Of a stretch of 64,000 nt of DNA, positions 1-64,000 are shown piece by piece (the first letter of the stretch is position 1; each line of letters opens with the position of its first letter). This stretch comes from Anaerovorax odorimutans. GTDB lineage: Bacteria; Bacillota; Clostridia; Peptostreptococcales; JAAYPU01. Location of the stretch: assembly GCA_016841185.1 (NCBI GenBank), contig JAENZQ010000006.1, positions 30,717 to 94,716 on the forward strand, read 5' to 3'. Both the position numbers and the translations under genes were made by a program. The notes beneath the pieces were generated by a model that did not search any database, had not been told where the DNA came from, and was given only the letters and a program-made list of their open reading frames with translations.

Positions 1-136
1 TTGTAGAGCATAACAAAACTTCCTTTAAATTTATTGCGGCACTTTATTTCACAAGAGATTTTGTTTATACTCTATTATTTTATTAAAAAAATATTGAAGT
101 GTTTTATCACACCCCGACATTTATTATAGAACCACT

Positions 137-181
137 GTTTTCAAGGAATGTTTCACGTGAAACATTCCTTGAAAACTTTTT
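137..181 (+). terminator. 40-bp perfect palindrome followed by T5; probable intrinsic terminator of a gene lying upstream of the window
   Basis: gttttcaaggaatgtttcac (137-156) is the exact reverse complement of gtgaaacattccttgaaaac (157-176); ttttt follows at 177-181. Confidence 0.45.
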
Positions 182-327
182 GCTGAATACACACATATCT
201 TTTTTTGTAATTGATAATATCAAAATTAAACAGATAATATGTTATACATTGAAATGCTTTATGAATTTAATATATAATATAGTATAATACACGAAAACAG
301 GAAGCACTCTGTTAAAAGGAGAAGGCA

Positions 328-1449
328 ATGGATCAATTACTAAAAGATGAAGTCAATTCATGTTATTTTATGACACATATTTTAGAAAATATGCAGGATA
401 TGGTGCGAGTTATAGATAAAAAGGGCAATGTTGTTTTTATGAATAAGATAATGCGTGAGAGATTCGGTGATTTAGTAGGCAAAAAATGCTTTGAAGCGAT
501 TAATAAGACGCAAAAATGTTTGGACTGTATCAGTGAAAAAAGCTTAGTGTTTTTCAAGTCTTATAGTAAAGAAGAACATCTGGGTTCTAAGGTTTACTCT
601 GTAGTCAGCTCACCTGTATTTAATGAAAAAACAAAAGAGGCATATTCCGTTGAAGTTTTTAGAGACATTACAGAGCAAAAAAAAATGGAAGAAAAAATTT
701 ATGAACAATATTCTAAAATGAAAACGGATTTGAACTTTGCCAAGCAATTGCAAAACAAAATTATTCCTGAAAATGCTTTATACGGTGGATGCCTGAAGGT
801 ATCGGCAAAGTACGAACCCAGTGATTTTTTGGGGGGCGATATATTCGATATTATTGAAATCGATGATGAGCATATTGGTATTTATATAGCAGATGTATCC
901 GGACATGGTGTTAGTGCTTCCATGTTTACAATGTTTCTGAGACAAGTAATGAGAAATAAAAAGAGTAAAAAATTAATAGTAGAAGAAACCATCGATGATT
1001 TGGTTAAAAACTATAAAGAATTAAATGTTGATACAGAAACATATTTTACTGTCTTGTATGGTGTCTATAATAAAAGAAAAAAAGAAATTACATTTGTAAA
1101 TGCAGGACATAATTGCTATCCCATTATCATTCGAGGCAATGAACGAATTGAAGAAATTGATATAAACGGATTTCCTATATGTTCGATCATAGATCATTTT
1201 AAACATAAAAGCATTAAAGTAAAACTAAAAAAAGGAGACAGAATATTTCTTTATACAGATGGTATTATTGAAGCGTACAATGAAAACTTGAATCAATTTT
1301 TTGGATTTGAAAGAATCTATGATTTACTGAATTCTCAAAACAATCAATCCGGAGAAGAAATTATATCAGCTATATATCGACAGGTCAAAGATTTTACATC
1401 CGGGCATATAAAAGATGATATCGCTATGGTTTTAGTTGAACTAACTTAA
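328..1449 (+). CDS. PAS-domain PP2C/SpoIIE-family serine phosphatase (RsbU-like)
   Basis: N-terminal PAS-like region (VRVIDKKGNVVFMN, GKKCF...C..C). C-terminal PPM signature GGDIFDI and ADVSGHGVSASMFTMFL, then YTDGIIEA and DDIAMV. RBS aaaggagaag lies upstream. Confidence 0.8.
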   Translation: MDQLLKDEVNSCYFMTHILENMQDMVRVIDKKGNVVFMNKIMRERFGDLVGKKCFEAINKTQKCLDCISEKSLVFFKSYSKEEHLGSKVYSVVSSPVFNEKTKEAYSVEVFRDITEQKKMEEKIYEQYSKMKTDLNFAKQLQNKIIPENALYGGCLKVSAKYEPSDFLGGDIFDIIEIDDEHIGIYIADVSGHGVSASMFTMFLRQVMRNKKSKKLIVEETIDDLVKNYKELNVDTETYFTVLYGVYNKRKKEITFVNAGHNCYPIIIRGNERIEEIDINGFPICSIIDHFKHKSIKVKLKKGDRIFLYTDGIIEAYNENLNQFFGFERIYDLLNSQNNQSGEEIISAIYRQVKDFTSGHIKDDIAMVLVELT

Positions 1450-1467
1450 GAAAAGGTCGGATTAGGC

Positions 1468-2559
1468 ATGAAAAGAAAAAAGAAAAAAGCAAAAAAAAGA
1501 CTTTTTTTGTTTTTGTTTGTATTAATTTCATTAATTGGTACTTTGATTTATAATGTAATTGATTTTTCAAAAGAAGTTTCCTATGAAGTTCAAAAAATCA
1601 TCAATATTAAACAAACAGATTATAAATATACAGTGATTAAAAATACCATCATAACTTTAGAGAATAATGAATTAATTATTCATACGGAAAATGAGTCACA
1701 TCACCATACTTTTTCTGGTGATTTTTCTGATGCAGCACTTAACAGTATAGGAAATAAGGTTTATGTAACGGACAAGAAAAAAGGAAAGATATATATTGTT
1801 GATCTTTCAGGAAATATTTGTAACCAAATATCTTTTGATCAGAAAATTCTGAGTATTAAAGAAGATCGAGAGGAAAATTTTATAGGATTCCATGTGAGAA
1901 AGGACGATGGAACAGAGAATTTGATTTTTTTTGATGAAAATGGTACCGAAACAGGAGGTGTTAAAGGTATAAAGGGCGGCAGCATTATTGATTTTTTTAT
2001 AGATTCAGCAGAGGGTAATATTGCAATATCCATTATCACACATGAAAAAGATATAAAATCTAATATATTATTTGCAGATATTCATGGACATATTCATAGT
2101 GGTAAAATTTTCAACGATGAGATTTTTCCTTCAGTTTTTCTTATTGAAAAAGGTGGGTTGATTTGCGTTGGCGATAAAAGAATCATAAAATTGAATAGAA
2201 ATAAAGAAATTGTATGGGAAGAAAAGATAATTGCTGATAGAGCAGAGTACAGTTTCTTTAATGATGGTCTTATTGTTTGCACCTCTGAAATAGGAAAAAC
2301 AAATGTTATCATGTTGGGAACACAAAAGGATATTCGTATTTCTGAAGCAGTTAATGGTAATATTAAAGGAATAGAGTCCAATGGAAGCAGAACGATTTTG
2401 TATGGAGACAGATCCCTTTTTCTTTTAAAAAATACTTCCTTAGAAGAAACAAAATTGACAAAAGATATTATATGGGCAGATCTGCTTTCAAATGGGAACA
2501 TTATTATAGGAAGCAATAATAAAATAGAAATACTGAAAAAGGAAAGCGTTATACAATAA
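1468..2559 (+). CDS. hypothetical membrane-anchored protein (Lys-rich N-terminus plus one TM, repeat-rich extracytoplasmic part)
   Basis: 363-aa ORF beginning MKRKKKKAKKRLFLFLFVLISLIG. It follows the phosphatase gene after an 18-nt gap. No family recognised with confidence. Confidence 0.55.
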   Translation: MKRKKKKAKKRLFLFLFVLISLIGTLIYNVIDFSKEVSYEVQKIINIKQTDYKYTVIKNTIITLENNELIIHTENESHHHTFSGDFSDAALNSIGNKVYVTDKKKGKIYIVDLSGNICNQISFDQKILSIKEDREENFIGFHVRKDDGTENLIFFDENGTETGGVKGIKGGSIIDFFIDSAEGNIAISIITHEKDIKSNILFADIHGHIHSGKIFNDEIFPSVFLIEKGGLICVGDKRIIKLNRNKEIVWEEKIIADRAEYSFFNDGLIVCTSEIGKTNVIMLGTQKDIRISEAVNGNIKGIESNGSRTILYGDRSLFLLKNTSLEETKLTKDIIWADLLSNGNIIIGSNNKIEILKKESVIQ

Positions 2560-3102
2560 TTATTTGTTTTCATCAATTCCTTTATTTGCTAAGGCATCTA
2601 CGCGATGATTCATTTTCACGATTTCAATGAATTCGGATTTACTGAAAAGGTCACCATTCCATTCGACAAATTTTTGATACCATCTATTTATATCAGTATT
2701 TGGATGATTTAGATTCAGGTGTCCTTTTACCCTGAAAAAGTGAATATGATGCTTCTGTATATGCTTTATGAGCTGTTCCCATAAGTCTCGGTTTTCCACA
2801 GGTGTTTTATTGGAGGTTGTCCAGTTATTGATTAACCATTTTTCGTACCATTTTTCTCTGAAACAGTTCATTAAATATGAACTGTCGGAAAAAACATATA
2901 TGTCCAGGTTGTTCTTTTTCAAAGATTCCATAGCATGGAGCAAGGCCTTCATTTCCATACGGTTATTGGTAGTATTTATCTCGCCGCCATATATTTCTTT
3001 TAAATGAGGACCGTACTCCAAAATGGCACCCCATCCTCCGATATTCTCCGTATTTTGGTTTCCTGAACAGGCACCATCCGTATGTATTTTTACAATATTC
3101 AT
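2560..3102 (-). CDS. rnhA: ribonuclease HI
   Basis: IHTDGACSGNQ, TNNRMEMKA, VFSDSSY, VKGH and ADALAN motifs in the order typical of RNase H1. Confidence 0.85.
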   Translation of the reverse strand: MNIVKIHTDGACSGNQNTENIGGWGAILEYGPHLKEIYGGEINTTNNRMEMKALLHAMESLKKNNLDIYVFSDSSYLMNCFREKWYEKWLINNWTTSNKTPVENRDLWEQLIKHIQKHHIHFFRVKGHLNLNHPNTDINRWYQKFVEWNGDLFSKSEFIEIVKMNHRVDALANKGIDENK

Positions 3103-3319
3103 TTTATCACCTTCAGTTTTTCGGTACGGTATTTGAAATGATATAATAGATTATAACAAAAAATCACCATTAAAAACTAAATATATTAATAAAATAATGG
3201 AATCCTATCAAAAAAACGTTATGTGTTAATAAAATGAAGATATTTTAAAGGGCTCCCCAGTTTTGGAGCAGCCAGGTTGCCCCTTAAAAATCTGTCTATG
3301 TTCTTGTCATAACCTGTTT

Positions 3320-3532
3320 TTAAAAGCCGCAATTGCAGAAAAGAATGACCAGTAATAAGAAGAAGAACAAGAGGCTTGAGTCTCCATCTCCTATACCATT
3401 GCCAATTCCGCCGATTCTGTCTAAAAAATCACCGTTGCAGAAAAGAACGACAAGCAACAAGAAAAAGAATAGTAATGATGCGTTGTCATCATCGCCTAAT
3501 CCGCCAAGAAGTCCTTGTTTTTCAGTACTCAT
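3320..3532 (-). CDS. 70-aa small hydrophobic protein made of two tandem copies of a Gly/Asp-rich plus LLFFFLLLV(V/I)LFCN module (reminiscent of YjcZ-type tiny sporulation membrane proteins)
   Basis: The start is moved to the internal ATG at 3532, which is preceded by ggaggg plus 6 nt. Modules S19-F36 and S53-F70 are nearly identical (34-aa, 102-nt period). The overlapping plus-strand ORF 3333-3635 has no RBS. Confidence 0.55.
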   Translation of the reverse strand: MSTEKQGLLGGLGDDDNASLLFFFLLLVVLFCNGDFLDRIGGIGNGIGDGDSSLLFFFLLLVILFCNCGF

Positions 3533-3762
3533 AACTTTCCCTCCAATTTGCATAATATATTTTAACAGTTTAATATATATTATGGGAAAAAGAGAAAAGT
3601 GTTACAATGTAAATTATAAGAGATTATTTACATAAATAAAATATCTGAAGTGAAAAAAAGATTGTATTAATGTAAATATATTTTAAAGCATCTGTAATTA
3701 GTTTGTAATATATTTTTTATATAATTCAATTAAGGTGTATGATATTATTGGAGGAAAAGCTT

Positions 3763-4344
3763 ATGAAGAGGCTTATTACATACATATTAATAGTTATGGT
3801 TTTATTCACATCAACAACCCTTATGGGTTTTGCAAGCGGTGATTTGGAAAACCAGAATATAGAAGTCCTGGAAATAATCAGTCCGTCGGAGGATGTTATT
3901 TATTCAAATAACTTACTGATATCTGTAAAGGTCCCGAATGAAAAATCTTTCAGGTTTACTTTGTATGCAGATGATACAATTGAAGGTATTGAAAACATCA
4001 AAGTAAATACAATGATTTCTTCCGGTGCTATAACCGTTACGGAGAGTACTGAGAAAAAGGAATTAGCAGACAATGTTATTGTATATGGTTCGGTAGAAGT
4101 AACTACAACGGGAGATTTCAGTTTCTATACCCTTCAGCTGGAGGAACTGATACCGGGAGAATATCAGATTATGATTGAGGAATTTGGCAACAGTAACGAT
4201 TCCGTTAACTTCACCATTTTAAAAAGCTTTGAAATAAAAGATGAAAGTGAAAGGCCTGAGGACCAACCGAATCCTGAAATATTTAAAGATGAAAAAACAA
4301 AGGGAATACTCGAGAACCTGATCAAAAGCATATTTGGAGATTAA
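3763..4344 (+). CDS. hypothetical secreted or membrane-anchored protein
   Basis: The ATG at 3763 is preceded by ggagga. The N-terminus MKRLITYILIVMVLFTSTTLMGFASG looks like a signal peptide. The gene lies 12 nt upstream of the yycH-like gene. Confidence 0.6.
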   Translation: MKRLITYILIVMVLFTSTTLMGFASGDLENQNIEVLEIISPSEDVIYSNNLLISVKVPNEKSFRFTLYADDTIEGIENIKVNTMISSGAITVTESTEKKELADNVIVYGSVEVTTTGDFSFYTLQLEELIPGEYQIMIEEFGNSNDSVNFTILKSFEIKDESERPEDQPNPEIFKDEKTKGILENLIKSIFGD

Positions 4345-4356
4345 GAGGCGAAAAAC

Positions 4357-5844
4357 ATGAAGATTTTCTCTGAAAAAGAAAAAATAAAAACTTTATCTAT
4401 AGTAGTATTGTTTTGTATCACGATACTACTATTATATTTTATATGGGAAGACAGCATATTTAAACAAGATACTTTTTCATTAAATACTGCTGATTCTGAA
4501 GAAAAGGACGAAATGACTCTGAATACAAATGACTTTTTGGAACCGTTTCGGCTCCGTATTAATTTTGGCGGAGGGAAATATACTGTTTTATATACGGGTT
4601 TTAGTAATGTTTGGGATAATTTTGTTTCGGCCTATTGTGAGTCGTCACAACATGAAGTGTATATTGAAGAAATTCTACCATCTCAATGGAATGAAGTACT
4701 CAACTACAAGTCTATAAAATTTGATTTTGGTGCGAATATACCCTTTAATGCCATCACAGACATAATGAATGCCAATAGAACGCAGGCAAATGAAGCCATT
4801 GAAATATTTTCTTCGGCAGCGTATTCCTCAGTAAGCCCCGGAAGCTTCTTTATCTATGACGATAAGAATAATAAATATTATCAAATTGTATGTGAAAAAG
4901 AATATAAAGATATCTTTGAATCTATTTCAGAAATAGAAAACCGCAACGTTTATGATATATATTATCCCATTAACACCTTCTTTGGTGTCGGAAATAATAA
5001 TCTGATGCCGCATTCATTAAAAAACAGCATCCAGGAGATTTCAGGAGAACAGGAGATTCATTACTACGAAACAGACAAGATTAATGCCATAGCCGAAACT
5101 TTTTTTGGAGAAAGCTTTGATTTTGTAAGAAAAATAGTCGAGACCAACGGTACGGTTATTTATATGTATGGATATGGGCAGAAAATGCTTATAGTGGACC
5201 GTAAAGGGTTTTTTGAATACAAAGAAGAAGTAACAAATATGAATAACAGTTCCGACAGCTATTTGAAATCTCTTTCCAGAGCAATAGACTTTGTTAAGGA
5301 TCACGGCAATTGGAAAACCTTAAACGGTACAAATATCTATCCGTATTTAAAAAATTCCATCGCTGTTGAAAAGAATAATAGAACAGGATACAGATTCATT
5401 TTTCAATATCGTATAAACGGGTACCCGGTTTCCTATCAAGGTAATAACTGTGCACTGGAAGTAGAAGTTATAGGAAACCGGATAACTTATTATAAGAGGT
5501 ATCTTTTAAATCAGAAAGACACGCTTCAGTATATGACCAATAATAATCAAGACCTGAAAAGTAATATTATGTCTACGGTAAATATACTAAACAACAGCTA
5601 TGAATATATAAAAGAAGCCTATATTCAAGAAGGGCATGATTTTGGAGAAAAAACAAAAATAGAAATTTTTAATGAAGTTGTCGGATTAATAAACAGGGTT
5701 GATGTAGGTTATTTTTCATATGAAAGAAAGCAAACTGAAGAGGAGATACAGCTGATACCTGTATGGATTTTTACTACAGATCAATATGAATTTTTCTTTG
5801 ATGCACGATCGGGAAATCCCATAGACTGGAATGCATTAAGATAG
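4357..5844 (+). CDS. YycH-like regulatory protein (single N-terminal TM, large extracytoplasmic domain)
   Basis: Size (495 aa), topology and position immediately upstream of a YycI-like gene and yycJ. No strong sequence motif, so the call is mainly contextual. Confidence 0.45.
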   Translation: MKIFSEKEKIKTLSIVVLFCITILLLYFIWEDSIFKQDTFSLNTADSEEKDEMTLNTNDFLEPFRLRINFGGGKYTVLYTGFSNVWDNFVSAYCESSQHEVYIEEILPSQWNEVLNYKSIKFDFGANIPFNAITDIMNANRTQANEAIEIFSSAAYSSVSPGSFFIYDDKNNKYYQIVCEKEYKDIFESISEIENRNVYDIYYPINTFFGVGNNNLMPHSLKNSIQEISGEQEIHYYETDKINAIAETFFGESFDFVRKIVETNGTVIYMYGYGQKMLIVDRKGFFEYKEEVTNMNNSSDSYLKSLSRAIDFVKDHGNWKTLNGTNIYPYLKNSIAVEKNNRTGYRFIFQYRINGYPVSYQGNNCALEVEVIGNRITYYKRYLLNQKDTLQYMTNNNQDLKSNIMSTVNILNNSYEYIKEAYIQEGHDFGEKTKIEIFNEVVGLINRVDVGYFSYERKQTEEEIQLIPVWIFTTDQYEFFFDARSGNPIDWNALR

Positions 5845-5854
5845 GAGAGGTCTT

Positions 5855-6595
5855 ATGGACTGGACGAAAGCAAAAACTATTTTAATAGCTGCACTTATTG
5901 TAACGAATATTATTCTGGGTATTTTTGTTTTTATTGAAAAAAAGGATAACCAGGAAATATATTCAGAAGTGATAGAAGAAACAGTTAACTTTCTGAAAAA
6001 CAGAAACATCTTTATTTATTCTAAAATTCCTGAGAGTATCAAGAAAATGCCTGTTCTTGAAGTGGAATATGTTAATTTCCCTATTGAAAACATAGACGAA
6101 AAAATCAGCGAAGAAGAAATACAATTAAACCAAACACTATCCGACGATGAAGCAGTTCAATTGGCCTGGGACTTTTTAGAACGAAATGATTTGATGAATG
6201 AAAATGTTCACTTGGAAAGCATAAAGAAAGACGTGAATGGGTATTTAATCCTCTATAAAAATTACTACAAAGATATTTTATTAGAAGAATGTTATATGAA
6301 GTTTGTAATAAACAAAGGCAAAATCGCTTCTTTTGAACGAGAGTGGTATTACCCGATAAAGGCAGGAGAAAACAAAAAGAGGACGATTCCTGCTACGACA
6401 GCATTGCTGAAGTTTGCCAGCCAGAAAGAAAATTTAAACGAGGAGATTGTTATTACTGATATTGAGCTGGTATACTGGTTAGAGGACAATTCATTGTTAA
6501 ATGTGGAGAACACGACTTCGGATACGGCTCTTCCGGCCTGGAAGATCAGTTTTAATAATGGCGAAAAAAAATATATTAATGCATATGAGGACTGA
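5855..6595 (+). CDS. YycI-like two-component-system regulatory protein
   Basis: The N-terminus MDWTKAKTILIAALIVTNIILGIFVF matches the characteristic MDW.K.K..F...F..LN.FL start of YycI. Length 246 aa, with gene order yycH-yycI-yycJ. Confidence 0.6.
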   Translation: MDWTKAKTILIAALIVTNIILGIFVFIEKKDNQEIYSEVIEETVNFLKNRNIFIYSKIPESIKKMPVLEVEYVNFPIENIDEKISEEEIQLNQTLSDDEAVQLAWDFLERNDLMNENVHLESIKKDVNGYLILYKNYYKDILLEECYMKFVINKGKIASFEREWYYPIKAGENKKRTIPATTALLKFASQKENLNEEIVITDIELVYWLEDNSLLNVENTTSDTALPAWKISFNNGEKKYINAYED

Positions 6596-6680
6596 TGATT
6601 TAACAATTGATGTGTTTGATTTTATTGTTAAAAAATGCTTATACTAATGCATTGAGATTATTGAAAAAGTTAATATATAA

Positions 6681-6759
6681 TCTTCTTTTGAATAAACCTG
6701 TATAAATAATCATCCGTATCGAATTTGGAGAAAAGGATATATATATATAGGCTTATTCA
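6681..6759. repeat. copy 1 (degenerate) of a dispersed ~80-nt hairpin element
   Basis: tcttcttttgaataaacctgtataaataatcatccgtatcgaatttgg matches the reverse complement of 56551-56632 at 45 of the first 48 aligned positions; the rest aligns with small indels. Confidence 0.65.
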
Positions 6760-6877
6760 TTTTTAACTGATGCAAAGAGTTTTTCAACAGTCTGATTTTT
6801 ATTTTTCAAATAATTGTCACAGAATTGTCTAATAATTGATTTTATAATATAATAGGCATTGAAATATGGAGGACAGC

Positions 6878-7711
6878 ATGGAATTATTGTTTTGTTCAAT
6901 TGCAAGCGGGAGCAGCGGGAATTGTTATTTAATAGCATCCAAAGAGACGAAAATACTTTTAGATGCAGGTATTTCCGGAAAAAGAATCATCCAGGGACTT
7001 ACTGCCATTGGTGTAGATTGCCGGGAAATAACTGCAATATTGATTACCCATGAGCATATTGACCATGTAAAAGGCGCAGGTATTATTTCCAGAAAGAATG
7101 ATATTCCTATTTTTGCAAATGCCAAAACATGGGAAAAAATGGAGGGGAGCATTGGTAAGATTGACGCAAAGAATAAAAGACTTTTTTTTACAGGAGAGAC
7201 TTTTGATTTAAATGATTTTTTGATAAAATCTTATTCTATTCCTCACGATGCTGCAGACCCGGTAGGCTTTTCAATTTACAAAGAGGATCTTCAAATTAGT
7301 GTTGCCACAGATATCGGAGATATGACAGAAGATATATTTAATGAAATATCTAATGCCGATTTTCTTGTTTTAGAGGCCAACCATGATATAGAGATGCTAA
7401 AGATGGGGCGGTATCCCTGGTATCTTAAGCAACGCATCTTAAGCAGCATCGGACATCTATCCAATGTAGATGCAGGAAAAACCCTTATAAAAATTCTTAA
7501 AAAGGATAATAAAGAAAGGCAGGTATTGCTTGCGCATTTGAGCCATGAAAATAATTTCCCTGAAATGGCTTATCAGACTATAAAAAATATTCTTGAAGAA
7601 GAACGGTATTATATCGGAAAAGATATACTGATACATACTGCTCTTAGAGAGCAGATAAGTGAAATTTACAGCATAAGAAAACAAGAGAGGTGTTACTATG
7701 GATCATTATGA
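6878..7711 (+). CDS. yycJ: MBL-fold metallo-hydrolase, YycJ/WalJ type
   Basis: HEHIDH (HxHxDH) motif and N-terminus MELLFCSIASGSSGNC, like YycJ. The start is taken at the ATG at 6878 behind ggagga. Confidence 0.8.
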   Translation: MELLFCSIASGSSGNCYLIASKETKILLDAGISGKRIIQGLTAIGVDCREITAILITHEHIDHVKGAGIISRKNDIPIFANAKTWEKMEGSIGKIDAKNKRLFFTGETFDLNDFLIKSYSIPHDAADPVGFSIYKEDLQISVATDIGDMTEDIFNEISNADFLVLEANHDIEMLKMGRYPWYLKQRILSSIGHLSNVDAGKTLIKILKKDNKERQVLLAHLSHENNFPEMAYQTIKNILEEERYYIGKDILIHTALREQISEIYSIRKQERCYYGSL

Positions 7712-8900
7712 AAACAAGGATCACGATGCAATAAAGCATCTTCTCAATGAAGAATACGATGATTCTAAAGTTCATGAAAAAATAATCATAGAAAATACAA
7801 AGAAAAAGAAGAAAAATATTTCTGTCATTACGCTTATTATCTTATCTTTGGTTTTTGGCTTGTTTGGAGGGGCAATGTCCTATTTTGCTATGCCTTTTCT
7901 GATGGGGGAGACTGTAGATGAACAAGTCCCGAATAACATACAGATACAAACAAATAATGTACCTTTAGATGCTGCTGCAGCTGTTGCAGAGAAGGTCATG
8001 CCTTCAGTGGTTGGAATATCTACAGAGATCGTATACTCTGATTTTTTTGGAAAAAGAATAGGAGAAGGAGTAGGGACCGGCGTTATTGTAGATAAAAATG
8101 GTTATATTCTTACCAATTCCCATGTTGTAAACAATGGTGATATGAATGCCCTTATGGTACTTCTTTATGATGGTCGTGAGCTTAAAGGAGAATTGCTCTG
8201 GAATGACCCGGTCATCGATTTGGCTATTGTTAAAATTGATGCTCAAAATTTAACTCCGGCAGAACTTGCCGATTCAGACAATCTCAAAGTTGGTCAATAT
8301 GCTGTTGCCATTGGCAATCCATTAGGATTCCAGTTTGAAAGAACAGTAACATCGGGGATTATAAGCGGTTTAAACAGAACTATACCTGTTAGTAATTATG
8401 AATCCATTGAAGGACTTATTCAGACGGACGCCTCCATTAACCCGGGAAACAGCGGTGGACCATTATTAAATCAAAAAGGTCAGGTAATAGGGATCAATAC
8501 TGCAAAAATACAATCCGGAGAAGGATTAGGCTTTGCAATTCCTATAAACATTGCACAGCCCATCGTTAACGAATTTAAAGAAAAAGGAGAATTCAGAAAA
8601 GCGGTTATCGGTATCAGAGGTGTTGATGTTGAACAATATTTGCAAAGCTTTGAAGAAGATCTCGGAGTGGAAGACGGAGTCTATATCTATCAGATTTTTA
8701 CAGATTCTCCTGCATCAAAGGCCGGACTAAAAGAGGGAGATATTATTACTAAAGTCGATGATAAAGAGATTACCAGTATGTCTCAATTGGTCAGCAAACT
8801 GTATCAATACAGGCCTGGGGATACCGTTAAACTTGAAATTGTAAGAGATAAAATAGCCAAAGAAGTGGATATTATACTGGGTTCCGCTACAGACATATAA
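7698..8900 (+). CDS. htrA: HtrA/DegP-family serine protease with N-terminal TM and C-terminal PDZ domain (YycK/HtrC position)
   Basis: Catalytic-triad context TNSHVV, DLAIVKI and GNSGGPL. PDZ-like GLKEGDIITKVDDKEI. Overlaps the yycJ end by 14 nt. Confidence 0.85.
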   Translation: MDHYENKDHDAIKHLLNEEYDDSKVHEKIIIENTKKKKKNISVITLIILSLVFGLFGGAMSYFAMPFLMGETVDEQVPNNIQIQTNNVPLDAAAAVAEKVMPSVVGISTEIVYSDFFGKRIGEGVGTGVIVDKNGYILTNSHVVNNGDMNALMVLLYDGRELKGELLWNDPVIDLAIVKIDAQNLTPAELADSDNLKVGQYAVAIGNPLGFQFERTVTSGIISGLNRTIPVSNYESIEGLIQTDASINPGNSGGPLLNQKGQVIGINTAKIQSGEGLGFAIPINIAQPIVNEFKEKGEFRKAVIGIRGVDVEQYLQSFEEDLGVEDGVYIYQIFTDSPASKAGLKEGDIITKVDDKEITSMSQLVSKLYQYRPGDTVKLEIVRDKIAKEVDIILGSATDI

Positions 8901-8912
8901 AAAAAGATTAAT

Positions 8913-8946
8913 AAACTTAGCAGGATTTCTTCCTGCTAAGTTTAAT
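8913..8946 (+). terminator. intrinsic terminator after htrA
   Basis: cttagcagga (8916-8925) pairs perfectly with tcctgctaag (8931-8940), and ttt follows. Confidence 0.6.
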
Positions 8947-8993
8947 TTGTAGTATCAGAAAGTTCAAGTGTCTGTTGGCAGAAAAGGAAATAG

Positions 8994-9476
8994 ATGATGA
9001 ATATAACTATTTTTTGTGTCGGAAAAATAAAAAAAGGATTTCTGTCGGATGGTGTTAAAGAATATATTAATAGATTAAATAATTATTGTAATTTGTCGAT
9101 TTATGAATCCAAAGAAGAAAAAGCACCGGAAAACTTATCAGAATCAGAAATGGATATGGTTAAAAAGATAGAAGGGACAAACCTCCTGAAATATATAAAA
9201 GAAGATATGTATGTTATTGTCCTGGATATCATGGGTAAACAGCTTTCTTCAGAAAAATTAGCCAAAAAGATAGAGGGGCTATGTATACAGGGAAAAAGCA
9301 ATATCGCTTTCATCATAGGCGGTTCTCTGGGATTATCGGAAGAAGTCTTAAAAAGAGCAGACTTTCGGCTTTCCTTCTCGCCGATGACCTTTCCGCACCA
9401 GCTTATGAGACTTATCCTGTTAGAGCAAATCTACCGAAGCTTCAAAATCATCAAAAATGAACCGTATCATAAATAG
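8994..9476 (+). CDS. rlmH: 23S rRNA (pseudouridine1915-N3)-methyltransferase
   Basis: 160-aa SPOUT protein with MNITIFCVGKIK start, IGGSLGLSEEVL and SFSPMTFPHQLMRLILLEQIYR. Confidence 0.9.
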   Translation: MMNITIFCVGKIKKGFLSDGVKEYINRLNNYCNLSIYESKEEKAPENLSESEMDMVKKIEGTNLLKYIKEDMYVIVLDIMGKQLSSEKLAKKIEGLCIQGKSNIAFIIGGSLGLSEEVLKRADFRLSFSPMTFPHQLMRLILLEQIYRSFKIIKNEPYHK

Positions 9477-9707
9477 CGATGGTAGTTCAATTGAATTGTA
9501 ATTGGGTCAAGTCGTACCAGAGTTTCTTTTTATACGTGCTTATGATAAGACTGGTGTTTTTTGATCAATAAAGGGTGGAACTGAATAAATTGGATAAATT
9601 TATATTTTGTGATACAATATTTTTAATAAGCTTCCAAATAATATCTTCTAAGAATTATTCAACCAAAAGCAAACGAATGTTATTTAAAAAAAATATAGGA
9701 GGATGCA

Positions 9708-10403
9708 ATGAATATTATTGATATTGCCATTTTGGGCATTATTATATTATTTGTGATTATAGGATATTCAAAGGGATTTGTTTTATCATTATTAACCTTT
9801 TTAAGCTATGGCATAGCATTGATTTGTGCAAAGCTTTTTTCTTCAGGTTTAACTGTTTTTATCGGAGAACATACCGGGTTTGATACCGCATTAATTGATT
9901 TTGTTAACGAAAAAATGGATGCATTGACGGTACCGACATATGGCGTTTCTATAGGAGAGATGACCGTTCCGGATAATATAGAACAGCTTATTCAACAAGA
10001 ACCGGCAGTTCAACAGGTATTTGCCCAAAATCCGATTCTTGAAAAGACATTATCGCAAAATGCTGCGCTATTAGGTGGTCAAACCATATCACAAAGCATT
10101 GCAAATCTCGCCCTCGTTATTATTTCTGCAATTATTATATTTTTCATCGTTAAAATAATTTTTACACTTATCAGTTCCAAATTTAAAAGTAAAATTAAGT
10201 CTAATAAATCATTGAATAAAAAAGACAAACTAATGGGTCTGTTATTTGGCGCTTTTTCGGGTTTAATTATCATAGTAATTATAATATTTGTATTATATCC
10301 TCTTTCTCTAAATGGTGGAAGCTTGTCACAATATTTAGGGGATTCGAAAATTGCATCCTATATCCTTACAAGTAATATTTTTATTAATTTGTTTAATATT
10401 TAA
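9708..10403 (+). CDS. cvpA: CvpA-family membrane protein
   Basis: The N-terminus MNIIDIAILGIIILFVIIGYSKGF is typical of CvpA. Multiple TM segments. Confidence 0.7.
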   Translation: MNIIDIAILGIIILFVIIGYSKGFVLSLLTFLSYGIALICAKLFSSGLTVFIGEHTGFDTALIDFVNEKMDALTVPTYGVSIGEMTVPDNIEQLIQQEPAVQQVFAQNPILEKTLSQNAALLGGQTISQSIANLALVIISAIIIFFIVKIIFTLISSKFKSKIKSNKSLNKKDKLMGLLFGAFSGLIIIVIIIFVLYPLSLNGGSLSQYLGDSKIASYILTSNIFINLFNI

Positions 10404-10582
10404 TGATTCAGTATGTCTTTTCCAATTTATTACTTTAACCGGAAGCCTGATACAGGGCTTCTTTTGTATTTATAAAAAAAGAAATAAGAAAATTATTATT
10501 TTACAAGATATACAATGCTCATTTTTCTGATATTATTATACATGGAGGAAAAATGATTATTTAATTATTTTTAGTAGCAGAT

Positions 10583-11773
10583 ATGGAACGATGGAAATTT
10601 AATTTATACACACTTTGGGTAACACAGGTCATTTCTCTGTCAAGCTTTGGCTTGGGAATACCTTTTATGTCTTTCTATATTCAGGATATGGGAGTTACAG
10701 ACGATTACAGGATCAAGTTATATACAGGGATATTAAGCATGGCCCCTGCAGTGACCATGGCAATCGCCTCACCTATCTGGGGGCTTGTGGCAGACAGATA
10801 CGGCCGCAAGCTGATGATCTTAAGAGCTATGTTTGCAGCAGCTTTTATTATCGGAGGAATGGGATTCGCTGCGGATGTCTGGCAGCTTGTTGTTTTGAGA
10901 GGCGCACAAGGACTATTTACAGGAACCATGACGGCTTCCAATGCTTTTGTTGCCGCAAATACACCTGAGGATAAGCTGTCAAAAGCTTTGGGATTCATGT
11001 CGTCTTCTAATTTTATCGGTTTTTCGGTAGGACCTTTTTTAGGCGGCATCTTGGCAGAACTGTTCGGAATCCGATTTAGCTTTATAATCGGTGCAATTCT
11101 TATGTTCATTGGGTTTTTATTGGTATTGTTTTTTCTGAAGGAAGATAAATTAACTTATGGAAAAACAAGTGTGAGGGAAGAGGATAAAACAGGCGTTAAG
11201 GCTGTTATAAAACTTACTATAATTTATTTTCTTCTTGCCTTGTTTATTACGAGAATCACCAGAACTATTTTTGCACCATTTGTTCCTCTTTATGTTCAGC
11301 AAAAATTGGGAACCATAGAAGGGGCGGCCAGCATTACAGGTATTATCAGCGGGGTTACAGGTTTGGCTACGGCAATTGCAGGCCTTACCATTTCACAGCT
11401 TGGAGACAGATGCGATAAATATATATTGATCAGGAAGCTGTTGATAACCAGTATTATAATAGCGGCGCCTCTGGTCTTAATTGATTCTTTGTATCTTTTT
11501 TTGGCTTTTTATGGGTTGCTGTTTTTCTTTATTGGAGGAATCGAACCCATCATAACATCCATGGCTGCACTCCATACTCCTTCCAATCAGAGAGGTGCTT
11601 TATTTGGTATTCAGGGATTTGTAAGCAGTGTTGGGTGGATGATTTCACCGATCATGGGGACTTATATTTCCGTCAATTTCAGTATCAGGAGTATATTGAC
11701 CGTTATTCCCATGTTAATAAGTATTAACTTATTGATTATGTATATAAGTAGTAAAAAAAGCAAAAAAATTTGA
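10583..11773 (+). CDS. MFS transporter
   Basis: About 12 predicted TM segments and the loop 2-3 motif GLVADRYGRKLMI. Confidence 0.8.
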   Translation: MERWKFNLYTLWVTQVISLSSFGLGIPFMSFYIQDMGVTDDYRIKLYTGILSMAPAVTMAIASPIWGLVADRYGRKLMILRAMFAAAFIIGGMGFAADVWQLVVLRGAQGLFTGTMTASNAFVAANTPEDKLSKALGFMSSSNFIGFSVGPFLGGILAELFGIRFSFIIGAILMFIGFLLVLFFLKEDKLTYGKTSVREEDKTGVKAVIKLTIIYFLLALFITRITRTIFAPFVPLYVQQKLGTIEGAASITGIISGVTGLATAIAGLTISQLGDRCDKYILIRKLLITSIIIAAPLVLIDSLYLFLAFYGLLFFFIGGIEPIITSMAALHTPSNQRGALFGIQGFVSSVGWMISPIMGTYISVNFSIRSILTVIPMLISINLLIMYISSKKSKKI

Positions 11774-11790
11774 CACAGGAGAATACAAAA

Positions 11791-12681
11791 ATGAATAAGC
11801 AGTTACAAGCAGATTTAATGCTGCTCTTTGTTACCCTTTCCTGGGGTGTTTCATATTACTTTACTAAAGTGGCATTAGACGATGTACAGGAATTCAATCT
11901 AATTGCGTTAAGATTTACTATAGCATTTATATTATCCGGATTAGTCTTTCACAAAAAAATCAGAGAAAGCAATACGAAAACAATAAAAAATGCATTTATT
12001 CTTGCAATACTTCTTTTTTCGGCATATGTTTGTTTCACTTTTTCTGTGATATATACGACCACAACCAATGCTGCATTTATTACAAGCCTTGCAGTTGTTT
12101 TAGTACCTATATTTTCATCGGTGATTTTCAAGCTCAAACCGGAAAAAAATGCAGTTGGAGGGGTTGGTTTTGCTCTGGTGGGTATTGCTTTACTGACACT
12201 CAACGGGAAGTTTTCCGTAAACTATGGAGATATTCTTTCTTTTCTTTGTGCCGTTTCATGTGCCTTCCATCTGATTCTTATGGGGAAACTAACGAAAGAA
12301 GTAGATTCTGTTGCCCTGGGTGTTCTGCAAATCGGATTTGTGGCACTTTTCAGTATCATTTTTACTTGTATTTTTGAAACACCAAAATTGCCGTCTGTCC
12401 TTCAAACACAAATTTTTGTCATTTTTCTGAGTGTATTTTGTACAGCAGCGGCCTTTATTGCTCAGACAATTGCCCAGCAATATACATCTCCTACCCATGT
12501 AGGGCTGATTTTTTCTTTAGAGCCGGTTTTTGCATCTATTTTTGGCCTTTTATTTCTTAATGAAATTCTTTCTCTAAAAGGATATGTAGGATGTTTGTTT
12601 ATGCTGATCGGAATTTTAATTGCCGAGCTGGATACGAAAAAATATTTTAAGAAAAAGGATATAGTAAAAAATACTAAATAA
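11791..12681 (+). CDS. DMT-superfamily (EamA-type) transporter
   Basis: About 10 TM segments in a duplicated EamA-like arrangement. The ATG at 11791 is preceded by aggaga. Confidence 0.75.
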   Translation: MNKQLQADLMLLFVTLSWGVSYYFTKVALDDVQEFNLIALRFTIAFILSGLVFHKKIRESNTKTIKNAFILAILLFSAYVCFTFSVIYTTTTNAAFITSLAVVLVPIFSSVIFKLKPEKNAVGGVGFALVGIALLTLNGKFSVNYGDILSFLCAVSCAFHLILMGKLTKEVDSVALGVLQIGFVALFSIIFTCIFETPKLPSVLQTQIFVIFLSVFCTAAAFIAQTIAQQYTSPTHVGLIFSLEPVFASIFGLLFLNEILSLKGYVGCLFMLIGILIAELDTKKYFKKKDIVKNTK

Positions 12682-13006
12682 TACAGCATTAATATGAATA
12701 ATTTTTATATTATTATAACTTAATATAATATTAATAACATTATTATGGATTACACATAGATATTTAAGCTGTAATTAAAACTACGTAACATATTGATTAA
12801 AAATTGAGGCTCTATTTTTGGCTATATAAAGAAAAAATATATAAAACAACCATATTCTAAACCCAGACCCTTATTTTTAAATACAGGCAAAAATATAATC
12901 TATAAAACAAACGACACAGGTTTCTTTTAATATACATATTATTTGAAAAGAACGGTAACTAATGGTAAAATATTAATTAAATCTAACTAATTAAGAAGGA
13001 GAGAAT

Positions 13007-13630
13007 ATGACTGAAAATTATGATAATTTAAATGACCTTCAAATTGATGTTTTAAAAGAAATAGGGAATATTGGAGCAGGAAATGCTGCGACCACCCTTT
13101 CCATGATGTTATCTAAAAAAGTCGATATGTCTGTTCCTCAGGTTAGAATAATCGATATTCAGGAAATTGCCAACATCCTGGGAGGACCTGAGAATCAAGT
13201 AGTTGGTATTCTCTTTACCCTATCTAAAGATATAGAAGGCATGATGATGTTTATCCTTAAGCAGGAATTTGCTCATTTGGTTGTTAATCAGCTTATGGGG
13301 AGAGATCTGGAAAGTTTTAACGATTTTGAAGAAATGGATTTGTCTGCACTCAAAGAAATTGGAAATATTATGGCGGCGTCTTATGTAAACGCCATATCAA
13401 GCCTTACAAATTTTGGAATAGGCATTTCTGTCCCGGGTATTGCAATAGATATGGCTGGTGCCATTTTAAGCGTACCGGCGATACAGTTTGGTAAAATAGG
13501 AGACAAGGTTTTATTTATTGAAGAAGAGTTTATCGGTGGTGATGGAGAAAATGTTAATAGTTATTTAATTTTAATCCCGGAAATAGATTCTCTTCATAAA
13601 ATTTTAAAAATTTTAGGAGTAGAGCTATGA
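13007..13630 (+). CDS. cheC: chemotaxis protein CheC (CheY-P phosphatase)
   Basis: Duplicated D.LKEIGNIGAGNAAT / ALKEIGNIMAASYV motifs. Confidence 0.85.
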   Translation: MTENYDNLNDLQIDVLKEIGNIGAGNAATTLSMMLSKKVDMSVPQVRIIDIQEIANILGGPENQVVGILFTLSKDIEGMMMFILKQEFAHLVVNQLMGRDLESFNDFEEMDLSALKEIGNIMAASYVNAISSLTNFGIGISVPGIAIDMAGAILSVPAIQFGKIGDKVLFIEEEFIGGDGENVNSYLILIPEIDSLHKILKILGVEL

Positions 13631-14112
13631 GCAAACCCATCATCATAGGTATTTCTGATTTAAACATCGCCCTTCCGCCGGATGTTTTAATTACATATGC
13701 GCTTGGATCCTGCGTAGGAATATGTTTGTACGACAAAGCGGTTAAAGTTGCAGGACTTGCCCATGTGATGCTGCCTCTTAGTTCAGAGGCAAAAGATATT
13801 AGCAATCTAATGAAATTTGCAGATACGGCAACTTTAGAATTAATAAAACGAATGGAAAAAGCCGGTGCAAGCAGGAGGAGATTGGTTGCAAAGCTTGCGG
13901 GAGGAGCGCAGATGTTTGCTTTGCAGGAGGGAAATGAAGCTCTTAATATCGGAAAGCGTAATGTAATAGCAGCCAAGAAGATACTTAAATCATTGAACAT
14001 TAAAATCATTGCAGAAGATACCGGTTTAAATTACGGAAGGACCATTGAACTATCTCCGGAAACGGGGGTCTTAAAAGTAAAAGCCATTGCCCACGGAATA
14101 AAAGAGATATAG
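13627..14112 (+). CDS. cheD: chemoreceptor glutamine deamidase CheD
   Basis: ALGSCVGICLYD active-site context, 161 aa, with ATGA start/stop overlap with cheC. Confidence 0.9.
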   Translation: MSKPIIIGISDLNIALPPDVLITYALGSCVGICLYDKAVKVAGLAHVMLPLSSEAKDISNLMKFADTATLELIKRMEKAGASRRRLVAKLAGGAQMFALQEGNEALNIGKRNVIAAKKILKSLNIKIIAEDTGLNYGRTIELSPETGVLKVKAIAHGIKEI

Positions 14113-14117
14113 ACAGG

Positions 14118-14141
14118 AAAGAGAGAATACTCTCTTTTTTT
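14118..14141 (+). terminator. intrinsic terminator after cheD
   Basis: aaagagag / ctctcttt stem followed by a T-run. Confidence 0.6.
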
Positions 14142-14195
14142 ATGGGAAAATATCGATGCCGTGGTGTCAATGAAACAATAAAGAAACTATTCTCG

Positions 14196-14233
14196 ATTAA
14201 CAAGTTCAGTTTTGAGGTGCAAAAAATAAAATC
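14196..14233. repeat. left inverted repeat of the cassette
   Basis: attaacaagttcagttttgaggtgcaaaaaataaaatc. Confidence 0.85.
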
Positions 14234-14283
14234 TCAAGCTATACCGCCTTATAAATCACACTATAAATGACACACAAAATTAT

Positions 14284-14327
14284 AAGCCGATAATTTGTTG
14301 GTAATTCAACGAATATCGGCTTTTTTA
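14284..14327 (+). terminator. intrinsic terminator inside the cassette
   Basis: aagccgata (14284-14292) pairs with tatcggctt (14314-14322), followed by a T-run. Confidence 0.55.
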
Positions 14328-14383
14328 TTGCTCAAAAAACATGAAAATCACATATTAAATTATCACATAAGAATTCTCTACTA

Positions 14384-14421
14384 AAATCACATCATTAATA
14401 AATTTATTAATGACGTGATTT
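14384..14421. repeat. 38-bp near-perfect palindrome built from two AAATCAC motifs
   Basis: aaatcacatcattaataaa | tttattaatgacgtgattt, with one mismatched pair. Confidence 0.8.
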
Positions 14422-14785
14422 GGGCCGCGATTTTATGTGTGATTTTTGAACTTTCTGCTGTATTATAAAATCTGCTATTCCTGCAAAAAAATTTAAATCA
14501 TTAAAAAAATACTTTTCTATTTCTCGTTCGTCTTGGTCGTTACTTTCTTCCAAAATATTTCTATTCATATTATTTGCCGAGATACCCATGGCTTCAGCCA
14601 TAGAAGGAATTGGCGTTCTCCTTTCATCAGGATATGAAGACGATCAAAAAATGTATAAACTATATGTTATATAGATAAGAATATTAATTTATTATAAAAT
14701 AGTATACATAAACATGAAATTAGATATTTTGCATTGTCAAGAAAATTTATTTCTCGACTGCTATAACTTCTATACTGGAGGGCGT

Positions 14786-15127
14786 ATGTTAAAATTTTTC
14801 AAGGATAAATTTTGGTTAAATGAAAAAATCCCAAATACAAAATATACAAGATCTTTAAATATAATATTAGGAATGATCCCAGCAATAGTGGTGGGTGTCG
14901 ATTATTCTGAATTGGATTATAGTATACATTTACCGTTTTTAATTACATTTTTCACTTATTTATGGGCTTATAATCATATTATTATAACATTGCTGTCAAA
15001 TAAGGAATTTTTTAAAGATAAAGGTTTAAAATCAAAGTTTATAAACTCAACAATTCTTATAGCTATTATTTTTTTTATTATAAATATAAGTATATATATT
15101 TTCCGTGCATTTTATCTCCAAAGATAG
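14786..15127 (+). CDS. hypothetical 113-aa membrane protein (about 3 TM segments), passenger of the IR cassette
   Basis: The ATG at 14786 is preceded by ggaggg plus 4 nt. Hydrophobic segments are present. No family recognised. Confidence 0.55.
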   Translation: MLKFFKDKFWLNEKIPNTKYTRSLNIILGMIPAIVVGVDYSELDYSIHLPFLITFFTYLWAYNHIIITLLSNKEFFKDKGLKSKFINSTILIAIIFFIINISIYIFRAFYLQR

Positions 15128-15435
15128 TTAGGAAGACAGTGATGAGTAAACAAATGGACGACGTTTCATTTTTGCATGTCGTTAGGGACAGTTCTTTTTG
15201 ACACGGCTTACCCTTTGCATTAATCCTCTTTAATTAAGATGAGCTAGTAAATTGATTTTTAAAATACATGTTTTCTTTAAAGTTGCTCCCAGCAGATGAG
15301 ATACTTCTTAAACCAACTCTATTAAATAAGTAAAATCAACACTAAAGATATAAAAAGTCGATAGAATACCAAACCATCCGTATCCTATCAACTTTATGTG
15401 ATTTATATTGTTATTTTGGTCGTGATTTCTACTGT

Positions 15436-15473
15436 GATTTTACTTTTTGCACCTCAAAACAGAACCTGTTAAT
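15436..15473. repeat. right inverted repeat of the cassette
   Basis: gattttactttttgcacctcaaaacagaacctgttaat is the reverse complement of 14196-14233 with 3 mismatches. Confidence 0.85.
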
Positions 15474-15746
15474 TTTCGATATCGATTCTTTTTTTTCAAA
15501 CGTATAAATAAATGATAGTTTAATAAAATATGAAGAAAGAGATTACAAAATATTCCATAAAATTTTGTAGAAAACAAAAATAAATAAAATAATAACAATG
15601 AAAATAGAAAAAAATGAAATAAGTATGTTGCATAATACACAAGAGTCGACAGCCGAATTATGCAAAAAATTTTAAGGGAACATATTATAATATAATTGAA
15701 ATTCAAAAGAAGGGGATAAAAATATTGGGAAGGCGGAATCAAAGGG

Positions 15747-15998
15747 ATGACACAGTTAAACAAAAACTTGTCACTTAATGAGAGCAAAGAGGTTATCAGT
15801 TCCGGTTATACAGATTTAAATAAGAAAAAAAATTTAAAAAAGAGCAGAACAACTTCTGATACAATTGAAAAACAGTTGTTTTCTAAAGTAAATCAGGTAT
15901 TAGATCATATTGTTAAGCATCAGAACATCCACATTTCTGACTATGAAAAGGAAAATATCATTTCACAGGTTATGGAGCAAATGAAGGGAGAGTCATAA
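15747..15998 (+). CDS. hypothetical 83-aa hydrophilic protein
   Basis: ORF followed directly by the hairpin ggagagtc...gactctcc (about 15985-16008), which is shared with the convergent gene. The RBS is weak. Confidence 0.45.
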   Translation: MTQLNKNLSLNESKEVISSGYTDLNKKKNLKKSRTTSDTIEKQLFSKVNQVLDHIVKHQNIHISDYEKENIISQVMEQMKGES

Positions 15999-16008
15999 AA
16001 AGACTCTC

Positions 16009-18489
16009 CTAAATAAACAGATTTACATTGGATTCTTCAGCATTTGCAAGGTATGAAGCAACACCGGCATATTCAATGCCATCAATCAATTCTTCTTTAG
16101 TCAAACCCATTACGTCCATGGACATGGTACAGGCTACCATCCTGACACCGTTATCCATTGCCTGTTTAACCAAATCTTCAAGAGAATCTACGTTTTTATC
16201 TTTCATGACTTTTTTCATCATGGCTGTTCCCATTCCGCCCATATGCATTTTAGAAAGTTTTAGCTTATCTATTCCCCGCGGCATCATCATGCCAAACATT
16301 TTATCTATAATCGGTTTTTTCACAGAAGTACTTTCTGCTTTTCTCAATACGTTCAGACCCCAGAAAGTAAAGAACATAGTAACTTTTCGGCCCATCGAGG
16401 CAGCACCGTTTGCTATAATAAAGGAGGCCAGTACTTTATCCAGATCATTACTGAAAACGATAATAGATTTTCCGTCAAAAGCCGGTGTTTCATTTTTTTC
16501 CATCGGGCATGCCGCAGTTGTGTCTGTTCCTTTTTGAATATATACGATTTGCTCTTTTCCTTTCTTATCCACTTTTAATAAAGTGTTGCCGGTCCTTCTG
16601 CACCATGAATCCACATCTCTTGCAAAACCAACATCTGTAGCAGAAACTTCTATAATGTCACCTTCACTAAGCTCATTTATGGTTTTAAAAACCTTCATAA
16701 TGGGCCCGGGGCATTGCAGTCCACTGCAGTCCACTTTTATTGAGGCCTTTATTTCTTTGTTGTCTTCTTTTGTAGTAATCTTGTCAACAGGGAGATTGTT
16801 TGAATCGCTGCTATTATCATTTCTTGAATCGTGAAAAAGTGATTTATAGAAGCCGAAACCGCCTTCAAACACTTTTACTTTTTTGAAACCGGATTGAGAC
16901 AAAATTCTTGATGCGATATAAGATCGAAGGCCGATGGCGCAGTATGGAACAATAAGCTTATTCTTATCCAATTCATGAATCCTTTTACGCAATTGCCCAA
17001 GAGGAATGTGAATGGAATCAGGAATATAGCCTACCATTCTTTCTTCGGTTTCACCGACGTCCAGTATTACAGCAGTATCAGGACTCATATTTTCTATTTC
17101 ATCCCATCTCATAAAATCTACTAACCCTTTTATGATATTTTCTCCAACATACCCAAGCATGTTCACTGGATCCTTTGCGGATGAATAGGGCGGAGCATAG
17201 GCCAGTTCCAATTCTTTTAAATCATATAAAGTACCTCCAAGTCGAATCGTTGCAGCAATGGTATCAATACGTTTGTCTACACCGTCCTGACCAACAAGCT
17301 GTGCGCCATATATTTTACCGTCTTTACCGAAAATCAGTTTAAGGGCCAATGGTGCAGAGCCAGGATAGTATCCTGCATGTGACTTTTGATAAATCAACGC
17401 AGTATAATAATCCTTTTTATATTCAAGTCCCTGAGATTTCAGTACTTTTTCATTTACACCGGTTGAAGCCGCAGTCATATCAAACACTTTTGCCACAGAA
17501 GTACCTTGAGTTCCTCCGTAGGTCTCATTAAAGCCGCAGATATTATTGGCGCATATCCGTCCTTGTTTATTGGCGGGTCCTGCCAACGGAATCATTGTCT
17601 TTCCTTTATTTATAAAATCCTCTACTTCAATGACATCTCCAATTGCATAGATATTCGGATCTGAAGTTTTTAAATATTCATCCACAATAATACCGCCTCT
17701 TTGATTGAGGGCTAAGCCGGCATCTTTAGCAAGCCGGCTGTTTGGCCGGACGCCGATAGATAAAATAACAATATCGGCATCTATGATTTTTCCGCTTTGT
17801 AAAGTAATAAAAGTTCTACCGTTTTGATAAACGAATTTTTTGACTCCGTCATTAAGTGTAAGATTCACCTGATTTGCTCTTATGTTTTCATGAAGAATCT
17901 GAGCCATTTCATAATCCATAGGAGCCATAACCTGATCAAGCATTTCTATAATGGAGACTTCTATTCCGAGATTATGAAGATTCTCTGCCATCTCCAGGCC
18001 AATGAAACCGCCTCCGATAACCGCTGCCTTCTTTGGCTTCTTTTCATTAATGAATCCTTTGATTACATCTGTATCCGGAACGGTCCAAAGTGTGAAAATA
18101 TTCGGAGCATCAATACCCTCAATAGGAGGCTTTATAGGAGAAGAACCTGTGGAAAGTACCAAAACATCATAAGTTTCCGAATACATATTGTTTGTTGACA
18201 GATTTTTCACTTCAACTTTTTTGTTTTCCCTATCAATTGAAACAACTTCACTCTTTATGCGAACATCAATATTAAATTTGTTTTTCATGATTTCCGGAGT
18301 TTGGACCAGAAGAGCATCTCTTTCGGTTATAACATCCCCTATATAATATGGAAGCCCGCAATTTGCATAGGAGATGTATTCACCTCTTTCAAACATAATA
18401 ATTTCAATAGATTCATCCAATCGGCGAAGCCGAGCGGCCGTACTGGCACCTCCTGCCACACCGCCAACAATCAAGATTTTTTTTCCCAT
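16009..18489 (-). CDS. four-domain fusion: CoA-disulfide/persulfide reductase (pyridine nucleotide-disulfide oxidoreductase), rhodanese, TusA-like and DsrE-like domains
   Basis: GGVAGGASTAARLRR FAD fold and SYANCGLPYY redox Cys. Rhodanese loop PYCAIGLRS. TusA-type CSGLQCPGPIMK. C-terminal DsrE/YrkE-like region (IIVFSNDLDKVLASFIIANGAA...ACTMSMDVMG). The start is taken at the ATG at 18489 behind aaggag. Confidence 0.8.
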   Translation of the reverse strand: MGKKILIVGGVAGGASTAARLRRLDESIEIIMFERGEYISYANCGLPYYIGDVITERDALLVQTPEIMKNKFNIDVRIKSEVVSIDRENKKVEVKNLSTNNMYSETYDVLVLSTGSSPIKPPIEGIDAPNIFTLWTVPDTDVIKGFINEKKPKKAAVIGGGFIGLEMAENLHNLGIEVSIIEMLDQVMAPMDYEMAQILHENIRANQVNLTLNDGVKKFVYQNGRTFITLQSGKIIDADIVILSIGVRPNSRLAKDAGLALNQRGGIIVDEYLKTSDPNIYAIGDVIEVEDFINKGKTMIPLAGPANKQGRICANNICGFNETYGGTQGTSVAKVFDMTAASTGVNEKVLKSQGLEYKKDYYTALIYQKSHAGYYPGSAPLALKLIFGKDGKIYGAQLVGQDGVDKRIDTIAATIRLGGTLYDLKELELAYAPPYSSAKDPVNMLGYVGENIIKGLVDFMRWDEIENMSPDTAVILDVGETEERMVGYIPDSIHIPLGQLRKRIHELDKNKLIVPYCAIGLRSYIASRILSQSGFKKVKVFEGGFGFYKSLFHDSRNDNSSDSNNLPVDKITTKEDNKEIKASIKVDCSGLQCPGPIMKVFKTINELSEGDIIEVSATDVGFARDVDSWCRRTGNTLLKVDKKGKEQIVYIQKGTDTTAACPMEKNETPAFDGKSIIVFSNDLDKVLASFIIANGAASMGRKVTMFFTFWGLNVLRKAESTSVKKPIIDKMFGMMMPRGIDKLKLSKMHMGGMGTAMMKKVMKDKNVDSLEDLVKQAMDNGVRMVACTMSMDVMGLTKEELIDGIEYAGVASYLANAEESNVNLFI

Positions 18490-18502
18490 TTGCCACACTC
18501 CT

Positions 18503-18796
18503 TTACTTATTCAGCAATATTTTAAGTATTTTTGTTACATCATCATTTACAACACGATAGTTTATTTCCAGACCGTTTCTTGTTTTCTTTACCACACCGG
18601 CACTTCTGAGCTTTGATAAATGCTGAGAAACGGTTGATTGTGGTACATCCAGGCAATTCTGGAGGCCTGTTACATTGGATGATCCCTCATATAGAAGTTT
18701 TGTCAGAATGCAAAGACGTACCGGATGGCTGATAGTTCTTAATAATTCAGCTTTTTCCTCAAGCAAAACACGGGTTTTGTCTATATCAATATCCAT
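18503..18796 (-). CDS. ArsR/SmtB-family transcriptional regulator, apparently co-transcribed with the CoADR fusion
   Basis: ISHPVRLCILTKLL and STVSQHLSKLRSAGVV wHTH motifs. Its stop lies 13 nt before the CoADR start. Confidence 0.8.
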   Translation of the reverse strand: MDIDIDKTRVLLEEKAELLRTISHPVRLCILTKLLYEGSSNVTGLQNCLDVPQSTVSQHLSKLRSAGVVKKTRNGLEINYRVVNDDVTKILKILLNK

Positions 18797-18956
18797 ATTT
18801 TCACTCCGCCCATAATTAGAATATAATTATATTAGTATATTTATATATTATAATATTTAAATATAGTTTGCAATATTTTTTTGTGAAGAATTTAACTTTT
18901 TATACTTTTAAATTACCCAGAAGAGAAAGTAATATAACAGGATTAAAAAAAAACAT

Positions 18957-18983
18957 TAAAAAAAGCGGGTTCTAAGTCCCGCT
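18957..18983 (-). terminator. intrinsic terminator of the Met-rich protein gene
   Basis: agcggg / cccgct stem with an A-run on the plus strand (a T-run on the minus strand). Confidence 0.6.
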
Positions 18984-19017
18984 CTTTATCTTGCTATTAT
19001 TAACCCGGCATCAATAA

Positions 19018-19329
19018 TTAATACATCATTCCCGGCATTCCAGGTGCGCCATACATCCCTGGCGTACCATACATACCCGGTTGCATACCATACATGGAAT
19101 TAGGGTCTTGTACCCCGCCATACATATTAGGCATATTTGGTTCCATCATGGCCGGAGACAACATAGGCTGCATACCGGTCATTGGCATACAATATACCGG
19201 AATACAGCACATAGGCTGCATGCCGTACATTGGCATTTGCGGCATGGTATCATAGATTCCACCAACTTCAGGAACTTCTTCAACAGGTTGTGTAATCGGT
19301 GCTTTTGGTGTATTTTGATAATTATCCAT
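19018..19329 (-). CDS. 103-aa Met/Pro/Gly/Tyr-rich low-complexity protein
   Basis: Strong RBS (ggagg), its own terminator, repeated MYGMQP / GMYG units and a CCIPVYC cluster. About one residue in five is Met. Confidence 0.7.
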   Translation of the reverse strand: MDNYQNTPKAPITQPVEEVPEVGGIYDTMPQMPMYGMQPMCCIPVYCMPMTGMQPMLSPAMMEPNMPNMYGGVQDPNSMYGMQPGMYGTPGMYGAPGMPGMMY

Positions 19330-19438
19330 TTAATAAACCTCCAATATTTTAATAAAACTATTTTCATTATTAATATACGCAATTTGTTTGTGAGTGTGAT
19401 AATAGTTTTAAAGGAGGTAGAGGTTTCAAGTTATATAT

Positions 19439-19759
19439 CTATAATTCCAATTTTTTCAGCATATCTATATATTTGCCCATAATACCGATATTCACATAAT
19501 ACTCAGAAAAATTATCCTTCTTTCTGACATGAAGGATATCTGCATCAATCAGTTTTTTCACATGTTGCGAAATTGTTGATTGAGAATAGTCAAAAAATTC
19601 AACCAGATCTTTATTATGGACAGGTGTTCTTTGTGAATTACTGATTAAAATATACTTTAAAATTTTTATCCTTAGGGGATGTGCCAAAGCATCCGATATT
19701 TTTGCTGTTAATATAATTTGATTTTCTTCATTTTCAAATACATCTTTTCTGATTCTCAT
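19439..19759 (-). CDS. ArsR-family-like wHTH transcriptional regulator (no obvious metal-binding Cys motif)
   Basis: LAHPLRIKILKYI and QSTISQHVKKLIDADIL. The start is taken at the ATG at 19759 behind agaggtg. Confidence 0.7.
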   Translation of the reverse strand: MRIRKDVFENEENQIILTAKISDALAHPLRIKILKYILISNSQRTPVHNKDLVEFFDYSQSTISQHVKKLIDADILHVRKKDNFSEYYVNIGIMGKYIDMLKKLEL

Positions 19760-19860
19760 GAATTCACCTCTTACCATATCGTATATCTATGATTTACATA
19801 TATCTATTACTATAAGGTATTATGGGAAAGAGGTCAATAAGAAACAGGAGGGGATAAAAG

Positions 19861-19891
19861 AGAAATAGCCTTTTCTCTCAAGGCTATTTCT
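19861..19891 (-). terminator. hairpin terminator downstream of the Asn-rich small ORF
   Basis: agaaatagcct (19861-19871) pairs perfectly with aggctatttct (19881-19891); only a short T-run follows on the minus strand. Confidence 0.45.
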
Positions 19892-19916
19892 CTATCCTGC
19901 CGAAAAAAGCATTTAC

Positions 19917-20087
19917 TTAGAAGTCTAACTCATCTTGGCAGTTTCTTCTGTTGTTCTGAGATTCATTTTTTGTGTTATTCATCTGATTATTTCTGGTGTT
20001 TTTTGTATTGTTGTTCCCAGAATTCTCATTTGAATTTCTGTTATTCTGTTGATTTCTGTTTTGACTCTCATTTTGGTTATTTCTCAT
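19917..20087 (-). CDS. 56-aa Asn/Gln-rich small protein, missing from the ORF track because it is under 60 aa
   Basis: My translation of the minus strand: MRNNQNESQNRNQQNNRNSNENSGNNNTKNTRNNQMNNTKNESQNNRRNCQDELDF. The ATG is preceded by aaggaggg plus 6 nt, and a hairpin follows the stop. Confidence 0.6.
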   Translation of the reverse strand: MRNNQNESQNRNQQNNRNSNENSGNNNTKNTRNNQMNNTKNESQNNRRNCQDELDF

Positions 20088-20184
20088 ACTTTATCCCTCC
20101 TTATTGATTATTGTTTCTATTTTCAGTTAAAATATAAATATATTTTATATTTTTGAGAAAATTTTTATAAAGGAGTAGCGATAA

Positions 20185-20862
20185 ATGGATAATAGGATAA
20201 GGATCATTGCAGGGCATTATGGAAGCGGAAAAACAGAGTTTGCTGTTAATTATGCCTTAAAGCTCAGTAAAAAAAGCGATAAAGTTACAATCATTGATTT
20301 GGATATCGTAAATCCATATTTCAGAACCAGGGAGAAAAAGGATCTGCTCGTATCTAACGGAATAGAATTGATCAGTAATAGTTTTGAAAAGGATATTACA
20401 GCGGAGCTGCCGTCTCTTTCAGCCAATATCAATGCCCCTCTGCAAAACCCGGACCGACAGGTTATTCTGGATGTCGGCGGCGACGCGGTAGGGGCAAGAG
20501 CGCTTGCACGCTATAAAAAATTTTTTACCGAAGATGCATATGACCTGTTTTTTGTTGTCAATGCCAACAGACCTGAAACCGGTACCTTTAAAAAAGCCAT
20601 GGACTACTTTCAAAGCATAGAAGCAGAAATGGGTGTTAAAGTAACGGGTTTGGTCAATAATACCCACATGCTGCAGAATACAACTGCAGAGGACATATTA
20701 AAAGGAAACAGCCTTGTTACGGAACTGAGTAATTATCTCAAAGTACCGGTGAAGTATACCTGCTGTATTGAAAAGATTTCAAAGGACATTCCCCTGGAAA
20801 TAAAGGGAGAACTCTTTATCATCCAAATGATCATGAGAGAAAAATGGATGATGATAGAATAA
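20185..20862 (+). CDS. uncharacterised P-loop NTPase
   Basis: Walker A GHYGSGKTE and Walker B-like VILDVGGD. 225 aa. The family is not recognised precisely. Confidence 0.6.
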   Translation: MDNRIRIIAGHYGSGKTEFAVNYALKLSKKSDKVTIIDLDIVNPYFRTREKKDLLVSNGIELISNSFEKDITAELPSLSANINAPLQNPDRQVILDVGGDAVGARALARYKKFFTEDAYDLFFVVNANRPETGTFKKAMDYFQSIEAEMGVKVTGLVNNTHMLQNTTAEDILKGNSLVTELSNYLKVPVKYTCCIEKISKDIPLEIKGELFIIQMIMREKWMMIE

Positions 20863-20962
20863 CGATCTATATAATCAGCAATCTAAATATTTATATTTTA
20901 CAAAATTTTAATGTTGAAAAATAAAGGCATCATTGTTATAATACTTATTAGGCTGAAAACAA

Positions 20963-21038
20963 GCCCCATTAGCTCAGCTGGAAGAGCACCTGACTCTTAA
21001 TCAGGGTGTCATGCGTTCGAGCCGCATATGGGGTACCA
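20963..21038 (+). tRNA. tRNA-Lys (anticodon CTT), CCA encoded
   Basis: Manual cloverleaf: acceptor gccccat/atggggt, D arm gctc-agctggaa-gagc, anticodon arm cctga-ctCTTaa-tcagg, T arm atgcg-ttcgagc-cgcat, then a-cca. Confidence 0.9.
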
Positions 21039-21049
21039 GGAAACATTAA

Positions 21050-21087
21050 AAAATGCACGTTTTGACGAAAGTCAGGACGTGCATTTT
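21050..21087 (+). terminator. hairpin terminator after tRNA-Lys
   Basis: aaaatgcacgt (21050-21060) pairs with acgtgcatttt (21077-21087). Confidence 0.55.
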
Positions 21088-21384
21088 GTGCTGTCAGGGT
21101 GCAATGAAAGTTTCCCCGACCGGCCAAGATAGTAACAGTTCTATTAATAATTTCATTTTTCAGTTTGTTTTAATTTCAGCATACCATCAGGTTCAGGTTC
21201 AGGCAAAGTAAAGGGCTAAATGATATTATTCCAATATTTGTTCTAAATCCAAACCTTTCTTAAACATTGAAATTTTCCTCATCTTATAGTAACATGCCAT
21301 TGTGAGTTAAAAAAAAGGATAGTGTATTAGTATTATAAATAGTAATTCTTTTAACAGTAGAATGGTATAAGGAGGATTAATTTG

Positions 21385-22236
21385 ATGTATATAAATAATC
21401 AGGATATAGAGCAAATTATTTATGATGTTTATGATTCATTGGAAAAGAATAATTTTAAAACATTAGGAAGGCCGGATGAAAAAATGTGGGAAAAACCTCT
21501 TATTGGTATAGCAGACGGAGATGACCCATATTTTGATTTTTTAAAAGAACATATAGGAGAATTTCATTGGAATCCGGAGGAGGCTTTTAAATTAAAGTAC
21601 TCCGAAAATGTTTCAGGACAAAAATTAAAGGTCGTTTCTATGGTATTTCCTCAAACAGATATAACAAAACAAACCCAGCTTAAAGAAACAAAATGTCCGT
21701 CAAGAGAATGGATCGTAACAAGAGGGGAGTGGGAGCCGCTGATGAAAGAATTCAGCGGCAAACTGGTCAAAAGGCTGGAAGATATGGGCGTACGAAGTGT
21801 ATCTATTGATCTGCAGCCGGAATTCAGTACGGCAAAATCAGAAAAACAGGGGATCGCTTCCAAATGGTCCCATCGTCATGTCGCACATTTGGCTGGATTG
21901 GGGACTTTCGGACTTTCCGACGGCCTTATTACAGAAAAGGGTAAAGCCATACGAATTACATCTTTGATCATTGAAGCACCGCTTACACCGACTGAAAGGT
22001 CTTATACGTCCCATAATGAGTGGTGCCTGTATTATAAGAACGGAAGCTGCCGGGCTTGCATCAAACGTTGCCCTGCCAATGCCATTTCATTAGAGGGACA
22101 TGATAAGGATATTTGTGCCGATTATGAAGATGTGTTCGCAGAAAAATACTGGCCGTCTGATATCGATAAAAGAGATTATATTCTGGGCTGCGGACTTTGT
22201 CAGGTTGGAATTCCGTGTCAGAATAAGAAACCATAA
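21385..22236 (+). CDS. QueG/reductive-dehalogenase-superfamily Fe-S protein (short form)
   Basis: WSHRHVAHLAGLGTFGLSDGLITEKGKAIRITSLI core plus two Cys clusters, CRACIKRCP and CGLCQVGIPC. Confidence 0.5.
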   Translation: MYINNQDIEQIIYDVYDSLEKNNFKTLGRPDEKMWEKPLIGIADGDDPYFDFLKEHIGEFHWNPEEAFKLKYSENVSGQKLKVVSMVFPQTDITKQTQLKETKCPSREWIVTRGEWEPLMKEFSGKLVKRLEDMGVRSVSIDLQPEFSTAKSEKQGIASKWSHRHVAHLAGLGTFGLSDGLITEKGKAIRITSLIIEAPLTPTERSYTSHNEWCLYYKNGSCRACIKRCPANAISLEGHDKDICADYEDVFAEKYWPSDIDKRDYILGCGLCQVGIPCQNKKP

Positions 22237-22421
22237 ATTGTAAACAGGAGATGTTCATATCGGGGCATCTCATTTTTAATTTTTTAAATATATCCGGTTT
22301 AAACATTTTCCAGTGAGGGTATAGCAAAAATAGACGGCTTATCAAACTATTTGTTTAAAACTTGTTATTTTTCAAATACTATTTCATAGCATTATAAATA
22401 TACCAGAAAAGGGGCCATAAA

Positions 22422-24062
22422 ATGACAGATAAACCGGAAAATGATTTAACCGCAAAATTAGAAGAACAGTTATACCGCCGTAATTTTACTAAATATGGAC
22501 TGGATATAAATCCGGTTGTTTCTTTAGTTTCTGGCTTTTTTATTTTAGTATTTTCTTTATATGCTCTTTCTAATTTAAATCAGGCTCAGCAGGTTTTTGA
22601 AAATTTAAAGAATTATATTATTGCACAATATGATTGGATCTTTATTCTGTCAAGCAACTTTTTTATTATTGTCTGTATATTTCTTGCATTTTCAAAATTG
22701 GGCAATGTGAAAATCGGAGGAATAGGAAGTGAAACAGAGTTTTCAGATTTTTCCTGGTATTCCATGTTGATTTCTGCGGGAATGGGGATTGGACTTATGT
22801 TCTGGGCCGTTGGTGAACCCCTTTATCATTCGGAGATAAAACCGCCTGTTTTTCTAAGCTCCGATCCCAATTTTTCTGCAATGGCCACCACATTTTTTCA
22901 TTGGGGCTTCCATCCCTGGGGAATATATACCCTGATTTCATTGGCTCTTGCATTTTTTGCCTATAATAAAAAGCTCCCTCTTTCTTTAAGATCGGTTTTC
23001 TACCCTTTGCTGAAAGATAAGATTTTCGGTATCACCGGAGACATCATAGACATTCTTGCTGTCCTGGCTTGCTTATTTGGGTTGGCAACTTCATTAGGCC
23101 TGGGCGTGCAACAAATCAACAGCGGATTGAATTATTTGTTTGAAATAAAGGTAAGTGTTATTGTTCAGGTAATCCTTATCACGGTCATTACTCTCGTTGC
23201 TACTTTATCTGTAATATCAGGAATCGATAAAGGCATAAAATTTCTTTCAGAGCTGAACATACGCATAGCGGCTGTTTTTATGGTTTTCATTTTGATTCTG
23301 GGACCTACTGCTTATGTTATCCGGGTATTTTCAAACTCCTTAGGGCTTTATTTAAATGATTTTATTCAGTCATCCTTCCGTGTATCCTTTGAACGTCAGG
23401 CATGGCAAGGTGACTGGTCTATCTTTTACCTTGCCTGGTGGATTTCCTGGTCTCCTTTTGTAGGTATGTTTATTGCCAGGATATCCAGAGGAAGGACGAT
23501 CAGAGAATTTGTTCTGGCCGTTTTGTTTATTCCTTCCTTGCTGTCTTTTGTATGGTTGTCTGTTTTCGGAGGGACAGCCATTCATCTGAATAAAGCAGCA
23601 GGAGGAACTTTGTTTGACGTGGTACAAGATAATCTTCCGGTGGCGTTATTTGAAATGATAGGATATCTGAACATGCCTTTTTCAGCGGGCATCTTCAGAA
23701 TACTTTTGTCTGTTATAGGAACCGTTCTGGTTATTTCTTTCTTTGTAACATCAAGTGACTCAGGCTCACTGGTAGTGGATCATATTACCTCTGGGGGCCG
23801 ATTGGATTCGCCAGTCAGACAGAGAGTATTTTGGGCATGCATGGAAGGATTTATTGCGGCTGTGCTTCTGCTTATCGGCGGAGAAAAAGCACTTTCCACA
23901 TTACAAACTGCAGTCATTAGTACAGGCCTGCCGTTTTCAGTTATTTTAACGGTTATGTCTATTTCTTTGATCCGGGGCATAAAAACTTCTCATGTGAAAC
24001 AAAAAAGAATCAGAGATATCAATCATCACAAAAAGATGATGGATTATTTAAAAAGAAAATAA
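22422..24062 (+). CDS. BCCT-family betaine/carnitine/choline transporter
   Basis: Signature WSIFYLAWWISWSPFVGMFIARISRGRTIREF. Confidence 0.9.
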   Translation: MTDKPENDLTAKLEEQLYRRNFTKYGLDINPVVSLVSGFFILVFSLYALSNLNQAQQVFENLKNYIIAQYDWIFILSSNFFIIVCIFLAFSKLGNVKIGGIGSETEFSDFSWYSMLISAGMGIGLMFWAVGEPLYHSEIKPPVFLSSDPNFSAMATTFFHWGFHPWGIYTLISLALAFFAYNKKLPLSLRSVFYPLLKDKIFGITGDIIDILAVLACLFGLATSLGLGVQQINSGLNYLFEIKVSVIVQVILITVITLVATLSVISGIDKGIKFLSELNIRIAAVFMVFILILGPTAYVIRVFSNSLGLYLNDFIQSSFRVSFERQAWQGDWSIFYLAWWISWSPFVGMFIARISRGRTIREFVLAVLFIPSLLSFVWLSVFGGTAIHLNKAAGGTLFDVVQDNLPVALFEMIGYLNMPFSAGIFRILLSVIGTVLVISFFVTSSDSGSLVVDHITSGGRLDSPVRQRVFWACMEGFIAAVLLLIGGEKALSTLQTAVISTGLPFSVILTVMSISLIRGIKTSHVKQKRIRDINHHKKMMDYLKRK

Positions 24063-24196
24063 GACAAATTAAAATAAAAAAAGATAAAAATTTTTAAAAT
24101 TAATGAAGGAATAATTCATATTTCTGAAGAATATGTTAATTATAATATAAGCCTTTTTAATGATGCTGAATACGATCATAAGGAGGATATTGAATC

Positions 24197-24418
24197 ATGA
24201 ATGAACTGAAAGTTGACAGCCCCCTTGGTATAACAGATTATAAAATAACAGGAGAAGATTCAGAGAGGGTAAAAGATGCATGGGAAGAATTCAAGCAAGC
24301 TTTAGAATACATCAAGCAACTGCCCTACAATATGACCAATACCAATGAACAAATTGAAGAACACAGACGAAAGATCGAAAAAGAGTACAATGTAAAAATT
24401 GAAACTATATTGGAATGA
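24197..24418 (+). CDS. hypothetical 73-aa protein
   Basis: RBS aaggagga upstream and a terminator hairpin just after the stop. Confidence 0.5.
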   Translation: MNELKVDSPLGITDYKITGEDSERVKDAWEEFKQALEYIKQLPYNMTNTNEQIEEHRRKIEKEYNVKIETILE

Positions 24419-24572
24419 AGGAGAGTGAAAGACTCTCTTCTTTTTTTAACTTTTTTCTCATTAAATCCTTAACATAAAATATAAAAAGAAGTTTTTTTAT
24501 TTACACAGAGCGGAATGCTCTTTTTTTGAATATTTTTTTGAAAAAAGTACAATACAATAAAGACTGTAAATG

Positions 24573-24601
24573 TTGACAAATGAGAAAAAAGCTGATAAAA
24601 T
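24573..24601 (+). promoter_or_regulatory. sigma-A type promoter of fhs
   Basis: TTGACA (24573-24578), 17-nt spacer, TAAAAT (24596-24601). Confidence 0.5.
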
Positions 24602-24651
24602 TTTTTAAAATGCAAAACATAGTTTTACAATGCGAAACCAGGAGGGAATTT

Positions 24652-26331
24652 ATGAAATTTAAAACAGATATTGAGATCGCTCAGGAAGCTAATAAAGAAC
24701 TGATTAATCATGTAGCTGACAAAATTGATATCAAGGAAGAATTTATAGAAAACTATGGAAAATATAAAGCAAAAATTGACTATAATTTGCTATCCGGAAT
24801 AGACGATGTTAGCGATGGAAAACTCATATTGGTTACAGCCATTAACCCGACTCCGGCCGGAGAGGGTAAAACCACTACCACGGTAGGCTTGGGAGATGCT
24901 CTAAGCAGGCTTGATAAGAAAACCATTATTGCATTAAGAGAGCCGTCTCTCGGTCCTGTTTTTGGTGTTAAGGGAGGAGCTGCAGGAGGCGGTTATTCAC
25001 AGGTAGTTCCCATGGAAGATATCAATCTTCACTTTACCGGTGATCTTCATGCAATCGGTGCGGCCAATAATCTTATTGCTGCAATGCTGGATAATCATAT
25101 TCATCAGGGGAATTCCCTTAATATTGATGTAAGGAGAATTATGTGGAAAAGAGCAATGGATATGAATGACCGGCAGCTCAGATTTATAGTGGATGGTCTT
25201 GGCGGAAAAGCCAATGGGACACCAAGAGAAGACGGATTTGATATTACTGTCGCTTCTGAAGTAATGGCGGTATTATGTCTGGCTGAAGATTTGGATGATT
25301 TAAAAGAAAGATTGGCCAGAATGGTAATTGCTTATTCCAGAGATGGGAAGCCGGTAACGGTTGGAGATATAAAAGCCCAGGGCGCAGCGGCAGCATTATT
25401 AAAAGATGCTTTAAAACCAAATCTGGTTCAGACTCTGGAACATACGCCAACCTTTATTCATGGCGGCCCATTTGCAAATATAGCACATGGATGTAATAGT
25501 GTTATGGCAACAAAAATGGCTTTGAAGCTGAGTGATTATGTGGTTACGGAAGCAGGCTTCGGAGCAGATTTGGGTGCCGAAAAGTTTGTAGATATTAAGT
25601 GTCGTTTAAGCGGATTGAAGCCGGATGCAGTTGTTATCGTAGCCACTGTTCGCGCATTGAAGCATCATGGCGGCTGCCCTAAGGCCGAATTAAATGAAGA
25701 GAATATAGAAGCTCTTGAAGGCGGTATACCTAATTTGCTGAAACATGTTGAAAATGTTACAAAGAATTTCGGAATTCCGGCGGTTGTTGCAATAAACAGG
25801 TTTCCGACGGATACGGAGGAAGAATTAGACTTTATCGAAAATAAGTGTAAGACATTAGGAGTCAATGTAGCGCTTTCTGAAGTATGGGCAAAAGGAGGCG
25901 AGGGCGGAGAGGCATTGGCAAAAGAAGTACTGGAGCTTATTGAAAAAGGAGATAATAATTTCAGCTTTACTTATCCGGATGATGTGGGAATAAAAGAAAA
26001 AATAGAAGCAATTGCTACGAAGATCTATGGAGCAGAAGGTGTTGACTATATCGGTCAAAGCATCAAACAGATAGAAGAGCTGGAAAGACTGGGATATAAC
26101 AGGCTTCCCATCTGTATGGCTAAAACACAATATTCATTATCAGATGATCCAAAAAAACTTGGACGTCCAGAGGATTTTAGAATCTCCATCAGAAATGTTA
26201 AGGTTTCGGCCGGTGCAGGTTTTATAGTGGCCCTGACAGGAGATATCATGACCATGCCCGGACTTCCGAAAGCCCCAGCAGCTGAGAAAATAGATGTAGA
26301 CAACAAAGGCAGAATAGCAGGATTGTTTTAA
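24652..26331 (+). CDS. fhs: formate--tetrahydrofolate ligase
   Basis: [15 protein letters not shown]-loop and full-length similarity to the Fhs pattern. The start is moved to the ATG at 24652 behind ggaggg, because the track extension overlaps the promoter. Confidence 0.95.
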
Positions 26332-26423
26332 TTAAGAATTAAGAATGAAAAATTAAGAATGAAGGAGGAACTTTGCAAATGTAAATTTCTTCATTCACTA
26401 ACCTCTGACAAAGGAGTATCAAA

Positions 26424-27053
26424 ATGCTGGATAAATCATGTACTGAATTTATTGAATTGCTTGCTTCTAAAAACCCTGTTCCCGGAGGCGGCGGAGCCAG
26501 TGCATATGCCGGATCTTTAGGGATGGCTCTGGGCAGCATGGTAGGAAATCTGACTCTGGGCAAAAAGAAATATGATTCTGTTCAGGAGGATATAAAAATA
26601 CTTTTGAAAAAGTCTGAAGACATTATTCATACATTAAATGAATTGGTAGAAAAGGATGCGAAGGCATTTTATCCCTTATCACAGGCTTATTCTCTTCCAT
26701 CCGGTACCGAAGTCGAAAAAAAAGCTAAGGATGAAGCTCTGCAGAATGCTTTGGTAGAGGCTACGCTGGTTCCGCTGAAAATAGCACAGGTATGTAAAGA
26801 AGCCATTGATTTACATGAAGAATATGCTCTGAAAGGTAGCCGCATTGCTATAAGCGATGTAGGTGCCGGGGTTATCTTGTGTAAAGCTGCGCTTCAAGGT
26901 GCAAAATTGAATGTATTGATCAATACGGCCATTATGAAAGATGAAAAGTTGAAGGAAAAAATTTTAACGCAACTGGAAGAATTGGAACAAGCGGGATTAA
27001 CCAAAGCAGAGCAAATTTATTCTGAAATAGAACAAGCATTAAGGAGGACTTAA
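26424..27053 (+). CDS. fchA: methenyl-THF cyclohydrolase / cyclodeaminase-family protein
   Basis: F.E.LASK.PVPGGGGASA N-terminal motif, 209 aa, located between fhs and folD. Confidence 0.8.
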   Translation: MLDKSCTEFIELLASKNPVPGGGGASAYAGSLGMALGSMVGNLTLGKKKYDSVQEDIKILLKKSEDIIHTLNELVEKDAKAFYPLSQAYSLPSGTEVEKKAKDEALQNALVEATLVPLKIAQVCKEAIDLHEEYALKGSRIAISDVGAGVILCKAALQGAKLNVLINTAIMKDEKLKEKILTQLEELEQAGLTKAEQIYSEIEQALRRT

Positions 27054-27054
27054 A

Positions 27055-27900
27055 ATGCCCCAAATACTTTATGGAAAACCCGTTGCAGAAAAAATGAAAA
27101 TACAAATGAAAGCTGATGTTCAGCAATTTAAGAATAAAGGGATATCCCCTACAATGGCCATTATCCGGGTAGGCAGCAGAGAAGATGATATTGCTTATGA
27201 ACAGTCTATTATAAAAAACTGTGAAGCCATAGGAATTCGGGCAGTTGTTTATGAAACAAAACAGGATATACCCATGGAAGATTTCGTTAAACTTGTAAGA
27301 ATGGTAAATGAAGACGAGGAAATCCATGGCATACTTATTTTCAGACCGCTTCCGGATCAGTTAAATATGGAGATTATACAAGATCTGATAGATCCCAAAA
27401 AAGATATCGACTGTATGAATTCTGTTAATTTACAAAAAGTGTTCGAAGGATCGGGAGACGGATTTTTACCATGTACACCCGAAGCAGTAGTTGAAATATT
27501 AAAGCATTATGATATTCCGCTAAAAGGAGCCAAAGCAGTCATTATTAACAGAAGCTTGGTTTTGGGAAAACCACTTGCAATGATGCTTATTGGAGAAAAT
27601 GCTACGGTAGAAATATGCCACTCAAAAACAACTCAGTTATCTAAAGAAACATCGGCGGCAGATATCGTCATTACAGGAGCAGGAAAAGCAAAAATATTTG
27701 GAAAAGAATATTTCAACAGTCAATCGGTAATTATCGATGTGGGGATCAATTACCTTGGTTCTGAAATGTGCGGGGATGTTGATTATGATGCAGTGAAAGA
27801 AATGGTATCCGGGATCACACCTGTTCCCAGGGGTGTCGGTACCGTCACCAGCACCATACTTCTGAGGCACGTATTGGATGCGGTTGGAAAAAATGCATAA
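27055..27900 (+). CDS. folD: bifunctional methylene-THF dehydrogenase / methenyl-THF cyclohydrolase
   Basis: ILYGKPVAEK start, PLP...D..K.IDPKKD, PCTP, GITPVPRGVGTVT. Confidence 0.9.
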   Translation: MPQILYGKPVAEKMKIQMKADVQQFKNKGISPTMAIIRVGSREDDIAYEQSIIKNCEAIGIRAVVYETKQDIPMEDFVKLVRMVNEDEEIHGILIFRPLPDQLNMEIIQDLIDPKKDIDCMNSVNLQKVFEGSGDGFLPCTPEAVVEILKHYDIPLKGAKAVIINRSLVLGKPLAMMLIGENATVEICHSKTTQLSKETSAADIVITGAGKAKIFGKEYFNSQSVIIDVGINYLGSEMCGDVDYDAVKEMVSGITPVPRGVGTVTSTILLRHVLDAVGKNA

Positions 27901-27939
27901 AGTTAATTTTTACGGGTTTAAGCTAAAGAGAGGGAATAA

Positions 27940-28791
27940 ATGGAATCTAATTTTTTAACACCGGGGGAAATTACGAAAAGTGTTGTAGAAACAGGGATAA
28001 AGAAAGCAAAGATCTCTTTCAGGGATCAATTGATATTAGGTGTATTGGCAGGTGCTTTTATTGCGTTTGCGGCCGAGGCTTCTAATATGGCAGCCTTTAA
28101 TCTGTTTGCAAACAGTGAAACATATGGCTTAGGGAAAGTTTTAGCCGGATCCATATTTGGGGCAGGCCTGATGCTGGTTCTGATAGCGGGAGGAGAACTT
28201 TTTACGGGTAATTCTCTCATTATCATAAGTGTGCTGGAAAAAAGAGTAAGACTGAGAAGTATGCTTTCAAACTGGGTGTTTGTATATACAGGAAATTTTC
28301 TCGGTTCGATATTTATTGCTTTTATGATGGTTGAATCGGGACTTTTAAGCAGCGGTGGCAATATGTTAGGCGCAGTGACCATCAAGATAGCAGCTTATAA
28401 AGTGGGGCTTCCTTTTATGTCTGCTGTTTTCCTTGGAATCATGTGCAACTGGCTTGTGTGTCTGGCCGTCTGGATTGCTTATAGCTCCAATGATATAACC
28501 GGAAAAATACTCGGCATATTTTTTCCCATATGGCTTTTTGTCACATCCGGGTTTGAGCATAGCGTTGCAAACATGTATTATATTCCGGCAGGAATACTGG
28601 CAAAAGCTGATTCCGCAATGGTAAAAGCAGCGAATTTACCTGCTGAAACATTAGCGGGGTTGAATTGGCAGACATTTATATTAAATAATCTTGTGCCTGT
28701 TACATTGGGAAATATCATAGGAGGAGGTTTTTTCGTTGCAGTTGTGTATTGGTTTGTGTATTTAAAAGGTAGCCGTAAGACTTCAGTTTAA
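27940..28791 (+). CDS. formate/nitrite transporter (FNT) family protein
   Basis: GAELFTGN-like GGELFTGN and FEHSVANMY motifs; six TM segments. Confidence 0.85.
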   Translation: MESNFLTPGEITKSVVETGIKKAKISFRDQLILGVLAGAFIAFAAEASNMAAFNLFANSETYGLGKVLAGSIFGAGLMLVLIAGGELFTGNSLIIISVLEKRVRLRSMLSNWVFVYTGNFLGSIFIAFMMVESGLLSSGGNMLGAVTIKIAAYKVGLPFMSAVFLGIMCNWLVCLAVWIAYSSNDITGKILGIFFPIWLFVTSGFEHSVANMYYIPAGILAKADSAMVKAANLPAETLAGLNWQTFILNNLVPVTLGNIIGGGFFVAVVYWFVYLKGSRKTSV

Positions 28792-28818
28792 GAAAAATAA
28801 TTTCAGGAGAATTAAATT

Positions 28819-29592
28819 ATGAGTGAGAGGACAAATACCGTTAAATCAATTGTAAAAGCCTTTGATATTTTGGAACTGTTAGATAAGAGACGGGAATTGG
28901 GAATCACAGAAATCAGTGAAGAATTAAAAATGGATAAAAGCACGGTTCATCGTATTATCAGCACTTTAAAAGAAAAAAATTATGTGGTTCAAAATATATC
29001 CAATAATAAATACTCCAATAGCTTTAAATTGTTTGAAATGGGAAACAATGCCATAGAAAGGCTGGGGTTAAGACGGCTTGCGCAGCCTTATCTGGAGCAG
29101 GTTGCAAGGATTACAAATGAAACTGTTAATATTGCCGTTATGTATGATAGAGATATCATATATATTGATAAAATTGAAAGCCCGGCAACCATAAAGGTAG
29201 ATCTGAGCATAGGGAAAAAACTTCCGGCATATTGTACCGGTCTTGGTAAAGCCATGCTTGCCTTTATGCCGGAGGAAAAAGTAATTAAAATAATGGAAGG
29301 TGTAGAGTTTGTCAAACATACGGACAAAACGGTTTCCGATATAAAAGAATTATTCAGACAGTTAATTAAAATCAGGGAAAAGGGGTATTCACTGGATGAT
29401 GAAGAATATGTAGAGGGACTTAAGTGCATAGCGGCTCCGGTTTTCAATTTCTACGGAGAAGTGATTGCTGCAATCAGTATTGCTGTTCCAAAATACAGAT
29501 ATGACGAAGGTGAGAAAAATATCGGCTACGGCAGTCTGATTAAGGCAACAGCTGCAAATCTGTCCAAAGAATTTGGTTACAGCCATAATTAA
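28819..29592 (+). CDS. IclR-family transcriptional regulator
   Basis: VKAFDILELL, ITEISEELKMDKSTVHRIISTL wHTH and a C-terminal IclR effector domain (GLKCIAAPVF). Confidence 0.85.
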   Translation: MSERTNTVKSIVKAFDILELLDKRRELGITEISEELKMDKSTVHRIISTLKEKNYVVQNISNNKYSNSFKLFEMGNNAIERLGLRRLAQPYLEQVARITNETVNIAVMYDRDIIYIDKIESPATIKVDLSIGKKLPAYCTGLGKAMLAFMPEEKVIKIMEGVEFVKHTDKTVSDIKELFRQLIKIREKGYSLDDEEYVEGLKCIAAPVFNFYGEVIAAISIAVPKYRYDEGEKNIGYGSLIKATAANLSKEFGYSHN

Positions 29593-29616
29593 TTTTTATA
29601 CAAGGAGGTATATATA

Positions 29617-30450
29617 ATGGCAAAAATAACGACACAAAAGTTACAGGAAATGAAAGAGCAGGGCATAAAAATAAGCATGACAACGGCTTATGATTATCCC
29701 ACAGCCTACATGGTTGATAAAGCTGGAATTGAGATTATTCTGGTCGGTGATTCTCTTTCCATGACGGTTTTAGGAAACGACTCCACTGTTCCATGTACCA
29801 TGGAGGATATGATACACCACATCAAACCTGTGGTTAAAGGTGCACCCAATCCCATGATCGTTGGAGATATGCCTTTTGGCTCATATAATGTATCCAAAGA
29901 ACAGGCCATCGCCAATGCAAACCGCCTGATGAAAGAAGGCGGCTGTGATATCATTAAGCTTGAAGGCGGAAAAGAAATGGCTGATACGGTTAAAGGGATT
30001 GTCGATGCAGGGATACCTGTAATGGGGCATATAGGCCTTACGCCGCAGACCGTATCCAAACTGGGAGGCTTCAAAGTGCAGGGAAAGGGCGAAGAAGCAG
30101 CTAAGGCCGTTCTTGAAGATGCACTGTTATTACAGGAAGCAGGTGCAAGCAGTCTGATACTTGAAGCTATTCCGGAACAACTTGGAAAACTCATTACTTC
30201 TAAAGTTTCCATTCCGACTATTGGAATCGGCGGCGGGCGGTATTGTGACGGTCAGGTATTGGTTTTCCATGATATGTTCGGATTGTTTGAAAAGTTCATA
30301 CCTAAATTTGTGAAACAATATCTAAATTTAGCACCTGAGATTATTAAAGGATTAGAGGCTTTTAAAGAAGATATCCGAACAGAGAAATTTCCTGAAGAAA
30401 AGCATGTATTTGGCGGTATTAAGGAAGAAGAGCTGAAAAGGCTGTATTAA
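29617..30450 (+). CDS. panB: 3-methyl-2-oxobutanoate hydroxymethyltransferase
   Basis: MTTAYDYPTA, LVGDSLSMTVLG, KLEGG, GHIGLTPQ. Confidence 0.95.
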   Translation: MAKITTQKLQEMKEQGIKISMTTAYDYPTAYMVDKAGIEIILVGDSLSMTVLGNDSTVPCTMEDMIHHIKPVVKGAPNPMIVGDMPFGSYNVSKEQAIANANRLMKEGGCDIIKLEGGKEMADTVKGIVDAGIPVMGHIGLTPQTVSKLGGFKVQGKGEEAAKAVLEDALLLQEAGASSLILEAIPEQLGKLITSKVSIPTIGIGGGRYCDGQVLVFHDMFGLFEKFIPKFVKQYLNLAPEIIKGLEAFKEDIRTEKFPEEKHVFGGIKEEELKRLY

Positions 30451-30480
30451 ATAAAGAGAAGATAATTGGAGGAAGAATAA

Positions 30481-31401
30481 ATGAAAATTGCTGTATTAGG
30501 GGCAGGCGCAATGGGTAGCCTATACGGCGGGCTGCTTGCAGAAGCCGGCAATGAAGTTTGGCTCATCGATGTATTCAAAGAGCATGTGAATGCAATCAAT
30601 AAAGACGGTCTTCAGATAGAGGGAGTCAGCGGCGATCGGGTTATCAAAAATATCAGAGCTACGGCAGATTCAGAAGAAGCGGGGATTGCCCAGCTGATAC
30701 TGGTATTTGTTAAATCGACGATTACAGATATTGCAGTGTCTCAGAATAAAGCCCTGATAGATGAAGATACTATCGTTTTGACGCTTCAAAACGGATTGGG
30801 GAACATCGAAAAGATCCAAACTACTGTTAACAAAGAAAACATCATTGCCGGCACTACAGCACATGGTTCCACAATGCTCGGTCCCGGAAAAATCAAGCAT
30901 GCCGGAAAAGGAAAAACCATAATAGGAGAACTGGACGGGACAGAATCTCAGAGAATACAATCGATTCTAAAAACCTTTGAACAAGCCGGAATAGAGTCTG
31001 AAATTTCCAATAATATCATGGGACTGATATGGGATAAATTATTGGTCAATGTTGGAATAAATGCACTGACAGCTATTACAGAGCTGAAAAACGGGCAATT
31101 GATCGAATTTCCGGAAACGGAATGGATCTTAGAAGAATCTGTAAGAGAAGCTATTAAGGTGGCTGAAGCAAAAGGGATCAAAATACCTTCTGAAGATGCG
31201 GTGATGCATACCAAAGAAGTCTGCAAAGCCACGGCTGCCAACCGATCATCCATGCTTCAGGATGTAATGAATCATCGCAGAACCGAAATAGAAATGATCA
31301 ATGGTGCCATTGTCAGAGAGAGTGAACAATATGGAATAGATTCGCCTGTAAATAAGGTACTAACAAAATTGATTTTAATTAAGGAAAAAACCTGTAAATA
31401 A
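30481..31401 (+). CDS. panE: 2-dehydropantoate 2-reductase
   Basis: MKIAVLGAGAMGSLYGG Rossmann start, LQNGLGN, SSMLQD..N.R.TEI. Confidence 0.85.
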   Translation: MKIAVLGAGAMGSLYGGLLAEAGNEVWLIDVFKEHVNAINKDGLQIEGVSGDRVIKNIRATADSEEAGIAQLILVFVKSTITDIAVSQNKALIDEDTIVLTLQNGLGNIEKIQTTVNKENIIAGTTAHGSTMLGPGKIKHAGKGKTIIGELDGTESQRIQSILKTFEQAGIESEISNNIMGLIWDKLLVNVGINALTAITELKNGQLIEFPETEWILEESVREAIKVAEAKGIKIPSEDAVMHTKEVCKATAANRSSMLQDVMNHRRTEIEMINGAIVRESEQYGIDSPVNKVLTKLILIKEKTCK

Positions 31402-31576
31402 GCTAATACCTTTATATTAGGCGTAAGAGAATTATTAGAAAATATCCGGAATCAGAATATTTTTAGCAAAAATAATTAGAGGGGATGTATACACAATACT
31501 GTAAAAAAAAGGAAATGATGTATAATATATATAAAACGCCACAACACCTTTATTTGGGTGGATACTTACAAATAAT

Positions 31577-31969
31577 ATGATTCCTCAACAGATTGCTGAT
31601 TTGTTTTTAAATATTTCCGATAATCCGATAATAATATTGCTACTTATTAATATATTATTATTATTTGTCGGTACCTTTCTGGATACTGTAGCAGCTATCA
31701 TTATACTCGTACCAATACTATTTCCGATTGTGTCACAGATTGGTGTAGATCCATTGCATTTTGGATTGATCATTTGTGTCAATCTTGCTATAGGTATGGT
31801 TACGCCGCCTTTTGGTGTATGCTTGTTTGTAGCCTGCGGAATAGGAAATATAAAATTAGAACAAATTACAAAAAGCATTTTGCCTTTTATTATTATCCTG
31901 ATTGTTGACATAATCTTGATTACTTATATACCTGCCATATCTACGTTTTTACCGAATTTATTAATGTAA
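31577..31969 (+). pseudogene. C-terminal remnant of a TRAP transporter large permease (DctM)
   Basis: The 130 aa match only the C-terminal third of DctM (LFPIV...GVDPLHFG...NLAIGMVTPPFG). There is no RBS, no N-terminal part and no dctP or dctQ nearby. Confidence 0.65.
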
Positions 31970-31983
31970 AACAAAGAATTTTT

Positions 31984-32020
31984 AAACCTCTGTAAAAAAA
32001 ATTTTACAGAGGTTTATTTA
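31984..32020 (+). terminator. strong hairpin terminator
   Basis: aaacctctgtaaaa (31984-31997) pairs perfectly with ttttacagaggttt (32002-32015). Confidence 0.7.
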
Positions 32021-32106
32021 TACATTTTTTTCAGTAAAAATAAAAGGCCGTTTCCGATCTGTTGAATTACACAGTAATACATGATTTATATTTTTTTATT
32101 TAATAA

Positions 32107-32637
32107 TCATATCATAGTTCCTTTATTTAAAGCTTTAATATTAGTAGGGATCACGGCTTTTTTGTTTTTAAAAAGCTTCTCTAATACTTGTTTAACAGAA
32201 TCCAGATTTACGACATTTGTTTTATCGATTATTGCACCTAACATTATCATATTAGCTGCTTTGTCGTTTCCCAGCTCCAATGCTATATCGTTTGCGGATA
32301 TATAATAATCTTTAATATCCTTCCTTGAAATCTTTTTATTTACTAAGGAACTGTTTACAAAAATATTCCCATTCTTAAGAACATTATCTTCAAACTTCTT
32401 CAATGAAGGCAAATTCATTGCAACAACAGAAGTCGCCTTTGTTATAACCGGGGAACTGATCGGTTTATCGGAAATGACAACATTGCAATTTGCCGTACCT
32501 CCACGCATTTCAGGGCCGTAAGACGGAAGCCATGTGACTTCTTTTCCTTCTATCATTCCGGCATAAGCCAGCATCATGCCCATAGACATGACACCCTGTC
32601 CTCCAAAACCTGAAATAATAAATTTGTGAGTTGCCAT
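32107..32637 (-). CDS. 2-oxoacid:ferredoxin oxidoreductase, gamma subunit
   Basis: SGFGGQGV motif, 176 aa, last gene of the delta-alpha-beta-gamma set. Confidence 0.85.
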   Translation of the reverse strand: MATHKFIISGFGGQGVMSMGMMLAYAGMIEGKEVTWLPSYGPEMRGGTANCNVVISDKPISSPVITKATSVVAMNLPSLKKFEDNVLKNGNIFVNSSLVNKKISRKDIKDYYISANDIALELGNDKAANMIMLGAIIDKTNVVNLDSVKQVLEKLFKNKKAVIPTNIKALNKGTMI

Positions 32638-32638
32638 A

Positions 32639-33385
32639 TTATCTGTCCTCCTTCGGAGACTTTAGATTTCCTAACGGATAATAGGGGATCATGTTTTTCC
32701 GGAGCCAATCCAAAGAATCGGCAGGATTCATGCCCCAATTGGTAGGACAAGTAGATAAGACCTCTACAAAAGTAAATCCTAATCCGGACAACTGAATTTC
32801 AAAGGCTTTTTTTATGGCCTTTTTTGCTTTTCTGATATTGGCAGGTTTATCTACAGAAACGCGTTCCACATAAACGGCGCCGTCTATAGTGGCAAGCATT
32901 TCTGATACCCTTAACGGAAAACCACAGTGATTGGGGTCTCTGCCGTTCGGAGCAGTAGTCGCAATTTGACCGGCTAATGTTGTTGGTGCCATTTGACCCC
33001 CTGTCATACCGTAAATGGCGTTATTTATAAATATGGTAGTGATTTTTTCACCTCTATGAGCGGCATGAACAATTTCTGCAGTACCGATGGAAGCTAAATC
33101 ACCATCTCCCTGGTAAGTAAATACAACACCATCCGGCTGAGCTCTTTTAATGCCTGTTGCTACTGCAGGAGCACGGCCATGAGCCGCTTCACACATATCA
33201 ATGGCAAAATATTTGTGTGCAAGGATACTGCATCCGACCGGGGAAACGCCTATGACTCTGTCCAATACATCTAATTCCTCCAAAGATTCTGCAACCAGTC
33301 TGTGGGTTATGCCATGGGTGCAGCCCGGGCAATAATGCTGTTCGGTATCTGTTAATCCCTTACTTTTTTTAAATATAACAGCCAT
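32639..33385 (-). CDS. 2-oxoacid:ferredoxin oxidoreductase, beta (TPP-binding) subunit
   Basis: CPGCTHG, GDGD...IG TPP motif, NNAIYGMTGGQ. Confidence 0.9.
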   Translation of the reverse strand: MAVIFKKSKGLTDTEQHYCPGCTHGITHRLVAESLEELDVLDRVIGVSPVGCSILAHKYFAIDMCEAAHGRAPAVATGIKRAQPDGVVFTYQGDGDLASIGTAEIVHAAHRGEKITTIFINNAIYGMTGGQMAPTTLAGQIATTAPNGRDPNHCGFPLRVSEMLATIDGAVYVERVSVDKPANIRKAKKAIKKAFEIQLSGLGFTFVEVLSTCPTNWGMNPADSLDWLRKNMIPYYPLGNLKSPKEDR

Positions 33386-34455
33386 TATTCAGCACCTCCT
33401 AAAATTTCTTTTGTTTTTTCAACAATTGCTTCAGGAGAAGGAATATTTCCGCCTGACCTTCCGTAAAATTCTACAGGGACTCTGCCTTTCACTGCAATTT
33501 TAACATCATCTACCATTTGTCCCAGACTCATTTCTATACTCATGACGCATTTTGTTTTCGAACTCAGTGTATCGAAAACTTCAAAAGGGAAAGGCCATAG
33601 CGTAATAGGCCTTATGAGACCGGCTTTTATATTGAGTGAAGATAGTTCTTCAATGACGGCTTTTACAATCCTGGACACAGTTCCGTATGCGACGAAAACG
33701 ATTTCTGCATCTTCGAGATGAAAAGCTTCATATTGAACCTCATTCTTTCTGATCACATCATATTTTGCTTTCAGCTTCAGATTTACTTCTTCCAGATCGT
33801 CCGGCTCCAGAGCCAGTGATTTGATTGTATTATGGGACCGTTGCCCTCTGGTTCCTGTCAAAGCCCAGATTTTTGGAGGCAGCTCTCTTTTTTTAGGAGC
33901 TCTAAGTTCTACCGGTTCCATCATTTGCCCTATCATACCGTCTCCTAAAATCATAACCGGATTTCTGTAATAATCTGCTGTTTCAAAAGCATTGGCCGTC
34001 AATTCAACTGCTTCCTGTATGGAAGCAGGAGCATATACGATCACCTGATAATCACCGTTCCCGCCGCCGCGGGTGCTTTGATAATAATCTGCCTGACCAG
34101 GCTGAATGCCTCCGATTCCGGGACCTGCTCTGGAAACATTGATGATAACACAAGGCAGTTCTGCCGAAGCAAGAAAAGAAATACCTTCCTGCTTCAAAGC
34201 AATTCCCGGAGATGAAGAAGACGTCATGACTCTGGCGCCGGCGCAAGCGGCACCATATACCATATTGATAGCGGCGATTTCACTTTCAGCCTGTAGAAAG
34301 CAACCTCCTGCTTTGGGCAGCTCTCTTGACATATATTCCGGCAGCTCGTTCTGTGGGGTAATGGGATAGCCAAAAAAATACCTACAGCCGCCTTTTATTG
34401 CAGCAGCAGCAAATGCTTCATTTCCTTTCATTAAAGTTTTTGCCAAATAAATCAC
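33385..34455 (-). CDS. 2-oxoacid:ferredoxin oxidoreductase, alpha subunit
   Basis: MKGNEAFAAAAIKGG...GYPITPQNE pattern. The true start is probably the TTG at 34446, behind aagggag. Confidence 0.9.
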   Translation of the reverse strand: MIYLAKTLMKGNEAFAAAAIKGGCRYFFGYPITPQNELPEYMSRELPKAGGCFLQAESEIAAINMVYGAACAGARVMTSSSSPGIALKQEGISFLASAELPCVIINVSRAGPGIGGIQPGQADYYQSTRGGGNGDYQVIVYAPASIQEAVELTANAFETADYYRNPVMILGDGMIGQMMEPVELRAPKKRELPPKIWALTGTRGQRSHNTIKSLALEPDDLEEVNLKLKAKYDVIRKNEVQYEAFHLEDAEIVFVAYGTVSRIVKAVIEELSSLNIKAGLIRPITLWPFPFEVFDTLSSKTKCVMSIEMSLGQMVDDVKIAVKGRVPVEFYGRSGGNIPSPEAIVEKTKEILGGAE

Positions 34456-34566
34456 TCCCTTATTTCATGCTTTATAGATGATAGATTATGGATTATAGTT
34501 TATGGATTATAGATGGTTTTCCATAGTAGTCCAAATAGTAGCTGTTCATTTTTCATTATCAATTGT

Positions 34567-34785
34567 TCATTTGTCAATCCGATAAACTGTAATAACAACG
34601 TCCGGGCATATGGTTGCGCAATTTGCACACCCTGTACATTTTTCTTCATCTGTTACATACGCCGGGTGAAAACCCTTTGAATTTATTTCATCTTTCAGGC
34701 CCAGAATATTTAACGGACACGCTGAGATACATAATTCACAGCCTTTGCAGCGTTCCTCGTCAAAAATAACCTTTCCCTTTGCCAT
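34567..34785 (-). CDS. 2-oxoacid:ferredoxin oxidoreductase, delta subunit (2x[4Fe-4S] ferredoxin)
   Basis: CKGCELCISACP and CTGCANCATICP. The start is taken at the ATG at 34785 behind gggagg. Confidence 0.85.
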   Translation of the reverse strand: MAKGKVIFDEERCKGCELCISACPLNILGLKDEINSKGFHPAYVTDEEKCTGCANCATICPDVVITVYRIDK

Positions 34786-34885
34786 AAATAAACCTCCCAT
34801 TATAATTAAGAATTAAGAATTATGAATGAACGTTAAGATTTTTCCTTACAAAAATCTCTTTCTTAAGTCTTTATCTTACTTAAAT

Positions 34886-35962
34886 CTATGCGTATTCCTT
34901 CACATCTTCTTCTCCCTGTAAAACACGAAGAGTGCCTTCGGTCAAAGCCTGCATTTCGTTTTCGCCAGGATACACGATTACCTTACTGATAAAAGCAACA
35001 TGTTCTGTTATCCAGCCGGTAAAGCGTGAATCAAAAGCAATACCGCCTGTTAAAATAACTGCATCAACAGCACCTTTTAAGACTGCAGCACAGCTCCCTA
35101 TTTCCTTAGCAATCTGATATGCCATAGCTTTATAAATGAGGGCAGCATCTTTATTGCCGTTTTCAATCATTTTACCGATCTCTTTTGCATCGTTTGTACC
35201 TAAATGTGCAACTAAACCGCCGTTTCCCACCAGCTTTTTCATAATATCAGGAACAGAATAATCCCCATATATAAACATTTTAAGAAGCTTTTCGGCAGGA
35301 ATTTCGCCGGCTCTTTCAGGAGTAAAGGGGCCGTCTCCTTCCAAAGCATTATTGACATCTACGACTCTGCCTTTTTTGTGTGCTCCTACTGAAATACCGC
35401 CTCCCAAGTGGGCAATAATTAAATTTAATTCTTCATATTTTTTTGATAATTCTTTAGATACGCATCTCGCAACGGCTTTTTGATTGAGAGCATGAAAAAT
35501 GCTGGTCCTTTTTATTTCCGGAATACCGGTTATCCGGGCGATATCTTCCATTTCATCCACAACAACAGGGTCCACGATATAGGAAGGTTTTTGGATTTCA
35601 TCACCAATTTTTTTAGCAATGATGCCTCCCAGATTTGAAGCATGCTGTCCTTGGACCCCAATGGTCAGGTCATGGATCATTCTTTCATTGATGCGATAAG
35701 TTCCTCCTTTTAGAGGTTTCAGCAGCCCGCCTCGTCCGACCACAGCATCTAAGCAGGACAAATCAATATTATTATCTCTTAAAGCTTCTTTTATCAGGCT
35801 TGTTCTGAATGAAAGCTGTTCAGCGATAGAGCTGTATTGACTTAATACCTCGGCGCCATGCCTTATGGTTGTTTGCATGATATTATTCGAATTTGAAAAT
35901 ACAGCAATTTTAGTTGAAGTGGATCCGGGGTTGATAACGAGTATTTTGTAAGTATTTTCCAT
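34886..35962 (-). CDS. buk: butyrate (short/branched-chain acyl) kinase
   Basis: KILVINPGSTSTKIA, HLGGGISV and ILTGGIA motifs. The ATG at 35962 lies behind aaggag. Confidence 0.9.
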   Translation of the reverse strand: MENTYKILVINPGSTSTKIAVFSNSNNIMQTTIRHGAEVLSQYSSIAEQLSFRTSLIKEALRDNNIDLSCLDAVVGRGGLLKPLKGGTYRINERMIHDLTIGVQGQHASNLGGIIAKKIGDEIQKPSYIVDPVVVDEMEDIARITGIPEIKRTSIFHALNQKAVARCVSKELSKKYEELNLIIAHLGGGISVGAHKKGRVVDVNNALEGDGPFTPERAGEIPAEKLLKMFIYGDYSVPDIMKKLVGNGGLVAHLGTNDAKEIGKMIENGNKDAALIYKAMAYQIAKEIGSCAAVLKGAVDAVILTGGIAFDSRFTGWITEHVAFISKVIVYPGENEMQALTEGTLRVLQGEEDVKEYA

Positions 35963-35999
35963 ACACAAATCTCCTTATAAGAAGTTTAATTATATATAA

Positions 36000-36015
36000 C
36001 GCAAAAGACGTGCCA
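36000..36015 (-). promoter_or_regulatory. sigma-54 (-24/-12) promoter of the buk-kor operon
   Basis: The minus strand reads TGGCACGTCTTTTGCG, that is TGGCAC-N5-TTGC, ending about 38 nt upstream of the buk ATG. Confidence 0.8.
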
Positions 36016-36083
36016 TAAAAAAAAGAAACACCAATATGTTGGAATTCCTTAAATGATGGAAAGTATTTTATAACAAAGAATAA

Positions 36084-36155
36084 GTTTTGCAATGCTTTGC
36101 ATGCAAAACTTTGCAAACACTTTCAAGAACCATGCAATATCCTGCATGGTTCTTG
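36084..36155. promoter_or_regulatory. candidate enhancer (UAS) sites for the sigma-54 activator
   Basis: 12-bp palindrome tttgcatgcaaa (36096-36107) flanked by further ttgcaa repeats, and a 13-bp perfect inverted repeat caagaaccatgca-N6-tgcatggttcttg (36124-36155). These lie 70-150 bp upstream of the -24 element. Confidence 0.45.
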
Positions 36156-36213
36156 TATAAACTGGATAAATCATTTAAATTTAATGTAGCATGTTTTTCA
36201 ACAATCTTTATAC

Positions 36214-37938
36214 TCAAATTTCTAAATGATATTTTTCTATCTTATAATACAGATTTCTGATGGATAAGCCCAATTGTTGAGCTGTTTTTGTTTTGTTGAA
36301 GTTATTTTTTTCCAAAGCTTCAAGTATGTATTTCTTTTCAACAACAGCCAGAATATCCGGTAACTTTTTTATTTTATTTGCTTCTTCCGAGGTGTATATA
36401 TCGACATTTTCGGGCAAAGCGGTTTTTTCCGATTTGCTGATGGGGAGATGCCTTTTTTCAATGATGTCTTCATCGATGGTCATTTCAATCATGGCACGAC
36501 CGATAAAGTTTTCCAGTTCCCGGATATTTCCTTTCAATTCCATATCTGACATGATGTTTAAAGCTTCATCCGACAGATCTTTTACAAATCTCCCGTATTC
36601 TATATTGAACTTCTGTATTATGTTTTTTGCCAATAGAGGAATATCCTTTTTTCGATATTTCAGGGGCGGTATAAATATAGGGATAACATTCAGTCTATAA
36701 TATAAATCTTCCCTGAATAAACCGGTTTTTACCTGTTTTTCAAGATCTTCGTTGGTTGCCGCAATGACTCTTACATCGATTTTAACAGCCTCTCCTCCGC
36801 CTACTCTGATGATCTCTTTTTCCTGCAGGACTCTCAAGAGCTTTGCCTGAGTATTCAGGCTCATTTTACCGATTTCATCTAAAAATATCGTACCGCCATT
36901 GGCCTGTTCAAACAACCCGATTCTGCCGCCCTTCTTAGCTCCTGTAAACGCCCCCTCTTCATATCCGAACAATTCACTCTCTAAAAGAGCTTCAGGAATA
37001 GCGGCGCAGTTAATTCGAATCAGTTTTTTATATTTCTTATCACTTTCATTATGTATGGCATGGGCAAATAGCTCTTTTCCGGTTCCGCTCTCCCCAATCA
37101 ATAAAACAGTTGCCGGAGTTACGGCTGCTTTTTTTGCTTTTTCTTTGGCAAGTTTTATTTGACTGTCTTCTCCAATGATATCTTTAAACGTATATTTTCC
37201 TGTGATTTTTCGAATCATTTCTTTAGCTGCATTTAATTCCTGTGTCAGTCTTTGTATTTCTGTTACATCGTGTATGACAGCGACACTTCCTTTTAAGGTA
37301 TTATTGACAATAATGGGGGCGGCATTGACAATAATATCCTTATTAAAGGGTGCTAATTTCAGCCGGGCGTTTTTAACCGGTTTTTTTGTTTTTAAGACTT
37401 TTAAATGGATACTTTCCCCTTCCGAAATATCCACCGTGACATTCTTACCTATGATTTCTTCTTTTTTAAGGCCCGAAAGCCGTGTGTAGGCATGATTGAC
37501 CAAAATATTGATTCCTTTTTCATTAGCAACGGATATGGCATCCTGGGTGGATTCAATAATGGATTCCAGCATGATCTGAACTTCTTTCAATTTTGTGATT
37601 TCCTCACTGAGTTCGTCGATTTCAGATATGTCTCGAAAAACAGAAACAACACCTTTTATTTGGCCGTTATCATCAAGGATTGGCATATGGTTTGCAATTA
37701 CCGTAATATGATCCAATGTCATTTTATTATGTATTTCAGCCTGACCGGTTTTTAAAACATCAGGGATTTTTGATCCGGGGAGGATATCATTGATATAAAG
37801 TCCTTTAATTATTCTGCTGCCTGTTTTCATCAATTTTTTTGCAGAATTATTAAAAATTAATATTTTTTCATTTTCGTCAACGACAACAAGAGCGTCGTTA
37901 ATAGATTCCAATACATTTTCAAAGATATAATTATTCAT
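36214..37938 (-). CDS. sigma-54-dependent transcriptional activator (PAS sensor domains, AAA+ domain, Fis-type HTH)
   Basis: GESGTGKELFA Walker A, ESELFGYEEGAFTGA (GAFTGA loop) and C-terminal KTKTAQQLGLSIRNLYYK HTH. Confidence 0.9.
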   Translation of the reverse strand: MNNYIFENVLESINDALVVVDENEKILIFNNSAKKLMKTGSRIIKGLYINDILPGSKIPDVLKTGQAEIHNKMTLDHITVIANHMPILDDNGQIKGVVSVFRDISEIDELSEEITKLKEVQIMLESIIESTQDAISVANEKGINILVNHAYTRLSGLKKEEIIGKNVTVDISEGESIHLKVLKTKKPVKNARLKLAPFNKDIIVNAAPIIVNNTLKGSVAVIHDVTEIQRLTQELNAAKEMIRKITGKYTFKDIIGEDSQIKLAKEKAKKAAVTPATVLLIGESGTGKELFAHAIHNESDKKYKKLIRINCAAIPEALLESELFGYEEGAFTGAKKGGRIGLFEQANGGTIFLDEIGKMSLNTQAKLLRVLQEKEIIRVGGGEAVKIDVRVIAATNEDLEKQVKTGLFREDLYYRLNVIPIFIPPLKYRKKDIPLLAKNIIQKFNIEYGRFVKDLSDEALNIMSDMELKGNIRELENFIGRAMIEMTIDEDIIEKRHLPISKSEKTALPENVDIYTSEEANKIKKLPDILAVVEKKYILEALEKNNFNKTKTAQQLGLSIRNLYYKIEKYHLEI

Positions 37939-38120
37939 ACTTATCTACCTCTTAGCTTATGGTCTATAAATAAAAGTCTTAATAATAATTATAAATGAAA
38001 AGTCACAAAATAGTAAAAGAGTTAGAAAAAATGTTTTATAAAGCTTTAAAATCTTTTAAAAAATTTAAGAAAAAACAATTTGAAAGCGATTCTTTTAAAA
38101 ATTTTTAAGGAAGAAGGATT

Positions 38121-38147
38121 TTACATAGCTGTAAAACATGATATAAT
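38121..38147 (+). promoter_or_regulatory. candidate extended -10 promoter of the M20 peptidase gene
   Basis: TTACAT, 15-nt spacer, TGaTATAAT (38139-38147). Confidence 0.35.
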
Positions 38148-38434
38148 AAGGGCGTATTAAAATCCAAAACAATATTTCACAATACGAAACATTATAAATA
38201 AATCTGATAAAGGAGGAATGCTGATGAGAAAAAGAATACTTCGAAAATTCCAGGAGTTGAAAATTTAAAGTATTAAACAGAAGCCCTGACAAGTTGATTC
38301 AGGGATAGCGCGTATAATAAGAAATTTTTGAAAGGAAAAAAACACGCCTATAAATGAAGTTCTTAATTTTTTAAAGGGAGAAATCCTTTTAGTGAGTTGA
38401 TACTATTTCGGATTTAAGGTGTAGGAGAAGAACA

Positions 38435-39652
38435 ATGAAATATGATAATGTGATTCAAAAAGTAAACGAAAAAGAACTGGTGGACTTTACTCAAAAAATT
38501 TTAAGGATCAACAGCGTTTATGATCCAAATAAAGAGGGACACACCGAGGAAAAAGTTGCTTATTTTATTGCAGATTACCTGAAAGAGTTGGGTATTGAAG
38601 TACATATCGAGGAAGCTGCCCCCGGAAGACCTAATGTAATCGGAATAATAGAAGGCAAAGAAAAGGGAAAGACCTTATTGTTTGAGGGACATACGGATGT
38701 GGTAACAGCAGGAGATTTAGATGAGTGGCATTATGATCCCTTTGAAGCGGTTATCGAAAAAGGGAAGATTTATGCAAGGGGAGCATGTGATACGAAAGGG
38801 AATGTTGCAGCCGCTATTTTTGCAGTTAAAGCTATTTTAGAATCAAAAGCTGAGTTTATGGGTAGAATAATATTGTGCATTCCGGTTGACGAAGAAGGAA
38901 TGATGATTGGTATAAAATCATTTATAAAAAATGGTTGGGCGGACCATGTGGATGCTGCAGTTATTTGTGAACCTGAGGAGAATCAGTTGTGTATCAATCA
39001 GAAAGGTGCAATGCGTGTCATTATAAGAACCTTTGGGAAAATGGCACATGGGGCTATGCCGCTTTCGGGAATCAATCCCAACTGGCGTATGGCAAAAATC
39101 ATATGCGAACTTGAAAAGCTGGAGACAGCTGAAAAAGATCGGCTCGGGAAGCATCATTATCTGGGGTATCCCAGTATAACACCTACTATCCTTATGGCAC
39201 CTTCCAAAGGAGAAGCCCAGATCAATGTAATTCCAAAAGAGTGTTATACGACCTTGGACATCAGGACGGTTCCGGGACAGAATCATAATACTTTAAAAGA
39301 ACAGATCCAGGGTATATTGGATAAGCTGGGAAAAGAAGATAAAGACTTTAAAGCAGAAATGGAAGTAATAGAAGAGCGTCCTTGGACAGAGACAGCACCC
39401 GAAGAACCTGTAGTACGTTCCATGGCGGAAGCTTATACTGAGATAACAGGAAAAGAGCCTGTATATAACGGGGTTCCTGGGGCTACCGACGGAACATTTC
39501 TACATTCTTTAAGGGGTATTCCGGTTATTACCACGGGAGCCGGAGACAGACTGATACCGCATCAGGCCGATGAATATGTAGAAATCGATGAGCTTATAGA
39601 AACAACAAAATTATATGCCTTGACAGCGATGCTTTATCTCAATGAGAAATAA
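38435..39652 (+). CDS. M20-family metallopeptidase (ArgE/DapE/ACY1 type)
   Basis: GHTDVV, ARGACDTKG and VDEEG metal-ligand motifs, 405 aa. Confidence 0.85.
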   Translation: MKYDNVIQKVNEKELVDFTQKILRINSVYDPNKEGHTEEKVAYFIADYLKELGIEVHIEEAAPGRPNVIGIIEGKEKGKTLLFEGHTDVVTAGDLDEWHYDPFEAVIEKGKIYARGACDTKGNVAAAIFAVKAILESKAEFMGRIILCIPVDEEGMMIGIKSFIKNGWADHVDAAVICEPEENQLCINQKGAMRVIIRTFGKMAHGAMPLSGINPNWRMAKIICELEKLETAEKDRLGKHHYLGYPSITPTILMAPSKGEAQINVIPKECYTTLDIRTVPGQNHNTLKEQIQGILDKLGKEDKDFKAEMEVIEERPWTETAPEEPVVRSMAEAYTEITGKEPVYNGVPGATDGTFLHSLRGIPVITTGAGDRLIPHQADEYVEIDELIETTKLYALTAMLYLNEK

Positions 39653-39831
39653 GCATTTGCCAACAACTGAAGACAGACATAACTTCAGAAAAAGCCCCGA
39701 TACCTTTCTGAAGCCAGATACTTTGTATATAGGTGATTTAGGTAAAGGCTTATTTATAAGTCAATAATATTACGGGAAGGAGGGCCGGAGCTTACAATCT
39801 AAACACTTAATTTAAAAAGGAGGAAATTCTT

Positions 39832-40101
39832 ATGAAAATGTCCGAAAAGGAAAAAAATCGTCAGCTGAATAAAGAGGCATTAATGACATTAGGGTTATAT
39901 GTCATATTTTTCATTTGGTGGTATGCTTTCGGTTATGGACTAAGCGGCGGAGACCCCGGCAATTTTACTTATATTATGGGATTGCCAAGCTGGTTTTTCT
40001 TTAGCTGCGTTTTAGGCTGGATTTTAGTTTCCATTGCTGTACTTTTCATGGTTAAAAAATTCTTTGTAGAAATAGACCTGGAAGAAGATGAAAAAGCCTG
40101 A
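39832..40101 (+). CDS. YhdT-family (DUF997) small membrane protein
   Basis: Two TM segments, 89 aa, located directly upstream of a PanF-type symporter as in the yhdT-panF arrangement. Confidence 0.6.
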   Translation: MKMSEKEKNRQLNKEALMTLGLYVIFFIWWYAFGYGLSGGDPGNFTYIMGLPSWFFFSCVLGWILVSIAVLFMVKKFFVEIDLEEDEKA

Positions 40102-40171
40102 TGGAAGCGCAGCTAAAAGATGTTACTTAATATAAGAAAAAACAAGGATAAATTGTAAGGAGGAAACCTTT

Positions 40172-41635
40172 ATGGGAAATAGTATGATTTTAATTCCTAT
40201 GATTATATACCTTGTGGTTATGCTGGGAATTGCTGTATATACAAGCAAGATTGCTCAAGGGGCAAAAGGTGGATTTATTGAAGAGTACTTTATTGGCGGA
40301 CGTTCAATGGGTGGCTTTGTACTGGCAATGACAATAATTGCGACTTATTCCAGTGCCAGCAGTTTTGTAGGAGGCCCGGGCGTTGCTTTTTCAAAAGGAC
40401 TTGGATGGGTATTCTTAGCAATGATACAAGTTCCAACGGCATTTTTAACACTTGGTGTATTGGGTAAAAAATTTGCGATCATATCAAGAAAGATCGATGC
40501 TGTAACAGTCACAGACTTTTTAAGAGCACGATATAAATCAGATGTTGTTGTTATTCTGTCATCTGTTGCAATACTGGCTTTTTTTGCTGCCACCATGGTA
40601 GCGCAATTTATCGGAGGAGCCCGATTATTTCAGGCAGTTACAGGCTATTCCTATGTCATGGGTCTTGCAATCTTTGGCATTGTGGTTGTAATTTATACTA
40701 CAGTCGGCGGATTCAGGGCAGTAGCTTTAACAGATGCAATCCAGGGAATCGTGATGATTTTTGCAACGATATTTCTGTTGTTTGCTGTTATTAAAGCCGG
40801 CGGCGGAATGGAAAAAGTTATTGATACAATAATGGTTTCTAATCCAGGAGCGCTGGAACCTACAGCGGGAGGCACCATAAGCAAGCCTTATATTCTGTCC
40901 TTCTGGATACTGGTAGGACTTGGTGTGCTGGGTCTGCCGCAGACGACAGTAAGAGGTATGGGCTTTAAAGATTCAAAATCTTTGCATAATGCCATGATCA
41001 TCGGTACATTTGTAGTAGGATTTTTGATGTTAGGCATGCACTTGGTCGGAGTTTTTGGTGCATCTGTTCTTACAGAGGGTATTGAAAGCAGTGATTTAGT
41101 GGTTCCAACATTGACTATTCAGGTCTTACATCCTGTTCTGGCAGGGATTTTCATAGCAGGCCCGTTGGCTGCAATTATGTCTACAGTAGACTCCATGCTT
41201 ATATTGGCTTCTGCAGCTATTGTTAAAGATTTATTTATGCATTATTCCAAATCTGAAATGACAGAGAAAAAACTCTCTAAACTCAGTTTTATTACTACAG
41301 CTGTTTTAGGAATAATTGTCTTTGTATTTTCAATCAAGCCACCTGATTTGATTGTATGGATCAACTTATTTGCATTTGGTGGACTGGAAGCAGCTTTTCT
41401 GTGTCCGACGATTTTCGGTCTATATTGGAAAAAGGCAAATGCGACAGGTGCTGTTCTGTCATTTATCGGTGGCGTAGGCGCATATTTTTATTACACCATT
41501 TCCGGGGTAAAATATATAGGAATGAATCAGATCGTTCCGACAATTGCAATCGCTATCATTTTATTTGTCATAGGAAGCTATATAGGGAAAAAACCGGATC
41601 AAGAAACTTTAGAATTATTCTATGGTAAAGAGTAA
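40172..41635 (+). CDS. panF: sodium:solute symporter, pantothenate (PanF)-like
   Basis: SSF-family architecture (about 13 TM segments), GGRSMGGFVLAMT...SASSF.GGPG pattern and the yhdT partner. Substrate is inferred only. Confidence 0.65.
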   Translation: MGNSMILIPMIIYLVVMLGIAVYTSKIAQGAKGGFIEEYFIGGRSMGGFVLAMTIIATYSSASSFVGGPGVAFSKGLGWVFLAMIQVPTAFLTLGVLGKKFAIISRKIDAVTVTDFLRARYKSDVVVILSSVAILAFFAATMVAQFIGGARLFQAVTGYSYVMGLAIFGIVVVIYTTVGGFRAVALTDAIQGIVMIFATIFLLFAVIKAGGGMEKVIDTIMVSNPGALEPTAGGTISKPYILSFWILVGLGVLGLPQTTVRGMGFKDSKSLHNAMIIGTFVVGFLMLGMHLVGVFGASVLTEGIESSDLVVPTLTIQVLHPVLAGIFIAGPLAAIMSTVDSMLILASAAIVKDLFMHYSKSEMTEKKLSKLSFITTAVLGIIVFVFSIKPPDLIVWINLFAFGGLEAAFLCPTIFGLYWKKANATGAVLSFIGGVGAYFYYTISGVKYIGMNQIVPTIAIAIILFVIGSYIGKKPDQETLELFYGKE

Positions 41636-41692
41636 AATTCATTAAATAAAGAACGGTGCAATATCCTTAATAGATACCATATAATATAATGG

Positions 41693-41720
41693 AAAAAAGC
41701 CCTATCAAAGGGCTTTTTTC
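41693..41720. terminator. bidirectional terminator between the convergent panF and MCP genes
   Basis: aaaaaagccct atcaa agggctttttt. Confidence 0.7.
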
Positions 41721-41752
41721 TTATATACAATAAATCATCCATTAGCAATAAA

Positions 41753-44374
41753 TCAGTATTTTCCAAAATTATCCCAATCTGTTTCTTCCAACAGGATATC
41801 CGGCGACTGATCTGTTTCATCTTCTTCATCTTCTTCTTCAAAAGCCTCGGAAGCTGTCAGTAGTTCAACACTTTCATCATTTAAGACGGCAGTTTCAGAA
41901 GATCCTTTCAGATTAAATTTACCGACCATTTCTTTGAGCAATTCTGCCTGCCCCGACAATTCTTCGGTGGCTGCAGCACTTTCTTCTGCAGTAGAAGTAT
42001 TTGTCTGGGTGACATCGGACACTTGTTGGATTCCGCCTTGGATTTCTTCGATCCCCGCAGTTTGTTCAATTGAAGACTGTGCGATTTGATACACCAATTC
42101 AGCAGCCTTTGTTACCCCCTCAATGATTTCATTTAAGGCATCTGCCGTGGCATTAGCTGTTTCAGTTCCTGATTGGGCTTTTGATATGGATCCTTCAATG
42201 AGCTCCGTAGTTTCCTTGGCGGCCTGGGCGCTTCTGGCGGCAAGATTCCGAACTTCCTCTGCAACCACTGCAAAGCCTTTGCCGTGTTCACCGGCTCTTG
42301 CAGCTTCAACAGCAGCATTCAAAGCGAGAATGTTGGTCTGGAATGCAATTTCGTCGATGACTTTTATAATATTAGAAATGTTGGAGGATGCTGTATTAAT
42401 TTCCTTCATTGACGTAAGCATTTCCTGCATATGTAAATTTCCTTTATTGGCATTTTCTTTAACCGTTCCCGTAAGTTGATTTGCATTATCCGCATAATCG
42501 GCATTTTGCTTAGTTTTCTGGGCAATTTCCTTAATAGATACTGTAAGCTGTTCAATAGCACCGGCTTGTTCGGTTGCTCCCTGAGATAATTCCTGACTGC
42601 TGTCGGAAAGTTGATGCGCACCGGTTGCCACTTGTTCAGCGGAACGGTTTATCTCTTTGAGAACTTCATTAAATGAATTGATAATCAAGTTCAGGGCCGT
42701 TTTAATAGGAGAAAAGTCTCCCATGTAATCACCGGTAATTCCAACATTTAAATCCGAATTGGCGATTTTGGTGAGAACGTCGGATATTTCTGTTACATAT
42801 ATTTTAATGGCATTAATACTGATACCTAAGTTTTCTTTGATTTTATCGAAGTTTTCTCCTAATTGTTTTGTATCCTCATCCGTTTCAGATGGTTCAAGAG
42901 CAAGGTTTAAATTACCTTGCGCCAAGAGCTCCAGATTTGTTATCAATGAGCTTACTTCTTTTTCCTGGAATTTAATCTGTTTGTCGGAAACACGCTGGGC
43001 TTTTTTAATCTCTGTCAAATCCGTAATGATTTCAAGAGATCCTATTATATCTCCTTCATTGCTTCTTAGCGGAATGCCGTCATAAGAAATATCCAAATCA
43101 TGGCTTCCCGGATGAGCATCTGTTTCACTGGATGCAATTCTGTCTTCATTCATTGCAATGTCTGCAGCACACTTTGAAGTATTACAATCTGATGTTTTCA
43201 TGCAGTCGAAGCACTTTTTGCCAATCAGCTCATCAGCAGGGAGACCGGTTAAATCAGCACCGGCTGTATTCATATACTGGATTTCAAAGTTCTTGTCAAT
43301 AATCATGACAGGAGCCTGCACCGCATTAATGTGCCCCACTAAAGTATCGATTATTTTATTGATTGAACCAACGATATCGCTGTAAGCACCTTCATATTGA
43401 TTAATTTCTCCGCGAATATCAAGCCTGCCTTTTACGGAGTTATCGACCAGGGTTTCTGTTTCATTAATCAAACCTTTAAGAGAGGCAGCAACCTTATTGA
43501 TGCTTTCAGCGAGTTCATCCTTTTCGCTTGCTTTAGCAACGTGAACATTAAGATTTCCGGAGGAGATTTGGTTAACAGCGGAAATGCGTTCTTTTATATT
43601 GTCTGCCATATTTTGCATAGCATTTAGAAGAATACCGATTTCATCCTTGCTTTTAACGGTTATATTAGAAGACATATCCCATTTAGAAATGTTATTGACA
43701 AAACTAACAGCTTTATTCAGTGGTGATATAATGCTTCGCATAATGAAAAGGGCGATAAGGAAAATGAAAAAAGTACCTGCTATAATCAAAATTATATTGA
43801 TCATGACAATAGATTTACTGGTTTTTTCAAAATTTGTCTTTTGGACTTCGGCTTTTGCGACCATTTCATCTGCTACCGTATTCAAGTATCTTTTATAAGG
43901 CCCCATATACTCCTTTAAGTCGTTCAAATAATTTGCAATATGTGCTTGAGACAGTTTGTTGTCAGGGTCTGTAGAAAGTACTTCTAAATGCGGAAGAATA
44001 GAAAATTCATAAGCTGCAACAATTTTATAATATTCTGAAAGGGCATCATGTAAAAGGGTTTTGTGCGCTTTTGATGCATTTTTAGTTAAATTTTCTATGT
44101 TGTTTTTTGTGTTTTCTTTTTCCGTAGTAAATTCTTTCTGCATATTCTCAATATCCCCGTAAATGTAGCTGTCGGCAATAATAGAATATAGCTTTTCTCC
44201 TGACGTGGATACTTGAATAGCCAATTGAGCACGATTGTATTCTGTATTCAGTTCATTTTGATAATAATCTAATTTTTGTAGATTCATATATGTAATAAGA
44301 CCAATTACGATGATGATTGAAACTGAAAAAATTAAATTAATTAAAAGTTTTGTTTTGATTGAAAAGTTCTGCAA
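41753..44374 (-). CDS. methyl-accepting chemotaxis protein (N-terminal sensor, HAMP, Cys-rich PAS, HAMP-like repeats, MA domain)
   Basis: Signalling hairpin [40 protein letters not shown] with [18 protein letters not shown]. Acidic C-terminal tail. Confidence 0.9.
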
Positions 44375-44534
44375 TTAAATTACACCCCGCTTTTGAAAAA
44401 TCATAATTTATAATTTAAAATTATATACCATTTTTTGCAATAATAGTAGCAAAGAGTAGAAAAAATTGAAATTATTTGTCAAATCGTTCCTAATAATAAT
44501 TCTTGAACATATAATAGCTTTTGAGGTGATATGC

Positions 44535-46376
44535 ATGTGTGGAATTGCTGGATGGATAAATATTGAAAGAAACATCAGGCAGCAAGGGGAAGTAGTAGGA
44601 GAAATGATAGGGACTTTGACCAGAAGAGGACCGGATTCATCCGGACTTTGTTCTTTTGACCATGCTATATTAGGGCACAGACGCTTGATTGTAGTAGATC
44701 CCCGAGGTGGTATCCAACCTATGTCAAAAAAGTCAGGGGAAAAAAATTATACCATTGTTTATAACGGAGAGCTTTATAATACGGAAGATATTAGAAAAAT
44801 ATTAATAAAAAAAGGATACCGGTTCAGGTCCTATTCCGATACGGAGGTACTTCTTACGGCATATATGGAATGGGGGAAGAATTGTTTAAAATATGTAAAT
44901 GGTATTTTTTCTTTTGCTGTCTGGGAAGATACGGAGAAAACACTATTTCTTGCAAGGGACCCCTTAGGGGTTAAGCCATTGTTTTATTCCTTTAAAAAAG
45001 GTTCCTTGATTTTCGGATCAGAAATAAAGGCCTTGTTAAAGCATCCGTTTATAGATCCCATAATAGACGACAAAGGATTGTTGGAAATATTCGGTTTAGG
45101 GCCGGCAAGGTCATTAGGAAATGGTGTTTTTCGAGATATCGAAGAAATACCACCGGCACATTATCTTATATTTGATAAAAGTGGACTGCAGTTTACGGAA
45201 TATTGGGATTTGTCGGCAAATGAACATATGGAAGATTTTCAATCTACTTTGGAACATACAAGATTTCTACTGACAGATGCCATAGAGCGCCAGCTTGTAA
45301 GTGATGTGCCGGTGTGTACCTTTTTATCAGGAGGACTGGATTCCAGTATTATTTCTGCTGTTGCGGCAAAGGCTTTTCAAAAAACCGACAGAGTTACTTT
45401 AAAGACTTTTTCTATTGATTATACGGATAATGAGAAATATTATACCCACAATGATTTACAGCCGGATCTGGACAGCATGTGGATAAAAGTGATTTCGGAC
45501 CATATCGGCAGTAACCATAAAAATTTTATCCTGAGTAATAAAGAAGTGGCAGATAAGCTTAAAGATGCCGTGTTAGCCGGTGACTTGCCGGGAATGGCAG
45601 ATATTGATTCTTCACTGCTGCTTTTCTGCCATGAAGTAAGAAAACATGCTACGGTAGCATTATCAGGTGAATGTGCAGATGAAATCTTTGGTGGATACCC
45701 ATGGTTCAGAGACGAAAATCCGGATCAGGAATTTTTTCCATGGGCAAAATCCATTGAACATAGAAAAAAATTTTTACACCCGGAATTTAAAAACCTTCCT
45801 CTGGAAGAGTATGTAATGCAACAATACCGGGATACCATCGGCCGTGTGCCAAAGATAAAGGGAGAATCATCTGAAGACAGTAAAATGAGAGAGATGTTTT
45901 ACCTGAATATCAAATGGTTCATGATAACGCTTTTAAACAGAAAAGACCGTATGAGTATGGCTAATAGTTTGGAAGTGAGAGTCCCTTTTGCAGATCATAG
46001 GATCGTTGAGTATGCCTACAACATTCCAAAAGATATGAAATTTTACGGAGATCGGGAAAAAGGACTTTTAAGAGAGGCCTTTAAAGGCCTTTTGCCTGAT
46101 GAAATACTGCATAGAAAAAAAAGTCCCTATCCTAAAACCTATCATCCCGTCTATACGGAATACATCTGCAATGAACTAAAGAATATTCTTTCGGATAAAG
46201 AATCGCCGGTGCTTCAGGTTATTGATACCAATACTGCATGGGAGATGATACAATCAAAAGGAAAGAGCTTCTTGAAGCCGTGGTATGGGCAGCTGATGAT
46301 GGGTCCTCAGGTCATGGCGTATCTTATACAGCTAAATCATTGGATGAAAGAATACAAAGTAAAAGTTTGTATTTGA
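44535..46376 (+). CDS. asnB: asparagine synthase (glutamine-hydrolysing)
   Basis: MCGIAGW N-terminal nucleophile start (ATG at 44535 behind gaggtg) and SGGLDSS PP-loop. Confidence 0.9.
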   Translation: MCGIAGWINIERNIRQQGEVVGEMIGTLTRRGPDSSGLCSFDHAILGHRRLIVVDPRGGIQPMSKKSGEKNYTIVYNGELYNTEDIRKILIKKGYRFRSYSDTEVLLTAYMEWGKNCLKYVNGIFSFAVWEDTEKTLFLARDPLGVKPLFYSFKKGSLIFGSEIKALLKHPFIDPIIDDKGLLEIFGLGPARSLGNGVFRDIEEIPPAHYLIFDKSGLQFTEYWDLSANEHMEDFQSTLEHTRFLLTDAIERQLVSDVPVCTFLSGGLDSSIISAVAAKAFQKTDRVTLKTFSIDYTDNEKYYTHNDLQPDLDSMWIKVISDHIGSNHKNFILSNKEVADKLKDAVLAGDLPGMADIDSSLLLFCHEVRKHATVALSGECADEIFGGYPWFRDENPDQEFFPWAKSIEHRKKFLHPEFKNLPLEEYVMQQYRDTIGRVPKIKGESSEDSKMREMFYLNIKWFMITLLNRKDRMSMANSLEVRVPFADHRIVEYAYNIPKDMKFYGDREKGLLREAFKGLLPDEILHRKKSPYPKTYHPVYTEYICNELKNILSDKESPVLQVIDTNTAWEMIQSKGKSFLKPWYGQLMMGPQVMAYLIQLNHWMKEYKVKVCI

Positions 46377-46431
46377 TATCCGGTTCGTTATATTATATAA
46401 TAAAACCAAATTAGACAAAAATAGAAAAATA

Positions 46432-46788
46432 TTGAGGGATGGCATGAATACTTTAAATGCATTTCTCTTTACCGAAGATGTTTTCAGGTTTGCAGCAGGC
46501 ATTGCAGTGGTTACTTTAGCCATATTTATTATTTGGCTGCTTCTTCGAGAAATGAGATTATGGTATTGGAAAATTAACAACTTGATGAAAATGCTCAAAA
46601 AAATTGAAAAACGCATCAATCATTTAGAAACACTTGTGGATGAATTGTCTCAAGAAGTGGCGTCTATAGACCGCCATTCCATTAAGATGTCTGATTACTT
46701 CAACTACACGGAGTTAAGGCATGAAGAAGAGAACGCAATTCATGAACAGGAAACAGAAGAAGAAATAGCCAGAAGGATCAAGGAGTGA
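46432..46788 (+). CDS. hypothetical protein (one TM, coiled-coil, acidic tail)
   Basis: ORF with the RBS-like sequence gaggg upstream. No family recognised. Confidence 0.45.
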   Translation: MRDGMNTLNAFLFTEDVFRFAAGIAVVTLAIFIIWLLLREMRLWYWKINNLMKMLKKIEKRINHLETLVDELSQEVASIDRHSIKMSDYFNYTELRHEEENAIHEQETEEEIARRIKE

Positions 46789-46845
46789 TTCTTTCCGGAG
46801 GTAAAAAACAGGCATTAAATACTTGAGACAAAAGCTCTATGTGAG

Positions 46846-47865
46846 GTGATAAATGTGTACTGTACCAAATGCGGACAAAACATAGATGAGAATGATGTTT
46901 ACTGCCCTTATTGCCGCAGTAAATTAAATGAAGAATTCATTCAAAATGACAATGCAAATGATTCGGAAGCTTCGGAATGCTCAGATGGGGTTATGCGCCT
47001 GTTTGAAGTGGAGCGTAAAAGCAGCCCCGAAACACAGAATGTGGACCAGGAATATGAAAAATACAAAAACAGTATTTTAAAGAATCAATCAAAGGACTAT
47101 ATTCTTGATTTTGACGATGATGAAGAGGACGATGGCGGATTTAAAGGCATCGGAGGCAAACTGGTCATTATATTGATTGTCATTGCATTTGTTACGGCTA
47201 CAGCCCTTGCTGCAAAATATTTCTTCTTTGATGATGATTTGATTGGTCGGCAACAAGAAGAAGGTGTTGTGGATGAGGGGAATAATGAGGTACCTGATGA
47301 TCCGGGTACCCAGGTCCCATCTGACTCGGAAAATGGAGAACAGAAATCTCTTTCCTCCAGAGAACAGGCATTTTCAGACATTGAAGACCTCAATTATAAT
47401 ATTGATGAAATACGAAATAATGAAAACTTAAAATATAATGAAACCATAAAATATAAAAATGCCGATATTAAAAATTCTACACATATATCGGATGAGATCT
47501 GGAAGGAAATAGAAGGAAAGCCGTATCCATATCAGACGGCTATTATTAAATCGCTTGTTCAGTTCAATTCCAAATGGATCGATTATGTGAACAATAATGA
47601 TAAAACTGTCTTATCCCTTGTTGAAAAAGACAGCAGAGCCTACAAAAACGTCGTTAACTTTGACAGAGAGGGAACTTTAGAAGAATTTCTTCTGTTTGAA
47701 ATCGGAGAAATCCGTAAAGGGGACGAGGGGTATTACGTTTGGACCCATGAAAAAATAAAGGTGGTAGAACAAGGAAATTCAGAGATAAGAGAGTATTATT
47801 GGATTTACAAATTAGTCGAGGGAGAATACGATTTCTTTATATCGGATTATTTTAAAGAAGAATAA
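46846..47865 (+). CDS. zinc-ribbon membrane protein (CxxC-X10-CxxC, acidic linker, one TM, extracytoplasmic domain)
   Basis: CTKCGQNIDENDVYCPYCRS at the N-terminus and the TM segment LVIILIVIAFVTATALAA. Architecture resembles the YvbJ/TcaA type. GTG start. Confidence 0.6.
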   Translation: MINVYCTKCGQNIDENDVYCPYCRSKLNEEFIQNDNANDSEASECSDGVMRLFEVERKSSPETQNVDQEYEKYKNSILKNQSKDYILDFDDDEEDDGGFKGIGGKLVIILIVIAFVTATALAAKYFFFDDDLIGRQQEEGVVDEGNNEVPDDPGTQVPSDSENGEQKSLSSREQAFSDIEDLNYNIDEIRNNENLKYNETIKYKNADIKNSTHISDEIWKEIEGKPYPYQTAIIKSLVQFNSKWIDYVNNNDKTVLSLVEKDSRAYKNVVNFDREGTLEEFLLFEIGEIRKGDEGYYVWTHEKIKVVEQGNSEIREYYWIYKLVEGEYDFFISDYFKEE

Positions 47866-47925
47866 ATAAAAAACCTCTTAATTGATATTCAATATCGTTA
47901 AGAGGTCTATTTTTTTGCTTATTTT

Positions 47926-48726
47926 TTAATCGCCGTCAAGGAGATTGCCCAGTCCGCCCAAAAGACTGCCTTCGCCTTTTGATCTGCCGCCGGTGATACG
48001 TGCAGATGTAATGACTCTGTCGGCCATTCTGCTGAAAGGAAGAGATTGAAGCCAGACTTTGCCGGGACCGGTTACCGTTGCATAGAACAATCCTTCGCCC
48101 CCGAAAAAGGCGCTTTTGATATTTCCTACATACTGGATATCATAATCGACGGTCTTTGAAAGTGCTACGAGGCAACCGGTGTCTACTCTTAGAGTTTCAC
48201 CTGCTTTTAAATCCCTTTCTATGATGGTACCGCCTGCATGCAGAAATGTCATTCCGTCTCCTTCCAGTTTTTGCATGATGAAACCTTCCCCTCCGAAGAA
48301 TCCGGTTCCAAGTTTCTTCTGAAATGCAATATCAACAGATACGCCTTTAGCAGCACAGAGAAAAGCATCTTTTTGACAAATAATTTTTCCCTGGAGTTCG
48401 GACAGATCCATAGGTATTATTTTTCCCGGGTATGGCGCTGCAAAAGAAACATGCAATTTTCCGGAGCGGGTATTGGTAAACAGTGTCATAAATAAGCTTT
48501 CTCCGGTCAGCACCCTTTTTCCTGCTCCTAAGAATTTTCCCATCATGCCTTTGCCTGTATCTTTTCCGGAACCGTCTCCGAAAATCGTTTCCATTTGAAT
48601 ACCGTCTTCCATATACATCATAGCACCTGCTTCTGCCAAAACACTCTCGCCGGGATCAAGCTCTACTTCAACCAATTGCATATCATCCCCATAGAGCTTA
48701 AAATCAATTTCATGTGAATTTGCCAA
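47926..48726 (-). CDS. TIGR00266 / AIM24-family protein
   Basis: [16 protein letters not shown] and GGEGF...L.G.G pattern. TTG start behind aaggaggg. Confidence 0.75.
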
Positions 48727-49134
48727 TTAAAACCCTCCTTTATTTCTTGATTCATTTCAAACTAATTATATTGTTTAATTTCGCTGATCATTCGGGAGAA
48801 ATAAAAATAAAAACAATATAAATATTCATTTATTCTACACAGACGGATAAACTCCTGCTTATATTTTGAAAGTTATACAATTTAATCATTTTATCCATGA
48901 ATATATTAACTTTAGTCTTTACAATCAAACATTAATGATGTTACAATTATTGCATAAATATACAATAATACATACTAAAAAATATATAACACACATTATT
49001 TATGAAAGGATGAATGTAGCGATCTGAAGATGTTATAAAGGAGCGTATATATTTTTTTATTACAGAAAAGTATTGAACAAAAGGCATTTATACAGGAGGT
49101 AATTTATAACAAATCCTAACCTCCTTTTAAAAAA

Positions 49135-49176
49135 AGATTTTATCTTAGATTTTGTCTGAGATTGAATCTTTTTTTT
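49135..49176. terminator. terminator-like hairpin with flanking A-run and T-run inside a divergent intergenic region
   Basis: agattttatcttaga (49135-49149) pairs with tctgagattgaatct (49155-49169) at 12 of 15 positions. A T8 run follows and an A8 run precedes. Confidence 0.4.
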
Positions 49177-49274
49177 CTGGCAAACAAAAGCTTTAAAAAT
49201 CAATTCAATTTATTGGTAAAATGTTGAATGGTAGGGTATAATAATGCTAACATGGACTTTAAAGAGGTGGTTAA

Positions 49275-52046
49275 ATGAAAAAATCAAAGCTGTTTTTATG
49301 GCTTGCAGTTACTATAATTCCAATCGCTATCGCTTTTTTTGGAACTTTTTTGAACTTTATAACCGACTATTTATGGTTTAAAGAAATAGGGTATACTCAG
49401 GTATATCTGACAAAACTTCTGACACAACTTAAAATAGCAATTCCTGTTTTTATTGTGTTGACAGTTTTCCTATATATCTATCTAAGGACCATTAAAAAAG
49501 ACTATTACAAAAAAGTAAATGTTTCAAATGCAAATCTTAATGAAAAAAGAATCAACCAGATCGCCCTGGGGGCATCGGCTGTGATTTCTTTGTTTGTAAC
49601 ATTTATACTATCTTCCAATCTTTGGTTTGATATATTGAGATTTTTCAACAGTACGGAGTTTAATACAAAAGATCCTTTTTTTACTCAGGATATATCCTTT
49701 TACATTTTCAAGCTTCCCTTTATATCTCAAATATACAGCCTGCTGATTATGTTTATTGTACTTCTGGTAATCATGACAGTGGTATTTTATCTGTTCCTTA
49801 TGAGTGTCAGAAGACCCAGATTAAGGGAAGTAACTGATGAAGAAGAAGGATATGGCAATGTTTTTCAACGAGGCTTTGACCGTGAAAACGGGATGGAGCT
49901 TTTGCGGATTGCTATTCGTCAATTGACGGTATTAGGCTTCTTGTTTTTTGTTATTCTGGGAGTTGGATATTATTTAAAGCAATATGATTTATTGTTTTCT
50001 CCCAGAGGCGTTGCTTATGGTGCAAGCTACACCGACGTACATGTTACTTTGTGGGTGTATCGTATTATGCTGGTACTTTCAATCTTATCGGCTTTTTTAT
50101 TTGTGATAGGGCTGAGATCAAAAAAATTCAGGCTTGCATTGGCAGGTCCGGTTTTGATGATAACAGTATCTATTATCGGAAATATAGCTGCTATTGCGGT
50201 TCAGAACCTGGTGGTGTCTCCTGATGAAATTGCAAAGGAGAGCCAGTATCTGAGATATAATATAGATTACACAAAAATGGCGTATGGTTTAAATGAGATT
50301 ACGGAAAAAGAATTTCCTGTAGGAAGAAATCTCTCAAATGAAGATATCGATGAAAATGTGCAGACCATTGAAAATATCCGTATCAATGATTATGGTCCCA
50401 CGACCAAGTTTTATAATCAGAGGCAGGGTATACGGCAGTATTATACGTTTCATGATGTGGATATAGACAGGTATATGGTCAACGGAAAGCATACCCAAAC
50501 TTTTATGGGTGTTCGGGAAATTGATGAATCCCAGTTGGCACAATCCTGGATCAATCAGCATTTGAAATATACACACGGATATGGGGTTGCATTATCACCG
50601 GTAAATGCCGTTACTGCTGTAGGACAGCCTGAGCTGTTGATACAAAACCTTCCCCCTCGTTCGGCTGTGGAGGAAATAGAGATCACCAGACCGGAAATAT
50701 ATTTTGGTGAATTGACCAATAATTATGTTATTACCAATACGGATGAAGCTGAATTCGATTACCCCAGCGGTGATGACAATGTAGAAACTTTTTATGAAGG
50801 AACTGCGGGTATAAAATTGAACGGCATCAACCGACTGTTATTTTCCATACGGGAAAGAAGCATGAAAATGCTTGTGGCAAGCAACCTAAACAGTGATTCT
50901 AAAATATTAATCTATCGAAACATCAATGACCGCGTCAGAAAGATCGCACCATTCCTTCGATTTGATACAGATCCGTATATTGTAACAAGTGAAGGAAAGC
51001 TTTACTGGATCATAGATGCTTATACTGCAAGTGCCAACTATCCTTATGCGGAACCGTATATAGAGAATGGCGTTAACTATATCCGAAATTCTGTGAAAGT
51101 CGTTATAGATGCTTATAATGGGGATATTACCTTTTACCTGATGGATGAAACAGATCCTGTGGCCAGGACTTTAGGCAAGATATTTCCTGATCTGTTTACA
51201 TCCATATCAGATATGTCGGATGAACTAAGGGCGCATATCAGGTATCCACAGACCTTGTTCAATATTCAGGCACAGGTTTATCGGGAGTATCATGTGGACA
51301 ATACCACTGTTTTTTATCAGGGTGAGGACAAATGGGACATTGCCAACCAGATTTATGGCAGCGAAATGGTTTCTATGGATTCCATCTATACCATTATGAA
51401 ACTGCCTGACGGAAATCGGGAAGAATTCATTCTATCGATTCCTTATACACCCAGAAGTAAACCTAATATGGCAGCATTGCTGGTTGCACAGAACGACGGA
51501 GAAAATTACGGAAATATCATCGTCTATAAGCTGCCAAAACAAGTATCCGTATATGGGCCGATGCAGATCGAGTCCAAGATTGATCAGGACACGGAAATTT
51601 CCAAAGAGTTTTCTTTATGGGCATCACAGGGTTCTTCCTATATCAGAGGAAACGTATTATCGATTCCTATTGAAAATTCATTGATTTATGTAGAGCCTAT
51701 TTATTTGCAGGCAAGTAATGAAAACAGCCTTCCGGAAGTAAAAAGAGTTATTGTGGTCTATGGTGACAGGATCGCCTACAGGCCAACACTTAAAGAAGCC
51801 CTTGAAGAATTGTTCGGCGAAACGGAAGTACCGGAGCCTGACAGGCCCATAGATGAAGATGCTCAGACTCCGGACGGACAGCCGGGAGCAGTGATGGATA
51901 TCAATGATTTGATCAGACTTTCCAATGAGGCTTTCCAAAGAGCACAAGAGGCACAGAAGAACGGGGACTGGGCTAATTACGGCAGATATCTCAATGAGCT
52001 TCAAAGCTATTTGGAACAATTACAATCCTTAAGTCAGGGGCAATAG
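49275..52046 (+). CDS. UPF0182-family large membrane protein
   Basis: 923 aa with N-terminal multi-TM region; YLWFKEIGY, HLKYTHGYGV and YPYAEPY motifs typical of UPF0182. Confidence 0.8.
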   Translation: MKKSKLFLWLAVTIIPIAIAFFGTFLNFITDYLWFKEIGYTQVYLTKLLTQLKIAIPVFIVLTVFLYIYLRTIKKDYYKKVNVSNANLNEKRINQIALGASAVISLFVTFILSSNLWFDILRFFNSTEFNTKDPFFTQDISFYIFKLPFISQIYSLLIMFIVLLVIMTVVFYLFLMSVRRPRLREVTDEEEGYGNVFQRGFDRENGMELLRIAIRQLTVLGFLFFVILGVGYYLKQYDLLFSPRGVAYGASYTDVHVTLWVYRIMLVLSILSAFLFVIGLRSKKFRLALAGPVLMITVSIIGNIAAIAVQNLVVSPDEIAKESQYLRYNIDYTKMAYGLNEITEKEFPVGRNLSNEDIDENVQTIENIRINDYGPTTKFYNQRQGIRQYYTFHDVDIDRYMVNGKHTQTFMGVREIDESQLAQSWINQHLKYTHGYGVALSPVNAVTAVGQPELLIQNLPPRSAVEEIEITRPEIYFGELTNNYVITNTDEAEFDYPSGDDNVETFYEGTAGIKLNGINRLLFSIRERSMKMLVASNLNSDSKILIYRNINDRVRKIAPFLRFDTDPYIVTSEGKLYWIIDAYTASANYPYAEPYIENGVNYIRNSVKVVIDAYNGDITFYLMDETDPVARTLGKIFPDLFTSISDMSDELRAHIRYPQTLFNIQAQVYREYHVDNTTVFYQGEDKWDIANQIYGSEMVSMDSIYTIMKLPDGNREEFILSIPYTPRSKPNMAALLVAQNDGENYGNIIVYKLPKQVSVYGPMQIESKIDQDTEISKEFSLWASQGSSYIRGNVLSIPIENSLIYVEPIYLQASNENSLPEVKRVIVVYGDRIAYRPTLKEALEELFGETEVPEPDRPIDEDAQTPDGQPGAVMDINDLIRLSNEAFQRAQEAQKNGDWANYGRYLNELQSYLEQLQSLSQGQ

Positions 52047-52071
52047 TTTAGGAAAATAGATAGACCAAAAA

Positions 52072-52105
52072 AATAATAAACCGCTTAGCGGTTTATTATT
52101 TTTTG
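52072..52105 (+). terminator. intrinsic terminator after the UPF0182 gene
   Basis: aataataaaccgc tta gcggtttattatt followed by ttttt. Confidence 0.75.
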
Positions 52106-52324
52106 TGAAGCACACCCAACTTTTTATAAATATAATACGGGTGATATTCATATATCCTTTATCAAATTGCTTTCTGACTGATTAATTATCAAACAGTTGA
52201 GATAAAAAATACCACATATATCGTTATCATAGAAGACCATACTAATAAGACAGGAGAAAATAACAAAGCAATAGAAGAACTCATATTATAGTATTAACTG
52301 CAGAAATAGAAGGGAGAATGAGAA

Positions 52325-52810
52325 ATGCACGAAGACGGTATAAAACCTTTTACATATTTCTATGAAAACTCAAAACTATTTTTAAAATTCATTAAAGCAC
52401 ATTATAAAAAGGACGAGAAAATGTTGGAACGCATATACATGGATACTTTAGAGCTGTATCAGCAGTATATGGATACCTATATGAGTAAAAAAACCAGAAT
52501 GGAAAAAATAAAAGAAATCAGCTATGAATTGCTGGATATTCTGTCTATGAGAGAACAAAGCGATGAGCTGAAGATAAAAGGAAGCAGCTTTATTAAAGGG
52601 TTGAAAATAAAAGAAAAAATCATTGGTTCTCAGTACATAGAATTATGGGTAAAAGGTAAAAAAATGTGGCTGTACATTTTTGAAAACAGTAAAAATAAAG
52701 AAATCATATTACCTTATTATATAGAGTCGCCATATTTGATCGATTCAGAGCAGGCGTTTTATGCACTAAAAGAAAAGGTTTTTTCCGAAATTAAAAAAAC
52801 CGAACATTAG
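52325..52810 (+). CDS. hypothetical 161-aa protein
   Basis: ORF with RBS gaagggag upstream. No family recognised. Confidence 0.45.
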   Translation: MHEDGIKPFTYFYENSKLFLKFIKAHYKKDEKMLERIYMDTLELYQQYMDTYMSKKTRMEKIKEISYELLDILSMREQSDELKIKGSSFIKGLKIKEKIIGSQYIELWVKGKKMWLYIFENSKNKEIILPYYIESPYLIDSEQAFYALKEKVFSEIKKTEH

Positions 52811-53002
52811 AAAGTACTAATGGTTTAATGTACGGAATAATAAATTATAATTTTTTTTGTGCTTTTTTGAGGCAAAGTATTAACAATGCTTTTTCAAAAT
52901 GATATAATCACTTCGTAATAAAACAACAATTCAAATGTTCGTATCAGAGCTGGATTATTAATTTATTATAAAATTTATCATTGAAGGCGGAAAGGAGAAA
53001 AA

Positions 53003-54916
53003 ATGATGTCATTTGAAGAAGTACTATACACAATTCAACCTGATCAGAATAAAATGCCTCAAATTGCGGAAATCCTGAAAAATCATCCGGAAGTAAAATT
53101 TGTATCTTTAAATGGAGTGGATCTTGGAGGAAATAATACAGATGAGAGGATTCCCATCGGATGTTTTCTTGAAGAGTTTGATAACTTTATAAGCAAAGGG
53201 ATTCAAACAGACGGTTCCAGCGTTGTGCTTCCAAAAATTGCAGAGCTTAATGATGCAAAAGTGGATTTGATTCCGGACACTTCGGTGAATTGGTATGTGG
53301 ATTATAATTATAATCACTTTGATGAAGAAACGGGATTACCGGTTGGGACACTTAGAATCCCTTCATATTTGATACATAATGGCAAGAACCCTGTGGGTTC
53401 CAGAATTCTTTTGAAAAACACCATTGATATATTCACGGCCGGTCTTATGAGTCTGATAAAAGATAATCCTTATGTTCTGGAATATATGGATATAGATTCT
53501 TGTGATACGGTGGATGAAATTGTACTAACAGCTGCGACAGAGCTGGAATTCTGGGTCAAGACACCTGACGATGTTGCAGATGTGGAACAGCTTTCAACTT
53601 CCCAAGTCCTCAAAGAGCAGTATTGGAAGAGAACCATAGGCCCGGTAAGAACGGCACTGGAGCAATCTATTCTGGTCCTTGAAAAATATGGATTATGCGT
53701 GGAAATGGGGCATAAAGAAGTTGGCGGGGTAAAGGCCAAACTCGGCAATTCAGGAGGTTTTGACCATGTTATGGAGCAGCTTGAAATCGACTGGAAATAC
53801 AGTTCTGCCATGCAAGCGGCAGATAATGTGATACATGTAAAGGATGTTATCAGAGATATATTTGATTTGCACGGCTTAGAAGTGACTTTTATGGCTAAAC
53901 CTGTAGAGGGTGTTGCCGGCAATGGGCAGCACACCCATATGGGCGTTTCGGCTAAAATGAAAAATGGGGAATACAAAAATTTATTCTCTCCTGCTGATTT
54001 AGAAAAGGATTTTTTGAATCCTGTGGGATTCGGCGCTCTTTTGGGAATTCTTAAGAATTATGAAGTTGTCAATCCCTTTGTTTCATCCAGCAACGATGCC
54101 CTTAATCGTTTGAAGCCCGGTTTTGAAGCGCCTGTCTGTATAGTAGGTTCTATCGGACATTCTCCGGAAGTACCTTCCCGAAACAGAACAGTTCTGATAG
54201 GTCTGGTAAGAGACAGCGATAACCCTCTTGCCACAAGATTCGAATTAAGAGCGCCTAATCCTAAAAGCAATACTTTTCTGGTTCTGGCGACTTCTTATCT
54301 TGCGATGCTTGATGGTATCAAAGCAGCTTTAAAGGCGGGGAAGACTCCAAAAGAGTTAGAGGAAGAACTATCGAAAAAACCTGAAGAAGCCGGGTTCTAT
54401 TTTGAAAAAGGCCGCGCTTACAGAAGTGAAAAAAATGTTTTTGATGAGTATTCGGAGGAAGAAAGACACAGATTATTTGGAAAACCGCCGACAACGGTAT
54501 GGGAAAATATTTCAGGATTCAGAGAATATCCGGAAAAAGTAAAAGTGCTTACTCAGAATAATGTGATAAATGAAAAAGTAATAGAATCTTATGAAGAGGC
54601 CATTATGATGCAATGGGCAACGGAATTATACAACAGAATCATTCCAAATAATATGGATATTGTAAGAGAATGTGTTAAACTTCATAAGACAGATGATGAG
54701 AGAACGGATTTGGATGTGGTACATTGGGAGAAAATAAAAGAGTTGAGACTTTTCCTGATGAAAGACAGTCTGTCAAGAAAATCCCTTTTTACAAGAATAA
54801 AAGAAGCTTTAGATGCAAAGGATTATAATACGGCTTCGGAGTTACAAATCACCATGAAAGCAAAAATGGCGGAGTTGGTCGAAACCTTTTCGGAGTATCG
54901 GAAAAACCTGTTTTAA
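53003..54916 (+). CDS. glutamine synthetase, long (type III-like) form
   Basis: ELEFWV, HKEVGG..QLEI, NGQHTHM, and EAP...G....SRNRTVLIGL and RFELRAPNP motifs of the GS catalytic domain. 637 aa. Confidence 0.75.
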   Translation: MMSFEEVLYTIQPDQNKMPQIAEILKNHPEVKFVSLNGVDLGGNNTDERIPIGCFLEEFDNFISKGIQTDGSSVVLPKIAELNDAKVDLIPDTSVNWYVDYNYNHFDEETGLPVGTLRIPSYLIHNGKNPVGSRILLKNTIDIFTAGLMSLIKDNPYVLEYMDIDSCDTVDEIVLTAATELEFWVKTPDDVADVEQLSTSQVLKEQYWKRTIGPVRTALEQSILVLEKYGLCVEMGHKEVGGVKAKLGNSGGFDHVMEQLEIDWKYSSAMQAADNVIHVKDVIRDIFDLHGLEVTFMAKPVEGVAGNGQHTHMGVSAKMKNGEYKNLFSPADLEKDFLNPVGFGALLGILKNYEVVNPFVSSSNDALNRLKPGFEAPVCIVGSIGHSPEVPSRNRTVLIGLVRDSDNPLATRFELRAPNPKSNTFLVLATSYLAMLDGIKAALKAGKTPKELEEELSKKPEEAGFYFEKGRAYRSEKNVFDEYSEEERHRLFGKPPTTVWENISGFREYPEKVKVLTQNNVINEKVIESYEEAIMMQWATELYNRIIPNNMDIVRECVKLHKTDDERTDLDVVHWEKIKELRLFLMKDSLSRKSLFTRIKEALDAKDYNTASELQITMKAKMAELVETFSEYRKNLF

Positions 54917-54964
54917 ATATTGCAAATATAAAATAAATATGTTATATTACTGTACAATAGTAAT

Positions 54965-55180
54965 GAAGGGAAAAAGTATATAATGCCTTTTCTTCAGAGA
55001 GCTTGGCACAGGTGAAAGCTTAGCGTAAAGGGTTATTGAATCCGTCCCGGAACTGCAGACGTTTAAAAGTTTTGCCGGCAGTGGCCGTTATACACTTATG
55101 AGGTGGATTGTTTTATTACAATCAACTAGGGTGGCATCGCGGAAGTAACCTTTCGTCCCTATTAGGGCGGAAGGTTTTTT
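54965..55180 (+). promoter_or_regulatory. T-box leader (Ser specifier) controlling serS
   Basis: AGAGA box (cagagagc), ggtgaaa, candidate specifier gaaTCCg, T-box aactagggtggcatcgcgg (55115-55142) and terminator cctttcgtccct...agggcggaagg followed by T6. Confidence 0.85.
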
Positions 55181-55224
55181 GTATTAATAAAATGAAATAT
55201 TTCGAGTATAAAGGAGCTGATACA

Positions 55225-56511
55225 ATGTTAGATATCAAACGAATAAGATCTGAATATGAAAAAGTCAAAGGCGCTGTTGAAAAAAGAGGGCAAGGAGATT
55301 TCAACATTGGCCGGGTGATTAAGATTGATGAAGAAAGAAGAGGGCTGCTTTCAAAAGTAGAGCAAATGAAAAACAAACAAAATATCGTTTCAAAAGAGAT
55401 TCCAAAATTAAAAAAAGAGAGAAAAGATACTTCCGGAGTATTATCAGAAATGAAAGAACTCTCAATGACTATTAAAGATTTGGATGAACAGGTGAGAGAA
55501 TATGAGTCGGAGCTAAAGGACATGCTGTTAAGCATACCCAATACACCCAATGAAACAGTTCCTGTAGGAGCAACTGATCAGGATAATTTGGAGATTAGAA
55601 AATGGGGAGAACCTAAAAAATTTGAATTTGAGCATAAGGCGCATTGGGATATCGGAACCGACCTTGATATTCTGGACTTTGAAAGGGCAGCTAAAATATC
55701 CGGCGCCAGATTTTCCGTATATAAAGGATTGGGGGCGCGAATGGAAAGAGCTTTGATCAATTTTATGCTGGATCTTCATACATCACAGCACGATTATACG
55801 GAAGTACTGCCGCCGTTTATGGTAAATCGGGATGCAATGACAGGAACCGGACAGCTGCCAAAATTTGAAGATGATATGTTTCATATACCGGCAAAGGACT
55901 TTTTCTTAGTACCGACCGCGGAAGTGCCTTTAACGAATCTTCTAATGGATGAGATAATTGATGAAGAAAAGCTCCCTGTCTATTTTACTGCTTATACACC
56001 CTGTTTCAGAAAAGAAGCAGGTTCTGCAGGAAGAGATACAAGGGGACTGATCCGGCAGCACCAGTTTAATAAAGTGGAGTTGGTTAAATTTACAAAACCT
56101 GAGGAATCTTATGATGAGTTGGAAAAGCTTCTTGCTGCTGCGGAAAAAGTATTACAGCTTTTGGAACTGCCTTATCGTGTGGTCAAGCTGTGCAGCGGAG
56201 ATTTAGGTTTCAGTTCAGCCATGACTTATGATATAGAAGTCTGGATGCCCAGTTATGACCGCTATCTGGAAATATCTTCATGCAGCAATTTTGAAGATTA
56301 TCAGTCCCGGAGATCCAATATCCGATTTAGGCCTGCAGATAAGGGGAAAGTTGAGTTTGTACATACTCTTAACGGGTCGGGCCTTGCGGTAGGAAGGACT
56401 TTTTCGGCTATTTTAGAGAATTATCAGCAGGCAGACGGTTCGGTGATCATTCCTTCTGCTCTCAGGCCTTATATGGGTGGGCTGGAGAAAATAGAAAAAG
56501 AAAAATGTTGA
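55225..56511 (+). CDS. serS: serine--tRNA ligase
   Basis: MLDIKRIR start behind aaggag, then class II motifs [21 protein letters not shown] and [12 protein letters not shown]. Confidence 0.95.
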
Positions 56512-56550
56512 AGTTGAAACTCAGCCTGTTCTATTGTCAAGTTACTTTGT

Positions 56551-56632
56551 AAATGAATAAGCCTGTATAAATATAAATCCTTTCCCAAACTCGATACGGA
56601 TGATTATTTATACAGGCTTATTCAAAAGGAGA
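56551..56632. repeat. copy 2 (intact) of the dispersed ~80-nt hairpin element
   Basis: tgaataagcctgtataaata (56554-56573) is the perfect reverse complement of tatttatacaggcttattca (56605-56624). The whole unit matches 6681-6759 in inverted orientation. Confidence 0.7.
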
Positions 56633-56907
56633 GTATGTCTTTTTCAATAATCTTAACAGCATGAAGGGGCTGTTGTTTTTTTTCTGAAACAAGGTACCTT
56701 TTATAATAGGAACTATTCGGATAAAAAATAATGATTCAGATCTTTATGTTTTTTAATTTGTTTTATTTGTGCTAAAAATATCCATGTTGAACTGAGTAAA
56801 AATTCAGAAAATTATGTGTGTTGTGAAAAATATAAAACATTTTATAAAACAAATCAATAAATAAGAGGTTGATATGATGAGTGAAACAATTAAAGGAGGG
56901 ATTATAC

Positions 56908-58356
56908 ATGTCAGAAAAAGCCAAAAAAGAAAAGAACGTTAGCTTTGGCGGTGCACTATTTGTTCTTTTATTCTTATGTGTTGCAATGTTTATGCAAGTT
57001 TTTGTACTGCACCAGGATTGGGTAACGCATATTACATTAATTCTGGCCATTGTAGTTGCCGGTGTTGTAGCTATGATGTCCGGATACACCTGGGAAGATA
57101 TCCAGGAAGGTATTCTTTATGGTTGTAATATTGCAATGATTCCCATGTTAATACTTATGATGGTAGGGGTCCTTATTGCTTCCTGGATTCCTGCAGGGGT
57201 TATTCCGACGCTTATTTATTACGGACTTCAGATATTATCACCAAATGTATTCTTAGTAACAGTGTGCTTTATCTGTGCGGTTGCTTCTTTAGCAACAGGT
57301 AGTTCATGGACTACAGGGGCTACTTTTGGCGTTGCATTTATGGGAATTGGTTTAGGATTAGGCATACCACCGGCAATGACTGCAGGTGCTGTTGTATCAG
57401 GATCTATCTTTGGCGACAAAATGTCTCCGTTATCAGACTCAACAAATTTGGCTGCAGGTGTTGGAGAAGCGGACTTATTTGATCATATCAAAAGCATGAT
57501 TTATACTACCGGACCTGCCATATTAATTTCTTTGGGAATATATGCCGTAATCGGCATGAAGTTCAGTGGAGGCGCTGTGGATACGGAACAAATTAACAGT
57601 ATTTTGACAGGCATTAAGGATAACTATTTTGTTTCTCCTATTGCTTTGATTCCACCCATTATTGTTGTTATACTGGCGGTCAAAAAAGTATCCGGTCTTG
57701 CCGTAATGGTTCTTGCATCTTTGATAGGCGCTATATTTGCCATGGTTTTCCAGGGTATCGGCCTTGGAGACATGCTGAATATTTTACAGAATGGATTCAC
57801 CTCTTCAACAGGCGTTGCAGATGTTGACTCCCTGTTAAGCAGAGGCGGTCTTCAAGGTATGATGTGGACCATTTCCTTAGGGTTTATAGCATTGAGTCTC
57901 GGTGGCGTTTTGGAAAAAACCGGTATGCTTGCAGCACTTCTTAATAAGATAGCAGCGATTGTAAACAATGTAAGAGGGTTGATCATTACTCATGTCCTTT
58001 CTGCTGTTGTAGTAAACCTTTTTTCAGCAAGCCAGTATATGGCAATTATCATTCCCGGACGAATGCTTGTACCGGCATACAAGAGACTTAATATTTTACC
58101 TCAGGTATGTTCAAGGACTTGTGAGGATTCGGCGACTGTAACATCACCATTGGTTCCATGGGGGCTTTGTGGGGTTTACTTCACAGGTGTATTAGGTGTT
58201 GGTACAGTAGAATACTTGCCTTATACTTATCTGGCATTCCTGGCACCGATCATTGCTATTATTTATGGCGTAACCAATAAATTTATCTGGAGAGAAGGGG
58301 AAAAACCTTCAGTCAAAACCTATCATGATAACGAAACCGTAACAACCGGTGAGTAA
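56908..58356 (+). CDS. nhaC: NhaC-family Na+/H+ (or substrate/cation) antiporter
   Basis: About 12 TM segments, NhaC-like pattern (GSSWTTGATFGVA, SPLSDSTN). The ATG at 56908 lies behind aaaggaggg. Confidence 0.8.
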   Translation: MSEKAKKEKNVSFGGALFVLLFLCVAMFMQVFVLHQDWVTHITLILAIVVAGVVAMMSGYTWEDIQEGILYGCNIAMIPMLILMMVGVLIASWIPAGVIPTLIYYGLQILSPNVFLVTVCFICAVASLATGSSWTTGATFGVAFMGIGLGLGIPPAMTAGAVVSGSIFGDKMSPLSDSTNLAAGVGEADLFDHIKSMIYTTGPAILISLGIYAVIGMKFSGGAVDTEQINSILTGIKDNYFVSPIALIPPIIVVILAVKKVSGLAVMVLASLIGAIFAMVFQGIGLGDMLNILQNGFTSSTGVADVDSLLSRGGLQGMMWTISLGFIALSLGGVLEKTGMLAALLNKIAAIVNNVRGLIITHVLSAVVVNLFSASQYMAIIIPGRMLVPAYKRLNILPQVCSRTCEDSATVTSPLVPWGLCGVYFTGVLGVGTVEYLPYTYLAFLAPIIAIIYGVTNKFIWREGEKPSVKTYHDNETVTTGE

Positions 58357-58545
58357 CACATCAAAGAGATATCGGTGCTTGCGTATATCATAGTGTAAAA
58401 AATTCAAAGCCCCTTGCATAAGTTTTGTTGATCGAGGGGCTTTGAGATTCCTTCTATCTAAAAAGATTTGAGATTATGGGATTAAGTACTGTTTTTAGAA
58501 ATTACAGATTAGAACATTATTGAAACGACGAAAGGTTAGGTAGTT

Positions 58546-59775
58546 ATGAGTATGAGTGGAGTTATGAGTATAAGTAAAGAAGAATGCATCAACAGAGACA
58601 GAGTAATTCATTTATTATCAGACCTTATACAAATATATAGTCCCTATTTTCAGGAAGATGAAATTATGGATTACGCCTATAATTGGCTCTCGGAACATGA
58701 ATTGCTTCCGGATATGCATCATTACCATGAAGATAAAATAACCGGTTTCAGAGGGAAGAATGTGGTTGGCCGGTTAAAAGGAAACAAAAAGGGGACCAAG
58801 GTCTTGCTGAATGCACATTTGGATACGGTCAACATATGTAAAGGCTGGAACAGAGATCCGCTGAAGCCAAACATAGAGGATGACAACAAGCTATATGGGT
58901 TAGGAGCTTTGGACATGAAATCCGGCGCTGCTGCAATGATGATTGCACTGGATACTTTTATGAAGCTTCATCCTGAATTCAGCGGAGAAATCCTATATTC
59001 TTTTGTTTCGGTTGAAGAAGGTCCTTTTGGATTAGGTGCACAAGCCCTGATGCATGATGGTCTGTGTAGCGATGCAGATGTAGCTTTGATCCCCGAACCA
59101 AGCAGCGGTTTTTCTGGCAATGCATTTCCCTGTCTTTGCTTAGGTGCAAGAGGAGGGATAAATTATACGGTTCGTTTTACCGGTAAAGCGGCTCATGCGG
59201 CCAATCCGGAAGAAGGTATCAGTGCTCTCGTAGATGCTTCAAAAGTTATGGTCAGCTTAAAGCAATTGGAAACGATGAAGGATGAAAAATTAGGAAAAGG
59301 ATCCATATGTATTATCGAAGCAAAAGGCGGCGGGCAGGCATGCAGTGTTGCAGATGAAGCCTCTTTTACCATATTCCGTCACGTGGTACGGGGAGAAGAT
59401 GAGAATTATCTCAAAGAGGAAATCCAAAAAGCCATCCAAAATGCAAGTATACAGTCCGGTACGGAAATAGAATTCAGAGAGGGCCCGTTTGATGGCAGCG
59501 GAGGATTTGATCCTTATACGGTTGAAGAAGATCATCCTTTTACCGTCGCTTTAAATAAGTGCATCAAAAAAGTAACAGAAGAGACGGCAAAGGTTTCTTA
59601 CTTTTCCAGTATCGGAGATTTTAATACAGTAGCATCCAGATTGCAGATACCTACATTCGTTTTCGGTCCTGCAGGAGAAAACTATCACACCCATGATGAA
59701 TTCGTATACATCGATAGTGTTGTAAAAACAGCAGAGGTTATATATGAATACTTAAAAGAGCTGCTGCTGAAATAG
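58546..59775 (+). CDS. M20-family metallopeptidase / deacylase
   Basis: NAHLDTV, GALDMKSG, SVEEGP and HTHDE motifs. Confidence 0.8.
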   Translation: MSMSGVMSISKEECINRDRVIHLLSDLIQIYSPYFQEDEIMDYAYNWLSEHELLPDMHHYHEDKITGFRGKNVVGRLKGNKKGTKVLLNAHLDTVNICKGWNRDPLKPNIEDDNKLYGLGALDMKSGAAAMMIALDTFMKLHPEFSGEILYSFVSVEEGPFGLGAQALMHDGLCSDADVALIPEPSSGFSGNAFPCLCLGARGGINYTVRFTGKAAHAANPEEGISALVDASKVMVSLKQLETMKDEKLGKGSICIIEAKGGGQACSVADEASFTIFRHVVRGEDENYLKEEIQKAIQNASIQSGTEIEFREGPFDGSGGFDPYTVEEDHPFTVALNKCIKKVTEETAKVSYFSSIGDFNTVASRLQIPTFVFGPAGENYHTHDEFVYIDSVVKTAEVIYEYLKELLLK

Positions 59776-59941
59776 ATGATATGTTTATGGATCTGATCTT
59801 CTCAAGACTCCTGCTATTTTTGCAGTCGGCATAGGATATTGGTATTATAGCGAGAAATGTTATATAATGAAATACAGAGATTTTAGACAAATTTATGTCT
59901 TGTTTCTGATGTTAAATTAACAAAAAGAAGGGAAGGTTCAT

Positions 59942-61480
59942 ATGAGCGGCATAGACCTGTTGCTATATAATGGAAGTATTTACACTATGGATTCCAGGAA
60001 CACAGTAAAGAACTGGGTTATCATAAAAGATGGAACAATCGTCGAAACAGGATGCGGAGAAGGATATGAACAGTATGTTCAGGATGCTGTAGAATCCATT
60101 GACTTGAAAGGCCGTACAGTTTTTCCCGGGTTTTTTGATAATCACGTGCATTTGGCGCAAACCGGTCTTAATTTAATGAGTTTGGATTTAAATCATGCAG
60201 AAAACCTGAATCAATTGTTTGAGATTATTTCCGAAGCAGCTTCCAAAACAGGAAAAGGGGAAATCATAAGAGGAATTGGCTTCGATGAAATGAAGACACC
60301 TGAAAAAAGAATGCCCAATCGCCGGGAACTGGATAAATGTTCACCCAACAATCCTGTATGGATAAACCGTGTAGAGTATCATGTCAGCTCAGTAAACACC
60401 ATGCTTCTAAGCATGTTGAATATTCCTTTTAATTTAGAAGGTATTTTAAGAGATGAGAAAGGTCTTCCGGATGGACGTTTGATCGGAAGAGCTAATTTAT
60501 TTGTAAGAAAATATATTATTGAAAATATACCCAATCAAATAAAGAAAGAAGCCATCAATAAGGCAATTGAGCACGCAATCTGCAAAGGAATTACAACGGT
60601 TAATTCCATGGAAGGCGGCAATTTTTTTAATGAATCAGGTATGAATTGTATTTTGGAGAATAACAGTATCTTTCCTATAGATGTTAAATTGTTTTATCAA
60701 ACTACAGATATAAGAAAGGCCATTGAAAAAGGCATTGGATGTATTGGCGGTGATTTATTTTTGGACGGATCATTTGGGTCCAGAACCGCAGCGCTTTTAA
60801 AGCCCTATGAAGACGAAATTCTTACCAATGGCGTTCTTTACTACACACAGGAAGAGATAGAAGATTTTGTTTTAAACGCTCATGAACAGGGGCTGCAGAT
60901 TGCTTTGCATGCTATTGGGGAAATAGCCATCGATCAGGCACTAAATGCTTATGAAAAGGCTCAGAAGCTGTGTTCCAGAAAAGACTGCAGGCATAGGATC
61001 GAGCATTTCGAGCTGGCTACAGATTCACAAATCAAACGTGCCGGAGAGTTGAACATTATACCCTCCATGCAGCCTGCATTTGAATATATGTGGGGGGGAC
61101 CGGGGAAAATGTATGAAACACGCCTCGGTGACAGATACAAAAGAACCAACAGGTTTAGTAAGCTCATCCGGGAAGGATTGTGCATAGCCGGCGGATCAGA
61201 CAGTGACGTAACTGAAATGAATCCGGTATTGGGGATCCATTCAGCCGTTAATCATCCTGTTGAAGAGAACGGAACAAATGTCCTGGAGGCTATTAAAATG
61301 TTCACCTGTAATGGTGCATTTGCAGGTTTCGAAGAGGATTCAAAAGGGAGTATCGAAAAAGGAAAAAAAGGGGATTTTGCAATACTGGATCAAGATCCTT
61401 TTAAAGTCCAAAAAGAAAAACTCAAAGAAATAAAAGTAGTGGGTACCATTAAAGAAGGTAACATACTGTTGATCCGTTAA
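59942..61480 (+). CDS. amidohydrolase-family (Amidohydro_3-like, TIM-barrel metal hydrolase) protein
   Basis: PGFFDNHVHL metal site, HAIGE, IEH and GSDS motifs. 512 aa. Confidence 0.8.
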   Translation: MSGIDLLLYNGSIYTMDSRNTVKNWVIIKDGTIVETGCGEGYEQYVQDAVESIDLKGRTVFPGFFDNHVHLAQTGLNLMSLDLNHAENLNQLFEIISEAASKTGKGEIIRGIGFDEMKTPEKRMPNRRELDKCSPNNPVWINRVEYHVSSVNTMLLSMLNIPFNLEGILRDEKGLPDGRLIGRANLFVRKYIIENIPNQIKKEAINKAIEHAICKGITTVNSMEGGNFFNESGMNCILENNSIFPIDVKLFYQTTDIRKAIEKGIGCIGGDLFLDGSFGSRTAALLKPYEDEILTNGVLYYTQEEIEDFVLNAHEQGLQIALHAIGEIAIDQALNAYEKAQKLCSRKDCRHRIEHFELATDSQIKRAGELNIIPSMQPAFEYMWGGPGKMYETRLGDRYKRTNRFSKLIREGLCIAGGSDSDVTEMNPVLGIHSAVNHPVEENGTNVLEAIKMFTCNGAFAGFEEDSKGSIEKGKKGDFAILDQDPFKVQKEKLKEIKVVGTIKEGNILLIR

Positions 61481-61495
61481 TAAAATTTATCCATA

Positions 61496-62860
61496 ATGAT
61501 TTTTCATAATCGTACGTTTTCAGGAAATGAAATAGAGGTGTATATTTTGGAGAAGCTTGAGGTTTTTTCACTGGGAACACTGGATATTAAATTAAATAAT
61601 CGGTCTATAAATGAATATATGAGCGGTAAAGCTTTTGGCCTTTTATGCTATCTTGCCATGAATTCGGATAAAGTTCTGAACAGGGAAAAATTGGTGGAAC
61701 TTTTCTGGGGAAACAGCGATTCAGAAGCAGCCAAATACAATTTGAGATATACACTATGGACATTGAGGCGGATTTTCAAGAATGAAAAAGCTCAAGACAT
61801 TATTATCAATGTAAAAAACGGCTGTAAAATCAGCGAAGCATATAAAATCATAACAGATGTCAGTTTATTGGATAATTTATTGACCAATATAGAGAAAGAT
61901 GAAAAATACTACAGGAATATTACTTTGGAGAAGATACACTCTATCTACAAAGGAGAATTTCTTGAAGGATTCTATTTAAAAAACTGTCCTGAATTTAATG
62001 ACTGGGTCTTTTATGAAAGGGAAGCTTGTCAGAGAAAATATATTTCGTTACTATCGGGATTTTCCATATATTTGAAACAAAATAACCTGCCGGAAAAATG
62101 TATTGATGTTTATGAAGAAATGATACGGATGAACCCTTTACAGGAAGATTTGTATTTGAACCTTATCCGGCTCTATATCCAACTGGGAGATCGGAATGCT
62201 GCTCTTACACATTATGAAAAATGCTGTAAAGTATTGAGAGAAGAATTAAATATAGGGCCAATGCAAGAACTTCAGAAGGTTTATCAACAAATCAAAAACG
62301 GTTCCGGAAAGATTCCCAATAATGTCTATAATTATGTTAAAAAAACAGATACGCAATTTTCAATACTGGAACACAAAAGATATCAGCAATACATAAACGA
62401 AGAAACTCAGAAAAAAGATTCTGTTTTGGTTGCTTCCTTAGAAAAGAATTTAAAAGAGGTGGATTATTATTGGATGTCCGAATTAATTGAGTATTTTTCT
62501 TTGAAAGCCGGTAATGAAGTCTGGTATAAAATTCCCGACTATTGTTTACAGGACTTATCTTTTATTAACAGCCATCTGATAGAAAAGGCGGATTGTTGTA
62601 ATAAAAACATTTCTACGCATCCATTTACTGTTCCGGATATTCGCCTGTATCAATCAATGGAAAAGCTGCTGCATTATTTCACAAAAGAAAAAAGAGTCAT
62701 TATTGGTATAGAAAAGCCTGAATGGATTGATAACAAATCCTTTCAATGGCTTCAGTATTATATCGGAAAAGGCCGATGCCGCAATATGGAAATTATCATT
62801 CAGGAAAGCAGCGATGAAAGAATAAGAAATTTAAAAAATACAGGAAATTTCAGGACATGA
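61496..62860 (+). CDS. SARP-like regulator: OmpR-type wHTH plus BTAD domain plus an uncharacterised ~170-aa C-terminal domain
   Basis: KAFGLLCYLAMNSDKVLNREKLVELFWG...NLRYTLWTLRR (wHTH) and NPLQEDLYLNLIRLYIQLGDRNAALTHYEKCCKVLREELNIGP (BTAD). The likely start is the TTG at 61547 behind agaggtg. Confidence 0.75.
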   Translation: MIFHNRTFSGNEIEVYILEKLEVFSLGTLDIKLNNRSINEYMSGKAFGLLCYLAMNSDKVLNREKLVELFWGNSDSEAAKYNLRYTLWTLRRIFKNEKAQDIIINVKNGCKISEAYKIITDVSLLDNLLTNIEKDEKYYRNITLEKIHSIYKGEFLEGFYLKNCPEFNDWVFYEREACQRKYISLLSGFSIYLKQNNLPEKCIDVYEEMIRMNPLQEDLYLNLIRLYIQLGDRNAALTHYEKCCKVLREELNIGPMQELQKVYQQIKNGSGKIPNNVYNYVKKTDTQFSILEHKRYQQYINEETQKKDSVLVASLEKNLKEVDYYWMSELIEYFSLKAGNEVWYKIPDYCLQDLSFINSHLIEKADCCNKNISTHPFTVPDIRLYQSMEKLLHYFTKEKRVIIGIEKPEWIDNKSFQWLQYYIGKGRCRNMEIIIQESSDERIRNLKNTGNFRT

Positions 62861-62910
62861 TCTGTTATAATACAACTATCAGTTGCGATTATTAGGGGGC
62901 ATGTCTTATT

Positions 62911-64000
62911 CTGTTAAAAGATATTACATCCATTATAGAAGACAATATTAGCAGCGGTATGACATTAAAGGATGCTGCTGAATTATTTCGTGAAAAACAG
63001 CTGGAATGCATTATTGTAAATAATTGTAAGAATCAATTTATGGGAGTCCTGACGAAAGAGGACCTGATTGATTGTTATTATAAAGGTATTCCTTTAGATG
63101 AACAAATAGAAAATCAAGTAAAGGATTGTATCATTCTCAGCGAAAATGAAGAGGTCAGCACTGTTTTTAATTTATACAATTGCAAGGTAATCGGCATAAA
63201 GGACAGTTCGGGAAAAATAAAGGGTATTTTGACGCAGTCGCTGATCCTAAATGCATTCATCAGTTTTATTTCTTCCGATTTATATAATGAAGAGGATGTT
63301 AAACGAAAAAAAGAAATTCAGAAAAGCTTCAATAAAAACCAACTTGATTTGGAAAAGGTCTTTAATGATTTAAAATACCTAAAGGATTTGGAGCACGAGC
63401 TAAATGAAATCATAGAATTCTCGGCAGATAGTATTTATGTTACAGACGGCCAGGGTAATGCACTGAGAGTTAATAAAGCTTTTGAGAAAATCACCGGAAT
63501 CAAAAAGGAACAAGTCCTGGGTAAAAACGGGCTGGATCTTGAAAAAGAGAAAATATTCGATCCGTCTGTCACCCCTATTGTAATGAAAGAAAAAAGAGAA
63601 GTTACCATCATTCAAAGAATCAATAACAGCAGGCAGGCCATTGTAACGGGAGTGCCGGTATTTGATGAAAACGGAGAGATATTTCGTATTGTGCTGAATG
63701 CTAAAAGTGTAGAGGATTCGGAGATTTTAAGAAAGTATTTCAGCCAAAAGGAAGAGTATTCTTATAAAGCCGACCAAGATAAAAAAATGGATCAGGATAA
63801 ATTGATTTTTTCCAGTTCACACTTTAAGGAACTTGTTCAACTAATACAGAAAATTGCACTTGTAGACTCTACCGTCCTGCTTACAGGTGAGTCAGGAGTA
63901 GGAAAAAGCTTCTTAGCCCAGTATATCCATAATAACAGTTCAAGAGCCAAAGAAAAAATAATGGAAATCAATTGCGGTGCTATTCCGGAATCTCTCTTGG
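62911..64000 (+). CDS. sigma-54-dependent activator (CBS, PAS and AAA+ domains), 3' end outside the window; the 5' end is irregular
   Basis: My translation of the open frame: LLKDITSIIEDNISSGMTLKDAAELF... (CBS-like), EFSADSIYVTDGQGNALRVNKAFEKITG (PAS), LLTGESGVGKSFLAQYIH (Walker A). It is not in the ORF track because it has no stop codon in the window. Confidence 0.8.
   Translation, partial: MLKDITSIIEDNISSGMTLKDAAELFREKQLECIIVNNCKNQFMGVLTKEDLIDCYYKGIPLDEQIENQVKDCIILSENEEVSTVFNLYNCKVIGIKDSSGKIKGILTQSLILNAFISFISSDLYNEEDVKRKKEIQKSFNKNQLDLEKVFNDLKYLKDLEHELNEIIEFSADSIYVTDGQGNALRVNKAFEKITGIKKEQVLGKNGLDLEKEKIFDPSVTPIVMKEKREVTIIQRINNSRQAIVTGVPVFDENGEIFRIVLNAKSVEDSEILRKYFSQKEEYSYKADQDKKMDQDKLIFSSSHFKELVQLIQKIALVDSTVLLTGESGVGKSFLAQYIHNNSSRAKEKIMEINCGAIPESLL

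Follow-up and report, generated by a model that had tools for sequence, protein, structure and literature searches.

Within the 64,000-nucleotide stretch of Anaerovorax odorimutans DNA that was analysed (hereafter the window), an ArsR-family regulator gene with two conserved Cys codons stands directly ahead of a gene for a four-domain enzyme. Our main reading, to which we give a probability of about 0.5, is that the two genes form a self-contained, autoregulated operon, in which an ArsR dithiol repressor would control a CoA-persulfide reductase relay for the clearance of sulfane sulfur. The enzyme design is common and was described previously, such that its architecture adds nothing new. Only the Cys pair of the regulator and its DNA site look uncharacterised.

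The fusion gene (16009–18489, reverse strand) encodes 826 aa, with an ATG at 18489 preceded by AAGGAG and a stop codon at 16009–16011; an alternative in-frame GTG at 18498 would give a protein of 829 aa. The sequence-only reading of this locus had recognised four domains in the single ORF, and Pfam finds all of them above the gathering score. The N-terminal part (17176–18480, reverse strand) is a flavoprotein of the CoA-disulfide reductase type, matching Pyr_redox_2 (residues 4–309, E 6.5e-68), Pyr_redox_dim (residues 333–438, E 6.6e-12) and Pyr_redox (E 3.6e-18). With FAD- and NAD(P)H-binding modules and a dimerisation domain, it has the Pfam composition of a class-I pyridine nucleotide-disulfide oxidoreductase, and the codon of its redox Cys (SYANC44GLPYY) is located at 18358–18360, as had been reported from the letters alone. 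On the same strand there follow a rhodanese domain (16855–17100; residues 464–545, E 5.8e-12) with Cys517 (codon 16939–16941) in the CAIGLR loop of PYC517AIGLRS, a TusA domain (16531–16740; residues 584–653, E 6.2e-20 in Pfam and 7.2e-13 for NCBIfam TusA) with Cys593 (codon 16711–16713) in the CPGP motif of LQC593PGP, and a DsrE2-type domain (DrsE_2, PF13686; 16015–16470; residues 674–825, E 7.3e-66; match to PDB 3pnx, 7.6e-33) with Cys787 (codon 16129–16131) in VAC787TMS. Each of the four Cys residues is invariant in 99/99 diverse homologues.

Residues 3–551 of the fusion align end to end with three characterised enzymes of solved structure, namely BaCoADR-RHD from Bacillus anthracis (3ICR, E 1e-190), Npsr from Shewanella loihica (3NTA, E 3.5e-164) and CoAPR from Enterococcus faecalis (EfCoAPR, 8A56, E 1.6e-151). 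The kinship with CoADR-rhodanese persulfide and polysulfide reductases that had been suggested earlier is therefore strong. The single redox Cys motif SxANCGLPYY is common to the window protein and these enzymes (SYANC44GLPYY aligns with SFANCGLPYY of 3icr), as is the rhodanese CxxGxR Cys (C517AIGLR aligns with CQLGMR of 3icr), whereas the window protein carries about 275 additional C-terminal residues comprising a linker, TusA and DsrE2. We found no report in the literature on the biochemistry of a TusA-DsrE2 extension on CoA-persulfide reductases. From these alignments, the enzyme would be a CoA-persulfide/polysulfide reductase of the CoADR-RHD/Npsr/CoAPR type with TusA and DsrE2 appended, an assignment that carries the same even odds as the operon model of which it is part.

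The rarity that had been implied for the fusion is not borne out by a survey of its spread. The best 120 database matches all have the four-domain architecture, which occurs in at least 70 species from about 10 phyla, and the protein is very common among anaerobes of gut, sediment and digester. In addition, both the architecture and the same relay-to-NADH mechanism were described in 2012 for Pcar_0429 of Pelobacter carbinolicus (PMC3543383), and the architecture was described again in 2018 for BF638R_0572 of Bacteroides fragilis, within a repressor-controlled operon (PMC6158253). The window protein fits this type, being a single polypeptide of ~800–850 aa with the same four domains in the same order. 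We found no biochemical characterisation of either protein in these two papers.

The regulator gene (18503–18796, reverse strand) ends 13 nt ahead of the ATG of the fusion gene and encodes the expected ArsR/SmtB protein of 97 aa with two Cys residues. The protein matches HTH_5 (E 1.3e-10) and the ArsR/SmtB subfamily profile NF033788 (74.5 bits, cut-off 55), and an AlphaFold model (pLDDT 94.8) gives a winged-helix fold with helices α1–α5 and a β-wing. Most homologues (89/120) have a third Cys at position 40, but the window protein has Ser there, and so retains exactly two: Cys29 in α2 (RLCIL, codon 18710–18712) and Cys48 at the end of α3 (QNCLD, codon 18653–18655). A lack of conservation of these residues had been named beforehand as one way to refute the proposal, but homologues at 53–100% identity retain both, C29 without exception (120/120) and C48 in all but two cases (118/120). 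Its recognition helix, PQSTVSQHL, hardly varies, and the family signature reads RLC-I…Q-x-C-L-D-x-PQST-SQHL.

In overall fold the regulator resembles known persulfide sensors, with Foldseek matches to SqrR, BigR and YgaV at TM 0.8–0.9. It also shares with BigR, SqrR, HlyU and YgaV (SSN cluster 4) two conserved Cys residues, a neighbouring sulfurtransferase or persulfide-reducing enzyme and an AT-rich inverted-repeat operator, the last of these being predicted in the window. However, the analogy to BigR and SqrR fails at the level of residues. Their persulfide-sensing Cys residues lie in α2 and α5 (PMC10054925), but the window ArsR has no Cys at the α2 position of BigR Cys42 and SqrR Cys41. In the HMMER alignment, where BigR RLMLVC is paired with RLCILT, C29 faces a Met, and the BigR sensing Cys, three residues past C29, faces Thr32. 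There is also no partner Cys in α5 (residues 85–94), the second Cys being residue 48 in α3, and with the BigR model of NCBIfam the protein reaches only 58.9, well short of the cut-off (155). The closest solved relative is instead PagR of B. anthracis (2ZKZ, E 6.6e-18, 48% identity), which has Lys and Ile where the window protein has its two Cys, and the score for the PagR equivalog NF052532 is likewise below its cut-off (78.3 versus 170). As C29 and C48 are off the α2/α5 positions, this comparison of sequences suggests a distinct and apparently uncharacterised dithiol subgroup of ArsR proteins, not of the BigR/SqrR type. No characterised clostridial ArsR of the subgroup was found in the literature, and an α2/α3 Cys class is not described in the ArsR similarity-network papers that we examined.

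Regulator and enzyme are linked well beyond the window. In 26/80 species loci, the gene directly upstream of the fusion gene and in the same orientation is the ArsR gene, and the pairing is also seen in six loci outside this set (L081–L086). Terminator-like hairpins flank the pair on both sides: one (15987–16009, reverse strand) lies directly 3′ of the fusion stop codon, and the other (18960–18987, reverse strand), which belongs to the gene before it, delimits the transcription unit on its 5′ side. The sole Rfam match was antisense and below threshold, and coding conservation explains it. Counting against the operon model, two of four sampled ArsR homologues do not adjoin such an enzyme.

Upstream of the regulator, a putative σ70-type promoter can be placed at 18845–18873 (reverse strand), with a −35 box TTGCAA at 18868–18873, a 17-nt spacer and a −10 box TAATAT at 18845–18850. 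The arrangement TTGACA-N17-TAATAT is conserved in 15/27 aligned ArsR promoters and in close relatives. A generic σ70 scan showed no enrichment in the region (16 found, 14.4 expected) and missed this comparative promoter, which scores 8/12 and is thus below the threshold of the scan. The candidate operator is a conserved, AT-rich, imperfect inverted repeat at 18831–18856 (24 bp, arms ATTATAATATAT and AAATATACTAAT, 9/12 arm matches), which overlaps the −10 box and lies within a 36-bp palindrome (15/18) at 18833–18868. The operator consensus reads ATCGTAATATAT and AAATATAnnGAT for the two arms. A PWM was built from 21 orthologous promoters, and its two top matches in the whole window fall at 18831–18856 (21.7 and 23.6 bits, the next match scoring 12.6). 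The dyad symmetry of the element is 8.05/12, compared to 4.66±0.33 for the null. Of the loci that did not contribute to the PWM, 12 also carry the motif (L032, L043, L046, L079, L081–L086), and a second copy is present between the ArsR and fusion genes wherever the gap is long. Across 577 kb of fusion loci that lack the ArsR gene, only three matches reach 16 bits, and all three (L039, L048 and L049) are directly before the fusion gene. At one further locus, L080, the ArsR neighbour lacks both Cys residues and the motif is missing too. These counts indicate that the predicted operator motif is highly specific to the ArsR-fusion module, although part of its conservation could reflect the promoter and not an operator.

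A different operator had been proposed from the sequence alone, namely the perfect 14-bp palindrome AATATAATTATATT at 18820–18833. The palindrome does exist and is perfect, but the role given to it did not hold up. It is specific to the window and can be accounted for by chance: the window contains 12 perfect palindromes of this length where 7.4 are expected, and one or more would occur in the 221-nt spacer (23.5% GC) with P≈0.12. It is absent from the nearest relatives (L081–L084), where the alignment has a 6-nt gap. The conserved element adjoins it. The palindrome is probably not an operator, nor, since it is not conserved, a second one.

From this arrangement we infer a mode of action in which the reduced ArsR dimer would bind the inverted repeat over the −10 box, so that neither the regulator gene nor the translationally close-coupled enzyme gene is transcribed. 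Oxidation of Cys29 and Cys48, through a di- or polysulfide link or through persulfides formed on them, would weaken DNA affinity and derepress the operon. Sulfane-sulfur species would be the likeliest inducers, for instance CoA persulfide, cysteine persulfide, inorganic persulfides and polysulfides; a persulfide signal is plausible. In the enzyme, electrons would pass from NAD(P)H via FAD to Cys44, with Cys517 of the rhodanese carrying sulfane sulfur as a persulfide. TusA (Cys593) and DsrE2 (Cys787) may then serve as an intramolecular relay, taking up sulfane sulfur or thiosulfonate from additional donors for delivery to the reductase, which would release H2S and free thiol. For an anaerobic Firmicute, the net effect would be to clear reactive sulfur species and to protect its pool of CoA and thiols. 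Set against this model, the Cys pair occupies positions found in no proven persulfide-sensing ArsR.

The same genes might instead form a module for disulfide or oxidative stress, which we consider rather unlikely. Here, a C29–C48 disulfide would sense O2, H2O2 or disulfide stress, and the enzyme, working as CoA-disulfide reductase or NADH oxidase, would mainly keep CoA and protein thiols reduced in an anaerobe that is exposed to oxygen. BaCoADR-RHD, the closest structure, was deposited as a CoA-disulfide reductase, and in five Tissierellia loci the fusion gene is followed directly by a rubrerythrin gene. The B. fragilis four-domain enzyme, the only genetically studied homologue, has as its neighbour an autoregulated repressor from the oxidative-stress response, by which it is repressed, and loss of the enzyme increases sensitivity to diamide; it was linked to diamide, to thiol-disulfide balance and an oxidative-stress regulator, and not to sulfide (PMC6158253). 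ArsR-type peroxide sensors of the RexT cluster have also been reported near NADH oxidoreductases (PMC10054925), but the RexT vicinal Cys pair is missing from the window ArsR. Reduction of CoA-disulfide or O2 alone would not need three sulfur-carrier domains with invariant Cys residues. Furthermore, the fusion scores below the equivalog cut-off for canonical CoA-disulfide reductase (TIGR03385, residues 4–446, 533.9 bits versus 578.8) and below that of NF007123 (405.1 versus 458), and CoAPR from E. faecalis acts specifically on CoASSH, which it reduces, its rhodanese Cys being persulfidated in cells (PMC9405070).

A role in energy metabolism seems improbable. The enzyme would then be a cytoplasmic NAD(P)H-dependent reductase of elemental sulfur or polysulfide (or thiosulfate) acting as an electron sink for fermentation, turned on by the ArsR protein with S0 or polysulfide, much like SurR and NSR of the Thermococcales. 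SurR belongs to the ArsR type and acts as a redox switch in response to S0. The strong similarity to Shewanella Npsr and the wide occurrence of the enzyme family in anaerobic fermenters are in keeping with such a role, and an electron sink was proposed for Pcar_0429 (PMC3543383), but genes for sulfur respiration or transport are not in the operon. As the chemistry and the inducer are identical, this explanation overlaps mechanistically with the operon model and differs only in physiological purpose.

It is very improbable that the regulator senses As(III), Sb(III), Cd or similar through C29, C48 and, in most relatives, C40, with an enzyme serving metalloid reduction: Cys40, where present, would complete an S3 set, and clostridial ars operons of Fusibacter run arsR, CoADR-RHD (pno), acr3, arsC (PMC5525254, PMC9751042), but the window protein has Ser40 and two Cys only, the metal-sensing C-(V/A)-C motif of α3 is missing (the window reads SSNVTG, and relatives read xCNV, whose only Cys precedes the position of ArsR Cys32 by one residue), the rhodanese loop CAIGLR is of the short sulfur type, and no ars or metal-transport genes are seen beside the operon in the window, in syntenic relatives or among the genes that recur as direct neighbours at the 80 loci. 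Membership in an arsenic operon, as raised by the Fusibacter papers, was rejected because ars genes and the CXC motif are both missing.

Returning to the operon model, we consider the regulator a more useful lead than the enzyme. Its α2/α3 pair sets it apart from persulfide sensors of the α2/α5 kind as well as from the peroxide sensor with vicinal Cys in α3, and the geometry differs from that of all characterised sensors. We tentatively propose that it may represent a new dithiol class in anaerobic Firmicutes, with C29 and C48 in α2 and α3 and often Cys40, sensing sulfane sulfur and controlling the relay enzyme through the 24-bp operator. If true, ArsR-type sensing of reactive sulfur would extend to strict anaerobes without CstR-type control. 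The Cys signature and operator consensus permit regulon prediction in hundreds of genomes, and make it testable whether clostridia sense reactive sulfur or thiol oxidation via ArsR.

Finally, the operon can be compared with three known systems. CstA of Staphylococcus aureus comprises rhodanese, TusA-like and DsrE-superfamily domains in this order, each with a catalytic Cys. The CstA-like order that had been noted earlier is found in the fusion, and by architecture the two proteins agree in carrier-domain order and in having one Cys per domain; however, a flavoprotein reductase is missing from CstA, the window protein has DsrE2 (DrsE_2) as its DsrE-type domain, and CstA is regulated by CstR within the cst operon, while the neighbouring regulator in the window is of the ArsR family and not the CsoR family. 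The same contrast applies to E. faecalis CoAPR, which is under a CsoR-type CstR (PMC9405070), whereas the window enzyme stands behind an ArsR-family gene. Pcar_0429 and BF638R_0572 have the identical order of CoADR, rhodanese, TusA and DsrE/DrsE_2 (PMC3543383; PMC6158253, Table 3), and BF638R_0572 likewise belongs to a two-gene autoregulated repressor-enzyme operon. It is in the regulator family that they differ: the window has an ArsR protein and B. fragilis the MarR-type BmoR, and for Pelobacter no regulator is named.

The fusion enzyme is encoded on the minus strand by an ORF of 826 aa that runs from an ATG at 18489, preceded by an AAGGAG ribosome-binding site, to a stop codon at 16009-16011; an in-frame GTG at 18498 is an alternative start that would add three residues. 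The 97-aa ArsR ORF (18503-18796, minus strand) ends 13 nt upstream. Because terminator-like hairpins lie on both sides, one just upstream of the ArsR promoter region (18960-18987) and one directly after the fusion enzyme gene (15987-16009), the two genes look like a bicistronic unit. A Pfam search of the enzyme gave five domains, every one well over its gathering score: Pyr_redox_2 (residues 4-309, E 6.5e-68), Pyr_redox_dim (333-438, E 6.6e-12), Rhodanese (464-545, E 5.8e-12), TusA (584-653, E 6.2e-20) and DrsE_2 (674-825, E 7.3e-66). The core observation of the sequence-only reading, a fusion enzyme with an ArsR gene, is confirmed, as are its ORF layout and four-part domain order, and the motifs lie where it had placed them, with the C44 codon at 18358-18360.

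The enzyme combines a reductase with three sulfur-carrier domains, all of whose Cys are conserved. When 99 diverse full-length homologues are aligned, precisely four Cys prove invariant: C44, the redox Cys of the flavoprotein part; C517, which lies in the CAIGLR loop of the rhodanese domain; C593, within the CPGP motif of TusA; and C787, within ACTMS of DsrE2. Residues 3-551 give an end-to-end alignment with three enzymes of solved structure: B. anthracis CoADR-RHD (3ICR, E 1e-190), Shewanella Npsr (3NTA, E 3.5e-164) and 8A56, whose chain is entered as coenzyme A-persulfide reductase (E 1.6e-151). For the C-terminal domain the structural match is 3PNX, a stand-alone putative sulfurtransferase DsrE (7.6e-33); the NCBIfam DsrE2 model matches it too, but under its cut-off. 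A sub-threshold Rfam match to the Vibrio antisense RNA AS7 (RF02819; 18296-18464, plus strand; 48.8 bits against a gathering score of 90) runs antisense to the conserved FAD-binding/redox-Cys coding segment, and most likely reflects coding-sequence conservation, not an RNA gene.

The 120 best database clusters (66-81% identity, 100% coverage) all have this Pfam set and are named only as FAD-dependent oxidoreductase or CoA-disulfide reductase. A survey of one genome per species with six peptide patterns returned 115 relatives, and the 80 loci kept come from Clostridia, Tissierellia, Paenibacillus, Halanaerobiales, Fusobacteriota, Lentisphaerota/Kiritimatiellia, Melainabacteria, Firestonebacteria, Margulisbacteria, Nitrospirales and Microbacterium. 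The TusA+DsrE2 didomain alone has 333 relatives at E ≤ 1e-30 among 50%-identity representatives; 42 of the best 150 of these are at least 760 aa long, and the didomain is also found in Rhd-TusA-DsrE2 proteins of about 330-400 aa and in TusA-(DsrE2)n proteins. Exactly these four domains were described for Pelobacter carbinolicus Pcar_0429 in a genome paper that proposed the same relay of persulfide, with a final reduction step driven by NADH/FAD (PMC3543383), and they were tabulated for B. fragilis BF638R_0572 (PMC6158253). The earlier idea that the protein joins a sulfur relay to NAD(P)H-dependent reduction is thus reasonable but not new, and the fusion enzyme adds one more member to an architecture that is known, published and very common.

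In 26 of the 80 species loci the gene directly upstream, on the same strand, is an orthologue of the window ArsR; six of the 80 have no upstream sequence at all. The pair is also carried by four close syntenic relatives outside that set (L081-L084). The pairing is real and conserved, and cultivable species with it include Clostridium drakei (L036), C. thermobutyricum (L085) and Tissierella simiarum (L018). Starting instead from the regulator, two of four sampled homologues adjoin such an enzyme and two do not; the C. thermobutyricum homologue adjoins a four-domain enzyme and that of a Frackibacter relative a three-domain form lacking DsrE. In the latter type of locus (L086, 4508-6475) the same ArsR precedes a 655-aa CoADR-Rhd-TusA protein without DsrE2, and the relay extension therefore exists in graded forms. 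In nine Oscillibacter-type loci (L010, L011, L012, L015, L016, L017, L019, L020 and L022) the fusion gene adjoins not ArsR but a Crp/Fnr-family regulator (cNMP_binding + HTH_Crp_2), which in seven cases lies upstream in divergent orientation. The B. fragilis gene has a MarR-type neighbour, the autoregulated BmoR, which represses it about 50-fold (PMC6158253). By lineage, therefore, the same enzyme is wired to at least three regulator families.

Other genes in the window surround this unit. A set of three minus-strand ORFs lies at 19018-19329, 19439-19777 and 19917-20087. In the direction of transcription they are an Asn-rich ORF of 56 aa that ends in CQDELDF, another gene of the ArsR family (112 aa, without Cys) and a Met/Pro/Gly-rich protein of 103 aa that has an MCCIPVYCMP motif but no Pfam match. 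The set is kept in L081 and L082, where a YcaO gene separates it from the ArsR-fusion operon; L083 keeps two of the three ORFs but not the Met-rich gene, whose product may bind metal or form part of a coat. Downstream, on the plus strand, lie genes for CheC-like (207 aa) and CheD-like (161 aa) proteins and an EamA-type transporter (13007-14112 and 11770-12681), with Pfam labels taken from relatives. They are syntenic with L081 and partly with L083, are unrelated to the ArsR-fusion finding and serve only as synteny anchors.

A perfect 14-bp palindrome at 18820-18833 had been proposed as the operator. It is present, but a spacer of such length and composition has a chance of about 0.12 of holding at least one, the window has 12 against 7.4 expected, and the palindrome falls in a 6-nt alignment gap in the nearest relatives; as an operator it is not supported, and we replace it with an element conserved directly alongside. 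Across orthologous ArsR promoters, a conserved TTGACA-N17-TAATAT promoter sits in the consensus ATATCGTAATAT-ATAA-ATATAnnGAT, and the best dyad axis shared by these promoters falls 8 nt past the start of the -10 hexamer, with an arm complementarity of 8.05/12 against 4.66±0.33 in shuffles. In the window the element, ATTATAATATAT|AAATATACTAAT at 18831-18854 within a candidate operator placed at 18831-18856, is a conserved imperfect dyad over the -10 box (TAATAT, 18845-18850; -35 TTGCAA, 18868-18873), enclosed by a 36-bp palindrome matching at 15/18 (18833-18868). A PWM built from 21 orthologous promoters, with the window left out, gave its two best matches in the whole 64 kb at this site (21.7 and 23.6 bits); the next best score was 12.6 and shuffle maxima were 6.6-15.7. 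Its matches at ≥16 bits include sites ahead of ArsR in loci that were left out of the PWM; in addition, every long gap between ArsR and the enzyme gene contains a second copy. Where no ArsR is adjacent, 577 kb of locus sequence yields only three such matches (L039, L048 and L049), each directly in front of the enzyme gene, and the L039 source genome encodes an ArsR homologue (62% identity) away from that gene. This is strong comparative evidence that the putative cis-element is tied to the ArsR-fusion module, and its position over the -10 box is consistent with repression.

The window ArsR is an ArsR/SmtB winged-helix protein (HTH_5, 1.3e-10; NF033788, 74.5 bits against a cut-off of 55) with two Cys. 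Conservation among orthologues, on which the proposed sensor role had been made to depend, is near complete: C29 is invariant in 120/120 homologues (53-100% identity) and C48 is kept in 118/120. The sole ArsR neighbour without both, in a Cyanobacteria/Melainabacteria MAG (L080, 3238-3516), has Lys at each position in a locus with no match to the operator PWM, and could be used as a natural Cys-less control.

We consider that a reduced ArsR dimer would repress the operon and be released when sulfane sulfur, or another thiol oxidant, modifies C29/C48. The enzyme would then reduce CoA persulfide or polysulfide with NAD(P)H, while TusA and DsrE2 may broaden the range of sulfane-sulfur or thiosulfonate donors. 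We put the probability of this reactive-sulfur role at about 0.5. A disulfide or oxidative-stress role is a less likely alternative, favoured by the greater diamide sensitivity that follows loss of BF638R_0572 in a ΔbmoR background (PMC6158253) and by rubrerythrin genes (Rubrerythrin + rubredoxin-like domain) downstream on the same strand in five Tissierellia-type loci (L005, L008, L013, L018 and L040; about 7555-8420), which hint at an oxidative-stress link in that lineage. A catabolic role as a sulfur reductase, which would share the chemistry of the reactive-sulfur role, seems rather unlikely. Metalloid sensing is very improbable: clostridial arsR-CoADR-RHD-acr3-arsC operons exist and 89/120 ArsR homologues have a third Cys at position 40, but the window ArsR has Ser40 and no α3 CXC motif, and ars genes are absent here.

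The likeness to BigR and SqrR proposed for the Cys pair is not borne out. In a high-confidence AlphaFold model (pLDDT 94.8), C29 is predicted in α2 (25-37) and C48 in the last turn of α3 (42-49), with position 40 just before α3 and no Cys in α5 (85-94). An α2/α5 Cys pair is the defining feature of ArsR persulfide sensors, and two α3 Cys close together that of the peroxide sensor RexT (PMC10054925); the window ArsR has neither arrangement. In a HMMER alignment with BigR, C29 pairs with a Met three residues ahead of the sensing Cys and C48 with Gln. The closest solved relative, PagR (48% identity), has Lys and Ile at these positions, and the window ArsR scores below cut-off with the NCBIfam models for BigR (58.9 against 155) and PagR (78.3 against 170). 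As a literature search also found no characterisation of this group, the protein looks like a distinct dithiol ArsR subgroup. The sequence-only interpretation is therefore partly supported overall, and what is new is a modest variant on known systems, an ArsR with a Cys geometry unlike that of any characterised sensor, paired with a well-defined operator consensus.
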